A stretch of 63,072 nt of DNA, the filler included, from Reclinomonas americana ATCC 50394 (lineage: Eukaryota): assembly GCA_048213135.1 (NCBI GenBank). It is 30 parts of 30 records of this genome, joined end to end, with 100 filler letters (N's around TTAATTAATTAA, not from the genome) between each part and the next. Parts side by side here need not be neighbours in the genome. Positions count along the whole stretch, not along the records: positions 20,186 to 22,306 come from AFZH01025024.1; 29 more parts are not named here. One strand, given 5' to 3'. Made by a program: the position numbers and the translations under genes. The notes beneath the pieces are model-generated. The model worked only from the letters and a program-made list of their open reading frames with translations. It searched no databases and had not been told where the DNA came from. This document shows positions 1 through 63,072 of the stretch, one piece after another. Every line of letters starts with the position of its first letter. Within the stretch, counting starts at the first letter, position 1.

Positions 1-2101
1 AAACGAGTCCGTCACACGACCACCGTACATGACCTCACCCACCAGATACCGCAAACTGTCCCACGGCACAGGATCGCCGTACATGTCGGCCTTGTTCAAG
101 TACCTGAGACAGACACGCGCAACGGTCAGTCGACGAATCACTCCTCTTCATCACATCAGTGCACGTCGTGAAGAACGCACATCTTGATCAGACGACGCGA
201 GATCTTGAAATCCGACTCGTTGTAGTCGTACGCCACTGCGAGTAGACAATGGCAGGTGAGAACAAGGACAGTGGAGAGGCGAACAAAGCGATCACACGGC
301 TCACGCACCATTCCATCCGATCTTGCCATACTTGCGGCGCTCTTGCACCACCGCATGGAAGAACGTCAGCACGTAAATCAACGGCGCGTACAGCTTGTGC
401 GTGCACGACTGCAGCTCCTCGTCGTCGATCTTGGCAAAGGTGTTGCGCATGTTCAGGCGCAAGTTGTTCGGCGGCTCCTGCACGACCTTGAGCGACCGCT
501 GCAGAATGCCCAGTGGGAAGTTGGGCGTGGCCTCGGTGGTGCACCACAGACGGAAGTCCTGATGCATCTTGCCTGTCGCCTTCTTCTTGTCGTTCTCCTC
601 GAGCAGCTTCTCCAGCTCGCGCAACCACTTGACCAGCAAGTGGCAGTTCTCCAGAATGACCCACTGACCCTTGATCACAGCCTGCTCCACGGTCTCCTTG
701 GCCACTGGCCCTTGACCCTGGCCGAGCGACACACGCTTGAGGCGATTCAGCATGTCGCGCTTGATGGCCAGATCCGTGATATCACGCGCCGGATCGGCAC
801 CAGGCGAGATGACGCACACAATGGGGGCCGTCGGCGTCGACAGCTCGTGCACATCGAAAAAGTTGATGGCCGGCGGCTGCACGTACTTTGGTCCCATAAC
901 CTCCATGATGAACTGGCGCACGGCCAGATTGACACGATCGACACGGAAGCAGCGCAGCAGGCACATGCGCTGGAACGTCGTCAAGCGCTCCGAGTACCCC
1001 TGTGAGAAACAAGGCAGGTGAGCTACAGCGATGAAGAACATGGAAACCCAACGCTGCACATACCATGGGGAACGAAACACCTTCGGGGTTCTCCAAATCA
1101 AACCATGACTTCCACTGCGGTTCGTTTTGCGTCACCTGATCAGCCAAGTGCTCGCACACCGGCACCACCTGCGTCCCCCCCAAGAAAAAGCAGCGTGTGA
1201 ATCTCTTGCCGACAAATTGCGGTCTCGAGGAACAACAACAACCACGCACCGCCTGCAGTTGAATCAGATCCTCCCAGCCTTGGTTTGGAATCCACTCCGC
1301 CGGCTTCTTGCGCTCACTCTTCGTCAGTGCCAAGTTGCCCTTCAGGAAGAAGTCGAGCTCACGACGATTCAGGTTGCCAGCACCCTCGAGAATGCTGTTG
1401 CCATCAACACCAGGAGAGATCAGTACACAAGCTATATCAATGAAGACGAAACGCCCACTCACCGCAGCGCAAGCTGGAAGGCAAACATGTCCTTGTGCTG
1501 TGTGGTTGCGAAAACAAACAAGGCGATGAGACAACTCCTCAGTTACTCGTAAAGACTTCATCGTCGTCGCACCTTCTCAAAGATACCCATGCAAATGTAG
1601 TCGTAGGCCAGCGACGTCAGCAGCGTGATGATGTTGTCGAGCTTGGTGTCCACACTCAAACTGCAAACGAGGTCAGCACCCAAAAGGAGCAGAGCGCTCA
1701 GGTACGTGCCGCGAACTCACCTTGGCTCACGCTTGGAGAGGGCCATCTTGAACACATCAGACAGGTACGACGACAGCGAGTACTCGTACATCGAGTTGAT
1801 TTGCGACAGCGAGGCCATCACGAAGAAGATGATCATGCCGCGACGAGCCGCCGGTCGGTAGGCATCGCACGCTTTCTGTGTGGGAGAAAGGGCAAATGAG
1901 CGTTGTTACCACTGCAAAATCAAGAGCGGCACTGCAGTCCACAAACCTCGATCTTGTCTCGTGTCACCTCGGCGGCGGCCAGCTGCTGCGCAATGTCACC
2001 AGCCTGCCGCTTCGTGTCCTCCAGCGTCGAAATCAGCTCGTCGTTATCGAGAATGTTGCCCGTCGACGTGCTCAGCAAGTGGAGCAAGGTGTCCTCGAGC
2101 C
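1..2101 (-). CDS. DNAH10: Axonemal dynein heavy chain (DNAH10 / inner-arm I1-alpha-like), multi-exon internal fragment covering the AAA5-AAA6 region
   Basis: Spliced via short GT-AG introns: GNILDNDELISTLE, YRPAARRG, ELDFFLKGN..SERKKP..WIPNQGWED, SPGADP, SLGQGQG, GQWVILENCHL, FRLWCTTE, ERRKYGKIGWN, YDYNESDF, LVGEVMYGGRVTD. Confidence 0.92.
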
Positions 2102-2161
2102 TGCACACACACACACGCGCACGCGGTGAGTTTCATGTTACTCTCTCTCCAGTTAGAGTAC

Positions 2162-2261
2162 NNNNNNNNNNNNNNNNNNNNNNNNNNNNNNNNNNNNNNN
2201 NNNNNTTAATTAATTAANNNNNNNNNNNNNNNNNNNNNNNNNNNNNNNNNNNNNNNNNNNN
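2162..2261. other. Artificial contig linker (first of 29; the others start at 4417, 6670, 8923, 11160, 13397, 15630, 17861, 20086, 22307, 24524, 26741, 28946, 30097, 31248, 33449, 35649, 37835, 40020, 41392, 43575, 45748, 47920, 50088, 52255, 54420, 56584, 58748, 60911)
   Basis: Identical 100-bp N44-TTAATTAATTAA-N44 blocks with six-frame stops; unrelated organisms flank them. Confidence 0.99.
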
Positions 2262-4352
2262 TATCAAAACCGAGAGAAATAAGACGAGACAGACGGAAAC
2301 GAGCAAAACGAGGATGGGAAGGACGAAGAGACGAGCAAAGAAAAGGGTGGGTCGGGAGGGCCTCTCCTACACGACGAGCAAAACGAGGATGAGTCGGATG
2401 AACCGACTAGAGAAATGGACTCATCCTCGCAAAAATCATGTTGCTAACGCAAAATGAAACAATCACAAAATGCACGACTTTGCGGAGACCGTACCTTCAC
2501 AACCACTCGTGTGCAAAATAACGAGTTTATTGTTCCACTAAGGTACCTCTGGGGACAGTTGGCTCGGACAGTCTTGCTCGCGTCGATAGCAAATGAAGCC
2601 GCTAGTTGACCGGCTTGCGAGGGCTCCTGGCGCGTGGTTTCATGGTCTTATAAAGCACGGCGATCTGTATTCAGTAGAATGGCTATCTAACTACAGGTAT
2701 GCAAAGTTGCAGCGCGGATGGGTGCAATCCGGCTGAACGGCGGCGATCGGTCGGAGGGCTCCACGTTCGCAAGTTTCTGGACTGCAGAAATGGCGGGAGG
2801 GTGAGACAAGTGAGCTGCAGCGCGCTTGTGCCAGAGCAGTGACCAGTGGATGCACCAGAGCAGGCGCAGAGGTGGAGAGCGTGGGAGACGAGCCTGGTTC
2901 ACAGTGTTGAAGTGTGCAGGACTTGTGGAATCTTAGTGATGCGTGAAGTGACGGCGAATGTCACGCACGCGGTGAGGTGCGGCAAAGATGCGATCTCGCA
3001 CAGCAGGCTGTATGCACCACGACTGTGTGCTGCACTCATTGCTTGGAGTGTGCCGGCCACAGCACGCGCAGAGTGGGTCAGACATGACAAATCTGGTTTC
3101 CGAAAGATGCGCAGCTCGAGCTCAATGCGAACAATCAGTGATGCGTTGGTAGAGGCGAAGCAGCACTTGCTGTGCGATGAAGCACTGCTGCTGCAGACGT
3201 CGACACAGTGGAGGTTGCAGAGCCTGCAGCACAGCGTCGCGTGCGGTCACAGAGTACGAGCTCTGAGAGTGCAGAACGTCAAGATTCGGTTTCCGGCCAC
3301 ACATTGGAGGAGGTCGGGAATCTCTTGAACTGTGGCGACTGGTGCAGACGCGGATAATGTTGCGCGATGCGCCCACCTTACCAGGGCAGCGACATTTGAC
3401 ACGCACAAGCCAATGCCTCCCATGGCAGTGCAACGCATGTGGGTGACGATCGGTGATACTGGATCTGAATCCGAACGCGTTGATGCGCTCAAAAAAACAA
3501 GCATGTGAGTTCAGGCACGCAAGCGCACGCCATCACGGAGGACCTACAGCAGTGTGTGTCGCAGCTGGTGCGGAAAGAGAGGAGCGAGCGCGAGGTGCAT
3601 GGCCAAGGGCCGTCCATTACAGAAACCGAGCAAGTTGTCCGATGCGTGTGTCTGATGCGTGCACGAGTCGGGATGCAAGCGCTGACTGCACCTGTTGTGC
3701 CAAGTTGCCGGGCACTCCATGGATGGTGTCCAAGTGCGTGCACAGTCTTGCAGACTTCATGGAAACAGGCATCGTGCACGGAACCGAAGAGAGACGCGCG
3801 CCGGCGCCGTCGCACAGAAATTGTGTGGTGATGCTGAAGTCAACGGCGCAGCACAGACGTGTGCGAGAAAGACGTGGCGCCTGTAGCAAGTGTCCATATG
3901 CATATATAGACACACGGGTGCGCTGCAAAAGAGAGCTCGAGTGCGGCATGTCATGATGTCAGTGTGCAAAGAACGACTTGGGGAGTGAATCATGACTCGC
4001 CCACTCACCCAGCCAGAAAGAAACGACGGCGCGCGTGAATCGCCGAGAATCGCTGCCTGCGCTTCGACACTCGACGAGAGCGAAACCGCATCGCACAAAG
4101 CAAGACAACTCAGGCACGGTGGTGTTGATTGCATTGTGCTGTTGCAGACGGAAGCCACTGCAGGGCCTGCTGAAACGGATGCGAGCTGCTGGTACTCCCA
4201 AGAGCTCCTCTGTAGATACTCACAATGGTGCCCACGGCCCTCAACAGTTCTTTTCTGAGAGATCGCGACTGTGGCAAGCATCACGATCGATCCAGATCGG
4301 GCGCAGATTCATGCCGCATACAAATAATGCACGATGGGTGCCAGCGCAAGTT

Positions 4353-4361
4353 CTCTCTCTC

Positions 4362-4416
<55 letters not shown>
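4353..4416. repeat. (CT)n microsatellite at a contig end; similar (GA)n, (GT)n and (GAA)n tracts end many contigs (e.g. 33293-33448, 45646-45747, 47843-47918)
   Basis: Seen directly. Confidence 0.95.
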
Positions 4417-4818
4417 NNNNNNNNNNNNNNNNNNNNNNNNNNNNNNNNNNNNNNNNNNNNTTAATTAATTAANNNNNNNNNNNNNNNNNNNNNNNNNNNN
4501 NNNNNNNNNNNNNNNNCTCTCTCTCTTACTTCCTCTTTCTTTCTTTTTCTCTCTCTGTTTCTCTCTCTCTGTTGCTCTTGTTTGTCTGTCTGTGTCTTCC
4601 TGCTTGTTTGTCTACGTGTGCGTTGTGTGTACCGCTTCGCATTGGCTCGTACTCATGGGTGTACGCATTCACCGTCGATTGTACATGTAACTTCTCTTAC
4701 GTGCGCTCTCCTCTCTATTCTTACTATTTGGCTGTGAATGTCCTCGTCTCGCTCCCGCTCGTCTCCCTCTGTCGATACTCTGACCCGCGCTCTTGCTTCT
4801 CTTCATGTGCTTATGCAG

Positions 4819-6500
4819 TCACCCAAACGTAATTGGCGTTTACGGTATAGTACCGGACGCTCCCGATGGGCCAGGCTACTTGATGGACTTCAGCGTGGGC
4901 GGATCATTGCGGGATTTGCTCTTTGTTCGTCGCGAAGATCTCACCAATGTGGAGGTGAGCCTCGTTTGTTTGGCAGGTTTCCTGCACCTTTCTTTGTTTG
5001 TAAGTTTGTCACTGACATCCCGTTCCGCAGCGTCTCGATTTGTGCATCGAGGTTATGCGAGGCCTGGTAAACTTGCATCGCCATCGCATCGCTCACCGCG
5101 ATATCAAACCGGAGAATGTCCTGCTGGATGCGCATCGTGTCCCTCGTCTCGCCGACTTTGGTCTTGCTGAGACAATGATGACCGCCACGCGACTCACAAG
5201 TGCCGTTGGTACACCGATGTGAGTGGTATCAGAGTGTGTGTTTTGCGAGCGCCTCCCCATCTGATTTCTGCAACAGGTACATGGCGCCAGAAGTGATGAA
5301 TGTGGAGGTGATGTGAATGGCAACTGTTGTTTGCGTCATATTCTCCTGAGCGCAATTTATGTGTTTTCTGCAGCCGTACGACTTGACGTGTGACATGCAC
5401 TCGATGGCCATGGTCATGTGGGTGATATTCGCGAATGAGCTGCCATTCAAGGGATACGCGCCGATGCAGGTTGGAGATTTCAGTCTACTGTATGCCAACG
5501 GTCACTCGCTGACAATTGGAACTTGTGTTAGATAATGCGATGTATCGATCGTGGGGAACGACCGCCCGTGGCATCGATTCCTGCTGAGCTTCGTGACATT
5601 GTTGCTCACAGCTGGGTGCGTATCACGACTTGCGCACTTCATATTGTCCCATGGACTAACTTTTACAAATCGGCTCAGGCGCCTTCGCCAGCTGATCGTC
5701 CGTCAAGTGTCGATTTGCTTGCAAGCCTCCTGCAGGTCCGACAGCTGTGGGTGCAACCTGCTGAGGAGGACGGGGATCGTGGTCGCATGAATGCCGATGC
5801 GCGGCTGCGTGCGCAAGATCTGGCCGCTGCTATGGAGCAACAACTGCGCATGCAAGAAGGAGCTGCCGCCGGTGCAGCGAGGCTTCGTCAGCAGGAAGAG
5901 GAGCTCCGGCGCCGCGAACAGCAGCTAATTGCAGAAGAGCAGCGCCGCCAACAGGAAGCGGATGCCCTTCGCCGACGAGAGGAAGATCTGCGACGCCGAG
6001 AACAGCAGGTGGCCGCTGCTGAGCAGGCGAGGCTCGCTCAGCAGGAAGCGGATGCGCTTCGTCAACGGCAGGAAGCTGAAGCGCTGCGTCGAAGAGAGGA
6101 AGCCGCTGCACGTGCGGAAGCGGAGCGCTGGCAGCGAGAAGCAGAGGCCACACGCCAGCGACAGGTGCAAGAGGCCGCTGCTCGTGCGGAAGAACAACGC
6201 CGCCAGCAGGAAAAAGTTGCCCGTTATCCGGTCTGTGCTGTCTGCGCTTCTGTTCAATCTGTTGATACAGTATTACTCATGTGCGGATCACAGTTGTGCA
6301 AGAGATGCGGCCAACCAGCTGTTCCAGGTCAAAAATGCATGCACCACACAGGAGTTGCGTTATGCGCATCTTTCAATTTCCCTGTTGGGTACGCGTGTGC
6401 TCACCAAACAAGTACCCAGTGGGTAAGTTTTTTATCACCTGTGACATACGTTTGATAGCTAACACTTGCGTGCACGGCGACAATGGCGATGGATGCATTA
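4819..6500 (+). CDS. TKL-type Ser/Thr protein kinase followed by an E/Q/R-rich coiled coil (multi-exon, 5' partial, 3' end approximate)
   Basis: HPNVIGVYG, HRDIKPENVLL, ADFGLA, GTPM|YMAPE, PYDLTCD..MVMW..ELPF, GERP across GT-AG introns; RRREEE-type repeats at 5830-6215. Confidence 0.9.
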
Positions 6501-6769
6501 TCATGCAGGGAGTTGAGTATGCGTGTGTGTGTATGTGTATGAGAAAGAGAGATAGAGAGAGAGAGAGGGAGAAAGAGAGAGGAGAAGAAGGGAGGAGAAG
6601 AGAGGGAGGGAGGAGAGGGAAGAGTAGAAAAGAGAGAGAGAGAGTATTGTGTGTGTTATTGTTGTTTGGNNNNNNNNNNNNNNNNNNNNNNNNNNNNNNN
6701 NNNNNNNNNNNNNTTAATTAATTAANNNNNNNNNNNNNNNNNNNNNNNNNNNNNNNNNNNNNNNNNNNN

Positions 6770-8922
6770 AACTGCAGCAGTCGACGATGCGTCCATCGGC
6801 TGCAGGAGTTGTATATATGGCGATCGACACAGTGTGGGCGACGCAACGTCGACAGTCACATGGACAAGGAAATGACAACACACCGAGTGGTCGTGCCCGG
6901 TAGTAGAAGCAACAGGGTGCTGGTGCTGGACGCCTCTGCCTTTTCCTCTTGTTCCTCTCCGAGTTCGTCGAGCAGGTGCAGGTGCAGGTGCATCGTGCAG
7001 ACGCTGCGAGTCATCGACATCCGCCGGCGCCGGCTGTGGCGCATCACTGGCAGCAGCGGTGCTCGCCTTCTTTGCCACAGCAATGCAGCGTGAGTGTTTT
7101 CCATGAATGATGTGCCCAGCAGCCGCTGCGACATACCTTCTCGGCTTTCGGCACTGCGACTGACTTGGCACGCTTCTTGCGAGTCGGAGTCTTTTCATCG
7201 GGGATCTTGATGGCAATTCCCCCATGGGCACCAGCAGCTGCGCCACTCTGCGACGCAGAACGTTCACATGCCGCGCGTCGCACTCGCTGCAGCATATCAT
7301 GGTCTCTCCGATCTTTTGATGCCGCCGAATCGTGCCCTTGGTGCCTGTTTGTTTTGTGCGCGTCACGTGAGTGAATTCGAGATTGCACGCACTGCAGCAC
7401 TGCGCACGCGCGCGCGGTGCATCTGCAGGAGCGATGGCTCACCTGCCATTGTCGGAGAATGCACGCATAGCGGGGACACTACCCGTCTCCGCCTCAGCAG
7501 CGCGCGCGACCGCTGATGCCAATGGAGGCGGAGTTTGCCGTTCACCGTCCAGCAAGGCGTACAGGTTCGAAATCTCGCCATTCTTGTGCCGCCGCATAGC
7601 CTCGAATTTCAGCGTGCAGCCATCCTTTGGTTGAACTTCGACTGCTGTTGGCGGCGCACCACGCGCACCACGCACGCAGTGCTCCACAGAATGTTGACTG
7701 CAACACAAGAGTTGTGTGAGAACGAGAAATTGCCGTACGTGTGGCCCACCCACATGCACAGATTCAGCGCAACACGTACCTGCACTTGCCACCCGTGCGT
7801 GAGAGCTTGTTTTTCGTCCTGAGTCGCTGCACACGCACACGTTGCCACTTCACAGTTGGCAGGTTGTGTCGTCTACGTAATTGCAGCCATGCATGATTAA
7901 TTAATTGCAAGTCAGTTTTAGTGCAGAACAAAAGAAAGCTGCGCTCACCTGGCGTGCGAGTATGGAGTCAGATTGTCGATAACGGCAGACACGCCAGCAG
8001 CCAGGCGTTTCGCTGCGTCCTGCAGCTTTTCCGGCTTCACAGGCTGACTCCAAGGCGGCAGGGGGGGCACCTCCTCCTGATCCTCCTTCTTCTTCGATTT
8101 CTCCGTGCGCCTCATCTCGGCCAGCGTCTCGCGCATCATGAAGTCGTGCATCAGCACCACAGCAACGAGGCGCGCTGGTGATGATGCCTTCTGCGCGAGC
8201 TTCAACAGCTGCTCGACGCATTTAGCATCGTCGTCATTGTCGATTTGCATGGCGAACTCATGTTTCTTGCTGCAGCTGCCGGTCGCGAATTCCTCGAACG
8301 CGCCGTGCAACGTCGTCAAGTAGTACAAGATGCCTTCCAGATCGTGCTCTGGCTCGTCGGTGTTGCTGCAGAACAAAAGTAAAGTGATGAGCAAGAAAGA
8401 ATTTTCAACATTGCATGTAGAACACCGCGGCGAAACCTGGCTTCAGCGAGGAAGTAGCACGTGACGAGAGACAGCTCGACGAGTTGCTTCGTCCGCGCTG
8501 GCGTCATCTCACGATTGCCCGTGGATCTCTCGTGCGAGAGGGCGAGGCTGGATCCAAAGAGCGGAAGAAAGAGGCTCAGTGGATTGCCCTGTGCCGCCGA
8601 CGCCCCGCGGGGCCCGAATGAATGCAGCCAGTGCACGTGATCATCAGTGGCGCGAGCTGCACTGGCAGAGCTCGAGGCGCCGAGCTCGAGCATAGCCTGA
8701 CGGCGCTCATCCAGTTCTGCGGAGAGGAAGAGAGCGAGTGGTAGGTGTGAGTCACAACTGTTTACAAAGCACTTTACACGTGACACAAGAAGTGGGTGCA
8801 GAACATCATGCACGCGCGTGCACGTATTTGTGCGTGTGCGTGCGTGTACACAACTGTCGACTATGTGCTCGATGCGATTGTTGTAAAAAGCAACTCGTTG
8901 CTCCAACCCGGCGTAGACATCA
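6770..8922 (-). CDS. Multi-exon hypothetical eukaryotic protein (fragment)
   Basis: Coding-like exons (about 7949-8367, 8420-8715) bounded by GT/AG; no family recognised. Confidence 0.4.
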
Positions 8923-9022
8923 NNNNNNNNNNNNNNNNNNNNNNNNNNNNNNNNNNNNNNNNNNNNTTAATTAATTAANNNNNNNNNNNNNNNNNNNNNN
9001 NNNNNNNNNNNNNNNNNNNNNN

Positions 9023-9351
9023 CCCCTGAAGATGCCCTGCAGTGTCAGAAGGTTTGAGCCCGTATTGGGCACCGCAGTGAGCCCCGTGATCGTGAAGCCA
9101 TTGGTGTCGATCGTGACGTTCTTGTTCAGCGACGACAAATTCGACCCTATTGTGATGTTCTGGGTCAGAATGATCGTCGAGTTCGCATCCGCACTGGCAG
9201 CCGAGAATGCGGACGACAGCTGGCCGAAGGTGCTGACATAATAGGTCTCGGCAAGGCTTGGCGAAGCCATGCCGCAGGCAAGTATGAGGGCTGTGCCGCT
9301 GACTGTCCGAAACAGTGTGGCTGCAGCGGAACGATTCAAACCGGCGCGCAT
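9023..9351 (-). CDS. Secreted autotransporter/adhesin-like protein, N-terminal part (3' truncated), bacterial
   Basis: Signal peptide ending SLA|ETY, then Ser/Thr/Asn-rich beta-helix-like TIILTQNITI..VTIDTNGFTI; GGGG RBS-like sequence upstream. Confidence 0.55.
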
Positions 9352-9516
9352 CCGATCCCCCTTAGCCAGCGCCGCCTGAAACGGTTCAAACGGCGTGCAA
9401 CCATGACTAGAGTCGGCTCGCTAAGGGAATGTTAAGACCTGAGGCGAAAACCGCATCGGGGGGCTGCGTCCCGCGCAATGGCAGGCGGAGCGCCGTGGCC
9501 TCAGCCTCCATGCACC

Positions 9517-9543
9517 AAAAAAGCCGGCCCGTCGGGGCCGGCT
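9517..9543 (-). terminator. Rho-independent terminator after the TonB receptor
   Basis: Minus strand: AGCCGGCCC-CGAC-GGGCCGGCT stem running into a T6 tract, 24 nt after the stop codon. Confidence 0.85.
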
Positions 9544-9567
9544 GAAGTGGTCTCGAAACTCTGACGC

Positions 9568-11159
9568 TCAGAACTGATACTTGAGCGTCGCCTTCACGGT
9601 GCGGCCGGGCTCGCTGTAGTAGTCACGCGGCTGCGGACGGGCCAGCGGCACATTGGCGGCGTCCCAGTACTTGCGGTCGAAGATGTTGTAGACGCCGATC
9701 TGCAATTCGAGGTCGGCGATCTCCGGCATCGGGCGCCACCAGGCCGAGGCGTTGAAGATCGCATAGCCCGGCGCCTTGAAGCCGGTGCCTGCCTGGACCG
9801 TCGAGACATCGTCGCGCTTGCCGGCCATCTTGGCCGAGACCTCGGCGCCCCAGCGGTCCGTGCCATAGGCGACGGCGACGATACCCTGCATCGGCGGGAT
9901 CGAGTTGAGGAAGATGTCGTCGGTCTTATTGCGGCCGCGGGTATAGGCGAAGGAGCCGCGCACCAGCCAGTTCGGCGCGAAGGCGTATTGCCCGTTGATC
10001 TCGACGCCCTGGATCTCGGCGCGCGGGATGTTGCGCAGGCTGACGATGCCGCCCTGCGGATAGAGGCCGCCGACACCCGGAGCCTGGAGCTGGTACTGCT
10101 CGATATAATTGCGATAGCTGGTGTGGAAATAGGTGATCGAGCCGCCGAGCTGCTTGTCGCCGAAGCGCAGGCCGACATCGACGCCGTTGCCCTTCTCCGG
10201 ACGCAGCACCGGGTTGCCGGCGCGCAGATAGGTGCTCGGCCCGCCGAAGCGGCCATAGAGTTCGTCCGCCGTCGGGGCCCGGAAGCTCTTGGCCCATTGC
10301 GCGAAGAGCGTGAGGTCCTTCACCAAGGGCGCGTTCTTCAGGATGTCGTATTCCAGCCTGACGCGTGGCGACCAGGCCGAGTCGCTCGACGACGGCGGCA
10401 GCCCGACCGGGCGCGAGCCGCTGGCCGAATAGGCCGGCGTCGCCTGCGGCTTCTCCTCATACCAGTCGAAGCGCACGCCGGGCGTGACGCGCAGGCGATT
10501 GTCGAGCAGGCCGATCTCGTCCTGGACATAGACGCCGACGAGCCGCCCGTCGATGTCGGGCTGGTCCGACTGGTTGGTGAAGAGGTTGTTGCAGGTGGCG
10601 AACGCCCCCGTATAGGAGCCGCTGGCCGGCCGCGCCGGGCAGTTGTCGATGCCCGAGGAATACTGCTTCAGCGACGACATGCGCAGCTCGGTGCCGGCCA
10701 GGATGCGATGCGAGAGCGGGCCGGTCTGCAGGTTCTTGATCACATGGCCGTTGAAACCGTAGGCGGTCTCCTCGTTCTCGTTGTCGCGGCCATAGGGTCC
10801 GATGATGCTGGTGTAGCGCCAGGCGCTGACCAGGTCGTTGCGCTTCAGCCGCTGCCAGTAAAGATTGGCATGCGCCTCGTCGACGAGGAGGCCGCCGGGC
10901 TGCTTGTAGTCATAGGTGAGCGAGACGCGGTTGCGCTCGACATCCTCGCCGGTCTGATAGGCGCCCGGACGGAAATTGCCGGTCAGCGAGACCGTGCTGG
11001 TCCGCGTCTGGACCCGGTCGGCACGCTTGAAGAACTCGCCGGTCAGGCCGAAGCGATGGGCTTCGCCGACCTGCTGGTAGATCTTGCCGAGGAAGCTGTA
11101 CTGGTTGAAGTCGGCCGGGTTGGGCGCGGTGCGGTCGACGCCGATCGTCTTGACGTTGC
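9568..11159 (-). CDS. TonB-dependent heme/hemoglobin/transferrin/lactoferrin-family receptor (5' truncated), alphaproteobacterial-like
   Basis: TPGVRFDWY, FRAP (SFRAPTADELY) and NPNL-like (NPVLRPE) motifs, NIFDRKYW, PGRT, C-terminal Phe; no introns; high GC3. Confidence 0.93.
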
Positions 11160-11259
11160 NNNNNNNNNNNNNNNNNNNNNNNNNNNNNNNNNNNNNNNNN
11201 NNNTTAATTAATTAANNNNNNNNNNNNNNNNNNNNNNNNNNNNNNNNNNNNNNNNNNNN

Positions 11260-11900
11260 CACTCGGAGGATGAGAGGAGAGGCAAGAGCAATGGTGAAGT
11301 GAGAGAGAAAGAGAAGAAGAGATTCAGAAGCAAGGAATTGTCTCGCAGAGGATGAGGGAGTGGCAAGAGCAATGGTGAAGTGAGAGAGAAGAGATTTAGA
11401 GGCAGGGAGTCGTCACTCAGAGGATGAGATGAGAGGCAAGAGCAGTGGTGACGTGAGAGAGAAAGAGATAAAGAGACTCAGAAGCAGGGAGTTGTCTCTC
11501 GGAGGATGAGAGGAGAGGCAGAGCAATGGTGAGGTGAGAGAGAAAGAGAAAAAGAGATTCAGAAGCAGGGAGTTGTCTCTCAGAGGATGAGAGGGAGAGT
11601 GACAAGAGCAGAGAGAAAGAGAAGAAGAGATTCAGAAGCAGGGTGTTGTCTCTCCGAGGATGGGAGAGGGTGGCAAGAGCTAATGGTGAAGTGAGAGAGA
11701 AAGAGAAAAGTGATTCAGAAGCAAGGAGGATGAGAGGGAGGGGCGAGAGCGAATGGCGAAGGGTTCCTCTGAGTGAGAGAGAGAAAGAGAAAAAAAGACT
11801 CAGAAGCGGGGAGTTGTCTCTCAGAGGATGAGAGGAAGGGCAAGATCTAGACCACATGGGGAAGGTTTCTCTCAGACTGAGAGTTGCAGAGGAGGAGAGA
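11260..11900. repeat. Purine-rich degenerate minisatellite, about 7-8 units of roughly 65-100 bp, probably intronic
   Basis: Recurring ctc(g/a)gaggatgagagg..ggcaagagcaatggtgaagtgagagagaaagag..gattcagaagcagggagttgtct. Confidence 0.85.
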
Positions 11901-11980
11901 GAGAGTTGTTGCGCTGCGAGGGTTAGCGAGAGAGGCAAGCATTCGACACTTGGTGAACGTCGCACTCATCACCTCCTCAG

Positions 11981-13396
11981 GTCTGTTCACCGCCGCCGCC
12001 GAGCTCGACTCCTCCTCCATATCGCGCTACCCCTCCACCACCGAGCCACGCGTGCTCTACCTCAAGGCCTACGACGTATTCGGTCAGCACATGACGACGC
12101 TGGATGGGGCGGTGTTTTCGATTTACTGCGCCGGCTGCTCCGAAGGCGTTGCGTTCCCGCCTTACCCCTTGCTGTGCGATGCACCGCCCCTCACCCTCCT
12201 TTCCCGCCCCCGCAGTCCAAGAACCAATCACGCGGCACCATTGACGGCGTGGCCACATTCCTGCTGCCCATTGTCGTCCGCGGCAACTCGACACGCACCA
12301 ACTCCACCGACACGACGCGGGACGGCGACAACAATAATGCGATGGTGGTGGTGCTCGGCAGCTCCGTCGCCTTTGGCGAGCTGCCGTCGGTGCTGTCGCT
12401 GGACGTCGACTCGTGCCCGGCGTCGCAAGAGTACCAGGCGGGCATTGGGTGCCAGCAGTGTCCGGCCAAGTACTACTCGCTGCCGACGGCGGCCTTTGAT
12501 CAACGCTGCCTCTCGTGCCCGAGTCACGTCGAGTGCAATGGCGGCCTGGACGTGCAAGTCATTTCGTCGTACTGGACCTTTGCCCTCAGCGACGACAAGG
12601 TGCCGCAGGCGGCGCTGTCGGGGGGCGCCACGGGGGTCGCGATTGAGCCGCCGCGCTCGGGCGAGATTGTCGCCTATCTGTGTCCGTACGACTATTGTTT
12701 GCGCGATGCGTCCGAGCCGGTGGTGCGTGGCAACTACTGCAATCCGAGTACGGATCGGGATCCGCAGTCGCCGTTGTGTGGCGCGTGTCAGGCGGGGTTT
12801 TCGTTGTGGCAGGGCGAGTGCATTGAGTGTGGTCGGCGGTCGAATGCGGCGTTGGTGTGGGTATTGGCGACGATGTGGGCGTTTGTGTTGTTTACGCATG
12901 TGGCGTTTCAGGGTGAAGGAGAAGGTGAGGGGGAAGGAAGGGGAAGGGAGAAGGGGGAAGAAGGTGAAGGGAGGGAGACCGCGATTCTGCTAACACACTT
13001 CTTCTCTCCTATCCCCCCTCCGCAGCCTCCGCCGAGATGATCCTCTTCCTCCTCCAAACAACCACGCTGCTCTTCTACCCCAACGTGGAGCTGCTGAGTG
13101 TCGGGCGCCTGCTCAATTTCTGGTTTCCGCGCTTCGCCGGCAACACCGGCTGTCCGTTCTACTTGGATGGCGTCGGCGACCTGATTGCGCACTTTGTGTC
13201 GCCGGTGGTGTACATTTCCATTCTGTGGGTGACGTACCTCGCGCACCGCCTGCTGGTGATGCTGTTTCTGCGCACGCGCATTTGTGAGCGCTCGCGACGG
13301 GTGGTGGGTCGCGGTTACCGCTTCGTGGCCTGGTTCGATCGCATGTCGCACGCCGATCGGTACGTGTCGACGACGGTGGTACTGGCGATTGGCGTG
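11981..13396 (+). CDS. Cys-rich ectodomain, multi-pass membrane protein (protist GPCR-related / GCC2-GCC3-like family), internal fragment
   Basis: CQQCPAKYYS..CLSCP..VEC.GG..SYW, CPYDYC, LCGACQAGFS..CIEC, followed by several hydrophobic helices. Confidence 0.7.
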
Positions 13397-14478
13397 NNNN
13401 NNNNNNNNNNNNNNNNNNNNNNNNNNNNNNNNNNNNNNNNTTAATTAATTAANNNNNNNNNNNNNNNNNNNNNNNNNNNNNNNNNNNNNNNNNNNNGTCA
13501 AAAGGTCACCGGGTATATTCATCGCCAGCTGCAAGTGGCCTTTCACCGAGCACAACAACAACATTCTCATTCCCCCGCTTTTCAAAAATTTCCTTTTCAG
13601 TTGTCTCACCTGCGTCTCCGTCGGCTGCCTTCCCTCCACAGCAGTGTGCCTCCGCGTGCAGGTACTCAACTGTCGCGTGCTCAACTTGGCAGGAGTCCCA
13701 CCTGCCACGTGCAGCACCTCGCTGCGGGGCTGCCAGATTCCGTTTGCTCGTCTTTCAGTCGCTGATCGTCTCACCGATATCAACGCTCCATCGCCCCCTT
13801 CCAATCATCAAGCAGCGGTGGTGCCCACATGTGGAGCGCATTGGCACGACAGGCACCTTACCGCAACGCGCTGTTTTTGGCCCCCACATGAAGTGATCGT
13901 TATCCACCTTTTTTCCAGTTGCCTGTGAAAGTCGCTGATGATCTTGCGCACACACGATGACTCAGTCATCGCCGAGCTCGTTCACTTTACTCGTTGTGGC
14001 AGAGCGCTCGTCATTCACATCACGCGAGGAGGCGGTGGCGAAGAGAGAGAGGAAAAGAGAAACAGGCGGGAGAGAGGAGGTACCACAACCGAGCGTTCGG
14101 GTTCGAAAACGGGAGGCACACAGGCAAGGGTCATCATCGCGCACGTTTTTTCTTCTCACACCGTTATTGCGGGGACGCTGTTCATCGCCACTCATCGTCA
14201 CTTTCACCATCGCACAGGGCGTCTCCGCCTGTACCACCTCCATTGCACAGAGTGACCCCCGCCACTTGCATTATCGCAGTGCGCGCGAGCCTCATTTTCC
14301 TTATTTTTCGCCATCGTGTGTGCGCGAAGACCATCGATCGATCGTTGTCAACAAAAGGTGCGATCGACACTCACACATACTCGTGTGTGTGTGTGTCTCT
14401 CTCTTTGTGTGAGTGAGCGTGCTGAGTGTGTGTGTGTGTGTCTTGTGTGTCACAGCGTGTGGGAGTGCGTGTGTTCGA

Positions 14479-15629
14479 ATGGGTCGGCGACGCGAAGGCC
14501 AGCTCCGTCTGCGCGACTATGCCCGCTTCACAGAGGAAGCGCGTCTCATGTTAATGGAAGAGTTTGCTGTCAACGCGGTGAGTACACACATATCTCTCTT
14601 GCGCAGTTCGTATTCGTCAGACAGTTTCTCTGGTAACAACACACACACTCTCTCCTCCCTCTCTCTCTCTCTCTTGCATTTGTGTGTGTGTGTCTCGTCG
14701 TTCCTCGTGTGGTGGAACGCACAGTGAGGCACGTGTTGTGCACACTCGTGTTGTGCGTTGGGCAATCATTTTGTGTGAACGCATGTGCGCATGTGTGTGC
14801 GCATGTGTGGTGTGTGTGTGTGCGAGAGAGAGCGTTCCTCTTTCACTCTCTTCCTGTATTTTTCGTGAGACGAGCACATTGCGCGTGTGTGTCTGTGTGT
14901 GTGTGCGCGCATGCATCGACGGGGTCAGCGGAGTGCATTACCTTTCTCAGACATGCATTTACTCCTGTATGTCGTCGCGTACTTGTTGCCTCCCGGTATG
15001 TCCGTGAATGTCTTGGAACACAACCTTTTTCCCACGCAAAGAGAGGCGCATTGCGCAGAATGTGTGTGTGGCGTGAGAGAGGCGTGATAGAAGACGGGAT
15101 TGCAATGAGTTGGGCGTTGACCCAAGAGGCAATGAGGCCGTTTTCAGTGCATTTTGGAACCCCACCTGTCTGGCGATTCAGATGTTGTTTTTGACTTGAC
15201 CATTTTTCCCTCTCGCGCGCTTCGTGTTGTTGCATTCACGCTGTCTTATACTGATGGTTTTGTGTGCCCTCTCGCTGCATGCACAGTACCCTGATCGGCG
15301 GCGGAAGAGACAGTTGGCAGAACGTGTGGGCCGTTCGCTGAAGAGTGTCAATCGTTCCGTTCCGGTGTCGTCTGTTGATTGCCATGCGCGTCTTCTCATT
15401 CTTTTGTCGCCTGCCTTATAGTCTGGTTCGAAAATCAACGGAAGAAACAGCGGCGATTAGGCGTGCTGCTGGTGCCCCCGCCGCCCGGTGGCGGTCACCG
15501 AGGCGATGACGACGACGACGATGATGACGACAGCCTCGGCGACGATTTCGATGGCGATGCGCATGCACTCGACCCTTCTTCAATGGGCAGCGGCATGTCG
15601 TATCAGGGCTTTCCGACGCACGTGGGCTT
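14479..15629 (+). CDS. Non-TALE homeodomain transcription factor; exons 14479-14577, 15287-15353, 15422 onward (3' truncated)
   Basis: Spliced: ARFTEEARLMLMEEFAVNA|YPDRRRKRQLAERVGRSLKSVN|LWFENQRKKQRR; F8, L16, F20, Y25-P26, L34-A35, W48-F49-N51-R53 all in register. Confidence 0.88.
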
Positions 15630-15729
15630 NNNNNNNNNNNNNNNNNNNNNNNNNNNNNNNNNNNNNNNNNNNNTTAATTAATTAANNNNNNNNNNNNNNN
15701 NNNNNNNNNNNNNNNNNNNNNNNNNNNNN

Positions 15730-16116
15730 CTGCTTCTTCAGCAGGCCGCGCGGGGCGTGCGGTACGTCCTCGTGACTGTGATGGTCGAGCACGTCGGCGA
15801 TGACCAGCGCCGTGCTGGGCAGCCAGGCGATGCGCCTGAGCGTCGCCATGTCCGGCTTCAGGACGAAGTCGCCATAGCCCTTCGACCAGTTGGCGGCCGC
15901 GTAGCCGGGGACCGGCTCCATGTCGATGTCGTTTGCCAGCAAATAATTGCAGGCATGGGTCTCGTCATGCGCGGTTGCGACGAAATGCTCGGCATGGAAG
16001 CGCTTGCCGATCAGTTGCCCGGCCATGTCGACCATAGCGACGATCACGGTGTCGATCTCCCCGGCTGCCACCGCAGCCTTCAGGGCCTCGAAGGAAAACG
16101 CAGCAGGCATCGGCAT
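15730..16116 (-). CDS. Glutamine synthetase family protein (gamma-glutamyl ligase-like), N-terminus (3' truncated), bacterial
   Basis: IDTVIVAMVDMAGQLIGKRF, GYGDFVLKPDMATLRRIAW, PHAPRGLLKKQ. Confidence 0.9.
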
Positions 16117-16633
16117 CCCTGAAGGCTGGAGCAGCGGAAGCGCAATCGTCGAACGCACAAGAGAAGCCTAGTTGGGGCTGTGCTTGCAACTGTCCCCCAG
16201 GGTGTTCGCAGCGGTGCTGAGCAGATTTTTGGCTGGCTATCGGATTCCGACCGATGCGGGATGGAGGCAAGGCCGCCCTTGAGCCGCGCAAAGCGGAGCG
16301 GCATAGGCCATCGCAAGGCTCCGGCACTCTACGATCTCTCCGTCACTCTTGGATCGATGCGGGAGCCGCGCAGCTAATGCCGCTTGTCCGAAATGACAGG
16401 GGAAGGAGGGATCACGACCTATCCCCAGCCGGCGCGAGAGATTGCCGGCGCCCGCTGCGTCCGAGCGATTGGAGTGACGTGCCTCGAGCGCCAATGGCGA
16501 CGGGGGCACGGGTTGGGTAAGTGAAGTGGTGGCGGCCTCAGTTGCGGTTCGGGCTGTGGGGCCGCGCAGCAGCAAAAGCTGGGGAGAACTTGGCCGGCGG
16601 AGGGCGCCGCGCCCTCCGCCTTGCCTTGACTGG

Positions 16634-16765
16634 CTAGCTCCAGAAGCCTGCCTGGTGGTCACGCGGAGAGAACGCTTCGGTGGCGTCCTGCTGCTGCGCT
16701 TCGTGGTTCTCCTCGTGGTCGTGCTCGGTCTCGAGCGCGCACTCACAATCGTGCCGTTCCAGCAT
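16634..16765 (-). CDS. Small acidic, His-rich hypothetical protein (43 aa), absent from the ORF track
   Basis: AAAGGAG RBS 6 nt before the ATG; MLERHDCECALETEHDHEENHEAQQQDATEAFSPRDHQAGFWS*. Confidence 0.55.
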   Translation of the reverse strand: MLERHDCECALETEHDHEENHEAQQQDATEAFSPRDHQAGFWS

Positions 16766-16900
16766 GGATCGCTCCTTTCGAAACGTGGGAGGTTGCTTCA
16801 GGCACGAGTTAGATATGAACTATTGCTGCATCGCACAAGCAATCTTAGCGGGTGCGGGATACCCGCCAGCGCATGGAACAAAATCGAAATCGCCCTGAGA

Positions 16901-17110
16901 TCAGCTGCTGTCGGCGTCCTTCGGGCTGGCGATGGTCGCAGATTGCTGTTCCGCGGCGCGGTCGAGGCAGGCAGCCATCTCCGGCGTGCCCCATTTGAAT
17001 TTCGAGCATTGCTCCGTGCCGACGGTCAGATTCCTCGCGACGCCGCGCGAGCTGTCGCCTCCACTGCAGCCGGCGAGAACGATGGCGATTGCCGCGAGTG
17101 CTATGCGCAT
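16901..17110 (-). CDS. Small lipoprotein
   Basis: AAAGGAGG RBS; MRIALAAIAIVLAGC with an LAGC lipobox. Confidence 0.75.
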   Translation of the reverse strand: MRIALAAIAIVLAGCSGGDSSRGVARNLTVGTEQCSKFKWGTPEMAACLDRAAEQQSATIASPKDADSS

Positions 17111-17163
17111 GGTTGTCCCTCCTTTCGAAGCTGCAAGTCGAGCAGGCGCATGGGGCGATAATT

Positions 17164-17199
17164 TGATCGGGCCCGCGCATCCCTGCGCGGGCCCGATCA
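17164..17199. terminator. Perfect 16-bp inverted repeat downstream of the TAXI gene (terminator- or REP-like hairpin)
   Basis: TGATCGGGCCCGCGCA-TCCC-TGCGCGGGCCCGATCA. Confidence 0.6.
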
Positions 17200-17245
17200 T
17201 GGGGCGCCATGAGACGGCGCGAAAGCTGCCGGCGGCGATCCCGGC

Positions 17246-17860
17246 CTATTTCAGGAAGCCGGCCTCGCGGAAGGCCTTTTCGGCGCCCGGATGCAGCGGC
17301 ACCGGCTGCGTCTTCCAGGCGGTGGCGGGGTCGTAGCGACCCATGGCCTGGTAGATGTTCGCCAGGCGCGGCTTGTTGGCGATGATCGCCTTGGTCATCG
17401 CATAGACGAAGTCGTCCGGGAGCTCCGAGGAGACCAGATAGATGTTGCCCATCGAGGAGACCGAGATGTCGCTGCTCTGGAGCTCCGGGAAGGTTCCGGC
17501 CGGGATGGTGCCCTTCGAGTAGCCGAACTTCTCGGTCAGGGCGTTCTGCAGCTCGGTCGGGAAAGCGGCGAATTTCACCTTGCGCCGGCCGTCGACGATC
17601 TGGCTTGCCAGGCCCGAGGGGATCTCGCCTGCCGTCCAGAGCACGCTGAACTGGTTGTCGTTGAAGCCCTGGATCAATTCGCCATAGGCCGAGATCACCA
17701 CCTTGCCGCCGCCCGCGCGGATCTTGGCGAAGGAATTGCCGTAATGCTCGAGCGCGCGCTGCAATGTCAGGTGCTCGGAGGTCGCGGCCGAGGTCACGCC
17801 GATGGTGAGCTTGGGATCGGCGAGGATCTCGGCGAGCGAGCGCTTCTCCTCGACCGGTAC
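17246..17860 (-). CDS. TAXI-family TRAP transporter solute-binding protein (5' truncated)
   Basis: TIPAGTFP, LVSSELPDDFVYAMTKAI, PVPLHPGAEKAFREAG. Confidence 0.88.
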   Translation of the reverse strand, partial: VPVEEKRSLAEILADPKLTIGVTSAATSEHLTLQRALEHYGNSFAKIRAGGGKVVISAYGELIQGFNDNQFSVLWTAGEIPSGLASQIVDGRRKVKFAAFPTELQNALTEKFGYSKGTIPAGTFPELQSSDISVSSMGNIYLVSSELPDDFVYAMTKAIIANKPRLANIYQAMGRYDPATAWKTQPVPLHPGAEKAFREAGFLK

Positions 17861-17960
17861 NNNNNNNNNNNNNNNNNNNNNNNNNNNNNNNNNNNNNNNN
17901 NNNNTTAATTAATTAANNNNNNNNNNNNNNNNNNNNNNNNNNNNNNNNNNNNNNNNNNNN

Positions 17961-18631
17961 GCGAGGATCGGGTCGATGACGTGCTCGCGCACCTGCGCCT
18001 TCAGCTCGTCCTGCGAGATGTCGGGGTGGTGCTGCGTGGAGAGCACGACCGCGTCGACGGTCTTGGGCGTGAATCCGTCGTAGCCGAGGGTGACCTGCGT
18101 CTTGCCGTCGGGGCGGAGGAACGGCAGCAGACCGCTGCGACGCACCTCGGTGAGGCGCTCGGCGATGCGGTGCGCCGTCCAGGCGGCCATCGGCATGAGC
18201 TGCGGCGTCTCGTTGGTCGCGAAGCCGAACATGATGCCCTGATCGCCGGCGCCGAGCGCGTCGAGCGGATCGACGGACGAGCCGTCGCGGTGCTCCTGCG
18301 CATTGTCGACGCCGTGCGCGATGTCGGTGGACTGCTCACCGACCGAGATGCTGACACCGCAGGAGTCGCCGTCGAAGCCGGTCTCGCTCGACGTGTAGCC
18401 GATGCCGTTCACGACCTGGCGGACGATCGTCGGGATGTCGACGTACGCCTCGGTGCGGATCTCCCCCGCCACATGCACGAGGCCGGTGGTGACGAGCGTC
18501 TCCACCGCGACGCGCGAGCCCGGGTCCTTCGCGAGCAGACCGTCGAGGATGCTGTCCGAGATCTGGTCGCAGATCTTGTCCGGGTGCCCTTCGGTGACGG
18601 ACTCGGACGTGAACAGACGCAGCGCGCTCAT
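17961..18631 (-). CDS. metK: S-adenosylmethionine synthetase (3' truncated), actinobacterial
   Basis: [41 protein letters not shown]. Confidence 0.98.
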
Positions 18632-18722
18632 CGGTGCTCCAGAACGGGGACGGACGGTGGGAGGGGTGTTGCACCCATTCTGGACCGCGGCGCCGACAGA
18701 GCGGCGCGCGCGGCCTCGAATA

Positions 18723-18980
18723 TCACTCCGCGTGACGCAGGCGCAGCTTGTCCTCGTTGATCTCGTGCAGTGCGATGGTGAGCGGCTTGTCCTCGACCGA
18801 GGAGTCGACGAGCGGGCCGACGTTGTCGAAGAGGTTGCCCTCGTGCAGGTCGGAGTAGTAGTCGTTGATCTGACGGGCGCGCTTGGCGGCGTAGATCACG
18901 AGCTCGTACTTGGAGTCGACGCGGTCGAGCAGGTTGTCGATGGGGGGATCGATGATGCCCTTGGTGTGGTGTCCGGCCAT
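18723..18980 (-). CDS. rpoZ: RNA polymerase omega subunit
   Basis: [43 protein letters not shown]. Confidence 0.97.
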
Positions 18981-19045
18981 GATGGGACCTCCAGATCAGG
19001 CGACGGGATCGTCGCGAAGACAGTGCAATAGGCGCGACAGAGAAC

Positions 19046-19957
19046 TCAGCGCGCAGAGCCTGAGGACAATTCTACGACCTCGTGGGCGGCAGCGGCGACG
19101 TCCTCGTTCACGATGAGGTGATCGAACTCGTTCTGGGCGGCCAGTTCGACCTTCGCGGTGCGCAGTCGTCTGGCCCGTTCCTCGGCCTCCTCGGTGCCCC
19201 GGCCGACCAGTCGGTGGACCAGTTCGTCCCAGCTCGGCGGAAGCAGGAAGATGAGCGTCGCAGCGGGTTCGGCGCGCCGCACCTGACGTGCGCCCTGCAG
19301 GTCGATCTCGAGCAGAACGGTCTTGCCCGCAGCCAGGGCGGCGTCGATCGGCGCCCGCGGAGTGCCGTAGCGGGAGCGATTGTGCACCACGGCGTATTCG
19401 AGCAGTTCGTCGTCGGCGACCAGGCGATCGAACTCGGCGTCGTCCACGAAGAAGTAGCGCACGCCCTCGATCTCGCCGGGACGCGGAGGGCGCGTCGTCG
19501 CCGACACCGAGAGGTGGATCTCCGGGTTGTGCTCGCGGATGTGGGCCGCGACGGTGCCCTTGCCGACGGCGGTCGGCCCCGCGAGCACGAGCAGTCGGCT
19601 GCGTGCGCCGCGCGGCTCCAGCACAGGGAACCGGGAGTCGAGCCAGGACTCGAGGACGACGCGCTGACGAGCGCCGAGCCCGCCGAGACGCTTGACCGGC
19701 GAGATGTGCAGCTCCCCCAGCACGCGATCGCGCTTGCCCGCACCGATCGCGGGGAGGGCGAGGAGGAAGTCAGTGATCCGCATGGACCCTTCGACCGAGT
19801 CCGCATCCGCGGTGGCGCGGTGCAGCACCGTTTGCGGGGACACGACGCGCATCGTGAGATCGCGCTTCAGCGAGGCCCTGGCCCGTCGACGTTCCACGGC
19901 CCTGCGGGCGGCCGCCGCGCGGTCCACCTCGGGGACGGTCCGACGCACCTCAGACAC
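19046..19957 (-). CDS. gmk: Guanylate kinase with a fused N-terminal actinobacterial integration host factor (mIHF) domain
   Basis: C-part: GPTAVGKGT, SVSATTRPPRPGE, LLEIDLQGARQV. N-part: RRARASLK..LLALPAIG..ELHISPVKRLGGLGARQR (mIHF H2TH-like). Confidence 0.93.
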   Translation of the reverse strand: MSEVRRTVPEVDRAAAARRAVERRRARASLKRDLTMRVVSPQTVLHRATADADSVEGSMRITDFLLALPAIGAGKRDRVLGELHISPVKRLGGLGARQRVVLESWLDSRFPVLEPRGARSRLLVLAGPTAVGKGTVAAHIREHNPEIHLSVSATTRPPRPGEIEGVRYFFVDDAEFDRLVADDELLEYAVVHNRSRYGTPRAPIDAALAAGKTVLLEIDLQGARQVRRAEPAATLIFLLPPSWDELVHRLVGRGTEEAEERARRLRTAKVELAAQNEFDHLIVNEDVAAAAHEVVELSSGSAR

Positions 19958-20085
19958 TGACGACCTCCCGGTATTCGGCGGCGCGGGCGTCGATCGCTGC
20001 GGCGAGTCCGTCCGGACCGGCGGAGAGGATGCTGCGGCTCTCGCTCGCGATCACGGCATCCGACATCCGTCCGAATCGTGGACGC
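19950..20085 (-). CDS. pyrF: Orotidine-5'-phosphate decarboxylase, C-terminus (5' truncated)
   Basis: VIASESRSILSAGP..*; expected position in the actinobacterial pyrF-mihF-gmk-rpoZ operon. Confidence 0.8.
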
Positions 20086-20185
20086 NNNNNNNNNNNNNNN
20101 NNNNNNNNNNNNNNNNNNNNNNNNNNNNNTTAATTAATTAANNNNNNNNNNNNNNNNNNNNNNNNNNNNNNNNNNNNNNNNNNNN

Positions 20186-21367
20186 CTGCGTACAACAACG
20201 CAGTCTCCTTTGTGCGCAAGTGAGTGCATGAGCATGGTGTGGTGATTGCAAGCGGTGGTGTCTCATTCACTTGTGCATATCAACCACGCAGAGCGGCCAT
20301 TGTCAACGCGGTTCTCATTCTGCCACCATTTTCAACGGAAATGGGGCGCATGATGCAGAAACGGCAGTGGGTCGACTATCGCAACGAGTGGCAGAACAGA
20401 TGCATCGGACGCGACACAGTGCTCAAGATGCAATACTCTGGGTTCGGCCTGGTCAAGAAGTTGGCGGAAGCACTGGTGCGTACGTGTATCAACAGACCGA
20501 GTTGGCTTGATTTCTCACTCTCACTCACTCACTCTCTCTCTCTCTCTCTCGGTGTTTGTCTGTGCGTGTGCACAGGCTGCCAAGTCGAGAGTGCTTTCTC
20601 AACAGGATGCGTCGTTCGTTGAGCTGCTTGTATTGCCCTACTCCGAGGCGGGATCGACTATGCACTGCCCGGGTTGCGGACAAGGGAAGAAGGCGGAGAG
20701 CGCCAAGACGATCGTGTGCAACACTAATGAGTGCCCGCTGAAAGGCAAGACCATGTTCCGTGACGCTCGCGGTGCGTGGAACATTCTGTTGAGTTGCTTG
20801 GAGGTTTCGGAACGACTGCAGTCGCCGTCGCTCGCCAAGCGTCGGCGGCCAAACGAGGACGGTCGCGAGGTGGACGAGGAGGCGACGGAGCCCAAGAAGA
20901 AGAGGAGCAAGACGAGGGAGACCGAGCCGAAGTCGAAGAAGAAGAAGGCGAGAGAAGAAGAAGAAGGAGGAGGTGGAGGAGGAGTGGGAGGAGGAGGGGG
21001 AGAGAATGGAGGTACGTGTGCACGCACTCTTCTCGATGCTCTCGTTTCTCTTTCGTGCACTCTAATATGTGCTTTACAGGTCGTGGAGCCGTCGCCGCCG
21101 CCGCCCGCAGGGACGAGGCACTCGGCCAGACTTGCAGCTCAATTGCAAGCTCGTCGATCGCGAGCTCAACTGCAATCTGCATCGCGACCGGGAACAGACG
21201 TCGAGCACCGAATGCAACCGTGCGTGTCACTGATGTGCCCGCTATTATTGTGCTCAGTATCTATTGAGTTTGTACTCATTTGGTGTTCTCCCTTTGTTCG
21301 CAGCGAGGGTTTGGGTGATCCGTCTGATGTTGTGTCGGCGACAGCTGACGCGCAGGGGGTCCTGTAG
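20186..21367 (+). CDS. Fanzor2-like (eukaryotic TnpB) RNA-guided nuclease, C-terminal half; 5' truncated; introns 20220-20291 and 20476-20575, probably also 21012-21079 and 21220-21303
   Basis: Spliced: AYNNAVSFVRKAAIVNAVLILPPFSTEM..RCIGRDTVLKMQYSGFGLVKKLAEALAAKS..LVLPYSEAGSTMHCPGCG..KTIVCNTNEC..MFRDARGAWNILL, then a K/R-rich NLS-like tail. Confidence 0.85.
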
Positions 21368-21446
21368 ACCCTTAACTCATTTTCCAAGGAGTACGCCCAA
21401 ACTCATGTTGCGTCTCCGCTCAGACGTCCGTATGCATCGTTGTCAG
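21299..21446 (+). ncRNA. Putative Fanzor omegaRNA (scaffold about 21299-21426, candidate guide from 21427)
   Basis: 18-bp outer stem, three inner hairpins and a 7-bp pseudoknot (CGTCTGA 21321-21327 / TCAGACG 21420-21426); overlaps the 3' end of the nuclease ORF. Confidence 0.6.
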
Positions 21447-21797
21447 CTTGCATATGTCTCACCCCCTAGTCATGCGTGTGTGCAGAAACTAACTGTGTGT
21501 GTGAGTATGCGTGTCTCTCTGTGCGTGCTGTGTGTTCTACTTGTCTCTCCCTCCTCCCCTCTTTCGCTGTCTCTCTCCCTGTCTCTCTCCCTCTCTCTCT
21601 CTTGGCAGTTGCGTGAAATTTCCCTTTCCTGGGGTACTACTTATTGTTTCGTTGGGGTGTTGTCGTTGACCGCAAACCGTGTTCTCACCGCGTGCCCCCC
21701 TCGAGCTAGGAAAACCCCACCAAATCATGAATGTTACGCGAGAGCGAATAGAAGTGACTTTTATGATGTGTTGCTCACTTTTATGATGTTACTTAAG

Positions 21798-22260
21798 CGT
21801 GACTTTGTTGAGGAGCGCATCTGGATGCAAGACCGCATTCGTCTGCTTGAGCGGGAGCTGGGCGAGGTGCGGCGACAGGCGGAGAGTCGCGTGCACGAGG
21901 CCGAGTCGCGCGTGTTGCACGAGCAGCAAGTGGCGAGTGAGCGCGTGGCACGTGCACGCGATGAGGTGTTGCAGGAGCAGTTGGGCAAGTCGGTGGCGGT
22001 GCGGCGTGCGGAGGCGGAGCGGAAGCGCGTGGAGGAGAGTGTGAGGGCGGTGTTGGAGGCGCGTGTGAGAGAGTTGGAGGGCAAGTTGGGCGATGAGGAG
22101 CGGGCGGCGAGGTTGCGGCTGGATATGGCGGTGGAGCATGAGCGGCGTGCGTGGGAGCTGTCGTTGAAGCAGTGTAGGGATGAGGGCGCGCAGGCGTTGC
22201 GGGAGGCGGTCGAGGTCGAGGAGAGGAGGCGGGCGTTGGTGGAGGAGCGGCTGCGCGTGG
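21798..22260 (+). CDS. Coiled-coil protein exon (probable host gene downstream of the Fanzor locus)
   Basis: E/R/A-rich heptad sequence after a TTAAG acceptor. Confidence 0.55.
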
Positions 22261-23057
22261 CGCTCTTGAGTCTGGTGTGTGTGTGGCTAGCTGTCTATGT
22301 GTGTTANNNNNNNNNNNNNNNNNNNNNNNNNNNNNNNNNNNNNNNNNNNNTTAATTAATTAANNNNNNNNNNNNNNNNNNNNNNNNNNNNNNNNNNNNNN
22401 NNNNNNGGAGGAGGTGGAGGAGATGCGCGACGAGGTTTGTCTGGTGTGTTTGTGTTCAGCCAACACGCCAAATCCTCCAGATATGGCTGGCGTCGCAGCT
22501 CCCCGAGTCACCGGTGCCATCTGCTCCCGGCAGACAGATGTTTCCACCGCGGAACCAGAACCAGATCCATGCCCGGGCTGTGACAGTGCGCACAGGAAGC
22601 AGCTCGCCATCTTTTTTGTGGTCAATTCGAGCTTGCATTCGTGTGCGGTGTATTGCACGGATCACGGCCGTGAAATACGGGTTTTAAATCACGCCGTCGC
22701 CACGCCAAAAATTTGCTGCGCTGCGATCGTCGTCAGCTGTGAGGCGGTCACGCCCTGCCAGCCTCCGCCTCTTTCTCAACAAGTGTGCGGCTTCCACGCC
22801 GATTCAATGGCACGGTCCAGGGAGGTCGAGTTGCACCTGGTGGCGCATTTTGACTTCGTCCCCGGCAGGACTTGTCAAGGGTTGACCGGACGGGTCGTGT
22901 CGCATTGAGAATTGCCTACCATCCAAACACACGCCACTTTTCTGCGCCTCCGCCGAGCAATCACCACCACCACCACCTTCCCCTCAACCACTACCTTCAC
23001 CACTCCAATCCCCGCCTCCGAGCTCCCCCCACCACACACACACAATCCGAAATAATA

Positions 23058-24397
23058 ATGCGTGGCTACGTGTCCCCCAACCACCGCGGCCATGGCCACT
23101 CGCCCGTGTCCGCCAACCGCTGCAAGGGCCCATCGGTGAGTACCTGCGCTCCTCCTCCTCCTCCTCCTTTGTCGGGGGAGCTAAATGGCGTGCGGTTGAC
23201 AGCCACCGGAATCAGCGCTGTACGAGTGGCGTGTCGCCTACCTGGAACCATACTTGACGACGCGCTTTGTCGATGTGCTGCCTGAGCAGGCAGAGTACTG
23301 CGCGTGGTACCACTCGCTGTGCGCCGATGAACGCCTGGCGGTGTTCTGCACCAAGGACGAGCGAAACACCAAGCACCGCAAGGTTTGTTGGTGTGCGTGT
23401 CCCGTTTGCCGGGTTGGCGTATTTTGCCTGACTTGTTGTGATTTGGCGTTGGCAGGGTGGCAAGGAAAAGATGATGAGAGTACAGCTGCGCGTGGTGCTC
23501 GAGACGCTGCTGAACAACCAGGAAAAGGGCATTGAGCGACCCGACGACATCGAGCGCTGGTTCTTCTCGGACCGCTTCTGGAAGTCGCTGATGGACGACT
23601 TGAGCTACGACTACGACCGCCGCTACTACGATGTTATTGAGGTGCGTGGTGAGATGCAGACAGTGGCGCTTGATCGTGTGTGTGTGTGTGCGTGTGTGGC
23701 TGACTCATGTGTATGTGTGCAGCACGCTGAAATCGCACTGTTTGCCAAGGATCACTTCCTGCACAAGGACGTGGAGCTCCGGCTGCGCAAGACGCCGTCG
23801 AAGAAGACGAGATCGCCACCGGCCTCGCCACCGCGAGCGACCAGCAGCGGCGTCGAGTACCTGGGCACCCACACGACGACGGTGCAGATGTACAGTGTGC
23901 AGACCACCTGCTGCATGATGCCGAAGACCGAGTTCCCGTCGGTGGAATCGGCGCATGGTGGAGCCGGTCACTTGATCTTACCCACCCTCCTCCACACCGC
24001 TGGACAACACACAGCGCCGGCTGTCACCCACAGCTACACACCGACGCCGTACATTACCCCGACGGGCGTGCCCGGCTACAAGATGCCGCCGCCAGCCCTG
24101 CCGCCGATCATGGCGCCGGCACCTGCTGCCCCCAGCGCGCCCTCTGTCTTCTCGTCTGCGCCCTCTTCGTACTGCGGCAGCTCGTCGATGTACGGGGAAG
24201 ACCAGCAGGCAGGCAGTTTCCCGCTGCAGTCGGTCGTCAGTGCGCTGAACTTGTTCGTGCCCAAGTCGGAACCCGAGGGCACCATCACGTGGGCCACACG
24301 CGTGGCCGCGTTTCCCGACCCCGAAGCCGACGACTTGGTGTCCTCAGTGATGTCTGCCGAGCCCACATTCCTCGGCTCGATGTGGGGCCAAGACTGA
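23058..24397 (+). CDS. Four-exon hypothetical protein with an aromatic-rich globular N-domain and a Pro/Ser-rich tail
   Basis: ATG 23058; GT-AG introns starting near 23136, 23383 and 23642; strong GC3 codon bias; AT-rich 3' region after the stop. Confidence 0.65.
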
Positions 24398-24623
24398 GAG
24401 ACACACACAGACTTGTGCTAATACCAAAAAATGTAATCCAATCATAAAAAAAACTAACACCGAGAGACAAGAAGACAACCTTGTGTACTTTGAACAGATT
24501 CTCTCACACACGACAACTATCTCNNNNNNNNNNNNNNNNNNNNNNNNNNNNNNNNNNNNNNNNNNNNTTAATTAATTAANNNNNNNNNNNNNNNNNNNNN
24601 NNNNNNNNNNNNNNNNNNNNNNN

Positions 24624-26689
24624 GAGAGAGAGAGAGAGAGAGAGAGAGAACACCAGCACCGCGCGCTGCCAGTGCACGCAAAGTGCGTACAAACTGCACA
24701 CGCTGAGAAGAAGAAAAACTGAATGCGAGACGAGAGACGTCGTCAAGCAAGGAGCAACTGCAGCATAGGTGCGGCGTACTAAGAGAGTAGTGTGGATATA
24801 GTGTGTGTCTCGTCTGCACCAGTGACCCTGGTGAGATTGCACACACACCCACACGCACACACAAACCGAGAGCGGGAGAGACGCCAGCGCCAGCGTACAG
24901 ATCTAGAGAGAGACTCCCCGGGAACACTCAGAAGAAAAAGACTTGCGAGCGATATAGTGGCACTACATCCGCTTCGCCGACAGTGACACCAAAAGTGCGA
25001 GGCGTTGATCGAGGAAAGGAGAGCGTGAAGTCGAATGAGAGAGAAGCGTGAAGTCGAACGAGAGAGAGTGTGGGTGAGTGTGAGAGAAGGGGGCAAAGAC
25101 CCTCGGAGAGTGTTGCCCAGCTGCCCGTCGACGGCCAACTCACCACGGTGGTGCAAAAAAATGAACTGCCTTGCACATCGACGACACTCGGCTTTTATTG
25201 TCTACTTTCGACGACCGGGGTTTTCCATTTTAGGTATATCGCCGGATGGCAGTCAGTGGCTAACAAAACTTCAAGCTCTCTTGTCACTCCTTGATGCAGG
25301 GACGCACTCACGCAGATCAAAAAGTTCGCGGAGACAAGGCGCACCTGGTGAGTGTGTAAGTGAGTAATGCGCTTGCATCAGAGTCGCTGCAGGGGCTTCC
25401 GGAGGGGGCCTGGAGGGGATGGCCAAGGCGTCGCTTTCCTTACGGGGTGCGGCCGGATTGTGGCTGCTGGATGGAGTGAAGCTGCTGGCGGCCACCCCGA
25501 ACACGCGGCCACGCGGCCTGAAACCCCGGCTGGCGAATCTCACGTTGTGTTCGAACTTCACTCTCACTTTGCACGACGACGGCTGTGTGCCTCAGTGCAA
25601 GAGTGCCATCGCCCTTCTCGCCTCTGTCAGACCTTGCTGTTGAGAGTCTTGTGATTTGTTTTTTGAGTGATTTGATTTTGTGTGCGGTGAATGTGAGATT
25701 CTGAGTGAGCGACGCAAAAACCAAGCGCACACAACTTCCACTGACACACGCACGCGCATGGTGACCGCGTTTTGGAGAGCGTAAGCAGGCGCTTCTGACA
25801 ACACTGCGCGTGTCGCGCGATGCGCAGTGTGAGCGTCATCGATACACTGACCCCTGACTGTCGGTATTAGCCTTTCTGGGAGATGCGAATAGTCCCACAG
25901 TCGCTCTTTGTCTCGCTCCCTCTCATCTTCGTGCACACACAATCGCCTCTTGTCATCATCCTTCTTCGTTCGGCAAAGAAAACTCAACGATATCACGATG
26001 TGCAGCGCAAACGTTCTTTGACGAGGAAGGAAATCAATTTGAAGTCATGAATATATCTCACACATTTATTCTTTCTTCTCGCGGTGAGTTGGCCACGTGC
26101 ACCAGATGTGGATGTGATTATGAACGACACCGCGAATATGGCGAGAGTGGCAGAGTGCAGAGGGAGAGGAGAGCACTGTCGCAGTCACTCTCCGAATATG
26201 CACTTCGCAACGCGTGTGTGTTCGACTTCACCTGCACGCCACTACCCACCACACACTCTGTTTTCTCTGCACCCCCACATACCTTGTGCAGTCGCGCGCT
26301 CGAGCGATGCACTCAGTGTTGTGTTGCACTCTGTATCAGCATCATTGATCTCTCGGAAACCGGGCACTCATCGCTGTGCACATGCCTGCCTGTGTGCACC
26401 CTCACACGCACTCACTCTGTCGCTGTTACTCGTGCACGTGATCACACGAGCCAGCGCGTGTGAGTGAGTGAGTCTGTTTTCCGAATGCGTCACTCGATGT
26501 ACACTCGCGTTCCACACTTCTCTCTTTGTATGCCGCACCACTGCTGCAGTTGCTCCTTGCTTGATCGCATTCAGAGACTGAGACGGATGCCTCTTCTTCT
26601 TCTTCTCTCCCCAGCTGCAGATCTAGAGTGTGCAGTTCGTTCGCACTTTGCGTGCACTGATGGCGCGCGGCGCTGGTGTTCTCTTCTCT

Positions 26690-26740
<51 letters not shown>
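24624..26740. mobile_element. Non-autonomous foldback / long-inverted-repeat element, or a tail-to-tail pair of diverged repeats, capped by (GA)n and (TC)n
   Basis: 24649-24796 is a close reverse complement of 26511-26680; collinear inverted blocks continue inward to 25375 and 25722. Confidence 0.65.
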
Positions 26741-26840
26741 NNNNNNNNNNNNNNNNNNNNNNNNNNNNNNNNNNNNNNNNNNNNTTAATTAATTAANNNN
26801 NNNNNNNNNNNNNNNNNNNNNNNNNNNNNNNNNNNNNNNN

Positions 26841-28945
26841 GTAGATGATGCCACCGCGAGGATTGTCAACCTTGGCTCGTCCGCGAGTCGAGTTGTGCGA
26901 CTCTTTGACAGTGCGGCGGCGACGACAGTGACTGTGACAGGATCGAACTTTACGCTTTCGAATAGTGCGGTGCCGCTGAGCGTGTGGTGCGCAGTTGGAT
27001 ATGTGCGAACCGTGGCGCAGGTTACTTCGAGCAGTGTTATTCGCTGCGCCGTCTCCGCGCGTGCAGCAGGATTCGCGCCGTTGAGCATCAGCATCAACGA
27101 TGTGGATACTGTCACCAAATTCGCAAGTGTGGAAGTGGTGCAGAAGCCAGTGATCATGCAGACACTTCCACGCGTTGTGGCGGGGAGCGGCGTCTCTGCG
27201 CGACGTGTTCTGGTGCGCGGTAGCGATTTTCGTGCTGGCGTGCAGTGTGGAGGCACTGCGGCAAGTGTGGTGTCGTCCAGGGTCGCGCTGTGTCAAGTTG
27301 ACTTTACAGGCAACTCGGTAAGTCGCCTTGAATCCGAGTGCGTGCGTGCGTGACCGTCCGTTTGTTAACATTCAGCTTGTGATTCTCCTGCAGGCATTGG
27401 CCGTGCAGCAGTTGACGCTGGCGGTGAACCCGGCAGATTCCGTTGTGGGTGCGACGCTGGTAGTTGAGCAGGAGGTGCGCAGTATTGCGGGAGTGACGCC
27501 ATCGCTGCCGCTGGTGCCTCTGTACGGTGGTTCAGTCGTTCGACTGGAGGGTTTCTTCGGAGACTCGGTGCAACAGCAGTCGTGGTGCTGCGTTGGTCGT
27601 GTGTGCGTTGCACCCGACGAAGCGTCAGCTGCTCAAATTGCCTGCCGATTGCCGCATGCGGCGTCCGGTGAAGTGCTTGGTCTTCGGTCGTTGCTGTTTG
27701 ACAGTGTGTCGACTACGTGGGCGGTATTTGTCCAGTCGTCCAACTCAACGGCTGTGGCGGCCACTGACGGTGTCAGTGTTGCTGTGACGGCGACGGCCGA
27801 GTTGCCGACAACGGTTCCACTACTTTGCGGTGTCGGTATTGGTGGACTGTGGACTGGCGGCACCTCCATCACAAGCACCACCTTCTCCTGCTCCGTCGGT
27901 GCCAGGAGCGGTGGATTTGTGACACTGCAGTCGGTTGTGCAGGACGTGCAAGCGACAGCGGCGCCGGCTGTGTTCGCACCGGAGCAAACTGTTGTCGACC
28001 GCGTGCGGCCAGGCCAGCTTGTTTCACGAATGTCGACGCCGCTGCTCGTTGAAGGCAGCGGCTTTGGTGACAGCCCAGTTGACGATCTGTCTCCTCCCGT
28101 TAGCTGCACACTTTCCGGAACGTCGTCAGATGCGAGGCGGCTGTCGTCGGTGCTCGTTGTGTGTAACCGACCGTCGGGCAGTAGTGCCCAGGCTGAGACA
28201 ACTGTTGTTGTTAGCCATGGATCAGCAGCAGCAGACATGGTTGTGTTGCCGCATCGAGCGTCCGTACTGCAGCCGTTTGACACGTCGGTGGCCTTGACGA
28301 CATCGACCGACGTGGCGGCTCCTGTGCACATGACGTCCGTGTTTACGGCGGCCGGCAGCCGAGTACGGATGGGGAAGACAGTGGCGAGCGGGAGCCGCTC
28401 CACGGCTGCGTTCATGACGAGTGCAGTACGAGTGCCATTGCAACGGGGGTCCGATGTTCTGGTGGCTGCCGAAGATGACTTCACTGCGGCGGGGTCGGTT
28501 GCAGTTGAACTGGTGGCGCAGTCATACAACGTCACCGCATCTTCGCTGACGGCGACCGCATCGTACTCTGCCAGTCCAATTGGCGTGGCAAAGATACAGC
28601 TGACGTGGACCGCGCAGCCGAGCGTTGCGCTTGTGCAACTCAGCTGCCTGTGGTCCGGTCGGACTCTGTCGGCGGCAACAGCTACGACAAGCGGCGTGCA
28701 GTGTGCCACTCCCGCCATGGCAGCTGGCTTTCACACGCTTGATGTGCAACACGCAGGGGTGACGGTGAACAAGGAGAGCCTCAGTATCCACTTACTGAGA
28801 GCACCTGTGGCCTATGCCGCACTTCCTCGACTCGGTGGTCTCAGTCGACGTTCGGCATTTGTAGTAGTTGGCGACGCATTCATTGACGATGGAATGCGGT
28901 GCACAGCTGATCCTTCGGGAAAAGCGTCCCGCGAAGCCAGATTCC
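26841..28945 (+). CDS. Large beta-rich surface protein with IPT/TIG-like repeats (internal fragment)
   Basis: Repeated P..G...V.V.G.NF....C..G....A...SS..I.C..P units; one intron at about 27317-27393. Confidence 0.7.
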
Positions 28946-29045
28946 NNNNNNNNNNNNNNNNNNNNNNNNNNNNNNNNNNNNNNNNNNNNTTAATTAATTA
29001 ANNNNNNNNNNNNNNNNNNNNNNNNNNNNNNNNNNNNNNNNNNNN

Positions 29046-30096
29046 AAGTATATGCTTGAAAGCAATGAAGAAGAGCATGTTGGAGAAGAAAGGGCAAGAG
29101 AAGATGTTTCAAAAAAACATCGGTGAGTATTGTGTGTGAATCAGTGAAGGACACACACACAAGGAACCAGCTGCTGCCTCAAGACTGGTGCTTGTGTTGA
29201 CGGTTTGGATATGGTTGAACTCGATCATCAAGACAGGTGTTTGCTTGTTTGTTGGTGAATGAATTTGTTGTTGTTGGAGAAGAGGAAGGGATGATGGGTG
29301 TTGTTTATATTTCTATTATATAAAAAGTAATAACAACTTGAATGAAAAATATACCGGTGAGAACAACCGAGTATCAAAACAGAAACAAAAAAGATGAGAG
29401 AAAGTGCAATGAAAAAAGGAATGACAGTCGTGAAGAAGAGCATGTTGAAGAAGAAAGAGCAAGACAGAGGATGCTTCAAAAAAAGCATCGGAGAGTTTTG
29501 TGTGTGAATCAGTGAATAACACACACACAAGGAACCAGCTGCTGCCTCAAGAGTGGTATTTGTGTTGACGGTTTGGATATGGTTGAACTCGATCATCAAG
29601 ACAGCAGTTGCTTGTTTGTTGGTGAATGAATTTGGTGTTGTTAGCAATGGAGAGTTTTGTGTGTGAATCTGTTTGAGAAGAAATTATGTGTTTATATATT
29701 CTTGGTGTGCCAAGGTAATTGTCGGCAAGGGATTTGCGGGCGTTTATCGCATTATTGGAATGTGGTAAATGAAGTGTTTTTTTAGTGAAGGAGCTCTGAG
29801 AGCGAACACACACACACACAAGGAACCTGCTGCTGCCACAAGACTGGTGCATGTGTTGATGTTTTGGATATGGTTGAACTTGGTCATCAAGACGGCTGTT
29901 TGGTTGTTTGTTGGTGAATGAATTTGTTGTTGCTAGTCTCTAGTACTTGTGAATATTTTTGTCACATGTGGTGAAGGAGATGTGTATTGTTGTTAATAGT
30001 TCTTTTATCATTATTATAACTATATTTCATATATAAAACCGATCATCGAAGAAACAAACACAATGATCAAAACAGAAAAAAAGATGGAAAGAAAAA
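29046..30096. repeat. AT-rich contig with three copies of a ~130-bp core (about 29150-29280, 29520-29645, 29810-29935), two of them within a ~370-bp tandem unit
   Basis: cacacacaaggaacc(a/t)gctgctgcc(t/a)caaga(c/g)tggt..ttggatatggttgaact..tcatcaagac..gtttgttggtgaatgaattt. Confidence 0.88.
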
Positions 30097-30364
30097 NNNN
30101 NNNNNNNNNNNNNNNNNNNNNNNNNNNNNNNNNNNNNNNNTTAATTAATTAANNNNNNNNNNNNNNNNNNNNNNNNNNNNNNNNNNNNNNNNNNNNCGAC
30201 ATCTTCTCGGATTTCACCGTCACGAAATCAAGATCAAACGAGTCACAAATTCTCCCACAATAAGGCAGCCTCAGTCACTTCGTACTTTTTTGGTACTGAA
30301 AACGTGATTTCTTGGCTTCAAAGTGTCCACTCAGCGTGGTGATCACCAGGCAACATTGGTGCAG

Positions 30365-30490
30365 ACACAGACACAAGGAACCTGCTGCTGCCACAAGACT
30401 GGTGCCTGTGTTGATGATTTGGAAACGGTTGAAATCGGCCGTCAAGACGGCTGTTGCTTGTTTGTTGGTGAACGAATATGTTGTTGTTGG
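30365..30490. repeat. Further copy of the same ~130-bp repeat core
   Basis: acacaaggaacctgctgctgccacaagactggtg..ggttgaaat..tcaagacggctgttgcttgtttgttggtgaa. Confidence 0.85.
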
Positions 30491-31857
30491 GATAGAAGGA
30501 ATACTCGTCATTGTGCGACAGGGCGAAACAAACACGCTTCAAATCGTTCTGTTTCATTGTCTGGGAATGTGCACCATCAACTGCAGAGATAGTTGAAAAC
30601 AGGGGAGTTGGAAAGAAAACTAAATGCGAGAATGGTGTGGACACGTAGAGAAGCGGAAACGTGCATCGACATGTTTGAAAAAACAATAGTCAAAGAACAG
30701 AGCATCAAGGACGGGAGCTGATGCAACAGAGTGGCGAGCGAGACGACAAACAGCAGCAAACAGGAAATCAAAAGTAAAATCTACAGCCAGGAAAGAAACC
30801 GGACATGGGAAAAACCGAACGAAGAAATACCGGACGAATGGGTCTACACACACATCAAATCGTCATGAAAAACATAGAATCTTGAAGCGCGTGCATTTTT
30901 GCAAAGGATTCCAACATCAGAATCGGACGGTAGAAAACACGAGAAAGCGCCAGGAGGAGACAAAATGGCAGCTGCTCATCGACCACGGAAACAAATGACA
31001 AGGCCGAAACAGGGCGCAAAGACTCACAAAATAACACAAAAGACTATCAATTGCATCTCACAAACAGAAAATGAGCGCAACGACATACACAGCAGCATTA
31101 GAATCGACTGAAATGAACCGAACAAAAAAAGAACCGGCAATATCGGGCGAAAGGTGGACCAACTCTGCAAGATTAACAATGAATCAAGTAGCGCATACAA
31201 CGATGCATAAAACTCGCAATCCGGCAATAAAGTGTCAAGGGCCGTCCNNNNNNNNNNNNNNNNNNNNNNNNNNNNNNNNNNNNNNNNNNNNTTAATTAAT
31301 TAANNNNNNNNNNNNNNNNNNNNNNNNNNNNNNNNNNNNNNNNNNNNTCTCCCTCTCCCTCTCCCTCTCCCTCTCCCTCTCCCTCACCCTCTCTCTGTCT
31401 CTCTGTCACCCTCTTCGGGTGCCTGTGCCTTCTGACATTGCCGCAGTGATGACATTTGTCAACGGCAGCACTGTTGCTGACTGCCGACCACCTCGACATT
31501 GCGTCCGTCGTCGTGGAGCAGCTGCAGGACGAGACGCCTTGGTTATCGCTTGTCCCAACAAGCACACGGCGATGGTCAAGTGCGACAACGTGGTGAGGTT
31601 GTGAGGGAGTCTTTTGTTGAGGATCGTGTGTGGCGGTGGGGCAGCAGATGTACAATCAATGGGATGGTGAGCAGGAATTGTGAAGTTGCTTTCATTGTGG
31701 CACGTTCTCCGTAGCGTGAGGGTGTAGGAAGAGACCACAAGAGCAGTGGAAGCACCACGATGTCATGAAGTGCATCTGGCCTCCAAGGTGGTCGATTGCG
31801 GAGCCACTAGTGTGCTCGGCCCATCCTGTGCCACAAGACGATCATCCGCGGCTGAAA

Positions 31858-32880
31858 CTACCTTGCGCGCACGTACCACCAACCAATCACGCAGAGCACC
31901 AGTGCCACTGCAGCACTCACCCACATATCACTCAGCGCACTGCGCACGTCGCCAGCAGCCCCGTCCTCCTCCGACAGCAGCGGCCACACACGTACAGTCT
32001 GATCAAAGCTGCCACTCGCGACGTACTTGCCACTTGGTGCAACCGCCACCGCGACCACCTCGCCAATGTGCCCGCTGAATCGTGTGACGGCGGTTCCCGT
32101 TTGCCGCGACCACACGCGCGCAGTGTGATCGGCGCTGCCGCTGACAATGTGTGATCCGTCAGCGGAAAAGGCCACGGACAGCACGCGATCCGAGTGCCCG
32201 CTGAAGCGTTGCACCTCTCGTCCACTGGCCAGCGACCACACACGCACCGTGTGATCAAAGCTGCCGCTCGCAATGTACTTGCCGTCGGGCGACACGGCCA
32301 CCGACCACACAATCTCTGTGTGTCCCAACAAATGTTTCACCACTCGTCCACTGGCCACGGACCACAAGCACACTACCGAGCTGTCACTGCCACCAATGAT
32401 GCGCCGACCATCTGGGGTGATGGCCACTGCTGGCGTGACGTGCAGCACACTGGCCAGCTGGCGCACCTCCAACCCGGTCGTCAGCGACCACACCTGCACT
32501 GTCAGGTCTTGCCCACTGCTGACGGCCCACTGCCCATCGGGAGAGACGGCAACAGAGAGCACTCCGCGAGTGTGTCCCTCGAAGCGCAGCACCTCGCGAC
32601 CATCGCTGAGCGACCACACACGCACTGTTGCGTCTGAACTGCCACTGACAACGTACTTCCCGTCGGGAGTGACGGCCACGCATGTCACCTCGTCGGTGTG
32701 CCCGCGCAGGCGACGTGGAGTGGAGCCAGGCATCAGCGACCACACACGCACTTCAGCGATCTGGCCAGTGACCACGTGCAGGCTGTCGGGCGTGAAGGCG
32801 ACTGACAACACTGCGGTGGCGTGTGGCAGCGCGAGTGTCGCCTGCAGCTCGTCGACGAATCTGAGAGGGCGCGGAATGTA
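31858..32880 (-). CDS. WD40-repeat protein (about 7 blades) with a C-terminal transmembrane anchor; 5' end uncertain
   Basis: GHT..V..VAV(T/S)PDG..V.SGS.D.TVRVWSL repeats; tail MWVSAAVALVLCVIGWWYVRAR*. Confidence 0.92.
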   Translation of the reverse strand, partial: YIPRPLRFVDELQATLALPHATAVLSVAFTPDSLHVVTGQIAEVRVWSLMPGSTPRRLRGHTDEVTCVAVTPDGKYVVSGSSDATVRVWSLSDGREVLRFEGHTRGVLSVAVSPDGQWAVSSGQDLTVQVWSLTTGLEVRQLASVLHVTPAVAITPDGRRIIGGSDSSVVCLWSVASGRVVKHLLGHTEIVWSVAVSPDGKYIASGSFDHTVRVWSLASGREVQRFSGHSDRVLSVAFSADGSHIVSGSADHTARVWSRQTGTAVTRFSGHIGEVVAVAVAPSGKYVASGSFDQTVRVWPLLSEEDGAAGDVRSALSDMWVSAAVALVLCVIGWWYVRAR

Positions 32881-33289
32881 ATCAAAGTGGCGAACACACA
32901 GGCACACACACAAACACACGCATATGCACATGCGCACACACGCACACACAGAAACACATGCACACACACGCATACACAGAGAGAAATACACACAGATGAG
33001 ATTGATTCCACCCACCGATACACAGAGAGGAGCATCTCACAAACCTGGTCGAATCATCGGCGTGGACAGTGGCGACAATGACAAGGAGCGCGCGCACAAC
33101 CCAAAGGTATGCGGCAACGATGCGCATGCCGCGAGACAGCGACACTTGTTGTCGAGCGCGTGATGTTTGCTGTATCAATGCGTTTGCTGTTTTGTTGATT
33201 TTAAATTTGATTGATTTGGGAGAATTCCCGCGCTAGCGCTTTTACCGAACAGATAACCATGGTTGTTTGGCTGCTCCTCGCGCGTATTT

Positions 33290-33405
<116 letters not shown>

Positions 33406-33548
33406 AGAAGAAGAAGAAGAAGAAGAAGAAGAAGAAGAAGAAGAAGAANNNNNNNNNNNNNNNNNNNNNNNNNNNNNNNNNNNNNNNNNNNNTTAATTAA
33501 TTAANNNNNNNNNNNNNNNNNNNNNNNNNNNNNNNNNNNNNNNNNNNN

Positions 33549-35648
33549 CTCACGCTCTGCTGCACAGGTATGTGGAGCTCACCGACACGCTACTGGCCTC
33601 TGCATTCCCCGATTATGAGGACCGAATCGCCGACCATGACTGTTGCGTTCCTCTCGCCCTCCTTCTTCTTGCTGTCGACTGACCCCCTTGTGTCGCAGCT
33701 GAGCGCGGCCGCCAAGTGCACGTGCAAGATCGCCGTCGCCGCCGCCTCCAGCAACTGGAGCAGGCCGCCGAAGCCGCTGCTGTTGCCGAGGCTGCCAAGG
33801 CCGCGGAGGCTGCGGCAAAGGCCGCCGCAATCGCCGAGGCCAAGGCTATGGCAGAGGCGGCCGCCGAAGCCGCTCCCCAAGAGGACAATGTCAAGTCGCC
33901 GGGCTCACCACCGCGAGGCACACTGTCGGCGGCCAGCCTCGCGCACTTGTCCGAGGCAGACAGCGATCCGGCATCACTGCTGGCCATGCGACTGAATGAG
34001 TGGGCCACCAATCACCACGTTGATGTGGCGGAGCAGCCGGCATTGCTGGCGGCGCTGATTGATGCAGCAGAGCAGTCGTCCACTTATGGCTTGCCCGAGG
34101 CGATTGATCCAGCATTGCTCCGTGCGGCATTCGCTCGGCAGGGCGGTGGGCCGAAAATCAGTCCGGAGGCACTGACAGAGCTGCTCAAGTTGAATCTGGG
34201 CCAGATGTTGAGTATTCGCGATCTGGAAGATTTGCGCGAGGAGGTGCAGGAGGAGGCCCGCGTTCAGCGAGTGCAAAAGGTGGAGGAGTTGCACGCGAAG
34301 AGCGTGACTCGGTTGGAGTTGGGCTGGATGGAGAAGAATCGAGCCATGGCTCTGCGTGAGCTGGAGAGGGTACGTCTGTGTGAACGCCAAGAGGTGTACG
34401 TGTACGTGTACGAGTGTGTGTCTCACTTTTGCTGTTGGAAACAGAGGACCGGCGACGCGCACGTACAATTACAAGCCGTGACAGCGCCGCGACAGGCCGG
34501 TGGGGCCAGCTTGGGTCGTGCGCGACGTGACTTGAACCGCTTGGAGGCACGCCTGGGACCCTCCAGCAAGCCGACTGGAGACGTGCCGGGAGTGCACGGT
34601 CAAGGACTTGGCGGGCATGACGGTGTAGCGGGTACGCGGAAGCGTGATGCTTTCCGCCGCCTGCTTGCCGAGCGAGACGGCAATGCTGGCAAGGTGGATT
34701 ACAGTCTGGGCGCCTCGGATAACAGCATGGGAACGGGTGGCGATGGCACCGGTGGTGCCGGTGGCGCGCTGGGCCTGCTGGCCGGCAACGGCACGGTGAC
34801 GTCGTTGGGGCAGCGGACGCTGTTTGACGCCGACATTCAGCGACTGTACAGTGACGGTACGCGCCGGTACGTGATGGACGAGGATCGACACGAGGTCACA
34901 CGCAGCGAATTCGTTCGACGGGTCATTGTTGGTGCGTATTGAAACCAGGGAAATAGAAGAGCAGGGATGCGCGCGGTCCCACTTGTGCTGATACACTCAT
35001 GCGTGAACGGGGGCGGCGGGCGTGCAGAGAGTCGACGAAGCGTCAATGTGCGCGACGCGGCCACGCAGACTCGACGCACGGCGTTTGGCACTGGCGAGCT
35101 GATGTCACCAACTTCGGAGAATGCACAGAACCACGCACTCGAGTGGGATCGACGCCGTCTGGCCGATTCGTTCATGGACAGCCGCAAGCCCGCCATGGTA
35201 CGTACGCATTGACCACGCATGGTGATGGTGACTTGTTCTTCTTATCATGCGCGCCGCAGTCGGATGAAGCCGTTCTGCAGCCTCTCGTGCACTCGCGTCG
35301 TCTGATGACCGCAGGAGCTGCCTACGGTGGTGTTGGTGGCGGTATGACAATCTCGGCGCCTTTCGGCAACACGGGCAAGTCGACACAGACGTCGCCTACG
35401 TCGCGCTTCGCCAAGAGCGCCAGTGCCAACATGGTCATGGAGATCACTGGCACTTCACAAGAAGGTACGATTGATGCCAATGGCCCGCCTGCCCCTCATT
35501 CGCCCGTTCCCGGAGCCGGAGCCGGAGGTGCTCGCGAGAGCGACAGCCCACACGCCACCGTGCTGCGCATGCGTCACATGATGGATGTGATCGAGGTCCT
35601 CGTCTGTGACTGCATGCTGCAAACACCTGCCTACTTGGAGCACGTTGG
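33549..35648 (+). CDS. Multi-exon hypothetical protein with an Ala/Glu-rich coiled coil (internal fragment)
   Basis: Long GC3-rich frames separated by GT-AG introns; no family recognised. Confidence 0.55.
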
Positions 35649-35749
35649 NNNNNNNNNNNNNNNNNNNNNNNNNNNNNNNNNNNNNNNNNNNNTTAATTAA
35701 TTAANNNNNNNNNNNNNNNNNNNNNNNNNNNNNNNNNNNNNNNNNNNNA

Positions 35750-35813
<64 letters not shown>

Positions 35814-35853
35814 TCTCTCCCTTCCTCCCTTCTCTCTCCCGCCCTCCCTCCCT

Positions 35854-35885
<32 letters not shown>

Positions 35886-35955
35886 TTCCATCTCATTTCC
35901 AACCGCACACGTGTCACTCTCCTTCCCCTTTCCTCTCTCTCACACACACACACAC

Positions 35956-36176
35956 CTCATCCTCCTGCTCCTCTCTGGCGACGCCGAGGCAGCAGCCGCA
36001 GACGAAGACGACTCATCCACCGTGACCTCCTTGAGGAGCTTCATCGAGGTCTCCTCTCTTGTCTGCCGCCACACGCACACCACCGACTGGAAGGCCGGAT
36101 AGGCGTAGGCCACTGCCGCAGTGCTCACGTCGACGAGGCACCAGAAGAGCCAGCTGACGAACCACGAAATCACCAT
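35956..36176 (-). CDS. First exon of a TB2/DP1/HVA22 (REEP-like) ER membrane protein
   Basis: MVISWFVSWLFWCLVDVSTAAVAYAYPAFQSVVCV resembles the REEP N-terminus MVSWIISR..YPAY.S; GT donor into a (GA)n-rich intron. Confidence 0.55.
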
Positions 36177-36267
36177 TCTCGCTGATATGACAAGGGAAAA
36201 GAGGGGCTGCAGAAGGACAGGAAATAACGGACACTTTGTTCGGCAATTGACAACTCTAACATTGAAT

Positions 36268-37240
36268 GTCGCTGCCTGCTGCAGAGGAGTGAGAAGTCTG
36301 GTACGCTGGGTACGGAATCCGGACCGTGGTGTAGCTTGTGTGGAAGCGGGTGGGGGCGTAGACTTCGAGGTTCCATGGTTCGCGAATTCGAATTCGGCAA
36401 TTGGCAACTTGGTGTACGGATGGGTTTTGTGTCGCTGCTGTAGAGGAGTGAGAAGTATGGTACGCTGGGTACGGAATCCGGACCGTGGTGTAGCTTGTGT
36501 GGAAGTGGGTGGGGGCGTAGACTTCGAGGTTCCATTGTTCGCGAATTCGAATTCGGCAATTGAATTGAGTTTGCAAATGGGTTTGCGTCGCTGCTGCAGG
36601 GGAGCGAGAAGCATGGTACGCTGGGTACGGAATCCGGACCGTGGTGTAGCTTGTGTGCAAGTGGGCTTCGACTACATCGTTCGAATTCGGCAATATGACC
36701 TGAGTTTGCTAATGGGTTTTGTGTCGCTGCTGCAGAGGAGTGAGAAGTATGGTATGCTGGGTACGGAATCCGGACCGTGGTGTAGCTTGTGTGAAAGTGG
36801 GTGGGGGCGTAGACTTCGAGGCTGCATGCGTGTTGTTCGAATTCGGCGATTGACATGTTTTGGATACAATACGGTTGAACTTGGTCATCAAGACAGCTGT
36901 TGCTTGTTTGTTGGTGAATGAATTGTTGTTGTTAGCAAAAAAAAAAAACGCAACTCAAGTTTGCATATCAGTCCCCCGAGTCGCTGGTGCAGAGTCGTGG
37001 GAGGCGTGGTACGCTGGGTTTTGCATCCGGACCGTGGTGTAGCTTGTGCAGAAGTGGGTGGGGACTTCGATTACATGGATTTTTCATATCGATATCGTGC
37101 TTCCGAGAAGCTCGAGCTCCACGGCGCTGCGGCTGCCAGCTATCGCTGCAAGCAGGGGCAAGTAAGAGTCGCTGACATATAGATCCGGACCACAGTGTAG
37201 CATGCGGAGCACTTCGGGGTTCAACAACTTCGAATCGCCA
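36268..37240. repeat. Tandem array of five (plus one degenerate) 136-257-bp units
   Basis: ggtacgctgggtacggaatccggaccgtggtgtagcttgtg, with small variants, starts at 36300, 36459, 36615, 36751 and 37008. Confidence 0.92.
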
Positions 37241-37934
37241 GCAACGATTTCGACGAGCTCCAGCTCTTTGGCAACGAAGCCCCGAATGTTGGCTTGTGCG
37301 GTGGATTGTGCTGCTCTCCTTTGCCATTCACGAAGATCGTGGTGCCCCAGGCCTTCCTATGCAACCGACGACGCGGATAACTCGGAATCGAATTTGCAAT
37401 TGCAAAATCGAAAACAGCGAGTTGCAACTTCTGATCCACGGCGACGCGAGATGGCTGCCCCCGAAAGGAATACATAGAATTCGGGAACTGGTTTCGTGAT
37501 CCTATCTCCGGCTGCGGTGAAGCAAGCCCCAACTTCGAATTCCGATCCGTTGCATTCGAATCGATTTCGATATTCCGCGACCTTGTTGAGGCCCAGGCCT
37601 TCTACACACATGCCATTTAACCGGACCGCAGCAGGAGTTGCACGAACGCCGGCCAGATCTCTAGAAAGGCCAACTTCGCGGTCGTCGACGTCGCCCTCCT
37701 GCTCTCCTCTCCTCCCCAATCGCACCACCAGCATACACTCTCGTACACCACACCAGCAACAGCAGCAAGTTCTCACCCAAAGAAGGAGTTGCATGCATGT
37801 CCCGTTGCGCGCGAAACCAGTCCTATTGCGTCACNNNNNNNNNNNNNNNNNNNNNNNNNNNNNNNNNNNNNNNNNNNNTTAATTAATTAANNNNNNNNNN
37901 NNNNNNNNNNNNNNNNNNNNNNNNNNNNNNNNNN

Positions 37935-39930
37935 CGAAGAGAGATATCAACTGCTTGCTTGCCCCCTTCTCACCTGCATCGTCGCGGCAGTGCATCAGGC
38001 CTGGGGCGGCAACCGTGAGCAGGCTCCACAAGTGGCGGGCAGTGGGATCCGTGGCCAGTGTGTCGGTGCACTCTGCGGGCGAGCAGAAAGTGAGGTACGG
38101 CACCGCAGTGGTGTAGACCGTTCTGTAACTGTCGCGTGTGTCCACTCACCGTGCAGAACTGTCGTTCGGATCACACACAAACACACAACACGGTACGGTG
38201 GTGGGGTGAGTGAATGGTGCCATCTGTGACATGGATTTTCTCGACTGCGTTGTCATTACACACACCAGTGCCTCCGTCCCATCGCCGTCCCTCCTCAACC
38301 AAACACTTGGGCATCAACGATCTCACCGCATCGACAGATCCGTGCAAAACGGCAAGAAAGAGGACTGATCGGCCGCAACTGCACGCAATAGATACATGAG
38401 AGGAGGATGGTCGTACACAGCAGTGTGTGAGGGAGGGAGAGTGACTTACGGAGCCGCAATCTGGAAGCACAGTTGGGAGGGTGGTGGAGATTGCGCTAGC
38501 CAGGAGAAATCGCCGAAAAGCGAATGAGAGAGAGCCCCTGAGACACACACACACGCACACACACAATGCGGTAAGTCGACGCGGCCACGAGAAGCCTGGC
38601 TGCTGCTACCAAGCGCAACTGACGGCCTGCGTCACAGCAGTCGAGGGCGCACTTGCCGACACCAGCTGCGAAACCATACTGACGCAGGCGGTGTTGCGGG
38701 CGAGTGTAATGTCGGCACCACGCAACAGCAGCTCTGTGTGCCGAGTGCTTTCAGTCATCGCGCGCCTGGTGAGTGACTGCTCATGCGTACCACCCACAAA
38801 CCTTCCACCAGCTCTTGCTGCGCGTGCTGTTGAACAGCCGACGACTTGTGCGACAGCAACAAGTGAAGACTCGTCTCCCCTGTTGTGAGCAGAGCTGACC
38901 TGTCAGTACACGGCGGCGACCACCGATGCGGTCAACACGACTCACCAGAAAACGTCAACACGTTGGGACTGGCGCCGAGGCGCACCAGGAAGAGCGCAGC
39001 GTCAAAGTGCTTACCGGCCACAGCACGCACCAGTGGTGTGAAGCCTTCCACGTCCTGCGAGTCCAAAGCCAGTTGCGTTTTACCGCCCAGTGCTTCACAC
39101 ACTTGTGCCAGCAGCGTTAGCTGACCGCAGCGCGCACACACTATGCGTGTGTGACAGTGTCAGAATGCGCCAAATCAAAGGTGCATGCGTGTGGCGCAAC
39201 AGTGAATGGCGTTTTCCCCTCGGGCATTCTCCGCCCCAACTTCGGCACCCGCACGCATCAGCAGATCCACCACCACGTACGCTTCGTACTCCATCGCCCG
39301 AAGGAGAACCGTGCATTCTGCGTGCATGTGAGGCGCGATGCGTACAGTGGCATGATCAGGTGACTCGCTCACCGTCATTATCACGCGCCATCAACAGTGA
39401 CCGTGCCGCTTCGCGTCGATAGTCGAGAAAGAAACTCGTCAGCTCGGCGTTCCGGGTGCGAGCACACACTGCGCAACACCGTCACACACTTATTATTGTG
39501 CACATGGACACGTGCACACATACTTACCGTGTAGCACAGTTTCGCCTCGATTGTTGGGGAGAAGCAGATTGGCACCGCGTTGACACAGCCCCAGAGTGAG
39601 GTTCGAGAGACCGGCTTCGACGGCACGCAAGAGCGGTGTGTAGCCTTCAAAGTCGCGAGCCGCCAACAACTTTTCGCCCATCTGCGGCAAGCTGTCGAAG
39701 ATGACCTGCGCCAGATCCTCATTGTGGGCCACCGCACACACTGTGGAGTGTAATGCACGCGTGAGGCGCGCTCACGAAGCCGTGGAGAACAGGGAGAGTG
39801 CACAGTCACCGTGGAGAATGTTTTGTCCCTGAGCGTCACAGATGGTGGGGTCGGCGTGTTTGAGCAACTCGGTCATGGCTCGCTGACGGCGCTTCTTGAC
39901 ACTGCACAGCAGTGGAGTGTTGCCTGCAAG
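37935..39930 (-). CDS. Ankyrin-repeat protein, multi-exon fragment (copy A)
   Basis: DFEGYTPLLRAVEAG, NNRGETVLH, ENARGENAIHCCA, DVEGFTPLVRAVAGKH..GASPN. Confidence 0.85.
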
Positions 39931-39931
39931 C

Positions 39932-39978
<47 letters not shown>

Positions 39979-40119
39979 TACGACGACAACGAACGGTCGG
40001 ACTAGTTACGTAACGAAGGNNNNNNNNNNNNNNNNNNNNNNNNNNNNNNNNNNNNNNNNNNNNTTAATTAATTAANNNNNNNNNNNNNNNNNNNNNNNNN
40101 NNNNNNNNNNNNNNNNNNN

Positions 40120-41052
40120 GGCAGCGGTGGTCGCGTCCTTCACGGCGACGTTGATCGCCTTCATGATCGAGAACATCGTGACGCCCGCGACGCTCGGGTC
40201 GGCAACCGCGAGGTCGCTGTCGACACCGATCATCAGCGTGTCCTTGCCGCTGTCGGCGATCGCCGCCGCAGCGCTCTGGTAGACCGGGCCACCGACGGGA
40301 AGGATGACGTCGACACCCTGGTCGAGCACGCCCTGAGCGGTCTGCTTGGCGGTGTCGTTCGCGTCGAAGCCGCCCGTGAAGGAGCCCTCCTGCGTGGCGA
40401 CGTCCCAGCCGAACACCTGGACGGCGGCCGACTTGTCCTCGTTGTACTTGTCGACGCCGAGCGAGAAGCCGTCCATGAACACGGCGACGGACGGGATCTG
40501 CATTCCGCCGAAGGTGCCGACCTTGTTCACGCCGCTCTGCGCGGACCAGCCGGCCGCGGCGTATCCGCCGAGGTAGGCGGCCTGAGCCGTGTCGAAGACG
40601 AGCGGCTTGATGTTCGGAGCATCGGTGGTGCCGTCGAAGTCGGTGTCTGCGTAGTCATCGATGATCGCGTAGTCGATCTCGGGGTTCGCGAGCGCCGACT
40701 CGACCGTCGCGGCGGCCAGCTTGAAGCCGACGGCGACGATCAGCGAGCAGCCCTCGGAGACCGCGGTCTCGAGGTTCGGCGCGTAGTCGTTGTCGTTCGC
40801 CGACTCGAACTCGAGCGGCTTGACGTCGAGCTCCTCCGCGGCGGCGTCCATGCCTTCCTTCGCCGACTGGTTGAACGACTTGTCGTTCCAGCCGCCCGCG
40901 TCGGAGACGAGGCAGGGGAGGAAGTCGGAGTCCGCAGCGCCCTCCGAACCGCCGGCGTCATCGGTCGGGGCCTGGCCGCAGCCGGCAAGTGCGAAGATGA
41001 CGCCCGCGGCGATTGTCGCGCCGAGCAGCTTCTTGGTGGTGGAGATGGTCAA
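40120..41052 (-). CDS. BMP-family ABC transporter substrate-binding lipoprotein (3' truncated), actinobacterial
   Basis: LAGC lipobox; SDAGGWNDKSFNQSA, GADVI-like GVDVILPVGG, IGVDSD; GGAGG RBS. Confidence 0.93.
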
Positions 41053-41200
41053 CTGATGCCTCCCTCAACGAAACCGCGGCCATCGCGGATCGATCAAAGT
41101 TACCTACTGTTTCAACTTTTGTACGCGCTCGCCCCGCACGTGCTGGCGAAAGGTTACAAAGCTGAAACCAACCCAGCCGATGAGCATCCGACGGCGCTCA

Positions 41201-41391
41201 TCAGAGCACGTCGCCCTGCCCGTTCAGCTTGAGGGACTCCACGACGCCCTTTACGCGCTGCGCGTGCTGCACGGTCGTGACCAGCAGGGCGTCAGGGGTG
41301 TCCACCACGACGATGTCCTGCACGCCCACCAGGCTGATGACGCGGGAGGTCTGACTGACGAGGATGCCGCTCGCGGCATCCGAGAGCACGC
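41201..41391 (-). CDS. manC: Mannose-1-phosphate guanylyltransferase, C-terminus (5' truncated)
   Basis: ISLVGVQDIVVVDTPDALLV....AQRVKGVV. Confidence 0.8.
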
Positions 41392-41543
41392 NNNNNNNNN
41401 NNNNNNNNNNNNNNNNNNNNNNNNNNNNNNNNNNNTTAATTAATTAANNNNNNNNNNNNNNNNNNNNNNNNNNNNNNNNNNNNNNNNNNNNACACTCTTT
41501 CAGGGTTTCCGCTCTTTCTCCTCACGACCTCTCATCTTTCCTA

Positions 41544-41589
<46 letters not shown>

Positions 41590-41737
41590 GTCTGCGTCTG
41601 TCTCGGTCTTGGTGATTACTTGTGCTTTTCTTTTTCCCTTCCTCCCCCTTCTGTTCCTCATCCTTCCCTCTTCCTTTCCTTCCCCCCTCCCTCCCCCTTT
41701 GTCCCTTTCCCTCAATTCCCCTTCTTCCCCTTCCCAG

Positions 41738-42619
41738 CTCCCGGTGATTCTGTGGGTCCTCACCTCCCTCCGCCACCACCTCCTCCGCCGCCCCGTGCAC
41801 CTCCTCCACATGGCCGCGTGCTTCGCCGCTGGCCTCCTGCCGTACGCCTACTTGCCCCTGTCGAGCATCTTTATCCAGGCGCCCTACTCGTGGGGCGACA
41901 CGGGCACCCTGACTGGATTCCTCACGCACCTGCTGCGCGCCGAGTATGGCACCTTTGACTTGGCCAAGGCCGACGACGAGCAGATGCGCAACGTGATGAC
42001 GAGCCTGTGGCGCAACATGCGCGCCTTCTTCGCCTACTACCAGGTGGAGACGTACCACGTCGGTCTGGCACTGGCCGCCGTCGGCACGCTGGCCCTGCTG
42101 CTCAGCTACACGCGCGTGCGCCACCAGCTCTTCCAGCTGCCGTCGTCGCCTTCGCCTTCTGTCGGCAAGAAGAAGCGCACGGGTGCGTCGTCCAAGGTGA
42201 CGGCCGACGAGCACGATCGCATGCTGGACTTGGCGCGCTGGCCGCTCCTCCTCGGCCTGGCCGTGTACATTGTCTTCTTTTGCTGGCGCGGCAACCTCGA
42301 CGTGGAGGGCGTCACGCATCGCATCATGTGGGAGCGCTTCTGGATGCAGCCGACGGTGCCGATGCTGCTGCTGTCGGCTCTCGGTCTCGCCGCTGTGTGG
42401 TCGTGGTTGAGCCGTCGCGCGTTTGGCGCCAACGCCGAGCCGCGCTGGGTGCAGCCGGTGGCGCTGCTGCTGGTGGTGGCCGTGTGCGTGGTGCTGGTGA
42501 CGGCGAACTATGAGGCCGCCGACGAGAGTGAGGATCGCTTTGTGGATTCGTTGGGGCGGGCGCTGCTCGAGGCGGTGCCGCAGGATTCGATTTTCCTCGT
42601 GCAGGGGGATACGACGTCG
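41738..42619 (+). CDS. TMEM260: TMEM260 / DUF2723 protein O-mannosyltransferase, internal exon
   Basis: GLLPYAYLP..YSWGD..GFLTHLLRAEYGTF, ERFWMQP, P.DSIFLVQGD. Confidence 0.85.
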
Positions 42620-43497
42620 GTGCGGCGAAAGGGAAAGGGAGAGTAGGAGAAGGAGGGAGGGGAAGGGAGGAAAACGGAAAGGGAGAAGGCGGGAGGGAGA
42701 TAGAGAGGGAGGGGGAAGGAGGGAGGAAAAGGGAAGGGAGAGGGAGAGGGAAAGGGAGTGTGTGAGAGAGAGGGAGGGGGAAGGAGGGAGAGTGAATGAG
42801 AAAGGGAGGGCGAGAACGAAAGAGGAAGAGAAAGAGACACGCACAGACAGATAGGCACACAGACTGAGAGACAGGTATGCAGACAATGAGACAGGCAGAC
42901 TCACGTGCACGGACAGATTCACATGCAGACAGACAGACAAAACAGAAAAAGTGAGGGAGAGAGTGAATGGGAAAGGGAGAGGGCGGGAGAGAGATAGAGA
43001 CGGAGAAGACAGACAGGCATGCATGCAGACAGTCGGGCAGACGGACAAGCAGACACACGGAAAGAGAGACAGGCATACAGGTATGCAGACAAAAAGGCAG
43101 ACAGGCTCACATACATCGACAGATTCACATGCAGGCTGACAGACAAAAGGAAAAAAGAGAGCACGAGAGAGTGAGAGGGTGGGAGAAAGAGAGGGAGAAA
43201 ATGAATGAGAAAGGAGAGAAAGGAAGAGTGTGTGAGTGAGTGAGAGAGAGAGAGAGAGTGAGTTAGAATCGGAGAGGGCGGGAGAAAGACAGGGAGAGGG
43301 CGGGAGAGGAAGAGAGAGACACAGAGAGATCGATGGAGACAGACAGATAGACAGAGAGAGAGAGAGAGAAAATGAATGAGAACGGGAGAGGCGGGAGAAA
43401 GACAGGGAGAGAGTGAACGGAAAGGGGAAAGAGAGGAAGAGAAAGTGAATGAGAAAGGGAGAGGGCGGGAGAGCAAGGGGGAAGAGAGACGAAGAAG

Positions 43498-43541
<44 letters not shown>

Positions 43542-43674
43542 GAGGAGGACGGAAGAAGAAGAGGAGGGAGGAGGNNNNNNNNNNNNNNNNNNNNNNNNNN
43601 NNNNNNNNNNNNNNNNNNTTAATTAATTAANNNNNNNNNNNNNNNNNNNNNNNNNNNNNNNNNNNNNNNNNNNN

Positions 43675-45637
43675 TGGAGAGAGATATCGACTGCTTGCTT
43701 GCCCCCTTCTCACCTGCATCGTCGCGGCAGTGCATCAGGCCTGGGGCGGCAACCGTGAGCAGGCTCCACAAGTGGCGAGCAGTGGGATCCGTGGCCAGTG
43801 TGTCGGTGCACTCTGCGGGCGAGCAGAAAGTGAGGCACGGTGGTGTAACTGTCGCGTGTGTCTACTCACCGTGCAGAACTGTCGTTCGGATCACACAAAC
43901 ACACAACACGGTATGGTGGTGGGGTGAGTGAATGATGACATCAGTAACATGGATTTTCTCGACTGCGTTGTCATTACACACACCAGTGCCACCGTCCCAT
44001 CGCCGTCCCTCCTCAACCAAACACTTGGGCATCAACGATCTCACCGCATCGACGGATCCGTGCAGAACGGCAAGAAAGAGGACTGACCGGCCGCAACTGC
44101 ATGCAACAGACAAATGAGAGGAGGATGGTCGTACATAACAGTGTGTGAGGGAGAGTGACTTACGGAGCCGCAATCTGGAAGCACAGTTGGGAGGGTGGTG
44201 GAGATTGCGCTAGCCAGGAGAAATCGCCGAAAAGCGAATGAGAGAGAGCCCCTGAGACACGCACACACACACACAATGCGGTAAGTCGACGTGGCCACGA
44301 GAAACCTGGCTGCTGCTACCATGCGCAACTGACGGCCTGCGTCACAGCAGTCGAGGGCGCACTTGCCGACACCAGCTGCGAAACCATACTGACGCAGGCG
44401 GTGTTGCGGGCGAGTGTAATGTCGGCACCACGCAACAGCAGCTCTGTGTGACGAGTGCTTTCAGTCAACGCGCGCCTAGTGAGTGACTGCTCGTGCGTGC
44501 CACACACAAACCTTCCACCAGCTCTTGCTGCGCGTGCTGTTGAACAGCCGGCGACTTGTGCGACAGCAACAAGTGAAGACTCGTCTCCCCTGTTGTGAGT
44601 AGAGCTGACCTGTCAGTACACGGCGGCGACCACCGATGCGGTCAACACGACTCACCAGAAAACGTCAACACGTTGGGACTGGCGCCGAGGCGCACCAGAA
44701 AGAGCGCAGCGTCAAAATGCTTACCGGCCACAGCACGCACCAGTGGTGTGAAGCCTTCCACGTCCTGCGAGTCCAAAGCCAGTTGCGTTTTACCGCCCAG
44801 TGCTTCACACACTTGTGCCAGCAGCGTTAGCTGACCGCAGCGCGCACACACTGTGTGCGTGACAGTGTTAGAATGCACCGAATCAAAGCTGCATGAGTGT
44901 GGCGCAACAGTGAATGGCGTTTTCCCCTCGGGCATTCTCCGCCCCAACTTCGGCACCCGCACGCATCAGCAGATCCACCACCACGTACGCTTCGTACTCC
45001 ATCGCCCGAAGGAGAACCGTGCATTCTACGTGCATGTGAGGCGCGATGCGCACAGTGGCATGATCATGTGACTCGCTCACCGTCATTATCACGCGCCATC
45101 AACAGTGACCGTGCCGCTTCGCGTCGATAGTCGAGAAAGAAACTCGTCAGCTCGGCGTTCCGGGTGCGAGCACACACTGCGCAACACCGTCACACACTTA
45201 TTATTGTGCACATGGACACGCACACACACTTACCGTGTAGCACAGTTTCGCCTCGATTGTTGGGGAGAAGCAGATTGGCACCGCGTTGACACAGCCCCAG
45301 TGTGAGGTTCGAGAGACCGGCTTCGACGGCACGCAAGAGCGGCGTGTAGCCTTCAAAGTCGCGAGCCGCCAACAACTTCTCGCCCATCTGCGGCAAGCTG
45401 TCGAAGATGACCTGCGCCAGATCCTCATTGTGGGCCACCGCACACACTGTGGAGTGTAATGCACGCGTGAGGCGCGCTCACGAAAGCGGTAGAGAACAGG
45501 GAGAGTGCATTGTCACCGTGGAGAATGTTCTGCCCCTGAGCATCGCAGATGGTGGGGTCGGCGTGTTTGAGCAACTCGGTCATGGCTCGCTGACGGCGCT
45601 TCTTGACACTGCACAGCAGTGGAGTGTTGCCTGCAAG
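43675..45637 (-). CDS. Ankyrin-repeat protein, multi-exon fragment (copy B, nearly identical to copy A)
   Basis: Collinear with 37935-39930 along its whole length, introns included. Confidence 0.85.
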
Positions 45638-45642
45638 GGGGA

Positions 45643-45747
<105 letters not shown>

Positions 45748-46159
45748 NNNNNNNNNNNNNNNNNNNNNNNNNNNNNNNNNNNNNNNNNNNNTTAATTAAT
45801 TAANNNNNNNNNNNNNNNNNNNNNNNNNNNNNNNNNNNNNNNNNNNNACACACGCGCGTGCTCTGACACATGTACGTGTGTGTTGCATGATTCGTGCGTG
45901 CAGGTCTCCTCAAGCAAGACGGGTGGGAGCACGACAAGGAAACCACTCGCCAATTGTTCCCCCCGCCAGCACTTCCCTTCGTGCTGCTTCCTACTGGCAA
46001 ACCGCGTGGTACCAAACGATCGCGACCCCTGTACCCCACACTGGCGCAATCGATGGTACAGCTGTTCCTGCTGTGCGTACACGTACGTGCGCGTGTGAGG
46101 TGAGCACGCTGCACGCGAGAAGTCAGCACCCGATGCTAATCAGGCTTGTTGGTCCGCAG

Positions 46160-47004
46160 TGATGGCCCTGAACAGCAGCAACACGGAGCACAGTTGGCGG
46201 CATACCTGCAAGACCTCGACATTGCGTTTACAAGCATCATCAATGCGTTCAAAGACGCCTCGGTACCGGTACGCGTCGCCGAATTGGTCGAGAGTGCACT
46301 CGGTACGATGGACGCCAACTGGCTGGTTGCCCTCCTATTGTGTGAGGAGTTAGTGGCCTATGAGCACGTCGAGAGAATGCGGCAGGCACTGGAGGCGAGC
46401 AAGGATCAGGCAGCTGAGCGCCGCAAGTGGGGCATGCCTGTGTTCGATGCTAAATCGATCGGTGGTGCTGCCGGTGCCCTCCGTGAGGCTTGCCGCGGTG
46501 TGCAAAAGGGCCACGACCGGTGCATCGTTGCTTGGTGCGTGTGCGAGATAGTACGTAGTCTGACCTCTTTGTCCTGCAGTACAACTTACTTTTTTCTTGT
46601 ACGTATGTAGGAGAGGCAACGCGTTCTACGAGGATGCCAGGGTGCTGTCGCAGCGCATGCATCGTCGCCTGTGCATGACATCGATAACGCAGTTGCAAAG
46701 GTGTGAGGCATACGTACGGCCGCGGTGCACGACCCATGATATTTTTCATTTGCTGACTGTCTCTTTTCTCCAGCGCCATCACTGCGCAAGATGATGACGA
46801 CGACTGGAAGAAGGTTGGCATTCGGCCGTCGTCTAATCTGCCGACCACAAAGGCGTCGGCGATGGCGTTGCATCGAAAAAAGGAGATTAGTCGATTGCAT
46901 GCGGCGATAGCTGGCCACGACGTGTGTCGCTTGCCGTCATCTGGGTTCTTGGAGCCGGCGGCAGAGGCGTCGAGTGTTGAAAGAACGGTGCCCACTGTCA
47001 GTGG

Positions 47005-47040
<36 letters not shown>

Positions 47041-47763
47041 CTGTTTGTTTTGTTTGTTTGTTTGTGTGAGTGTGTGCAGGTGTGCGTGTGTGTCTCGCTC
47101 TTGCGTCTCTCTCCGTGTTCGCTCACTGGTGCGATCGTTCTGTCTCAAAGCCTTGGCACGACTACCCAAATCGTGCACGACAAGTGCATCCGTCAGCAAC
47201 ACAACCAGGCACAACAAGTGTTGCATGCGGCGTCGAAGCAGATGCGGAATGCCAAGAAGTTAGGTGCCTCCACCGGCCCTCCAATCATCCACCGCGGATC
47301 TCTGCAACCGGACTTCGGCGAGAAGAAGAAGAAGAGGACGGTGCGGTCGCGCTGCACTGTTAACGTTGCCTGCCGAATTGATGCGCACCATAACACACGT
47401 TTCTTCTTGTTGCGCGCAGCGACGGTCGCAGAATCGACGGCCGAAAAAGAAGAAAAACCAGCCACACGGAGACTCGGCCACGGGTGTCTTGGCGACCACT
47501 GCTGCTGCTCCCCTTGCAGGCCATCCACCGACCATGGAGCGTCATGCATATGGTGATGCCGAGATGCTGGTGGTTGTAGGTCACGAGAGTGAGGTGCGTC
47601 ACAGATCATCTGCCTTGTTCTCGTTCTCCTGCTTTAGCTAATTATATATGACTTCTCGCGCAGCCACCGGTGGTACCGCCGCCGCCGGCTGCTGGCGCGT
47701 CCGTTCCTGCAGCAACTCCACCGGAGAAGGAGAAGGCGAAGGCATCTCAACTCCTGCTCGAGG
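46160..47763 (+). CDS. Multi-exon hypothetical eukaryotic protein (fragment)
   Basis: Helical coding-like exon 46160-46510 and further GT-AG-bounded exons; no family recognised. Confidence 0.4.
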
Positions 47764-47841
47764 TAGGTGCCAGTGTGTGTGTCCCCCCACACCACAAACA
47801 ACTTTTTTAGCCATAAAAAAATTTGTTTGTGGTGTGGGGTT

Positions 47842-47919
<78 letters not shown>

Positions 47920-48019
47920 NNNNNNNNNNNNNNNNNNNNNNNNNNNNNNNNNNNNNNNNNNNNTTAATTAATTAANNNNNNNNNNNNNNNNNNNNNNNNN
48001 NNNNNNNNNNNNNNNNNNN

Positions 48020-50087
48020 GGCGGAATGGTGGCGCCGATTGTGATGGTGACGAGTCGGTATGTTCGAGTAGCAGATGAGATTCGTGACTCGATGATGCAC
48101 GAGGCGGAGGTGGAGTGTGTGCGAGTGGAGAGCGTGGAGAACGAGGATATTGAGCAGCTGGTAGAGGAGCGACTGCTCCACAAAGTGTCGCTGGATGTGC
48201 GACGACGGATTGTGCAGGCGCTGGAGAGTGGACAGCAGGAGAAAAGTGCACTGCGAGTGAGTGCGTGTGTTGGGTGAGTGAATGAGTGTGAGTGAGTGTT
48301 GCAGATGAAATGACTTACTCTTCTCTCTCCTTCTCTTCTCTGGCATACAGCTGGTTGCTGTCACAGTCTACTGCACAGCTGGTGGGACCGCGACTGGAGG
48401 AGGTGCTGAGTGGCGTTGGTGGAGATGCACTGTCGAAGCTACTGGAACGCAATGTGATGTCGCAGACCGCAGCTGCACGTCGTCTATTGTTGCTGATTAC
48501 GGCGTGCAAGGAGCTCGGCTTGCCAGTGACGCTGGCATTTGCGCGAGTGGCACTGGGTGTGTTGCGAGTGATTCCCGACATGGCGGTGACTGTGGGTGGT
48601 GATGATGAAGATGAGGATGCGGCAAGTTGGCTGGTGGAGTTGGGTCATTGTGTGCGTCGACTGCGACTGCATGCACTGGCACGGGAGAGACGACTGCGTG
48701 CGCCTGAGGTGGTCGGCGACCGACTGCAGTTTGACGAGATGAGTGTGGAGGAGGAGCAGCGAGTGCGTGCACGGAGAGATGAGTTGGTGTGTGATGGTGA
48801 TGACGACGGCAGAGTGGAGGATGTGTTGGAGGGACTGTGTATTTTGAATTTGGTGACGGTGGGTGCCAGTGGCAGCATAGACAGTGTGGCTCGTGTGCTG
48901 TGTGGTCAAAGGGTGGGGAAATGTGAAGAGGGGGTGGAGTATCGAGTGCACGATGAGATTTCTGGGTGGATTGTGCGACGGTGTGGCGATTCAGTGTCAC
49001 GGGCACAGCGACTGATTGTGCGACTGGTGTGTTGTGTGCTGACTGGCATTGACTTGCAGAATGACAGCGATGGTGTGCTGTTGGTGTCGCGAGACTTGCT
49101 CGGTGTGCTTCACACAGTGTGGCGACGGTTGGGTGAGGACGATGGCATGTGGGCGAGTGATGCAGTTGGTGTGTACGGGCTACTGGCGCAGTGTGGGGCG
49201 GTGGAGTGGATTGCTGAGCTGTGTGTAAGAGGCAAACTGCCTTTAGTCGAATTCGACGAATCTGTCGCCTCGTCGCTTGCACGACGCGTGACGGAGTGTG
49301 ACGGTCGAGGTGGTGTTGGTACTGAAGCAAGTCTAGTTCACCGACGACGGTTCGCCATTGCGGCAGCACAATGCCAAGGGTGGTTGCATTTTTTCCTCCG
49401 TCAGTTGGATGCACGCAACGCAGCGTCTGGGCAGGCGTGGTGTTTGTGCGAGGAGTGGGAGAAGGATGGCAGCGACGAGATGACAGTGTTGGATAGAATT
49501 GACGCGTTCCGCTGCTTGGCGCAGTTTGCGTACTTCTCCGGCGACTTGCCACTCCTAGCGCATTGTCACGAGAGGCAGTGCGTGACATTTGGTGAGAGTT
49601 GCGCGGACTCAGTAACAACACTGCACTACCAGGCGAAGCATCACTCGCGTCTGCGACAGCACGCTGCAGCTGAGCGACTTCTTCGACGGTGTTGGGAAAT
49701 GCGACAATCGATTCTTGGCGCACAACATCTGTACACGTTGGCAACCATGGGAAACCTTGCCGCATGTATGCGAGACAGCGGTCGGCTTGGTGAGGCTGTT
49801 GAGCTGGAGCAAGAGTGTTTGCGACTAAAGCGAGCAGTGTTGGGCGATCAGCATCCGGAGACGCTGATGTCGATGAACAATCTTGCGTTGTCTCTTCGCG
49901 AACAGGGTACGCCAGCCTCGCTGGCGGCTGCTGCTGATTTGTATCGTGTGTGCCTGAATGGACGGCGGGAGGTGCTGGGTGGTAGGCACCACGACACGTT
50001 GTTGACGATGCTCAACTTTGGCAATCTGCTCGTGGAGCAGCAACGATGGGCCGAGGCAGAGGCACTGTTGGTGGAGTGTGTGGATGG
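48020..50087 (+). CDS. Protein with C-terminal kinesin-light-chain-type TPR repeats (fragment)
   Basis: LG..H..TL..M.NLA repeats: LGAQHLYTLATMGNLA, LGDQHPETLMSMNNLA, LGGRHHDTLLTMLNFG. Confidence 0.88.
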
Positions 50088-50187
50088 NNNNNNNNNNNNN
50101 NNNNNNNNNNNNNNNNNNNNNNNNNNNNNNNTTAATTAATTAANNNNNNNNNNNNNNNNNNNNNNNNNNNNNNNNNNNNNNNNNNNN

Positions 50188-50304
50188 ACCAGGGGGAAGG
50201 ACCAGGGGGAAGGACCAGGGGGAAGGACCAGGGGGAAGGACCAGGGGGAAGGACCAGGGGGAAGGACCAGGGGGAAGGACCAGGGGGAAGGACCAGGGGG
50301 AAGG
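50188..50304. repeat. Perfect 13-bp tandem repeat (ACCAGGGGGAAGG) x9, truncated at the contig edge
   Basis: Units start at 50188, 50201, 50214 ... 50292. Confidence 0.95.
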
Positions 50305-50719
50305 GAGAAGGGGAAAGGAGAAGGGGGAAGAGAAGGGAGAAAGGAGAAAGGGGCAGGAGAGTGAAGAGGAGAAGAGGGAAGGAAGAAAATAAAGAGGCGA
50401 CAAAGGAGAGGAAGCGTAGCGAGAACACTGAAAGAGTAAGGTGAGAAACGAGAAGTGGGGAACGAGAGACGGCAAAGACGAGCGGGTGGCAGATGGAGAG
50501 ACGGGGTACAAGGAAAGAGAGGCAAACCAGCACTCAAGTGGAAGACCAGTTGGAGGATGAGAGAGACGCAACATGAAGGGAGCTGGCGGTTCGCCTTTGC
50601 GTGTTGAATACATGGAAGCGTGCGAATACATGGGAGGCATTGGGAACCGGTGAGAGTACTGCGACGTGGGTGTGTGAGACAAGACATATCACTCAGAGGC
50701 AGACACAGGCAGGCAGACG

Positions 50720-51271
50720 TACCGCCGCCGGGAGTGGCAGTCGTCCAGCTTAGAGAATTCATGAGGCCGACTTGCAGCACCTGCATGGCGTCCTCGAACG
50801 ACACCACGTCGACGGTGGCATACGGCGAGCGCGTCGATGCGTATTTGTTGTCTGCATGCAGTTAGTCGGTGAGAGTCAAACGTACACACACAGGACTGCG
50901 GTATAAGAGCAAAACACACCGGCAATGCGCAGCAAATCGCGAGAGGCCGTGCCGGTCAGTTCCCAGATCGACAGTGCAAACGAGTAATCCATGGCTGTGG
51001 AGTCGGGTGTCAGACGAAATGAAATCGTGGAGATGCATGACAACATTGCACGCACCATCACTCCGTTCCAAGACCTCGCTGAACGCGGCACGAATCATGG
51101 ATGGCACAATGGCCTCGGTGCTGAAGCGGTCGTGCGAGTCGCAGAAGAGTGCCACCGATTTGCCAGAGCCTGTGTCGAACGGAAGGAGAAGGGGGTGAGA
51201 AATAAGAGGGTGACGAGGAAAAGAAGAAGACGATGATGAGAGGAGGGAGTGGGAGCGCCCAGCGCAGAGAA

Positions 51272-51303
<32 letters not shown>

Positions 51304-51850
51304 AGGAGAGAGTAGGAAAAGGAGAGGGAGAGGGAGAGGGCGAGGGAGAGACAAAGAGACTGAGAGAGAGAGAGAGAGCATAAGCGAGCGGAAAGGAGGA
51401 AGCGAACGATTGTGCAAGTGAGTGAGGAAGTAAGAGAGTGAGCAAGAGAGGCAAGGTGCGAACGGAGGCGGAGGGAGACATGTAGTACACTGTCTCTACG
51501 TGTGCACCTCCCCCCCTCTCTCCCTCTCCGACTCACCAGCAAGCCCGTAGCTGATCACCGAGCAGTTGAAACCCTCGAGCAGCCACGCGACGACCGGGTC
51601 GCACAGCACCTGCGAGAGCACCACAGCGTCCGTGTCCACCGGCAGCGCAAAGTCCACAGTGAAGTCGCGGGTGGTCGAGGTGCGTGTGTCGCTGCAGGGG
51701 AAGGAGGGAGGAGGGAGGAGTGAGAATTCGATGAAAGCGGGGGTCGTGAGTGACACGGAGTGCGGCGAGGTAAGTGCGGTGTGGGAGTCAGTGTGCGAGA
51801 GTGCAGCGAGAGCGCTGAGTAAATGTGAGTGAATGGACGAGTCCATGAGC
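50720..51850 (-). CDS. Divergent kinesin-like motor domain, N-terminal exons
   Basis: FTVDFAL..LCDPVVAWLLEGFNCSVISYGLAG|SGKS (P-loop split by a phase-1 intron); later exon V.SFEDAMQVLQVG. Confidence 0.75.
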
Positions 51851-52354
51851 GGGAAGAGCGGAGAGGGGTGGAAGAGAGAGAGTGCAGAGAAGACAGGAGA
51901 GGGAGGGAGGGGGGAAAGAGGGAGAGCAATTGAGGCAGGGTCACGAGTGTGAGAGGGAGGGGGGTGGGACGAGGGAGGCGTCACTGAATTGTGCATTGCA
52001 ACAAGTGAGCGATCAAGTGTTGAGGAGTATGTGTGAGAGAATGGAGGGAGTGAGAGAACGGAATGCAAGTCAATGAGCATGTAAAGAGTGCCCTAGAGGA
52101 GTGCAGAAGAAGAGAGCGATTGAGCAGGGTGCAAGTCAGCGAGCATGTGAGCATAACAGAGTGGAGAACGGAATGCAGTCAGCGTCAGAGCGAAGAGTGC
52201 CAAAAAGGAGTGTGCAAGAGAGTGAGATTGCAGGGTGCAAGTCAATGAGCATGTNNNNNNNNNNNNNNNNNNNNNNNNNNNNNNNNNNNNNNNNNNNNTT
52301 AATTAATTAANNNNNNNNNNNNNNNNNNNNNNNNNNNNNNNNNNNNNNNNNNNN

Positions 52355-52700
52355 TGGGTGGAGAGTGGCCAGTGACAGCATCTGCAACGTCTTGCCCAAG
52401 CCCATGTCATCCGCCAGCACACCACCACACACAAACTCATTGTGACGCTCCTGATTCTCCATCCACGCAATGCCGCGCAGCTGCACAGAGGCTGCGCGTG
52501 AGCATGCAACACAATGATGGCACGGACTATGCCACCGACCTGGTGAGGGTACAGCTCACAGTCGGGTTGCATGCCAGCGCCCCACAAGCGCTCCTGCAAA
52601 AGGCGCTGCTCGGGAGTCAACATGTCGGGAGATGCAGCTGCAGCAGCAGACGACGCCTGAGCAGAGACAGCATGGTGAGCAGCACAGAATGCAAGCAATG
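52355..52700 (-). CDS. SNF2-family helicase (RAD5/RAD16/TTF2-like), N-terminal exons; start uncertain
   Basis: Spliced [33 protein letters not shown]. Confidence 0.88.
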
Positions 52701-53033
52701 GAGGCGGAGGGCAGGCACTGACGCAGCACCATCTCTCACTCGATCCGAACTCGACGCGACACAATAAGTGCGACTTGTCCCGTCGGCCGGATTTCGACAG
52801 GTTGGCGATTCGCGTGCAACACTTGTCCTTCAGCTGCAGTTAGCGAGATTTTAAGCGACCGCTGCCATCTTGCCGTCCACCTTCACTCCCCCCTCGCAGC
52901 ACCACCACCTCCTCCACGTATTTCCGATGAACGAAAACTGAAAAATAAAACGATAAATTTCGGACAGAGTGATTGGAGCTTTGCACGAGAGAACGCAACT
53001 CACGCACACCACGGAACACACACACACTCAACG

Positions 53034-53466
53034 ATGGGTTGCAAGCCAACAAAAGCCGAGGTGCACGACAAGCGGATGGAGGATCTGGGCAACACAAAGA
53101 AGCAGGTGATTGTTTTGTGTGCGCACGCGACCACTGTACTACACCACCACTGATTATTGACAATCCCGTTTCGATATCGGTCGCGATCGGCAGATCTTCC
53201 AGCAAGCCATGACCTTCCTCGACACTCCCGAGCAGCGTGCCAAACACAAGGAGCGAATGAAGACCGCCGCCAAGGAGATGGGCGCACTCAGCAACAACGG
53301 AACACCGTCGGGCGACAACAAACCGCAACACATGAAGAGCAAGAGCGTCGAGCTGGCCTCGGTGATCTCTGTGGCCCTGGACGGAACCATGCCGGTCAAG
53401 AAGAAGACGTCGGACGAGAAGCTGAAGAGCTGCGGTGGCGGCGGGAACTTCTTGCAACCAAAGACG
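53034..53466 (+). CDS. Small protein with an N-terminal MGC dual-acylation motif; exons 53034-53105 and 53194-53466, last exon unresolved
   Basis: MGCKPTKAEVHDKRMEDLGNTKKQ|IFQQAMTFLDTPEQR.. joined in frame by a GT-AG intron. Confidence 0.65.
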
Positions 53467-53902
53467 GTGAGTGGTGGTCCTTGTCAAACGCCTATCAATA
53501 CGTATTTCTTTTCGTTTTGTGCGTTCGTGCGTGTGTATGTATGTTTGTTTGTTTGCCCATGGCTTGTTTGTACTGTGCCTGCCCGACAGAGTGCACTGAT
53601 AATGGCCGGAAGTGTCAAGTCGCGCGAGGCGCAGTGAGACTTATCGAGTGTCTGCCATCTGTCAGGTTGAAAATCAAGGCGCCCGTCTCCTGTCTGTCTC
53701 CGAACCAAGGCGACGCGGCCACCGAGACCGATACATGGACGGCAATGCGGTGGCGCGTGCAGGCTGAGCGGGAACTGTGTTGTACTGTACCATAATAAGA
53801 GTTGTTGTAAAAAATAATCACGAATCACATCCGGTTTCACAAGTCCTCTCGGAGTGGTACACAAACACAGTGACTCCGAGGAGCATTCTCTACCGCGCCT
53901 AC

Positions 53903-54419
53903 TCATGGTTGCTTCAGCTTTTGTGTGAGCTCCGGCACCGCCTTGAACAGATCCGCCACCAGACCGTAGTCGGCCACCTGGAAAATCGGAGCCTCTGCAT
54001 CCTTGTTGATGGCCACAATCGTCTTCGAGTCCTTCATGCCGGCGAGGTGCTATGGTACGAGGCACATGAGCTCCTTCTTTCTCGGCAACTGGGAACAATA
54101 AAAAAACAAAACCGAAAGAGTCACCTGAATGGCACCAGAGATGCCGACAGCAATGTACAGCGTCGGCGCCACGACCTTGCCCGTCTGGCCGACCTGGTAG
54201 TCGTTTGGTGCGTAGCCGGCGTCGACAGCCGCCCGCGAGGCGCCCACCGCACCGCCCAGTGCGTCGGCCAGCTGGTCAATCAACACAAAGTTCTCCTTGC
54301 TCTTCACACCGCGGCCGCCGCTGACCACAATGTTGGCCGTGGCCAGCTCCGGTCGATCGCTCTTGGTGATCTCTGCCGAAATCCACGTCGACGACACAGA
54401 CGCCTTCGGGAAGTCGCCG
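53903..54419 (-). CDS. ETFA: Electron transfer flavoprotein alpha subunit, C-terminal part; intron 54050-54124
   Basis: [66 protein letters not shown]. Confidence 0.96.
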
Positions 54420-54519
54420 NNNNNNNNNNNNNNNNNNNNNNNNNNNNNNNNNNNNNNNNNNNNTTAATTAATTAANNNNNNNNNNNNNNNNNNNNNNNNN
54501 NNNNNNNNNNNNNNNNNNN

Positions 54520-56110
54520 CCTCTGCCTCCACGTACTCCTCGTCGGAGGCCAACTCCCCGTACTCGTCCTGATCCTCGTCGTAGCCGACTTGGATAGACG
54601 GATCGAATTTGACGCGTCGCGAGCGGCCCGCTACACGAGTCTTGTCGCGACGGAAGCGGAAGTTGGTGATTGTGGTGGGCACTGGATCGAGTGGGCTCTG
54701 CAGGCGAATATGTTTTTGTGTCTGTTAATAACAAGAGACTGGCAGACAAGCAGGCAAACAAGCGAGCGCGCACCTTGATCTGCTGGCGGAGGGCCGAAAT
54801 CCAACTGTTGATGCCCGACCCATCGCCCACACGCTCAAACATGACAAACTCGCGACCGAGTTCATCGCGAATGCACATGCCGTTGCGGAAGTGCGACTCG
54901 GAACTCCACAGATCCACACGACAGCGCACCAGCGGAATGGTGCCCTTGTAAATGCCCTGTGTGCACAAAGTCTCGTGTGGGTAACGACAACAACGACGGT
55001 GGTGGTGGTGGTGGAGGTGAAGTCGACGTACCCGCTCATCCTCGTAAAAGTGCAGGTTGCTGCCCATGAGCACAAACCAGCGATGCAGCCCCGATTCTTT
55101 CTTGATGAGGAAGCCCATCTTGAGTGCGGCCAGTGGAACCTCTTCCAGTGACGCAAATCGCTTCATGCGTTCCTGGTGTTGTTCCTCCGACTCCTGCTCA
55201 CGAGAGACGCCCACGGTGAGAACGCCGTGCATTCCCTTTTGCAGAAGAAGTGCGCTGAGACAACGCACCAGTGCCTCCTGCTGGCGCACAATGGCCGTGA
55301 TCCACTGCTGAACGCCCACATCACTGCGCGAGTCCTCAAACGCATACAGCGGCCGCGTGGGCGACACATGCACCACCATGCAGTTCGGTCGCACCACTGC
55401 CCTCTGCACCGGGCACCCCAGAATGTCCACGAATCCCGACGGCACCGTCGACTGCCACGAATGAAAAGACGAGTATGAGAGAGAGCCGCCAACTCATTAC
55501 CGCAGTGAACACGTACCGACTGCGACTTGTAATAGGCCAACCGTTCACCACGCAGCACAAACCATCGCTTCTTCCACTTTTTCGACGAGTGGCCTGTGTG
55601 ATACCAGCACGAGCGAGCGTGTGTGTGTGAGAGAGAGCGAGTAAAACGAATTTGAGCGACAGCACTCCAGCGCACCCTGCTTGATCAGAAAGCCCTGCTT
55701 GACCACAGGCACACGCTGCGCAACAACACGCATGTCGCGTGAGCAACATGACGCCTCTCTCTCCCTCCCTCACACAGTCTCTCTGTGTGCGTGACTCACC
55801 TTCAGATGATCATCTCCCATTGCGGATCCATTCTGCTGCTGTGCATGATGATGATGATGCTGCTGTTGCGCATGATGATACTGCTGCTGCTGTTGCTGCT
55901 GCCCTCCTGACACAACAAAGGACGATGGCATGAGGGCGGGCGGGTGGTGCAATCCATGATGGTGGTCCATTGAAGAAGATGAGGAGGGCGGTGGGAGCGC
56001 AGGGCTTGCACTGCTCGACTCCTCATCGTCGTCATCATCCTCGTCGCTACTCGACTGATGATGAATGTAGTGCGCAGAGCGGGGAGGCGCTGGATGGCCG
56101 TTCATCTACC
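54520..56110 (-). CDS. Tandem PH-domain protein, multi-exon fragment
   Basis: VVKQGFLIKQG|HSSKKWKKRWFVLRG..LAYYK; LKMGFLIKK...RWFVL..L.FY; QWITAI and SWISAL helices. Confidence 0.88.
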
Positions 56111-56683
56111 GCAACACACGCACGCACACGCACGCACTCGGCACTCTCTCTCTCTCTTGGCTGTCAATGTCTGGTCGTGTGTACTGTCTTGCTTGCCACA
56201 CGCAGCGCGCAATGAAGAAGAACAACAGAGTGTGATCGCGCTGTGATCGGTCGGCGGTGGTGTGAGTCACAGCGTCGGTCGTGCAATTCGCGCGCGCGCA
56301 AACCGTTGTCGAATGCGAAGTTCTTTTGAGTGGAAACGTGCGCGCGCGTGCGAGTTGTCTTTCGGCTCTTCAATTCCCATGTGCCCCTCCGCTTGCTGCA
56401 TTCACGCAGCTCGTTGTTGGCGATCGCGATGAAAAACGAACGCGCGACGTTGCTGACACCGGCACCTGTGCATGCACGCAGGCGCGCACCTAATCGCACG
56501 TGCCCATTTGCAACTGTGCGCCTTACTGCACTTGCACAGGATGCATGCATGCGCAACGTCGACAACTGGTCCTATCCTGTTCGNNNNNNNNNNNNNNNNN
56601 NNNNNNNNNNNNNNNNNNNNNNNNNNNTTAATTAATTAANNNNNNNNNNNNNNNNNNNNNNNNNNNNNNNNNNNNNNNNNNNN

Positions 56684-58600
56684 AGCGCAGTTGAAGGACG
56701 CAGCGGCGGCCGCGGCCAAGGCGTTGTCGGGAGCGGGAGTGCCACCGCCACCGCCGCCACCGCCACAGCAGCAGCAGCAACAGCAGCAGCAGTCGGGGAT
56801 GATGATGGCGCCGTCGCGTTTGGGACCGTCGCCGCTGCAGACGTTGACGTACATTGATCGCAGAACAACCATTTTTCTCGGCAAGTTGCCGCCGACGCTG
56901 GATAGTGATACTGTGCGTGCGCTGCTGGCCACGTGTGGACGTCTGCTGGCGTGGAAGCCGTCGATGCAGCCGGGGCAGCCGGCCAAGTTTGGTTTCGCCG
57001 AGTTTGACAGTGCCGAGGCGGTGTTGATGGCGCTAAAGGTGTTGAATTCGCTGGAGGTGGACGGATCGCCGCTGCTGGTCAAGGTCGACAAGGAGACCGA
57101 CAAGTTCCTCGATCACTACCGTGCCAAGAAGGAGGAGATCTTGGTGGCTAGTCGACCGTTGCGTCCGTGCAGCGTTCCTCTCCTCCCTCTCCCTGTCCCT
57201 CTTCCTCACAAACGTGCGTGCTGCAGTAAGGACGTGGCCGGCGATGAAGAGGGAGCGCTGTCGCCTCTGGAGCAAGCCGAGGCCGACAAGGAGCGACGAG
57301 TGCGGGAGCTGGTGCAGAACTTGCTGATCTCTCGGTGAGTCGTGTGTGTTCCAGCGCACTGCGCACTGCCTCTGCCCCAGCCGCTAACATTCGTAATCGG
57401 TCAGTGCCCGTGCCGACCCCTTGGGCGTGGGTGCATTGGACGTGGATGATGACGAGTTTCGTTTCTCTCTCTCTCTCTCCCTCCCTCCACTCTTCTTCGC
57501 CTCTGACACGCTTTCTGTGATGCAGTAAGCTGATGGAGATCTTGCGCAACAATGGCGAGGCCGATGTGCCCGAAGACATGCTCAAGTTCCGCTTGCAGGC
57601 ATTGCGTGAGAAGCGCCGACAGGAACGCGACAAGGAGGACCGACAGCGAGATCGTGAACGCGAGTATCGTCGCCGCAAGGTTCATCCGTGTTGTCAGAGA
57701 GGTGATTCTCGGTTTGTGCTCACCCCCGTGAGTTGTTGGCGTGCGCAGGAAGAGGAAGAGCGACGGCAGCGAGAGAGGGAACGCGAGCAGGAGCGCGAGC
57801 GAGATCGCGACCACGAACGGCGACTGGAGGGTGTCGGCCGCCGTCCTCCCTCACCGCCGCCACCACCACCACGTGACGATCATCACCGCTCACGCGACCG
57901 TGGTGATCGTGGTGGTGATCGGCATCGTGACCGTGAATACGACCGTGACTATGATCGGTGTGTCACGAGCACCACCTCCTTTCTTTGTTATTTCTCCCTC
58001 TAGTCGCTGACAACATACGCCACAACAGGAAACGACGGCACCGATCGTCGTCGTCTGGCAGCGAGTCAGGCAGCGATCGTGACGAGCGTGAACGCAAGCG
58101 TCGACGTGGTGACGACCGGTCGTCCGGCGCGCCACCACCACCACCACCGCCTGCGTCCCCACCCAAGGTTCGGGAGTTTCCCCCTTTCGGCGACCTCTCT
58201 CTCGTTGCCTGTTTCATTGATTTTGTGTGTGTGTCTCCTAACCGCAGGATGTCAAGTTGCGCCTGGTGCCAGCTGCCGCTGCGCCCGGCAAGACAAGCAT
58301 CAGCTTTGGCGGTGCGGCACCAGTCGCGACAGCGGCTGCCGCAGTGCCGCCATCGGGTGCATCCATCTTCGGTAGTGCCGACGATGAGGAGGACGGCGCC
58401 GGCAGCCGCCGCCTCATGCTGCCACGCATCTCTCGCGAAGACCGTGAAGCCGAGGTGTGTCTCAGCCACTTAATCACCACCATCGTCTCGTCACTCACCT
58501 GGTTTTGTGTTTGTGTCTCTCTCTGCTAGGACCGTCGCAATCGCGAAGCCATTGAGGCCGCGAAGCGTGCTGCATCGAGCATTGGTCGCGGTGGTGGAGC
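56684..58600 (+). CDS. RBM25: RBM25/Snu71-like splicing factor (RRM plus RE/RD-rich region), fragment
   Basis: TIFLGKL..LLATCG.LLAWK..KFGFAEF..AV.MALKVLN....DG..LLVKVD..T..FLDHY; RDRERE repeats. Confidence 0.85.
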
Positions 58601-58847
58601 CGTGGATGCGCAGGTTCGTGCACAATTTCTCTCTCTCGCTTTTTTGTTCAGTGAGTGGTAGTGAGGAGGAACCATGCACCGAGCACTGTCGCGACCAACC
58701 CCAAAGTACGGTTGGCGTGCACGACAGGTACGTAATGCTTGTGTGTGNNNNNNNNNNNNNNNNNNNNNNNNNNNNNNNNNNNNNNNNNNNNTTAATTAAT
58801 TAANNNNNNNNNNNNNNNNNNNNNNNNNNNNNNNNNNNNNNNNNNNN

Positions 58848-59001
58848 ACACTTGTTCGCCACTGACGAGTGACCACACGCGCACAGTCTTGTCCCAGCCC
58901 GTGCTGACGATCGAGAGGCCGTCGCGGGTGACTGCGAGAGACATTACCGCGTGGGTGTGCCCGTTGAGGGTGCGAGAGTGGCAGAAGGGTGCGCTCAACA
59001 T
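58848..59001 (-). CDS. Start of a second tandem WD40 paralog (3' truncated)
   Basis: MLSAPFCHSRTLNGHTHAVMSLAVTRDG..DKTVRVWSL, nearly identical to the neighbour's N-terminus. Confidence 0.85.
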
Positions 59002-59170
59002 GCGACTCGAGATGATTGAAGGAAGAGCGGACGGGGACAACTCTCTAACTTCCTGGCATTACACTCCACAAGCAGACACCCTCGGCAGAACGGCGGGCTA
59101 TAGATGAAACTAGCTTGGAAACACTGCATTCATTCCTCAGCAGTTGATCACCAAACTGGTGCTGGTCCAA

Positions 59171-60259
59171 TCACCTCCGCCAGCACATCAACGGATTGGC
59201 GAGGCAGCGATGCAGCACCACGTCGGCCTCCTCGACAAGGAAACACCGCAGCACGATCTCTGCCAAACAGCGCCGACACCACTCCTCGTCTTCCACCTCG
59301 CGCTGCAGCTCTTGAACGGCGTGCATGGCGAGGCGGGCGATGCGCGCTTCGGCAAGCGCCAGGCCACTCGGCGTCGACCAGACGCGAAGCGTGTTGTGTA
59401 TATCGCCGACTACAACGCACTCTCCGTGCGCAGCCACGGCGACACACGACGTCAGAGATGAATGCCCGTCAATCTGCCGCACGAGTTCCCCGCTCTCCCG
59501 CGACCACACGCGCACCGGGCTCCCTCCATCGGCGCTGAGAATGTGTTGGCTATCGGGCGTGATGACGAGAACTCGCACTCCAGCACCGTGACCCTTCAAG
59601 CGCCACACTAAGTCGCCAGTTGCCAGCGACACGAGTCGCAGCGTCTTGTCATGCGCTGCACACACCACGTGCTGGCTGTCGGGCGTGACGGCAATGGCGG
59701 TGATCCGGTCTCTGGGTCCTCCAAACCGCCTCACCTTCTCTCCACTCGCCAGTGACCACACTCGCACGGTCCGGTCCGTACTTCCGCTCACCACGTGCTG
59801 CCCGTGGGCAGTGACAGCGAGAGACCACACCCCGTCGGTGTGCCCCTCCAACTGTCGCACCTGTTCTCCACTCGCCAGCGACCACACCCGCACGGTGTTG
59901 TCCTCACCACCGCTCACAATGTGCTGCCCATCGGGAGTGACAGCAACAGTCAGCACCGCTGCATCATGCCCATCCAATCGTCGCACCTCCTCTCCACTGG
60001 CCAGTGACCACACGCGCACAGTCTTGTCACGACTTCCGCTCACTGCATGCTGACTGTCGGGAGTGGTGGCGACAGACCACACCCACCCGCTGTGTCCCTC
60101 CATTGTGTGCACTGCTCTTTCGTTCATCCACACGCGCACAGTCCTGTCTGCGCTCCCACTCACGATGAGCTCGCCATTGGGAGTGACGGCGACAGAGAGC
60201 ACCATGTGCGTGTGTCCCTGGAGGGTGCGAGAGTGGCAGAAGGGTGCGGTGGTTGACAT
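59171..60259 (-). CDS. Intronless WD40-repeat protein (about 7 blades) with a short helical C-terminal extension
   Basis: MSTTAPFCHSRTLQGHT..; repeats GH...V.SVAVTPDG.H.VSGS.D.TVRVWSLASGE. Confidence 0.93.
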   Translation of the reverse strand: MSTTAPFCHSRTLQGHTHMVLSVAVTPNGELIVSGSADRTVRVWMNERAVHTMEGHSGWVWSVATTPDSQHAVSGSRDKTVRVWSLASGEEVRRLDGHDAAVLTVAVTPDGQHIVSGGEDNTVRVWSLASGEQVRQLEGHTDGVWSLAVTAHGQHVVSGSTDRTVRVWSLASGEKVRRFGGPRDRITAIAVTPDSQHVVCAAHDKTLRLVSLATGDLVWRLKGHGAGVRVLVITPDSQHILSADGGSPVRVWSRESGELVRQIDGHSSLTSCVAVAAHGECVVVGDIHNTLRVWSTPSGLALAEARIARLAMHAVQELQREVEDEEWCRRCLAEIVLRCFLVEEADVVLHRCLANPLMCWRR

Positions 60260-61010
60260 GCGCGCGATGAATGGCGATGAAGTGTACGGACGAGGACAAC
60301 TCTCCAACTTCGTGCTGTTGCACCCCATAAGTTGGTGAACAACAAACTGGTACACTGACAAGAGCATCTCTCTCTCTCTCTCTTTCTCTTCGCCTCTTTC
60401 TAGTGTTACACTCCACCGGCGAATCGCCCGGGAGAACGGCCGCCCGACGAAGAGACCGGCGACAGCATGGGGCCAGCTCGCCCAAACGCGCCTCCGCGTG
60501 GGCTGAGATGGCCGCCAGCGATGCGACTCATGGCGGCGCGTGGTGAGTGAGTGGAACTGAGAGTGGAGGTGACGCTGATATTGGTGTTGCTGAAGGGGTG
60601 CAGCGTGGCCACACCACGCATGAGTGCGTGCAAGTCACGTTTCTGCGAGGAAAGGGGGGAGAGGGTGAGAGGGAGGAACAGAGAAGAGGGTAGAGAGGAA
60701 GAGAGTGAAGAAGGAAAGAACAGATAACACAAACCGGCGGCTGTGCGAGTCCTCGGTTCCACGTGGCGTAGTGGGGATCCGTGGTCAACTCGGGCACCGG
60801 TCGTGCCAGCTGGTGTGCCATCGGGGAGGTGGTGCTGAAGGCCGGCAACTTGCGGCTGGTGTCCTTGGGCAGTGTGAAATTGGGATTGATGTAGGAGATG
60901 AGGTCGCCGGNNNNNNNNNNNNNNNNNNNNNNNNNNNNNNNNNNNNNNNNNNNNTTAATTAATTAANNNNNNNNNNNNNNNNNNNNNNNNNNNNNNNNNN
61001 NNNNNNNNNN

Positions 61011-63072
61011 AAAATTGAAATGCAACACTGCCGTGTACGTGGCCGGCAAGGTGAACACCGTGAGGTTGCCGCTCGACGTCAGTTCCCACTCAATACCCGA
61101 ATCGATGCGGTCGCGCGCAATCGGGTCCACGCTGACAATGTAACCACACGTGCGCTCAATGTAGTCGTAGTCAATCTGGCAGTCATCAATAGTCTTGCTA
61201 CCTGGTCGCGAGCTGGTACCAGTCGGACATCTGGTGTCCGATGGGAAACGCTCCGATGTGCCGCGCTCGCAGTAGTAGTTGCGTTCGCAGGTAAACGACG
61301 ACGCCGTGAGAGATGAGGTGCCCTTCGGGCAGTAGTAGCCTGGATCGCACAGATGCTTGAATCGCGTCGACGGCGACGTGCCATCATCACAAATGTAACC
61401 GGCAGGGCACTGCACATCAAACATGTGACCCAAAGTGGTCCGCTTATCGCACACATATCCAGCAGGACAAGGCGAGGTCGCCGCCACACTCGGAATGCCC
61501 TCGTGACCGCACACGCGACCAGTTGGACAGTCCTTGCAGTCCGTTACGTGCACAATGCCACGCACATCCGAATATGTGCCCTGCGGGCACGGGATGCACG
61601 AAATGGAGGTGTCGTTGATTGAACGGTAATATCCAGCATCGCAGAGTACGGGTGAAATGGTACCCTCCATCTCGCACGTGTGGCCTGAAGGACACGGCTT
61701 GCAATCCACGGTTCCGACAGAATCAGCGTATGTGCCAGCGGCGCAGAGTCGCGGAGAGGTTTCACCTTGGACGCGCACAAAGGTGCCCTTGGGTGCCGGT
61801 ATGGGGTGGAATGTGCCACTCGGGCAGTAATGACCGGTGAGACACAAACCAGAGCCCAAGGTGGTAGAGCTGCCACTCAAGCAGAACGTGCCAGCAGAAC
61901 ACGGCTGCGCGTAGCGGAAATCATTCTCCACCGCCAGAGAGCTACCGACACCATCCAAACAATACGAGCCACCCAGGCAGGGAGTCGGACGGACGCGAAC
62001 AGTGGTGTCCAGCGGATTGCTAGTTGTGGTGCCTCGGCGACAATAGTGACCAACAGGGCAGCGCTTCAGAGCAAATCGAATGCCCGACTGATCGCACACG
62101 TATCCCGCGGGGCACAGCTGTGGTTTCGCGCTGCCAAAGCCAGCGCAGATGAAACCGAACGGACACTTGTTGCATGTCGACTTGCCGTACAGATCCTGGT
62201 AGGTACCCGGCCGACATTGGGTCGGAGTGACCATGCCAGAATCCGGACACATCGAGCCGGGTGGACACGGTTGCCTGAAAGTACCTGCAGACGACGAAGG
62301 GCAGAATGAACCCGGGGTACACGCTTCCTTGCCGAACGGAGAGGCTGAGCCCGCAAGGCAATTGTAGCCACCGAAGCACGGCTGCGGTGTGCTAAAGTCC
62401 AGCACGACGGTCGCATTTTGCCGCGCTCCGCCAGGGCAGTAGGTACCCACAGGGCACTGGTACGGACGTTCTGCCACCGTCGCATTCGGCAACGTGGTGA
62501 AGGTGCCTGCCAGGCAGTAATACCCAGGGATGCACATTTGGTTCGACAGCGCGAGACCAAGGTATTTGCAGATGGCACCTGGCGGACACGTCACTGGAGC
62601 AGCCATGCCAGAATATGGACACACAGATCCGACGGGGCACGGCCAGCAGGATGTCTGTCCACGCCACGGCTGATACGTCCCAGGCGGACATAGAGTACAG
62701 TTCAGCTGATCATAGTTGTGCGGCAGCGCAGCAATCTCAACATTTGCTGCGTACGAGCCCACACCACACGGCTCAATCCGACCACGATGACACAAGTGCC
62801 CAGGCGGGCACGGAACGTACATAAATGTCGTTCGATTGTTGGAAAACGCGCGACCATCCTCGCTGATTTGAACAGAAATCACACCCGCCGCATGAGGAGG
62901 ACTCACGCACACAACGCTGGAGTTTGTGAGCACCGAAGCTGGCACCTGGGTGTCACCAAATCGACACGTAGTATTGTACAAGCGGGAAAACCCAGCACCG
63001 GTCACAATCACAGGTGTGCCGCCGGTGGTGGGGCCAACTCTCGGCTCCACGTCGACCACACTGGGTTGCGGG
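61011..63072 (-). CDS. Large surface protein with an IPT/TIG domain and tandem GCC2/GCC3 (ephrin-receptor-like) Cys-rich repeats (fragment)
   Basis: P..GPTTGGT.V.V.G.GF...CRFG..CVSPPH; many CP.G.YC..G and C..GTYQ...G...C..CP units. Confidence 0.92.

Follow-up and report, generated by a model that had tools for sequence, protein, structure and literature searches.

Organisation of the split gene

The gene lies on a eukaryote-like contig of about 2.1 kb, at positions 20186-22306 of the window (the whole stretch of DNA that was analysed, 63,072 nt in length, in which 30 short contigs are joined with N spacers between them). Since this contig starts at 20186, directly after an N spacer, the N-terminal half of the gene is absent, and the preliminary description was correct in placing the N-terminus and the RuvC-I Asp beyond its end. 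The part that is present runs on the plus strand as three exons in three different frames, joined by two candidate GT..AG introns. The features are:

20188-20219, plus strand: exon 1, partial, encoding AYNNAVSFVR and 2 nt of a Lys codon, with its 5' end off the contig
20220-20291, plus strand: candidate intron 1, 72 nt, GTGAGT..CGCAG, phase 2, GC 0.51
20292-20475, plus strand: exon 2, putative RuvC-II region, with LILPPF at 20314-20331
20476-20575, plus strand: candidate intron 2, 100 nt, GTGCGT..CACAG, phase 0, with a (CT)n tract
20576-21011, plus strand: exon 3, with the alternative Glu, TNB zinc ribbon, RuvC-III motif and a basic, acidic and Gly-rich tail
20666-20734, plus strand: four-Cys zinc ribbon (TNB), C-x2-C at 20666-20677 and C-x4-C at 20717-20734
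20756-20791, plus strand: RuvC-III motif FRDARGAWNILL, with the catalytic Asp D63 at 20762-20764
20837-20953, plus strand: Lys/Arg-rich stretch (KRRR ... KKKR ... KSKKKK), recognised by inspection of the translation
21012-21079, plus strand: candidate intron 3, 68 nt, GTACGT..ACAG

The spliced peptide was analysed in scripts, while single exons were used for the family, structure and database searches. The scripts reproduced the boundaries, phases and quoted peptide of the two introns and three frames originally proposed, and gave a product of 217 residues with no in-frame stops. Each of the two frame changes falls where there is an extended splice consensus with a pyrimidine tract, and GC is higher at the third than at the second codon position in the exons (0.56/0.38/0.72 by codon position in exon 2), which is not so in the introns. 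By Smith-Waterman, the spliced peptide aligns with L155 through the exon 2/3 junction, and in a greedy alignment its residues 2-152 follow the order of profile columns 421-549 (of 554).

Exon 1 and intron 1 are the least certain parts of this model, their basis being the splice consensus and a frame that is open from the contig start to the GTGAGT donor directly after it; the position of exon 1 on the helix preceding the RuvC-II strand comes solely from the greedy hhalign alignment, which is non-significant in itself. At the other end, a second candidate 3' intron at 21220-21303 would close the frame with a stop codon at 21316-21318. The candidate exon 4 so defined, however, does not share the GC distribution over codon positions seen in exons 2 and 3, and the 3' gene model is not clean. 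Among the sequencing runs listed as matches there was no RNA run, but a pond-metagenome DNA run gave a 0.07 share of words, with three pieces that match 20186-20624 at an identity of at least 99 %; this run may be the source sample, and so the match is no independent support. One public contig piece extends 156 nt beyond 20186.

Homology of exon 3 to the TnpB superfamily

By sequence comparison, exon 3 is homologous to the C-terminal region of TnpB-type proteins, and two catalytic residues can be placed within it. The profile check suggested in the preliminary description, when run on exon 3, returned Pfam family PF07282 against the exon 3 core (E=1.7e-4, residues 19-70 on profile positions 19-60 of 60) and NCBIfam NF040570, guided_TnpB (E=8.6e-4, profile positions 341-387 of 389, the expected C-terminal place). 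Both scores are below the curated cut-offs: 22.1 bits compared with 26.3 for PF07282, and 18.7 bits compared with a whole-protein cut-off of 100 for NF040570, a profile of which one exon can carry only about one-fifth. In a protein-language-model look-up, PF07282 was present in 30/30 of the matches listed, and the top match scored 0.94 with 183 of 256 features shared.

Two TnpB profiles were built independently, one (A1) from 48 giant-virus Fanzor2-type proteins, anchored on the mimivirus L79 chain 9b0l_P (E=1.1e-90), and the other, for canonical comparison, from 23 Acidobacteriota TnpBs. The exon-3 ORF was the top match of both among the 1350 six-frame segments of the window, at E=9.3e-4 with the Fanzor2-type profile, and no other window segment matched, the next best having E values of 0.27 (Fanzor2-type) and 0.58 (Acidobacteriota). 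Profile alignment by hhalign paired exon 3 with A1 at 89.6 % (E=1.9e-6). Across profiles, the hhalign values were 88.6-89.6 % for the Fanzor2-type and 82.1 % for canonical TnpB, while L026, a 120-sequence family of rearranged-type but zinc-finger-less TnpBs, gave no match, either by hhalign or as a profile against the spliced peptide. Among these three kinds of profile (Fanzor2-type, canonical and ribbon-less rearranged), the Fanzor2-type scores best. Seven of 596 metagenome stretches passed in tblastn against exon 3, with 33-38 % identity, and Smith-Waterman z values against five metagenomic relatives were 9.9-12.2, the real score being reached by none of 300 composition-preserving shuffles. 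Predicted by AlphaFold2 from the single sequence, the structure of exon 3 had a mean pLDDT of 49.6.

The alternative catalytic Glu is E24, encoded at 20645-20647; in alignments with both the A1 and A2 reference sets it takes the position of the Glu in 'E.YTSKTC', and in the register of the canonical profile it is likewise two residues before the Y-equivalent. All four cysteines (C31, C34, C48 and C53) sit on invariant A2 columns, and the RuvC-III segment aligns to 'DRD.NgARNIl' with D63 on the RuvC-III Asp (hhalign against A1), the motif being aligned in the searches with the two built profiles as well. Every invariant A2 column is matched (E24, G35 and the four Cys), as are four of the eight near-invariant ones (R62, D63, N69 and I70, on columns at least 90 % conserved), while at the remaining four G, S, M and H stand in place of Y26, T27, K29 and T30. 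Because A1 and A2 were gathered by motif pattern, E, Y, T, K, T, C, C and G are invariant in them by construction. A mafft --add alignment in which the partial peptide was misplaced was discarded. The arrangement first described, with a Glu before the zinc finger, then the ribbon and the RuvC-III Asp, is borne out by these conserved columns, and both visible catalytic residues are intact. The C-x4-C spacing had been taken as a sign of divergence, but it also occurs in the giant-virus references L043 and L084 and is therefore not unusual.

Searches with the exon-3 peptide gave 0 matches at E<=0.001 among 1.84 billion representative proteins, no relative in a homologue search of longer proteins, no TnpB chain in the PDB by sequence, and no relative in viral contigs or in a first scan of metagenome contigs. 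Two Acidobacteriota genome-contig matches were rejected, as they encode membrane proteins with an MHCPGCGQ-type ribbon only and are not TnpBs; they indicate that a zinc ribbon alone is non-specific. Together with the two missed curated cut-offs and the empty large-database searches, such ribbon-only matches are what favours a chance or generic zinc-ribbon resemblance in a gene that is no relative of TnpB or Fanzor. In exon 3, however, the match takes in the Glu that precedes the ribbon and, beyond the ribbon, the RD..GA.NIL motif, at the right spacing, and three independent libraries point to one and the same family. Given also the top rank among 1350 segments for two separately built profiles, and the pairwise z values, a fortuitous resemblance is very improbable, and descent from the TnpB superfamily is the reading followed below.

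The putative RuvC-II region and the Fanzor classes

Exon 2 would supply the RuvC-II strand. Its LILPPF motif had been interpreted as the Pro/Gly replacement of the canonical Glu, and the first Pro (20323-20325) aligns to the corresponding Pro column of A1, which L79 fills with Gly and a canonical-type chain with Glu (PDB alignments), but the match is statistically weak. By hhalign, VLILPPFSTE aligns to 'IliP.f.t' of A1 with P=0.012 and a probability of 3.6 %, and among 5000 shuffles of exon 2 there were 128 that reached the HMM score, 12 of them at the same profile position. The best local match of exon 2 is the RuvC-II 'LP.F.T' block, including in 4/5 pairwise alignments. Exons 1 and 2 together are non-significant in these pairwise comparisons (the score is reached by 171, 69, 952, 75 and 358 of the 1000 shuffles), and exon 2 alone retrieved no family from Pfam or NCBIfam at E<=10. 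The Pro and the displaced Glu are 74 residues apart, compared with about 51 in the first sequence of A1 and about 45 according to the available portion of Jiang et al. 2023 (PMC10530073), so that two insertions would be needed, and the stretch from RuvC-II to the Glu is longer by some 20-25 residues.

In the same portion of Jiang et al. 2023 (PMC10530073), the rearranged RuvC is described as having Pro or Gly at RuvC-II and an alternative Glu downstream, and as common to all Fanzors and a subset of TnpBs, and the acquisition of nuclear localisation signals is described for Fanzors generally; the background originally cited for the rearrangement agrees with this account. As to the original name 'Fanzor2', a Fanzor-type C-terminal half with a rearranged RuvC stands, but Fanzor2 itself is not established, the rearrangement being common to all Fanzors. 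According to the accessible text of Yoon et al. 2023 (PMC10711439), Fanzor1 and Fanzor2 are separated by REC1/REC2 insertions, a WED TDG motif and transposon type, and because such features are N-terminal or off the contig, the fragment does not discriminate between the two classes.

Fanzor2 is marked by close similarity to IS607 TnpB, a compact size and an associated IS607 serine recombinase, or, in the case of Fanzor2*, by location in a cut-and-paste element, whereas Fanzor1 occurs in the context of eukaryotic transposons. The fragment resembles Fanzor2 and the IS607-type 'pro-Fanzor' TnpBs (mimivirus L79, PDB 9b0l) in the apparent exchange of the RuvC-II Glu for Pro/Gly, followed by a displaced Glu, and in the four-Cys TNB ribbon and then the RD..GA.NIL RuvC-III motif, all in the same order. 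It differs from them by having GST for YTS, the longer stretch from RuvC-II to the Glu (about 20-25 extra residues), candidate spliceosomal-type introns and a long basic, acidic and Gly-rich tail, and its best identity to the nearest metagenomic relatives is 33-38 % (tblastn segments). A rearranged catalytic site, introns and nuclear adaptation are also features of Fanzor1, for example the Helitron-associated proteins of Chlamydomonas (PMC10530073, in the part available), whereas the Fanzor1 hallmarks named in the accessible text of PMC10711439 (kinked REC2 helices, REC1 insertions and the WED TDG motif) would fall in the missing part of the gene. When A1 was searched against the PDB at E<=10, no chain named as Fanzor1 was found. 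Canonical IS200/IS605 TnpB (ISDra2 type) and Cas12f have the TNB ribbon and the RuvC-III motif in common with the fragment, and the 23-member Acidobacteriota profile aligns exon 3 at its positions 322-392 of 411, but canonical TnpB keeps the Glu in an '..E(D/K)L..' RuvC-II strand where the fragment would have Pro, and IS200/IS605 TnpBs are prokaryotic and intron-free whereas the fragment has candidate introns.

Locus surroundings and interpretation

No IS607 serine recombinase or transposase was detected among 38 of the 82 window ORFs of at least 150 aa and two further pieces of the contig. Rfam gave no match on the contig or in the window, RNA folds downstream of the gene had z values of -1.92 and +0.39 with no convincing structure, and the only repeats were families of microsatellite type and a single weak inverted pair of 19 nt, with no recognisable transposon end. 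The neighbouring ORF at 21786-22304 has no relative and belongs to no Pfam family. The contig has a GC of about 0.57 and CT/GT microsatellites, as do most eukaryote-like contigs of the window, and the Lys/Arg-rich stretch in the tail of exon 3 looks like a nuclear localisation signal.

An origin in a giant virus, or from an endogenised viral element rather than the host transposon complement, is suggested by the Nucleocytoviricota source of the nearest profile and of the first cluster in the language-model look-up, and by the enrichment of Fanzor2s in large viruses reported in the available portion of PMC10530073. The two to four candidate short GT..AG introns within about 1 kb argue against it, as do the base composition and microsatellites shared with the eukaryote-like contigs, the lack of a relative of the peptide in viral contigs and the low identity to viral references (best phmmer score 15.9 bits), and a viral source is considered improbable. 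The candidate short introns of spliceosomal type make a eukaryotic nuclear genome the most likely setting for the gene.

A Fanzor-derived sequence may also have ceased to be a nuclease, either as a decaying transposon copy with intron-like frame breaks or as a domesticated host gene in which the fold and zinc ribbon would survive but RNA-guided cutting would not. Several features are consistent with this: the change of YTS to GST, of the K/T before the first Cys to M/H and of N to R in RuvC-III, the lengthened stretch from RuvC-II to the displaced Glu, the long low-complexity tail, the lack of a second copy in the window or of a structured RNA family or strong fold downstream, and a 3' gene model that is not cleanly resolved. 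Copy number, however, is not readable from one window of 30 short contigs, and loss of function sits poorly with 217 spliced codons free of in-frame stops, frame changes that both fall at extended splice consensus sites with a pyrimidine tract, the conservation of the four Cys together with the two catalytic residues that are visible, and a GC3 that exceeds GC2 in the exons. A non-nuclease is, on balance, unlikely.

Within the TnpB superfamily, whose members are RNA-guided RuvC DNA endonucleases, Fanzors make up the eukaryotic and viral branch, and the contig probably holds the 3' half of a Fanzor-type gene. The encoded part would start at the RuvC-II strand and continue to the C-terminus, with a Pro at the position of the canonical Glu, the displaced Glu two residues before a degenerate 'YTS' (GST), the four-Cys TNB ribbon, the RuvC-III Asp in RD..GA.NIL and a long tail rich in Lys/Arg, Glu and Gly. 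If the N-terminal half (WED, REC and the RuvC-I Asp) is intact, the protein may, by analogy with other Fanzors, bind a guide RNA from the right end of its transposon and, so guided, would cut matching DNA beside a short target-adjacent motif.

To judge from its sequence, the fragment is a divergent, truncated new member of the Fanzor-type family, whose wide distribution in eukaryotes and possession of introns there are already established. Its origin in an unsampled protist lineage, as first suggested, is plausible. It is conceivable, though doubtful, that it represents a deep Fanzor lineage, not sampled before, from a GC-rich protist that is uncultured, marked by GST for YTS, an enlarged linker from RuvC-II to the Glu and a C-terminal NLS/acidic/Gly tail, and it might then either stand between Fanzor2 and Fanzor1 or be a host gene, domesticated to put the RNA-guided scaffold to some use other than maintaining a transposon.

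To our knowledge, Fanzors are the sole known RNA-guided DNA endonucleases of eukaryotes, and they are compact candidates for genome editing; for half a gene without its guide RNA, practical value hinges on the full locus. Reading across frames and introns recovers members of the family that ORF-based gene calling on metagenome contigs overlooks, and divergent, intron-bearing copies from unsampled protists help to chart the family's spread and adaptation once it had left bacteria.

Predicted structure of the truncated gene

The contig at 20186–22306 (2121 nt, GC 0.573) carries at its extreme start the predicted 3′ half of an intron-split Fanzor/TnpB-type nuclease gene. The exons, introns and frames of the preliminary description are all found in the sequence as stated, and it rightly placed the RuvC-I Asp and the N-terminus off the contig, since the RuvC-I Asp, WED and REC regions would lie beyond its start. 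Neither a second copy nor an N-terminal piece was found elsewhere in the 63,072-base window. The predicted parts are:

20188–20219, + strand: exon 1
20220–20291, + strand: intron 1 (72 nt, GTGAGT..CGCAG, phase 2)
20292–20475, + strand: exon 2
20476–20575, + strand: intron 2 (100 nt, GTGCGT..CACAG, phase 0), with a (CT)n tract
20576–21011, + strand: exon 3
21012–21079, + strand: candidate intron
21220–21303, + strand: candidate intron

Exons 1–3 occupy three reading frames and, when spliced, encode 217 residues with no stop. GC by codon position is 0.56/0.38/0.72 in exon 2 and 0.53/0.49/0.69 in exon 3, and the introns have a GC of 0.51. Intron 2 is the better supported of the two, because a Smith-Waterman alignment to the closest relative (L155) spans the exon 2/3 junction and because the read-through alternative would translate the (CT)n tract, while intron 1 and exon 1 are candidate parts proposed only from splice consensus and an open frame. 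Removing both candidate 3′ introns would lead to a stop at 21316–21318, and the GC-by-position pattern of the resulting exon 4 is unlike that of exons 2 and 3. By eye, the translated tail after RuvC-III holds KRRR, KKKR and KSKKKK stretches, and looks like a putative nuclear localisation signal (NLS); the acquisition of such signals by Fanzors is reported in Jiang et al. 2023 (PMC10530073). Three contig pieces in a pond-metagenome DNA run are at least 99% identical to 20186–20624; one reaches 156 nt past the contig's 5′ end at 20186, and one has a G>C change at 20345, which would turn Gly into Ala in exon 2.

Homology of exon 3 and the predicted active site

Exon 3 matches Pfam PF07282 (Cas12f1-like TNB; residues 19–70, profile 19–60 of 60, E=1.7e-4) and NCBIfam NF040570 (guided_TnpB; profile 341–387 of 389, E=8.6e-4), and each match points to the correct end of the correct family. 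Exon 3 scores 22.1 bits against a curated PF07282 cut-off of 26.3, and it is also under the NF040570 cut-off (100 bits). A protein-language-model look-up returned PF07282 in 30/30 of the matches listed (top score 0.94, 183/256 shared features), the first cluster of which was mostly Nucleocytoviricota. With a profile of 23 Acidobacteriota TnpBs, drawn from 301 genomes of which 17 had NF040570 matches, the exon-3 ORF ranked first of 1350 six-frame window segments (domain E 0.0025, profile 322–392 of 411). Viral contigs scanned for a motif yielded 122 loci, many of them from giant-virus MAGs. The motif was present in 87 ORFs with a length of 150 aa or more, and the Acidobacteriota profile recognised every one. 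The 48 that reached 370 aa were aligned (alignment A1); the best solved match of A1 was 9b0l_P, 'TnpB-like protein L79' (E=1.1e-90), which we take to be the mimivirus Fanzor2. The exon-3 ORF again topped the 1350 segments with A1 (E=9.3e-4; runner-up 0.27), and hhalign gave 89.6% probability (E=1.9e-6). When metagenomes were scanned with A2, an alignment headed by exon 3 with 46 references, 7 of 596 stretches passed tblastn against exon 3 (33–38% identity), and the Smith-Waterman scores of the spliced core against five relatives were 9.9–12.2 SD above shuffles, the real score being reached by 0/300. Since curated libraries, language model, our own profiles and metagenome relatives agree, we treat exon 3 as an established homologue of the TnpB/Fanzor C-terminus, though it falls under every curated threshold.

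The invariant columns of A2 are E24, C31, C34, G35, C48 and C53, and Y26, T27, K29, T30, R62, D63, N69 and I70 are conserved at 90% or more. The window matches at E24 (20645–20647), the four cysteines, G35, R62, D63 (20762–20764), N69 and I70, and departs at Y, T, K and T, which are G, S, M and H. The search pattern fixed E, Y, T, K, T, C, C and G, so that only C48, C53, R62, D63, N69 and I70 were unforced, and the window agrees at all six. E24 falls on the Glu of 'E.YTSKTC', as expected for the displaced Glu described before the zinc ribbon, and is two residues ahead of the Y-equivalent in the canonical-TnpB register too. By alignment, it corresponds to the alternative Glu of Jiang et al. 2023, which mutation showed to be essential in the mimivirus enzyme (PMC10530073). 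With E24 and D63 on conserved columns, both visible catalytic residues are intact. The C-x4-C spacing had been read as a divergent feature; it is not odd, because references L043 and L084 share it.

The case for exon 2 is of another kind. In PDB alignments, the Pro of the A1 consensus 'llPkfetk' is aligned with the Glu of '..vEdLn..' in a canonical-type chain and with Gly in L79. The preliminary description took LILPPF for the RuvC-II Pro, and hhalign does set VLILPPFSTE on this block, so that the first Pro (20323–20325) takes the canonical Glu column, but the statistics are weak (P=0.012, probability 3.6%): 128 of 5000 shuffles of exons 1 and 2 reached the HMM score, 12 of 5000 at that profile position. 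In pairwise tests with five relatives, 171, 69, 952, 75 and 358 of 1000 shuffles equalled the score, and the LP.F.T block was again the best local alignment in four. Under greedy hhalign, spliced residues 2–152 are colinear with A1 columns 421–549 of 554 once two insertions are allowed. The Pro and the Glu lie 74 residues apart, against about 51 in the first sequence of A1 and about 45 in Jiang et al. (PMC10530073). Motif, order and spacing, not a significant score, suggest that exon 2 is probably the RuvC-II region.

Relatives and classification

A search of 1.84 billion representative proteins with the exon-3 peptide gave no match at E≤0.001, and no relative was seen among the longer proteins of a word-indexed collection; the peptide's own 8-mers turned up nothing closely related in contigs from viruses, metagenomes or prokaryotes, and against 87 viral references the best pairwise phmmer score was 15.9 bits. 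The closest relative found, L155:192-2519, nearly fills a metagenome contig (GC 0.60) with a 776-residue uninterrupted Fanzor-type ORF that has a long N-terminal extension and DPGGRTF, FLPTLDT, SEAYTTKTC and DRDIAGSRNI motifs. Two Acidobacteriota loci (L001:3046-3579 and L002:3001-3534) were rejected as relatives, being tandem small membrane proteins whose N-terminal MHCPGCGQ zinc ribbon matches the window's in pattern only. Separately, an Acidobacteriota TnpB (L026:1474-2700) has a Gly in place of the canonical RuvC-II Glu, together with an IEESYTSK motif, and its zinc-ribbon cysteines are absent; a search with it gave at least 7992 candidates at E≤1e-5 (8000 scored), several of the named ones cyanobacterial.

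The rearranged site does not discriminate Fanzor1 from Fanzor2, because every Fanzor and some of the TnpBs are described as having it (PMC10530073). In Yoon et al. 2023 (PMC10711439), DPG and the alternative Glu define a single clade that holds Fanzor1, Fanzor2 and the cyanobacterial 'pro-Fanzors', and the Fanzor1 hallmarks given there (kinked REC2 helices, REC1 insertions, a WED TDG motif and a non-IS607 transposon context) all fall outside this fragment. Of the three profiles compared by hhalign, a Fanzor2-type one scored best against exon 3 (88.6–89.6%), with canonical TnpB a close second (82.1%), and a rearranged, ribbon-less TnpB family gave no score against the window peptide. As a rough split, there is an even chance that the fragment is Fanzor2 or Fanzor2*; Fanzor1 is a less probable assignment, and an unclassifiable fragment is somewhat less probable again.

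Surroundings and significance

The window is not a single locus: it is made up of 30 short contigs (1.05–2.16 kb), in roughly descending order of length, joined by N..TTAATTAATTAA..N spacers. Most others resemble the nuclease contig in GC (0.53–0.61) and CT/GT microsatellites, and a few have GC of at least 0.62, no repeats and a bacterial look. With these two contig types, eukaryote-like and bacterial-looking, the window has the appearance of a mixed or metagenomic assembly. The ORFs concerned are:

304–1131, − strand: fragment of a dynein heavy chain, matching PF03028 (E=4.2e-41), with an AAA lid domain
19049–20050, − strand: guanylate kinase with an S13-like H2TH domain, on the contig directly left of the nuclease contig
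21786–22304, + strand: Glu/Arg/Ala/Leu-rich coiled-coil-like ORF, running off the contig's 3′ end
31861–33036, − strand: long, uninterrupted WD40 beta-propeller ORF (392 aa)
59174–60634, − strand: long, uninterrupted WD40 beta-propeller ORF (487 aa)

Eukaryotic genes among the GC 0.53–0.61 contigs include the dynein piece and a PH domain; the dynein fragment shows that a eukaryote with such genes is present in the assembly. The WD40 ORFs, on the same class of contigs, are of uncertain origin. The left-hand contig (17961–20085, GC 0.687) is a different, bacterial-looking sequence, and its guanylate kinase/H2TH ORF has no connection with the nuclease gene and is probably bacterial.

No transposase was found in 40 translated ORFs (38 of the 82 with a length of 150 aa or more, and another two pieces of the nuclease contig), no recognisable transposon ends were seen, and no Rfam family occurs on the contig or in the window. 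RNA structure downstream of the gene is not convincing: the fold at 21230–21500 has z −1.92, with 7/200 shuffles folding as well, and that at 20960–21240 has z +0.39. For the ORF at 21786–22304, whose frame is open from 21234 until the contig stops, neither a Pfam family nor a relative was found. Since exon 3 and this neighbouring ORF both lack close relatives, the sequences are consistent with an unsampled lineage.

It seems unlikely that the fragment represents a new, deep-branching Fanzor lineage or a derivative that has been domesticated. We consider it highly probable that this is a real, truncated and very divergent Fanzor-type gene of the TnpB superfamily (alternative-Glu clade), with probable spliceosomal introns. 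Its interest is modest, because Fanzors with introns, an NLS and such an active site have already been described as widespread in eukaryotes.

Follow-up and report, generated by a model that had tools for sequence, protein, structure and literature searches.

A candidate omegaRNA scaffold at the 3' end of a Fanzor-like nuclease gene fragment in the Reclinomonas americana assembly

Here, we describe a strand-specific RNA fold of 114-128 nt (positions 21299-21412, or up to 21426, + strand) at the 3' end of a fragmentary Fanzor-like nuclease gene in the genome assembly of Reclinomonas americana ATCC 50394 (GCA_048213135.1), and tentatively propose that it could be the guide-RNA (omegaRNA or reRNA) scaffold of the adjoining nuclease. 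What is observed at the locus is the fold itself, its restriction to one strand, where it lies with respect to the end of the open reading frame (ORF), and the Fanzor-type motifs of that ORF. At present, this is a single, plausible but unconfirmed candidate, on a contig of 2 kb, for a type that is already known. If the proposal is correct, the locus would provide a nuclease together with its guide RNA from a Fanzor lineage unlinked to known ones by sequence searches, would help to map the variation of omegaRNA architecture across eukaryotes, including the retention or loss of the pseudoknot, and could yield a compact genome-editing scaffold.

Results

The locus and its gene models

The window, that is, the whole stretch of 63,072 nucleotides that was analyzed and along which all positions are counted, consists of 30 unlinked short contigs joined via N spacers. 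The contig of the candidate structure is 2121 nt long, starts at position 20186, and carries no more of the nuclease gene than its 3' part, the 5' part being cut off at the contig end (20186). Depending on the gene model, the last 257-324 codons of the nuclease are present, and the region of the RuvC-I aspartate (DPG motif), belonging to the N-terminal part of the gene, lies beyond the 2121-nt contig. The following features of the gene and its downstream flank were delineated.

20293 to 20475, + strand: partial nuclease exon upstream of the zinc ribbon, an open frame with a GTGCGT donor at 20476
20476 to 20575, + strand: putative 100-nt GT-AG intron with a CT microsatellite (GTGCGT...GCACAG), removal of which joins both open frames in phase
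20576 to 21011, + strand: exon with Fanzor-type hallmarks, from profile matches and a motif check
21012 to 21079, + strand: putative 68-nt intron (GTACGT ... CTAAT ... TTTACAG), predicted from sequence
21080 to 21219, + strand: putative low-complexity exon encoding the C-terminal tail, with a frame that is open once spliced
21220 to 21303, + strand: putative 84-nt last intron (GTGCGT ... TTCTCCCTTTGTTCGCAG), whose final 5 nt also form the start of stem P1
21699 to 22304, + strand: downstream coiled-coil-like ORF, an open frame that runs off the contig

The intron-like GT-AG interruptions restore the frame of the nuclease ORF if spliced as predicted, and point to a eukaryotic gene. Other contigs of the assembly encode a dynein heavy chain and further eukaryotic domains, and bacterial contigs are likewise present. 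The coiled-coil-like ORF, for which no family was detected in Pfam, is probably a separate host gene.

The stop codon of the nuclease is located at 21265-67, 21316-18 or 21365-67 in three gene models, which places it, respectively, 32 nt before the structure, in the 5' arm of the structure, or in the loop of its second hairpin (H2). Use of the last intron (21220-21303) leads to the stop at 21316-18, and retention leads to the one at 21265-67. Overall, three of the four gene models have the structure beginning at the stop codon or immediately downstream of it.

Fanzor-type motifs in the C-terminal fragment

The exon at 20576-21011 encodes an alternative glutamate (20645-47), a CPGC knuckle (20666-77), a second knuckle CNTNEC, and a RuvC-III aspartate (20762-64) inside the motif RDARGAWNI; a K/R-rich, NLS-like tail and a glycine run come after it. 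A published hallmark of Fanzor nucleases is an alternative RuvC-II glutamate that precedes the first CxxC by six residues (PMC10711439, NAR 2023), and this arrangement (E-x6-CxxC) is found here as EAGSTMHCPGC, residues 24-34 of the exon translation. The zinc ribbon between RuvC-II and RuvC-III, the aspartate within RD..GAWNI and the basic NLS-like runs are further features shared with Fanzor and pro-Fanzor nucleases. In contrast, the published Fanzor regular expression specifies CxxC-x(12,18)-CxxC followed by the RuvC-III aspartate within 4-8 residues, and in its strict form did not match the fragment, where the second knuckle is Cx4C and the aspartate follows after 9 residues; the spacing of 13 between the knuckles is in range, and a relaxed expression matches residues 24-63.

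In three profile libraries, the best match of the ORF was to the C-terminal end of TnpB-family models with E about 1e-3 each, namely, Pfam PF07282 (E 7.8e-4; 20 bits, cut-off 26.3), NCBIfam guided_TnpB NF040570 (E 1.2e-3; 18.1 bits, cut-off 100; aligned to the profile end, 341-387 of 389), and the phrog_506 transposase (E 6.2e-4). The Pfam and NCBIfam scores are all under the curated cut-offs. All 30 of the 30 feature matches in the ESM Atlas fell within the PF07282 set, the best of these (score 0.95, 184 shared features) being in a giant-virus cluster. The AlphaFold2 prediction for the single 86-residue fragment had a mean pLDDT of 46.7, which is insufficient for comparing folds. The exon at 20293-20475, taken alone, had no family match in the profile searches and no usable match in the ESM Atlas. 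Weak but convergent as the profile matches are, they support the assignment, made from sequence, of the upstream ORF fragment as a Fanzor-type C-terminus of the TnpB superfamily; Fanzor1 and Fanzor2 are not separable on this C-terminal fragment.

Searches for relatives of the 86- and 145-residue fragments returned no longer proteins. Among 1.84 billion representative proteins (HMMER, E <= 1e-3), no relative was detected apart from one 1341-aa tandem-repeat protein that was judged spurious, and a phmmer search of the PDB (E <= 10) produced only protein A and Nup153 zinc-finger chains. Pattern searches gave 14 matches in viral contigs and 307 in metagenome contigs, none of them a relative of the nuclease fragment, and 205 in prokaryote genomes with one locus, which is not a TnpB but a zinc-ribbon membrane protein that has only the knuckle MHCPGCGQ in common with the fragment.

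The core fold

The core of the structure is a single stem enclosing three hairpins.

21299 to 21412, + strand: core of the candidate omegaRNA scaffold, closing stem P1 around hairpins H1, H2 and H3; 114 nt

All helices that an earlier note on this DNA had folded by hand were recovered: P1 (21299-21317 with 21394-21412; 14 Watson-Crick pairs, 4 G-U pairs and one A-A mismatch), H1 (21331-21352; 6 Watson-Crick and 3 G-U pairs), H2 (21355-21373; 5 Watson-Crick and 2 G-U pairs) and the ACTC/GAGT hairpin H3 (21375-21392; 4 Watson-Crick pairs). P1, H1 and H2 together contain 9 G-U pairs, which can form on the sense strand only, and one A-A; because of these 9 G-U pairs, the helices are far less stable in DNA or on the opposite strand. 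The strand specificity claimed earlier was borne out by folding of the full 148 nt (21299-21446), with z -3.04 on the + strand (1 of 200 shuffles as good) and z +0.80 on the - strand (160 of 200). The expectation that the sequence would fold better than its dinucleotide-shuffled versions likewise held for the core (21299-21412, + strand), which reached an MFE of -53.8 and z -5.27, equaled by none of 200 such shuffles. The most negative + strand window of the contig coincides with the structure (z -3.6). The pair probability of H1 and H2 was 0.94-0.95 in every context tried, and that of P1 was context-dependent, from 0.06 to 0.99.

No match to Rfam 15 overlapped 21299-21446, even at E <= 10, and ARAGORN detected no tRNA. 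Weak Rfam matches elsewhere on the contig (mir-483-like, 20976-21054; snoZ178-like, 20463-20560) were judged to be due to chance. A repeat search identified low-complexity families only, with neither a terminal inverted repeat (TIR) nor a target-site duplication (TSD) around the structure.

Searches for further copies and for RNA

A blastn comparison of the contig with the remaining 29 contigs of the window yielded microsatellite matches only, none of them to 21299-21446, and a single-sequence covariance model run over the window with filters off recovered only the structure itself (161.9 bits), the next hit scoring 11.8 bits (E 0.61). An exact 21-nt word taken from the 5' arm and the pseudoknot strand had no match in either the metagenome or the viral contigs, and no other copy of the structure was found in the viral, metagenome or prokaryote collections searched. 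With no second copy in the window or in these collections, there is neither covariation nor a conservation boundary. A search of sequencing runs returned no RNA run and one pond-metagenome DNA run, with a 0.07 share of words; this run, which is silent on expression, aligns to 20186-20428 and 20564-20624 at 99-100% identity and leaves 21299-21446 uncovered.

The proposed pseudoknot, scaffold end and guide

Three further features would complete a pseudoknotted guide RNA.

21321 to 21327, + strand: proposed pseudoknot 5' strand (CGTCTGA), complementary to 21420 to 21426
21420 to 21426, + strand: proposed pseudoknot 3' strand (TCAGACG), 7 Watson-Crick pairs; end of the scaffold according to the earlier note
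21427 to 21446, + strand: proposed guide, purely conjectural

The complementarity of these two strands is as had been pointed out, with all 7 pairs being Watson-Crick and a duplex energy of -9.0 kcal/mol. Taken by itself, the pseudoknot helix is at chance level: a 7-nt complement to the interior occurred in 301, 477 and 634 of 5000 shuffled tails of 20, 35 and 50 nt, respectively, that is, in 6-13%. When the core and the pseudoknot were evaluated together with a crude energy, the pseudoknot-aware folding outperformed shuffled controls (-63.3 vs -43.4 +/- 3.8, 0 of 150 as good), again in line with the prior expectation, and inclusion of the 7-bp helix made the total energy more favorable. In contexts of 250-700 nt, the two pseudoknot strands pair in a nested arrangement that displaces P1, the probability of which drops to 0.06-0.42; in nested folds, the two helices are competing, mutually exclusive alternatives. 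We infer that the pseudoknot may form and that the scaffold would end at either 21412 or 21426; an element end at 21426 with TCCGTATGCATCGTTGTCAG as the guide is pure conjecture.

Comparison with known omegaRNAs

For TnpB and Fanzor2 systems, a pseudoknot has been described in which a 5' region pairs with the nucleotides just before the guide (PMC11832414, PMC10711439, PMC12923547); in the ISDra2 type, the apical loop of stem-loop 1 is described as pairing with about 5 nt next to the guide (PMC10711439). The pseudoknot of ISXfa1 has been probed with mutations that abolish and then re-establish the pairing. The candidate resembles the omegaRNAs of TnpB (ISDra2, ISXfa1) and Fanzor2 (ApmFz2, MmeFz2) in its sense-strand location at the 3' end of the nuclease ORF, in a scaffold longer than 100 nt that contains several stem-loops and, going by the published descriptions, in the complementarity of a 5'-proximal segment to the nucleotides directly before the proposed guide. 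It differs in that its pseudoknot would have 7 bp, with the 5' strand located in a junction inside the 19-bp closing stem, whereas those described in the same sources involve about 5 nt and an apical loop. Furthermore, the candidate, which is predicted from sequence, shows no similarity to any Rfam family.

The Fanzor1 omegaRNAs (SpuFz1, PpFz1, GtFz1, SfAV Fanzor1) share with the candidate a eukaryotic host and a position at or after the ORF end. They are described as serial stem-loops, a 7-bp 5' SL1 followed by 1-3 more, with no pseudoknot, and the SpuFz1 scaffold is given as 75 nt; for SpuFz1, RNA bound to the nuclease has been pulled down and sequenced. The earlier note had stated as a rule that Fanzor omegaRNAs close with a pseudoknot; going by these descriptions, the rule applies to TnpB and Fanzor2 but not to Fanzor1. 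H2 of the candidate has 7 bp, like the conserved SL1, and the 'three-stem shape' of Fanzor1 scaffolds, whose last nucleotides are described as lying in a double-stranded stem and not in a pseudoknot, would fit an end at 21412. In contrast, H1 (9 bp) and H2 (7 bp) of the candidate are enclosed by the 19-position closing stem, and the Fanzor1 RNAs are described without a long closing stem. The candidate does not obviously match the Fanzor1 plan.

Discussion

The earlier claim of an omegaRNA at the end of a Fanzor gene stands insofar as the structure is on the sense strand and at or after the stop codon in most gene models, and is qualified by the presence of only a fragment of the gene. Published Fanzor omegaRNAs are described as overlapping or coming after the ORF end, and the structure indeed overlaps or lies just downstream of the 3' end of the nuclease ORF; its size and multi-stem shape are also consistent with published descriptions of omegaRNAs and reRNAs. 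By analogy with TnpB and Fanzor, we infer the existence of the RNA and any activity it may have. The RNA would be a sense-strand product, either contained in the 3' end of the nuclease transcript or processed from it; the nuclease would bind it as a multi-stem scaffold; and the 15-20 nt after the scaffold would correspond to the DNA flanking the element and could guide cleavage of matching targets.

A guide-unrelated RNA structure is a rather unlikely explanation. Such a structure could belong to the last intron, the terminal exon or the 3' UTR, either of the nuclease gene itself or of a longer, fused one, acting, for example, on splicing, 3'-end formation or stability, or else the decayed relic of an omegaRNA in a long-resident, possibly inactive gene. 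P1 starts exactly on an acceptor-like polypyrimidine-CAG site (21285-21303), its first 5 nt being the end of the likely intron, so that splicing would leave only a shortened stem in the mRNA (z -2.9), and a donor-like site (GTATGC) follows the structure at 21430. A splice from 21219 to 21609 would place the entire structure in a 389-nt intron and fuse the nuclease and coiled-coil ORFs in frame, but in-frame joining is expected by chance in 1 of 3 cases. The introns of the gene carry host-like microsatellites, suggesting that it has resided there for long and was not mobile recently. Against a non-guide role, no known RNA family matches the site, and co-location with the end of a TnpB-family ORF is what the omegaRNA model predicts.

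That the fold arose by chance we also consider doubtful. The sequence is G/T-rich and could simply fold well, and the structure was sought after the nuclease motif had been noticed. The signal exceeds chance without being unique: the structure has an RNALfold z of -4.75, a value equaled or undercut by 18 other strand-specific loci in 2 x 60,172 nt, about one per 6.7 kb of strand; with boundaries untuned to P1, z is only -3.0 to -3.6, and the significance is owed in part to boundaries chosen after the fact. The chance-level pseudoknot and the two mutually exclusive nested folds point in the same direction. Conversely, non-repetitive helices of the grade of P1 (>=18 pairs, <=1 mismatch, <=5 G-U) are rare, occurring at about 5 places in the window (~120 kb of strand), and none of the 200 and 150 shuffles reached the observed energies. 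Moreover, both the location and the strand of the structure are exactly those expected for a TnpB-family guide RNA, and the rough chance of such a fold within the target region of ~400 nt, estimated from the RNALfold and helix rates, is 2-6%.

Transposons that bear TnpB or Fanzor carry terminal inverted repeats or subterminal hairpins. A DNA-level feature, either an inverted repeat or subterminal hairpin recognized by a transposase at the right end of the element or a small foldback insertion, is nevertheless improbable: the P1 arms of 19 nt are typical of TIRs in size, and in TIR elements the right TIR is described as falling inside the omegaRNA region, but the 9 G-U pairs weaken the helices as DNA, P1 lacks a flanking target-site duplication, the left end of any element would lie beyond the contig, and such a feature is compatible with the omegaRNA interpretation rather than exclusive of it.

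Within the interpretation of the structure as a guide-RNA scaffold, a more elaborate version can be formulated that we regard as very improbable and offer as speculation. The gene might represent a very divergent, intron-bearing Fanzor lineage with a pseudoknotted guide RNA in the style of TnpB and Fanzor2, built on an unusual plan (19-position closing stem and three hairpins); with the scaffold starting on the 3' splice site of the last intron, the guide RNA would derive from an unspliced or an intron/3'-UTR part of the Pol II transcript of the nuclease, and guide production would be coupled to splicing. If the candidate is real, the overlap between the 5' end of the scaffold and the splice acceptor would raise the question of how intron-containing genes make Fanzor guide RNAs.

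Structure of the candidate omegaRNA and its contig

A pair-by-pair check of the sequence found every base pair proposed in the earlier note where it had been placed, which confirms the observation.

Helices of the candidate omegaRNA (21299..21446, + strand)
21299-21317 with 21394-21412: closing stem P1; 14 Watson-Crick pairs, 4 G-U pairs and 1 A-A mismatch
21331-21352: hairpin H1; 6 Watson-Crick and 3 G-U pairs
21355-21373: hairpin H2; 5 Watson-Crick and 2 G-U pairs
21375-21392: hairpin H3; 4 Watson-Crick pairs
21321-27 with 21420-26: proposed pseudoknot; 7 Watson-Crick pairs, -9.0 kcal/mol

Interpretation of this structure as an omegaRNA is plausible and partly supported by its position, strand and size and by the Fanzor-type motifs of the adjoining open reading frame (ORF), all on a single sequence. 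That it is the guide-RNA scaffold of a Fanzor-like nuclease is a tentative reading, held at somewhat below an even chance, and, if true, would add a further guide RNA of an already known type.

The structure lies on a contig of 2121 nt (20186-22306). The window is a concatenation of small contigs from one assembly, namely 30 short pieces of 1051-2161 nt (60,172 nt in total, not one locus), ordered roughly by falling length, with N44, a 12-nt spacer and N44 between one and the next; these pieces are unlinked, so gene neighbourhood across the spacers is meaningless. A domain scan that took in 118 of the 143 ORFs of at least 140 aa revealed eukaryotic pieces (dynein heavy chain, WD40, TIG, PH and RRM domains) mixed with bacterial ones. 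The latter include 9571-11157, with a TonB-dependent receptor, 40120-41064, with a Bmp/PnrA protein, and, directly before the contig of interest, 17961-20085 (69% GC), with metK (S-adenosylmethionine synthetase), rpoZ (RNA polymerase omega) and gmk (guanylate kinase). A single sequencing run, of pond-metagenome DNA, has near-identical pieces: its contigs are 99-100% identical to 20186-20428 and 20564-20624 only, one of them reaching 156 nt past the 5' end of our contig, which points to a pond as the habitat of the organism or of a close strain.

The Fanzor-like gene fragment

Only the 3' part of the nuclease gene is present on the contig.

Visible parts of the gene
ending at 20475 (+): exon
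100 nt between 20475 and 20576: putative intron, GTGCGT...CAG, containing a CT microsatellite
20576-21011 (+): second exon
21012-21079 and 21220-21303: putative introns, each with a GT(A/G)CGT donor and a polypyrimidine-CAG acceptor

The second exon encodes EAGSTMHCPGC, 13 residues, CNTNEC, 9 residues and RDARGAWNI, followed C-terminally by three basic runs and one glycine run. The "alternative E", which the available text of PMC10711439 names as characteristic of Fanzors and of pro-Fanzor TnpBs, is present as a glutamate six residues ahead of the first CxxC; the strict regular expression given there is not matched, the second knuckle being Cx4C and the spacing 9 residues. The top profile matches, all under the curated cut-offs, were PF07282 (E 7.8e-4), NF040570 guided_TnpB (E 1.2e-3, profile positions 341-387 of 389) and phrog_506 "transposase" (E 6.2e-4), and in all three libraries the matched region is the C-terminal end of TnpB-family models. 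In the ESM Atlas, all 30 of 30 feature matches fell in the PF07282 set, the best (0.95) being a giant-virus cluster. The upstream exon alone produced no match in the profile searches or the ESM Atlas, and sequence searches of protein, viral, metagenome and prokaryote collections retrieved no relatives of the fragment. We accept the upstream ORF as a Fanzor-like C-terminal fragment.

One locus retrieved from an uncultured Chloracidobacterium MAG (L001, 2046-3134) was rejected as a TnpB relative, the common feature being the CPGCGQ knuckle only; it carries two tandem paralogous genes for membrane proteins with an N-terminal zinc ribbon (MxCPxCGQQQ...FCSRCG).

Gene models and the end of the ORF

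Alternative gene models
both later introns used: stop at 21316-18, within the P1 5' arm
only 21012-21079 used: stop at 21265-67, 32 nt ahead of P1
neither later intron used: stop at 21365-67, inside the loop of H2
21219 spliced to 21609: no stop before the contig end, structure inside a 389-nt intron

In three of these four models, the structure either overlaps the end of the ORF or comes directly after it; published Fanzor omegaRNAs have the same placement (PMC10432273, available text). In the fourth model (donor GTGCGT at 21220, acceptor CTTGGCAG ending at 21608), the candidate RNA would be intronic and the Fanzor-like ORF would be fused in frame to a downstream coiled-coil ORF that has no stop before the contig ends; chance alone would give an in-frame join in one case out of three. 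The putative last intron ends with the five 5'-most nucleotides of P1, and a spliced mRNA would retain just a shorter stem (21304-21412; z -2.9, 2 of 300 shuffles). A real RNA structure with a different role, or a relic, is an unlikely but serious alternative to the guide-RNA scaffold.

Elsewhere on the contig, a second strong local fold of 70 nt, 20211-20280 (+) (RNALfold z -5.15), lies just upstream of the first visible nuclease exon, probably inside an intron. At 20966-21056 (+), the GGAGGAGG-rich exon end can pair with the CT-rich putative intron start through 19 pairs, including 8 G-U (z -3.3 in the sliding scan), apparently a side effect of low sequence complexity.

Comparison with known guide RNAs and the proposed pseudoknot

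As described in the available portions of PMC10711439, PMC11832414 and PMC12923547, the guide RNAs of TnpB and Fanzor2 combine several stems with a pseudoknot, in which about 5 nt just before the guide pair with the apical loop of stem-loop 1, a 5' element. Fanzor1 guide RNAs, according to those of PMC10432273 and PMC11423790, have a 7-bp SL1, then one to three more stem-loops, no pseudoknot, and their final scaffold nucleotides within a stem; in SpuFz1, a scaffold of 75 nt carries a guide of 14-15 nt (PMC10432273). The rule that TnpB and Fanzor omegaRNAs close with a pseudoknot, taken as established in the earlier note, is therefore half right: on these excerpts (PMC10711439, PMC10432273, PMC11423790), it holds for TnpB and Fanzor2 and fails for Fanzor1. 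The candidate is a loose match to the TnpB/Fanzor2 topology, ending correctly but with a 5' partner of the wrong kind and 7 bp instead of 5; it is equally compatible with a pseudoknot-free scaffold closing with P1 at 21412. Both ends fit, so the putative guide could start at 21413 or 21427.

H1 and H2 have pair probabilities of 0.94-0.95 in each of the contexts examined. That of P1 is 0.99 in the bare core, 0.69 in 148 nt, 0.06 in 21250-21500, 0.42 in 21150-21560 and 0.17 in 21000-21700. In the longer contexts, the seven pairs of the pseudoknot instead form a plain nested helix at the expense of P1, so the two can coexist only as a pseudoknot. Jointly they are unusually stable: by a crude pseudoknot-aware score (constrained nested fold plus best helix, without loop penalty, shuffles handled alike), 21299-21426 reached -63.3 versus -43.4 +/- 3.8 (z -5.3, 0 of 150 shuffles), and the 148-nt stretch z -3.9 (0 of 150). 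Such a competing helix pair is also something that chance yields. Taken alone, a perfect 7-nt complement between the 76-nt interior and shuffled 3' tails of 20, 35 and 50 nt arose in 301, 477 and 634 per 5000 shuffles (6-13%). We consider it doubtful that the proposed pseudoknot is real.

Significance of the fold

The + strand core (114 nt) reached a folding energy of -53.8 kcal/mol (z -5.27), which 0 of 200 dinucleotide shuffles equalled. For the 148-nt stretch, z was -3.04 on the + strand (1 of 200 as good) and +0.80 for the reverse complement (160 of 200). The most negative window of the contig in a sliding scan (115-nt windows, both strands) was 21296 (+), with z -3.6. Across all window pieces and both strands, RNALfold assigned the structure z -4.75, with 18 other strand-specific loci lower, about 1 per 6.7 kb of strand. 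A scan for helices spanning no more than 150 nt, with at least 18 pairs and one mismatch at most, yielded 139 matches in the window, nearly all within GT, CT or CTG repeats; limited to at most 5 G-U pairs, it retained about five places (8807-8848, 16067-16135, 21299-21412, 47785-47839 and 56281-56360). From these rates of strong folds and long helices, the rough chance of meeting such a structure on one specified strand of a specified 400-nt stretch is 2-6%, a figure for one sequence with boundaries picked post hoc that is suggestive, but not compelling. A chance fold is an explanation that we regard as unlikely while giving it real weight.

No second copy of the structure was found in the rest of the window by blastn or a covariance model, an exact 21-nt word from it had 0 matches in the metagenome and viral collections, and Rfam and ARAGORN reported nothing at the site. 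A DNA-level repeat is an improbable reading of the structure.

No locus in the window has a lower RNALfold z than a perfect 23-bp palindromic hairpin at 47783-47844 (CCCCACACCACAAACAA...TTTTTT; -10.1 on one strand, -9.2 on the other), which adjoins a long GT microsatellite at a contig end. Between ORFs of a bacterial contig, at 17149-17212, lies a GC-rich hairpin with z near -7 on either strand, probably an intrinsic terminator that works in both directions, or else a REP-like element.
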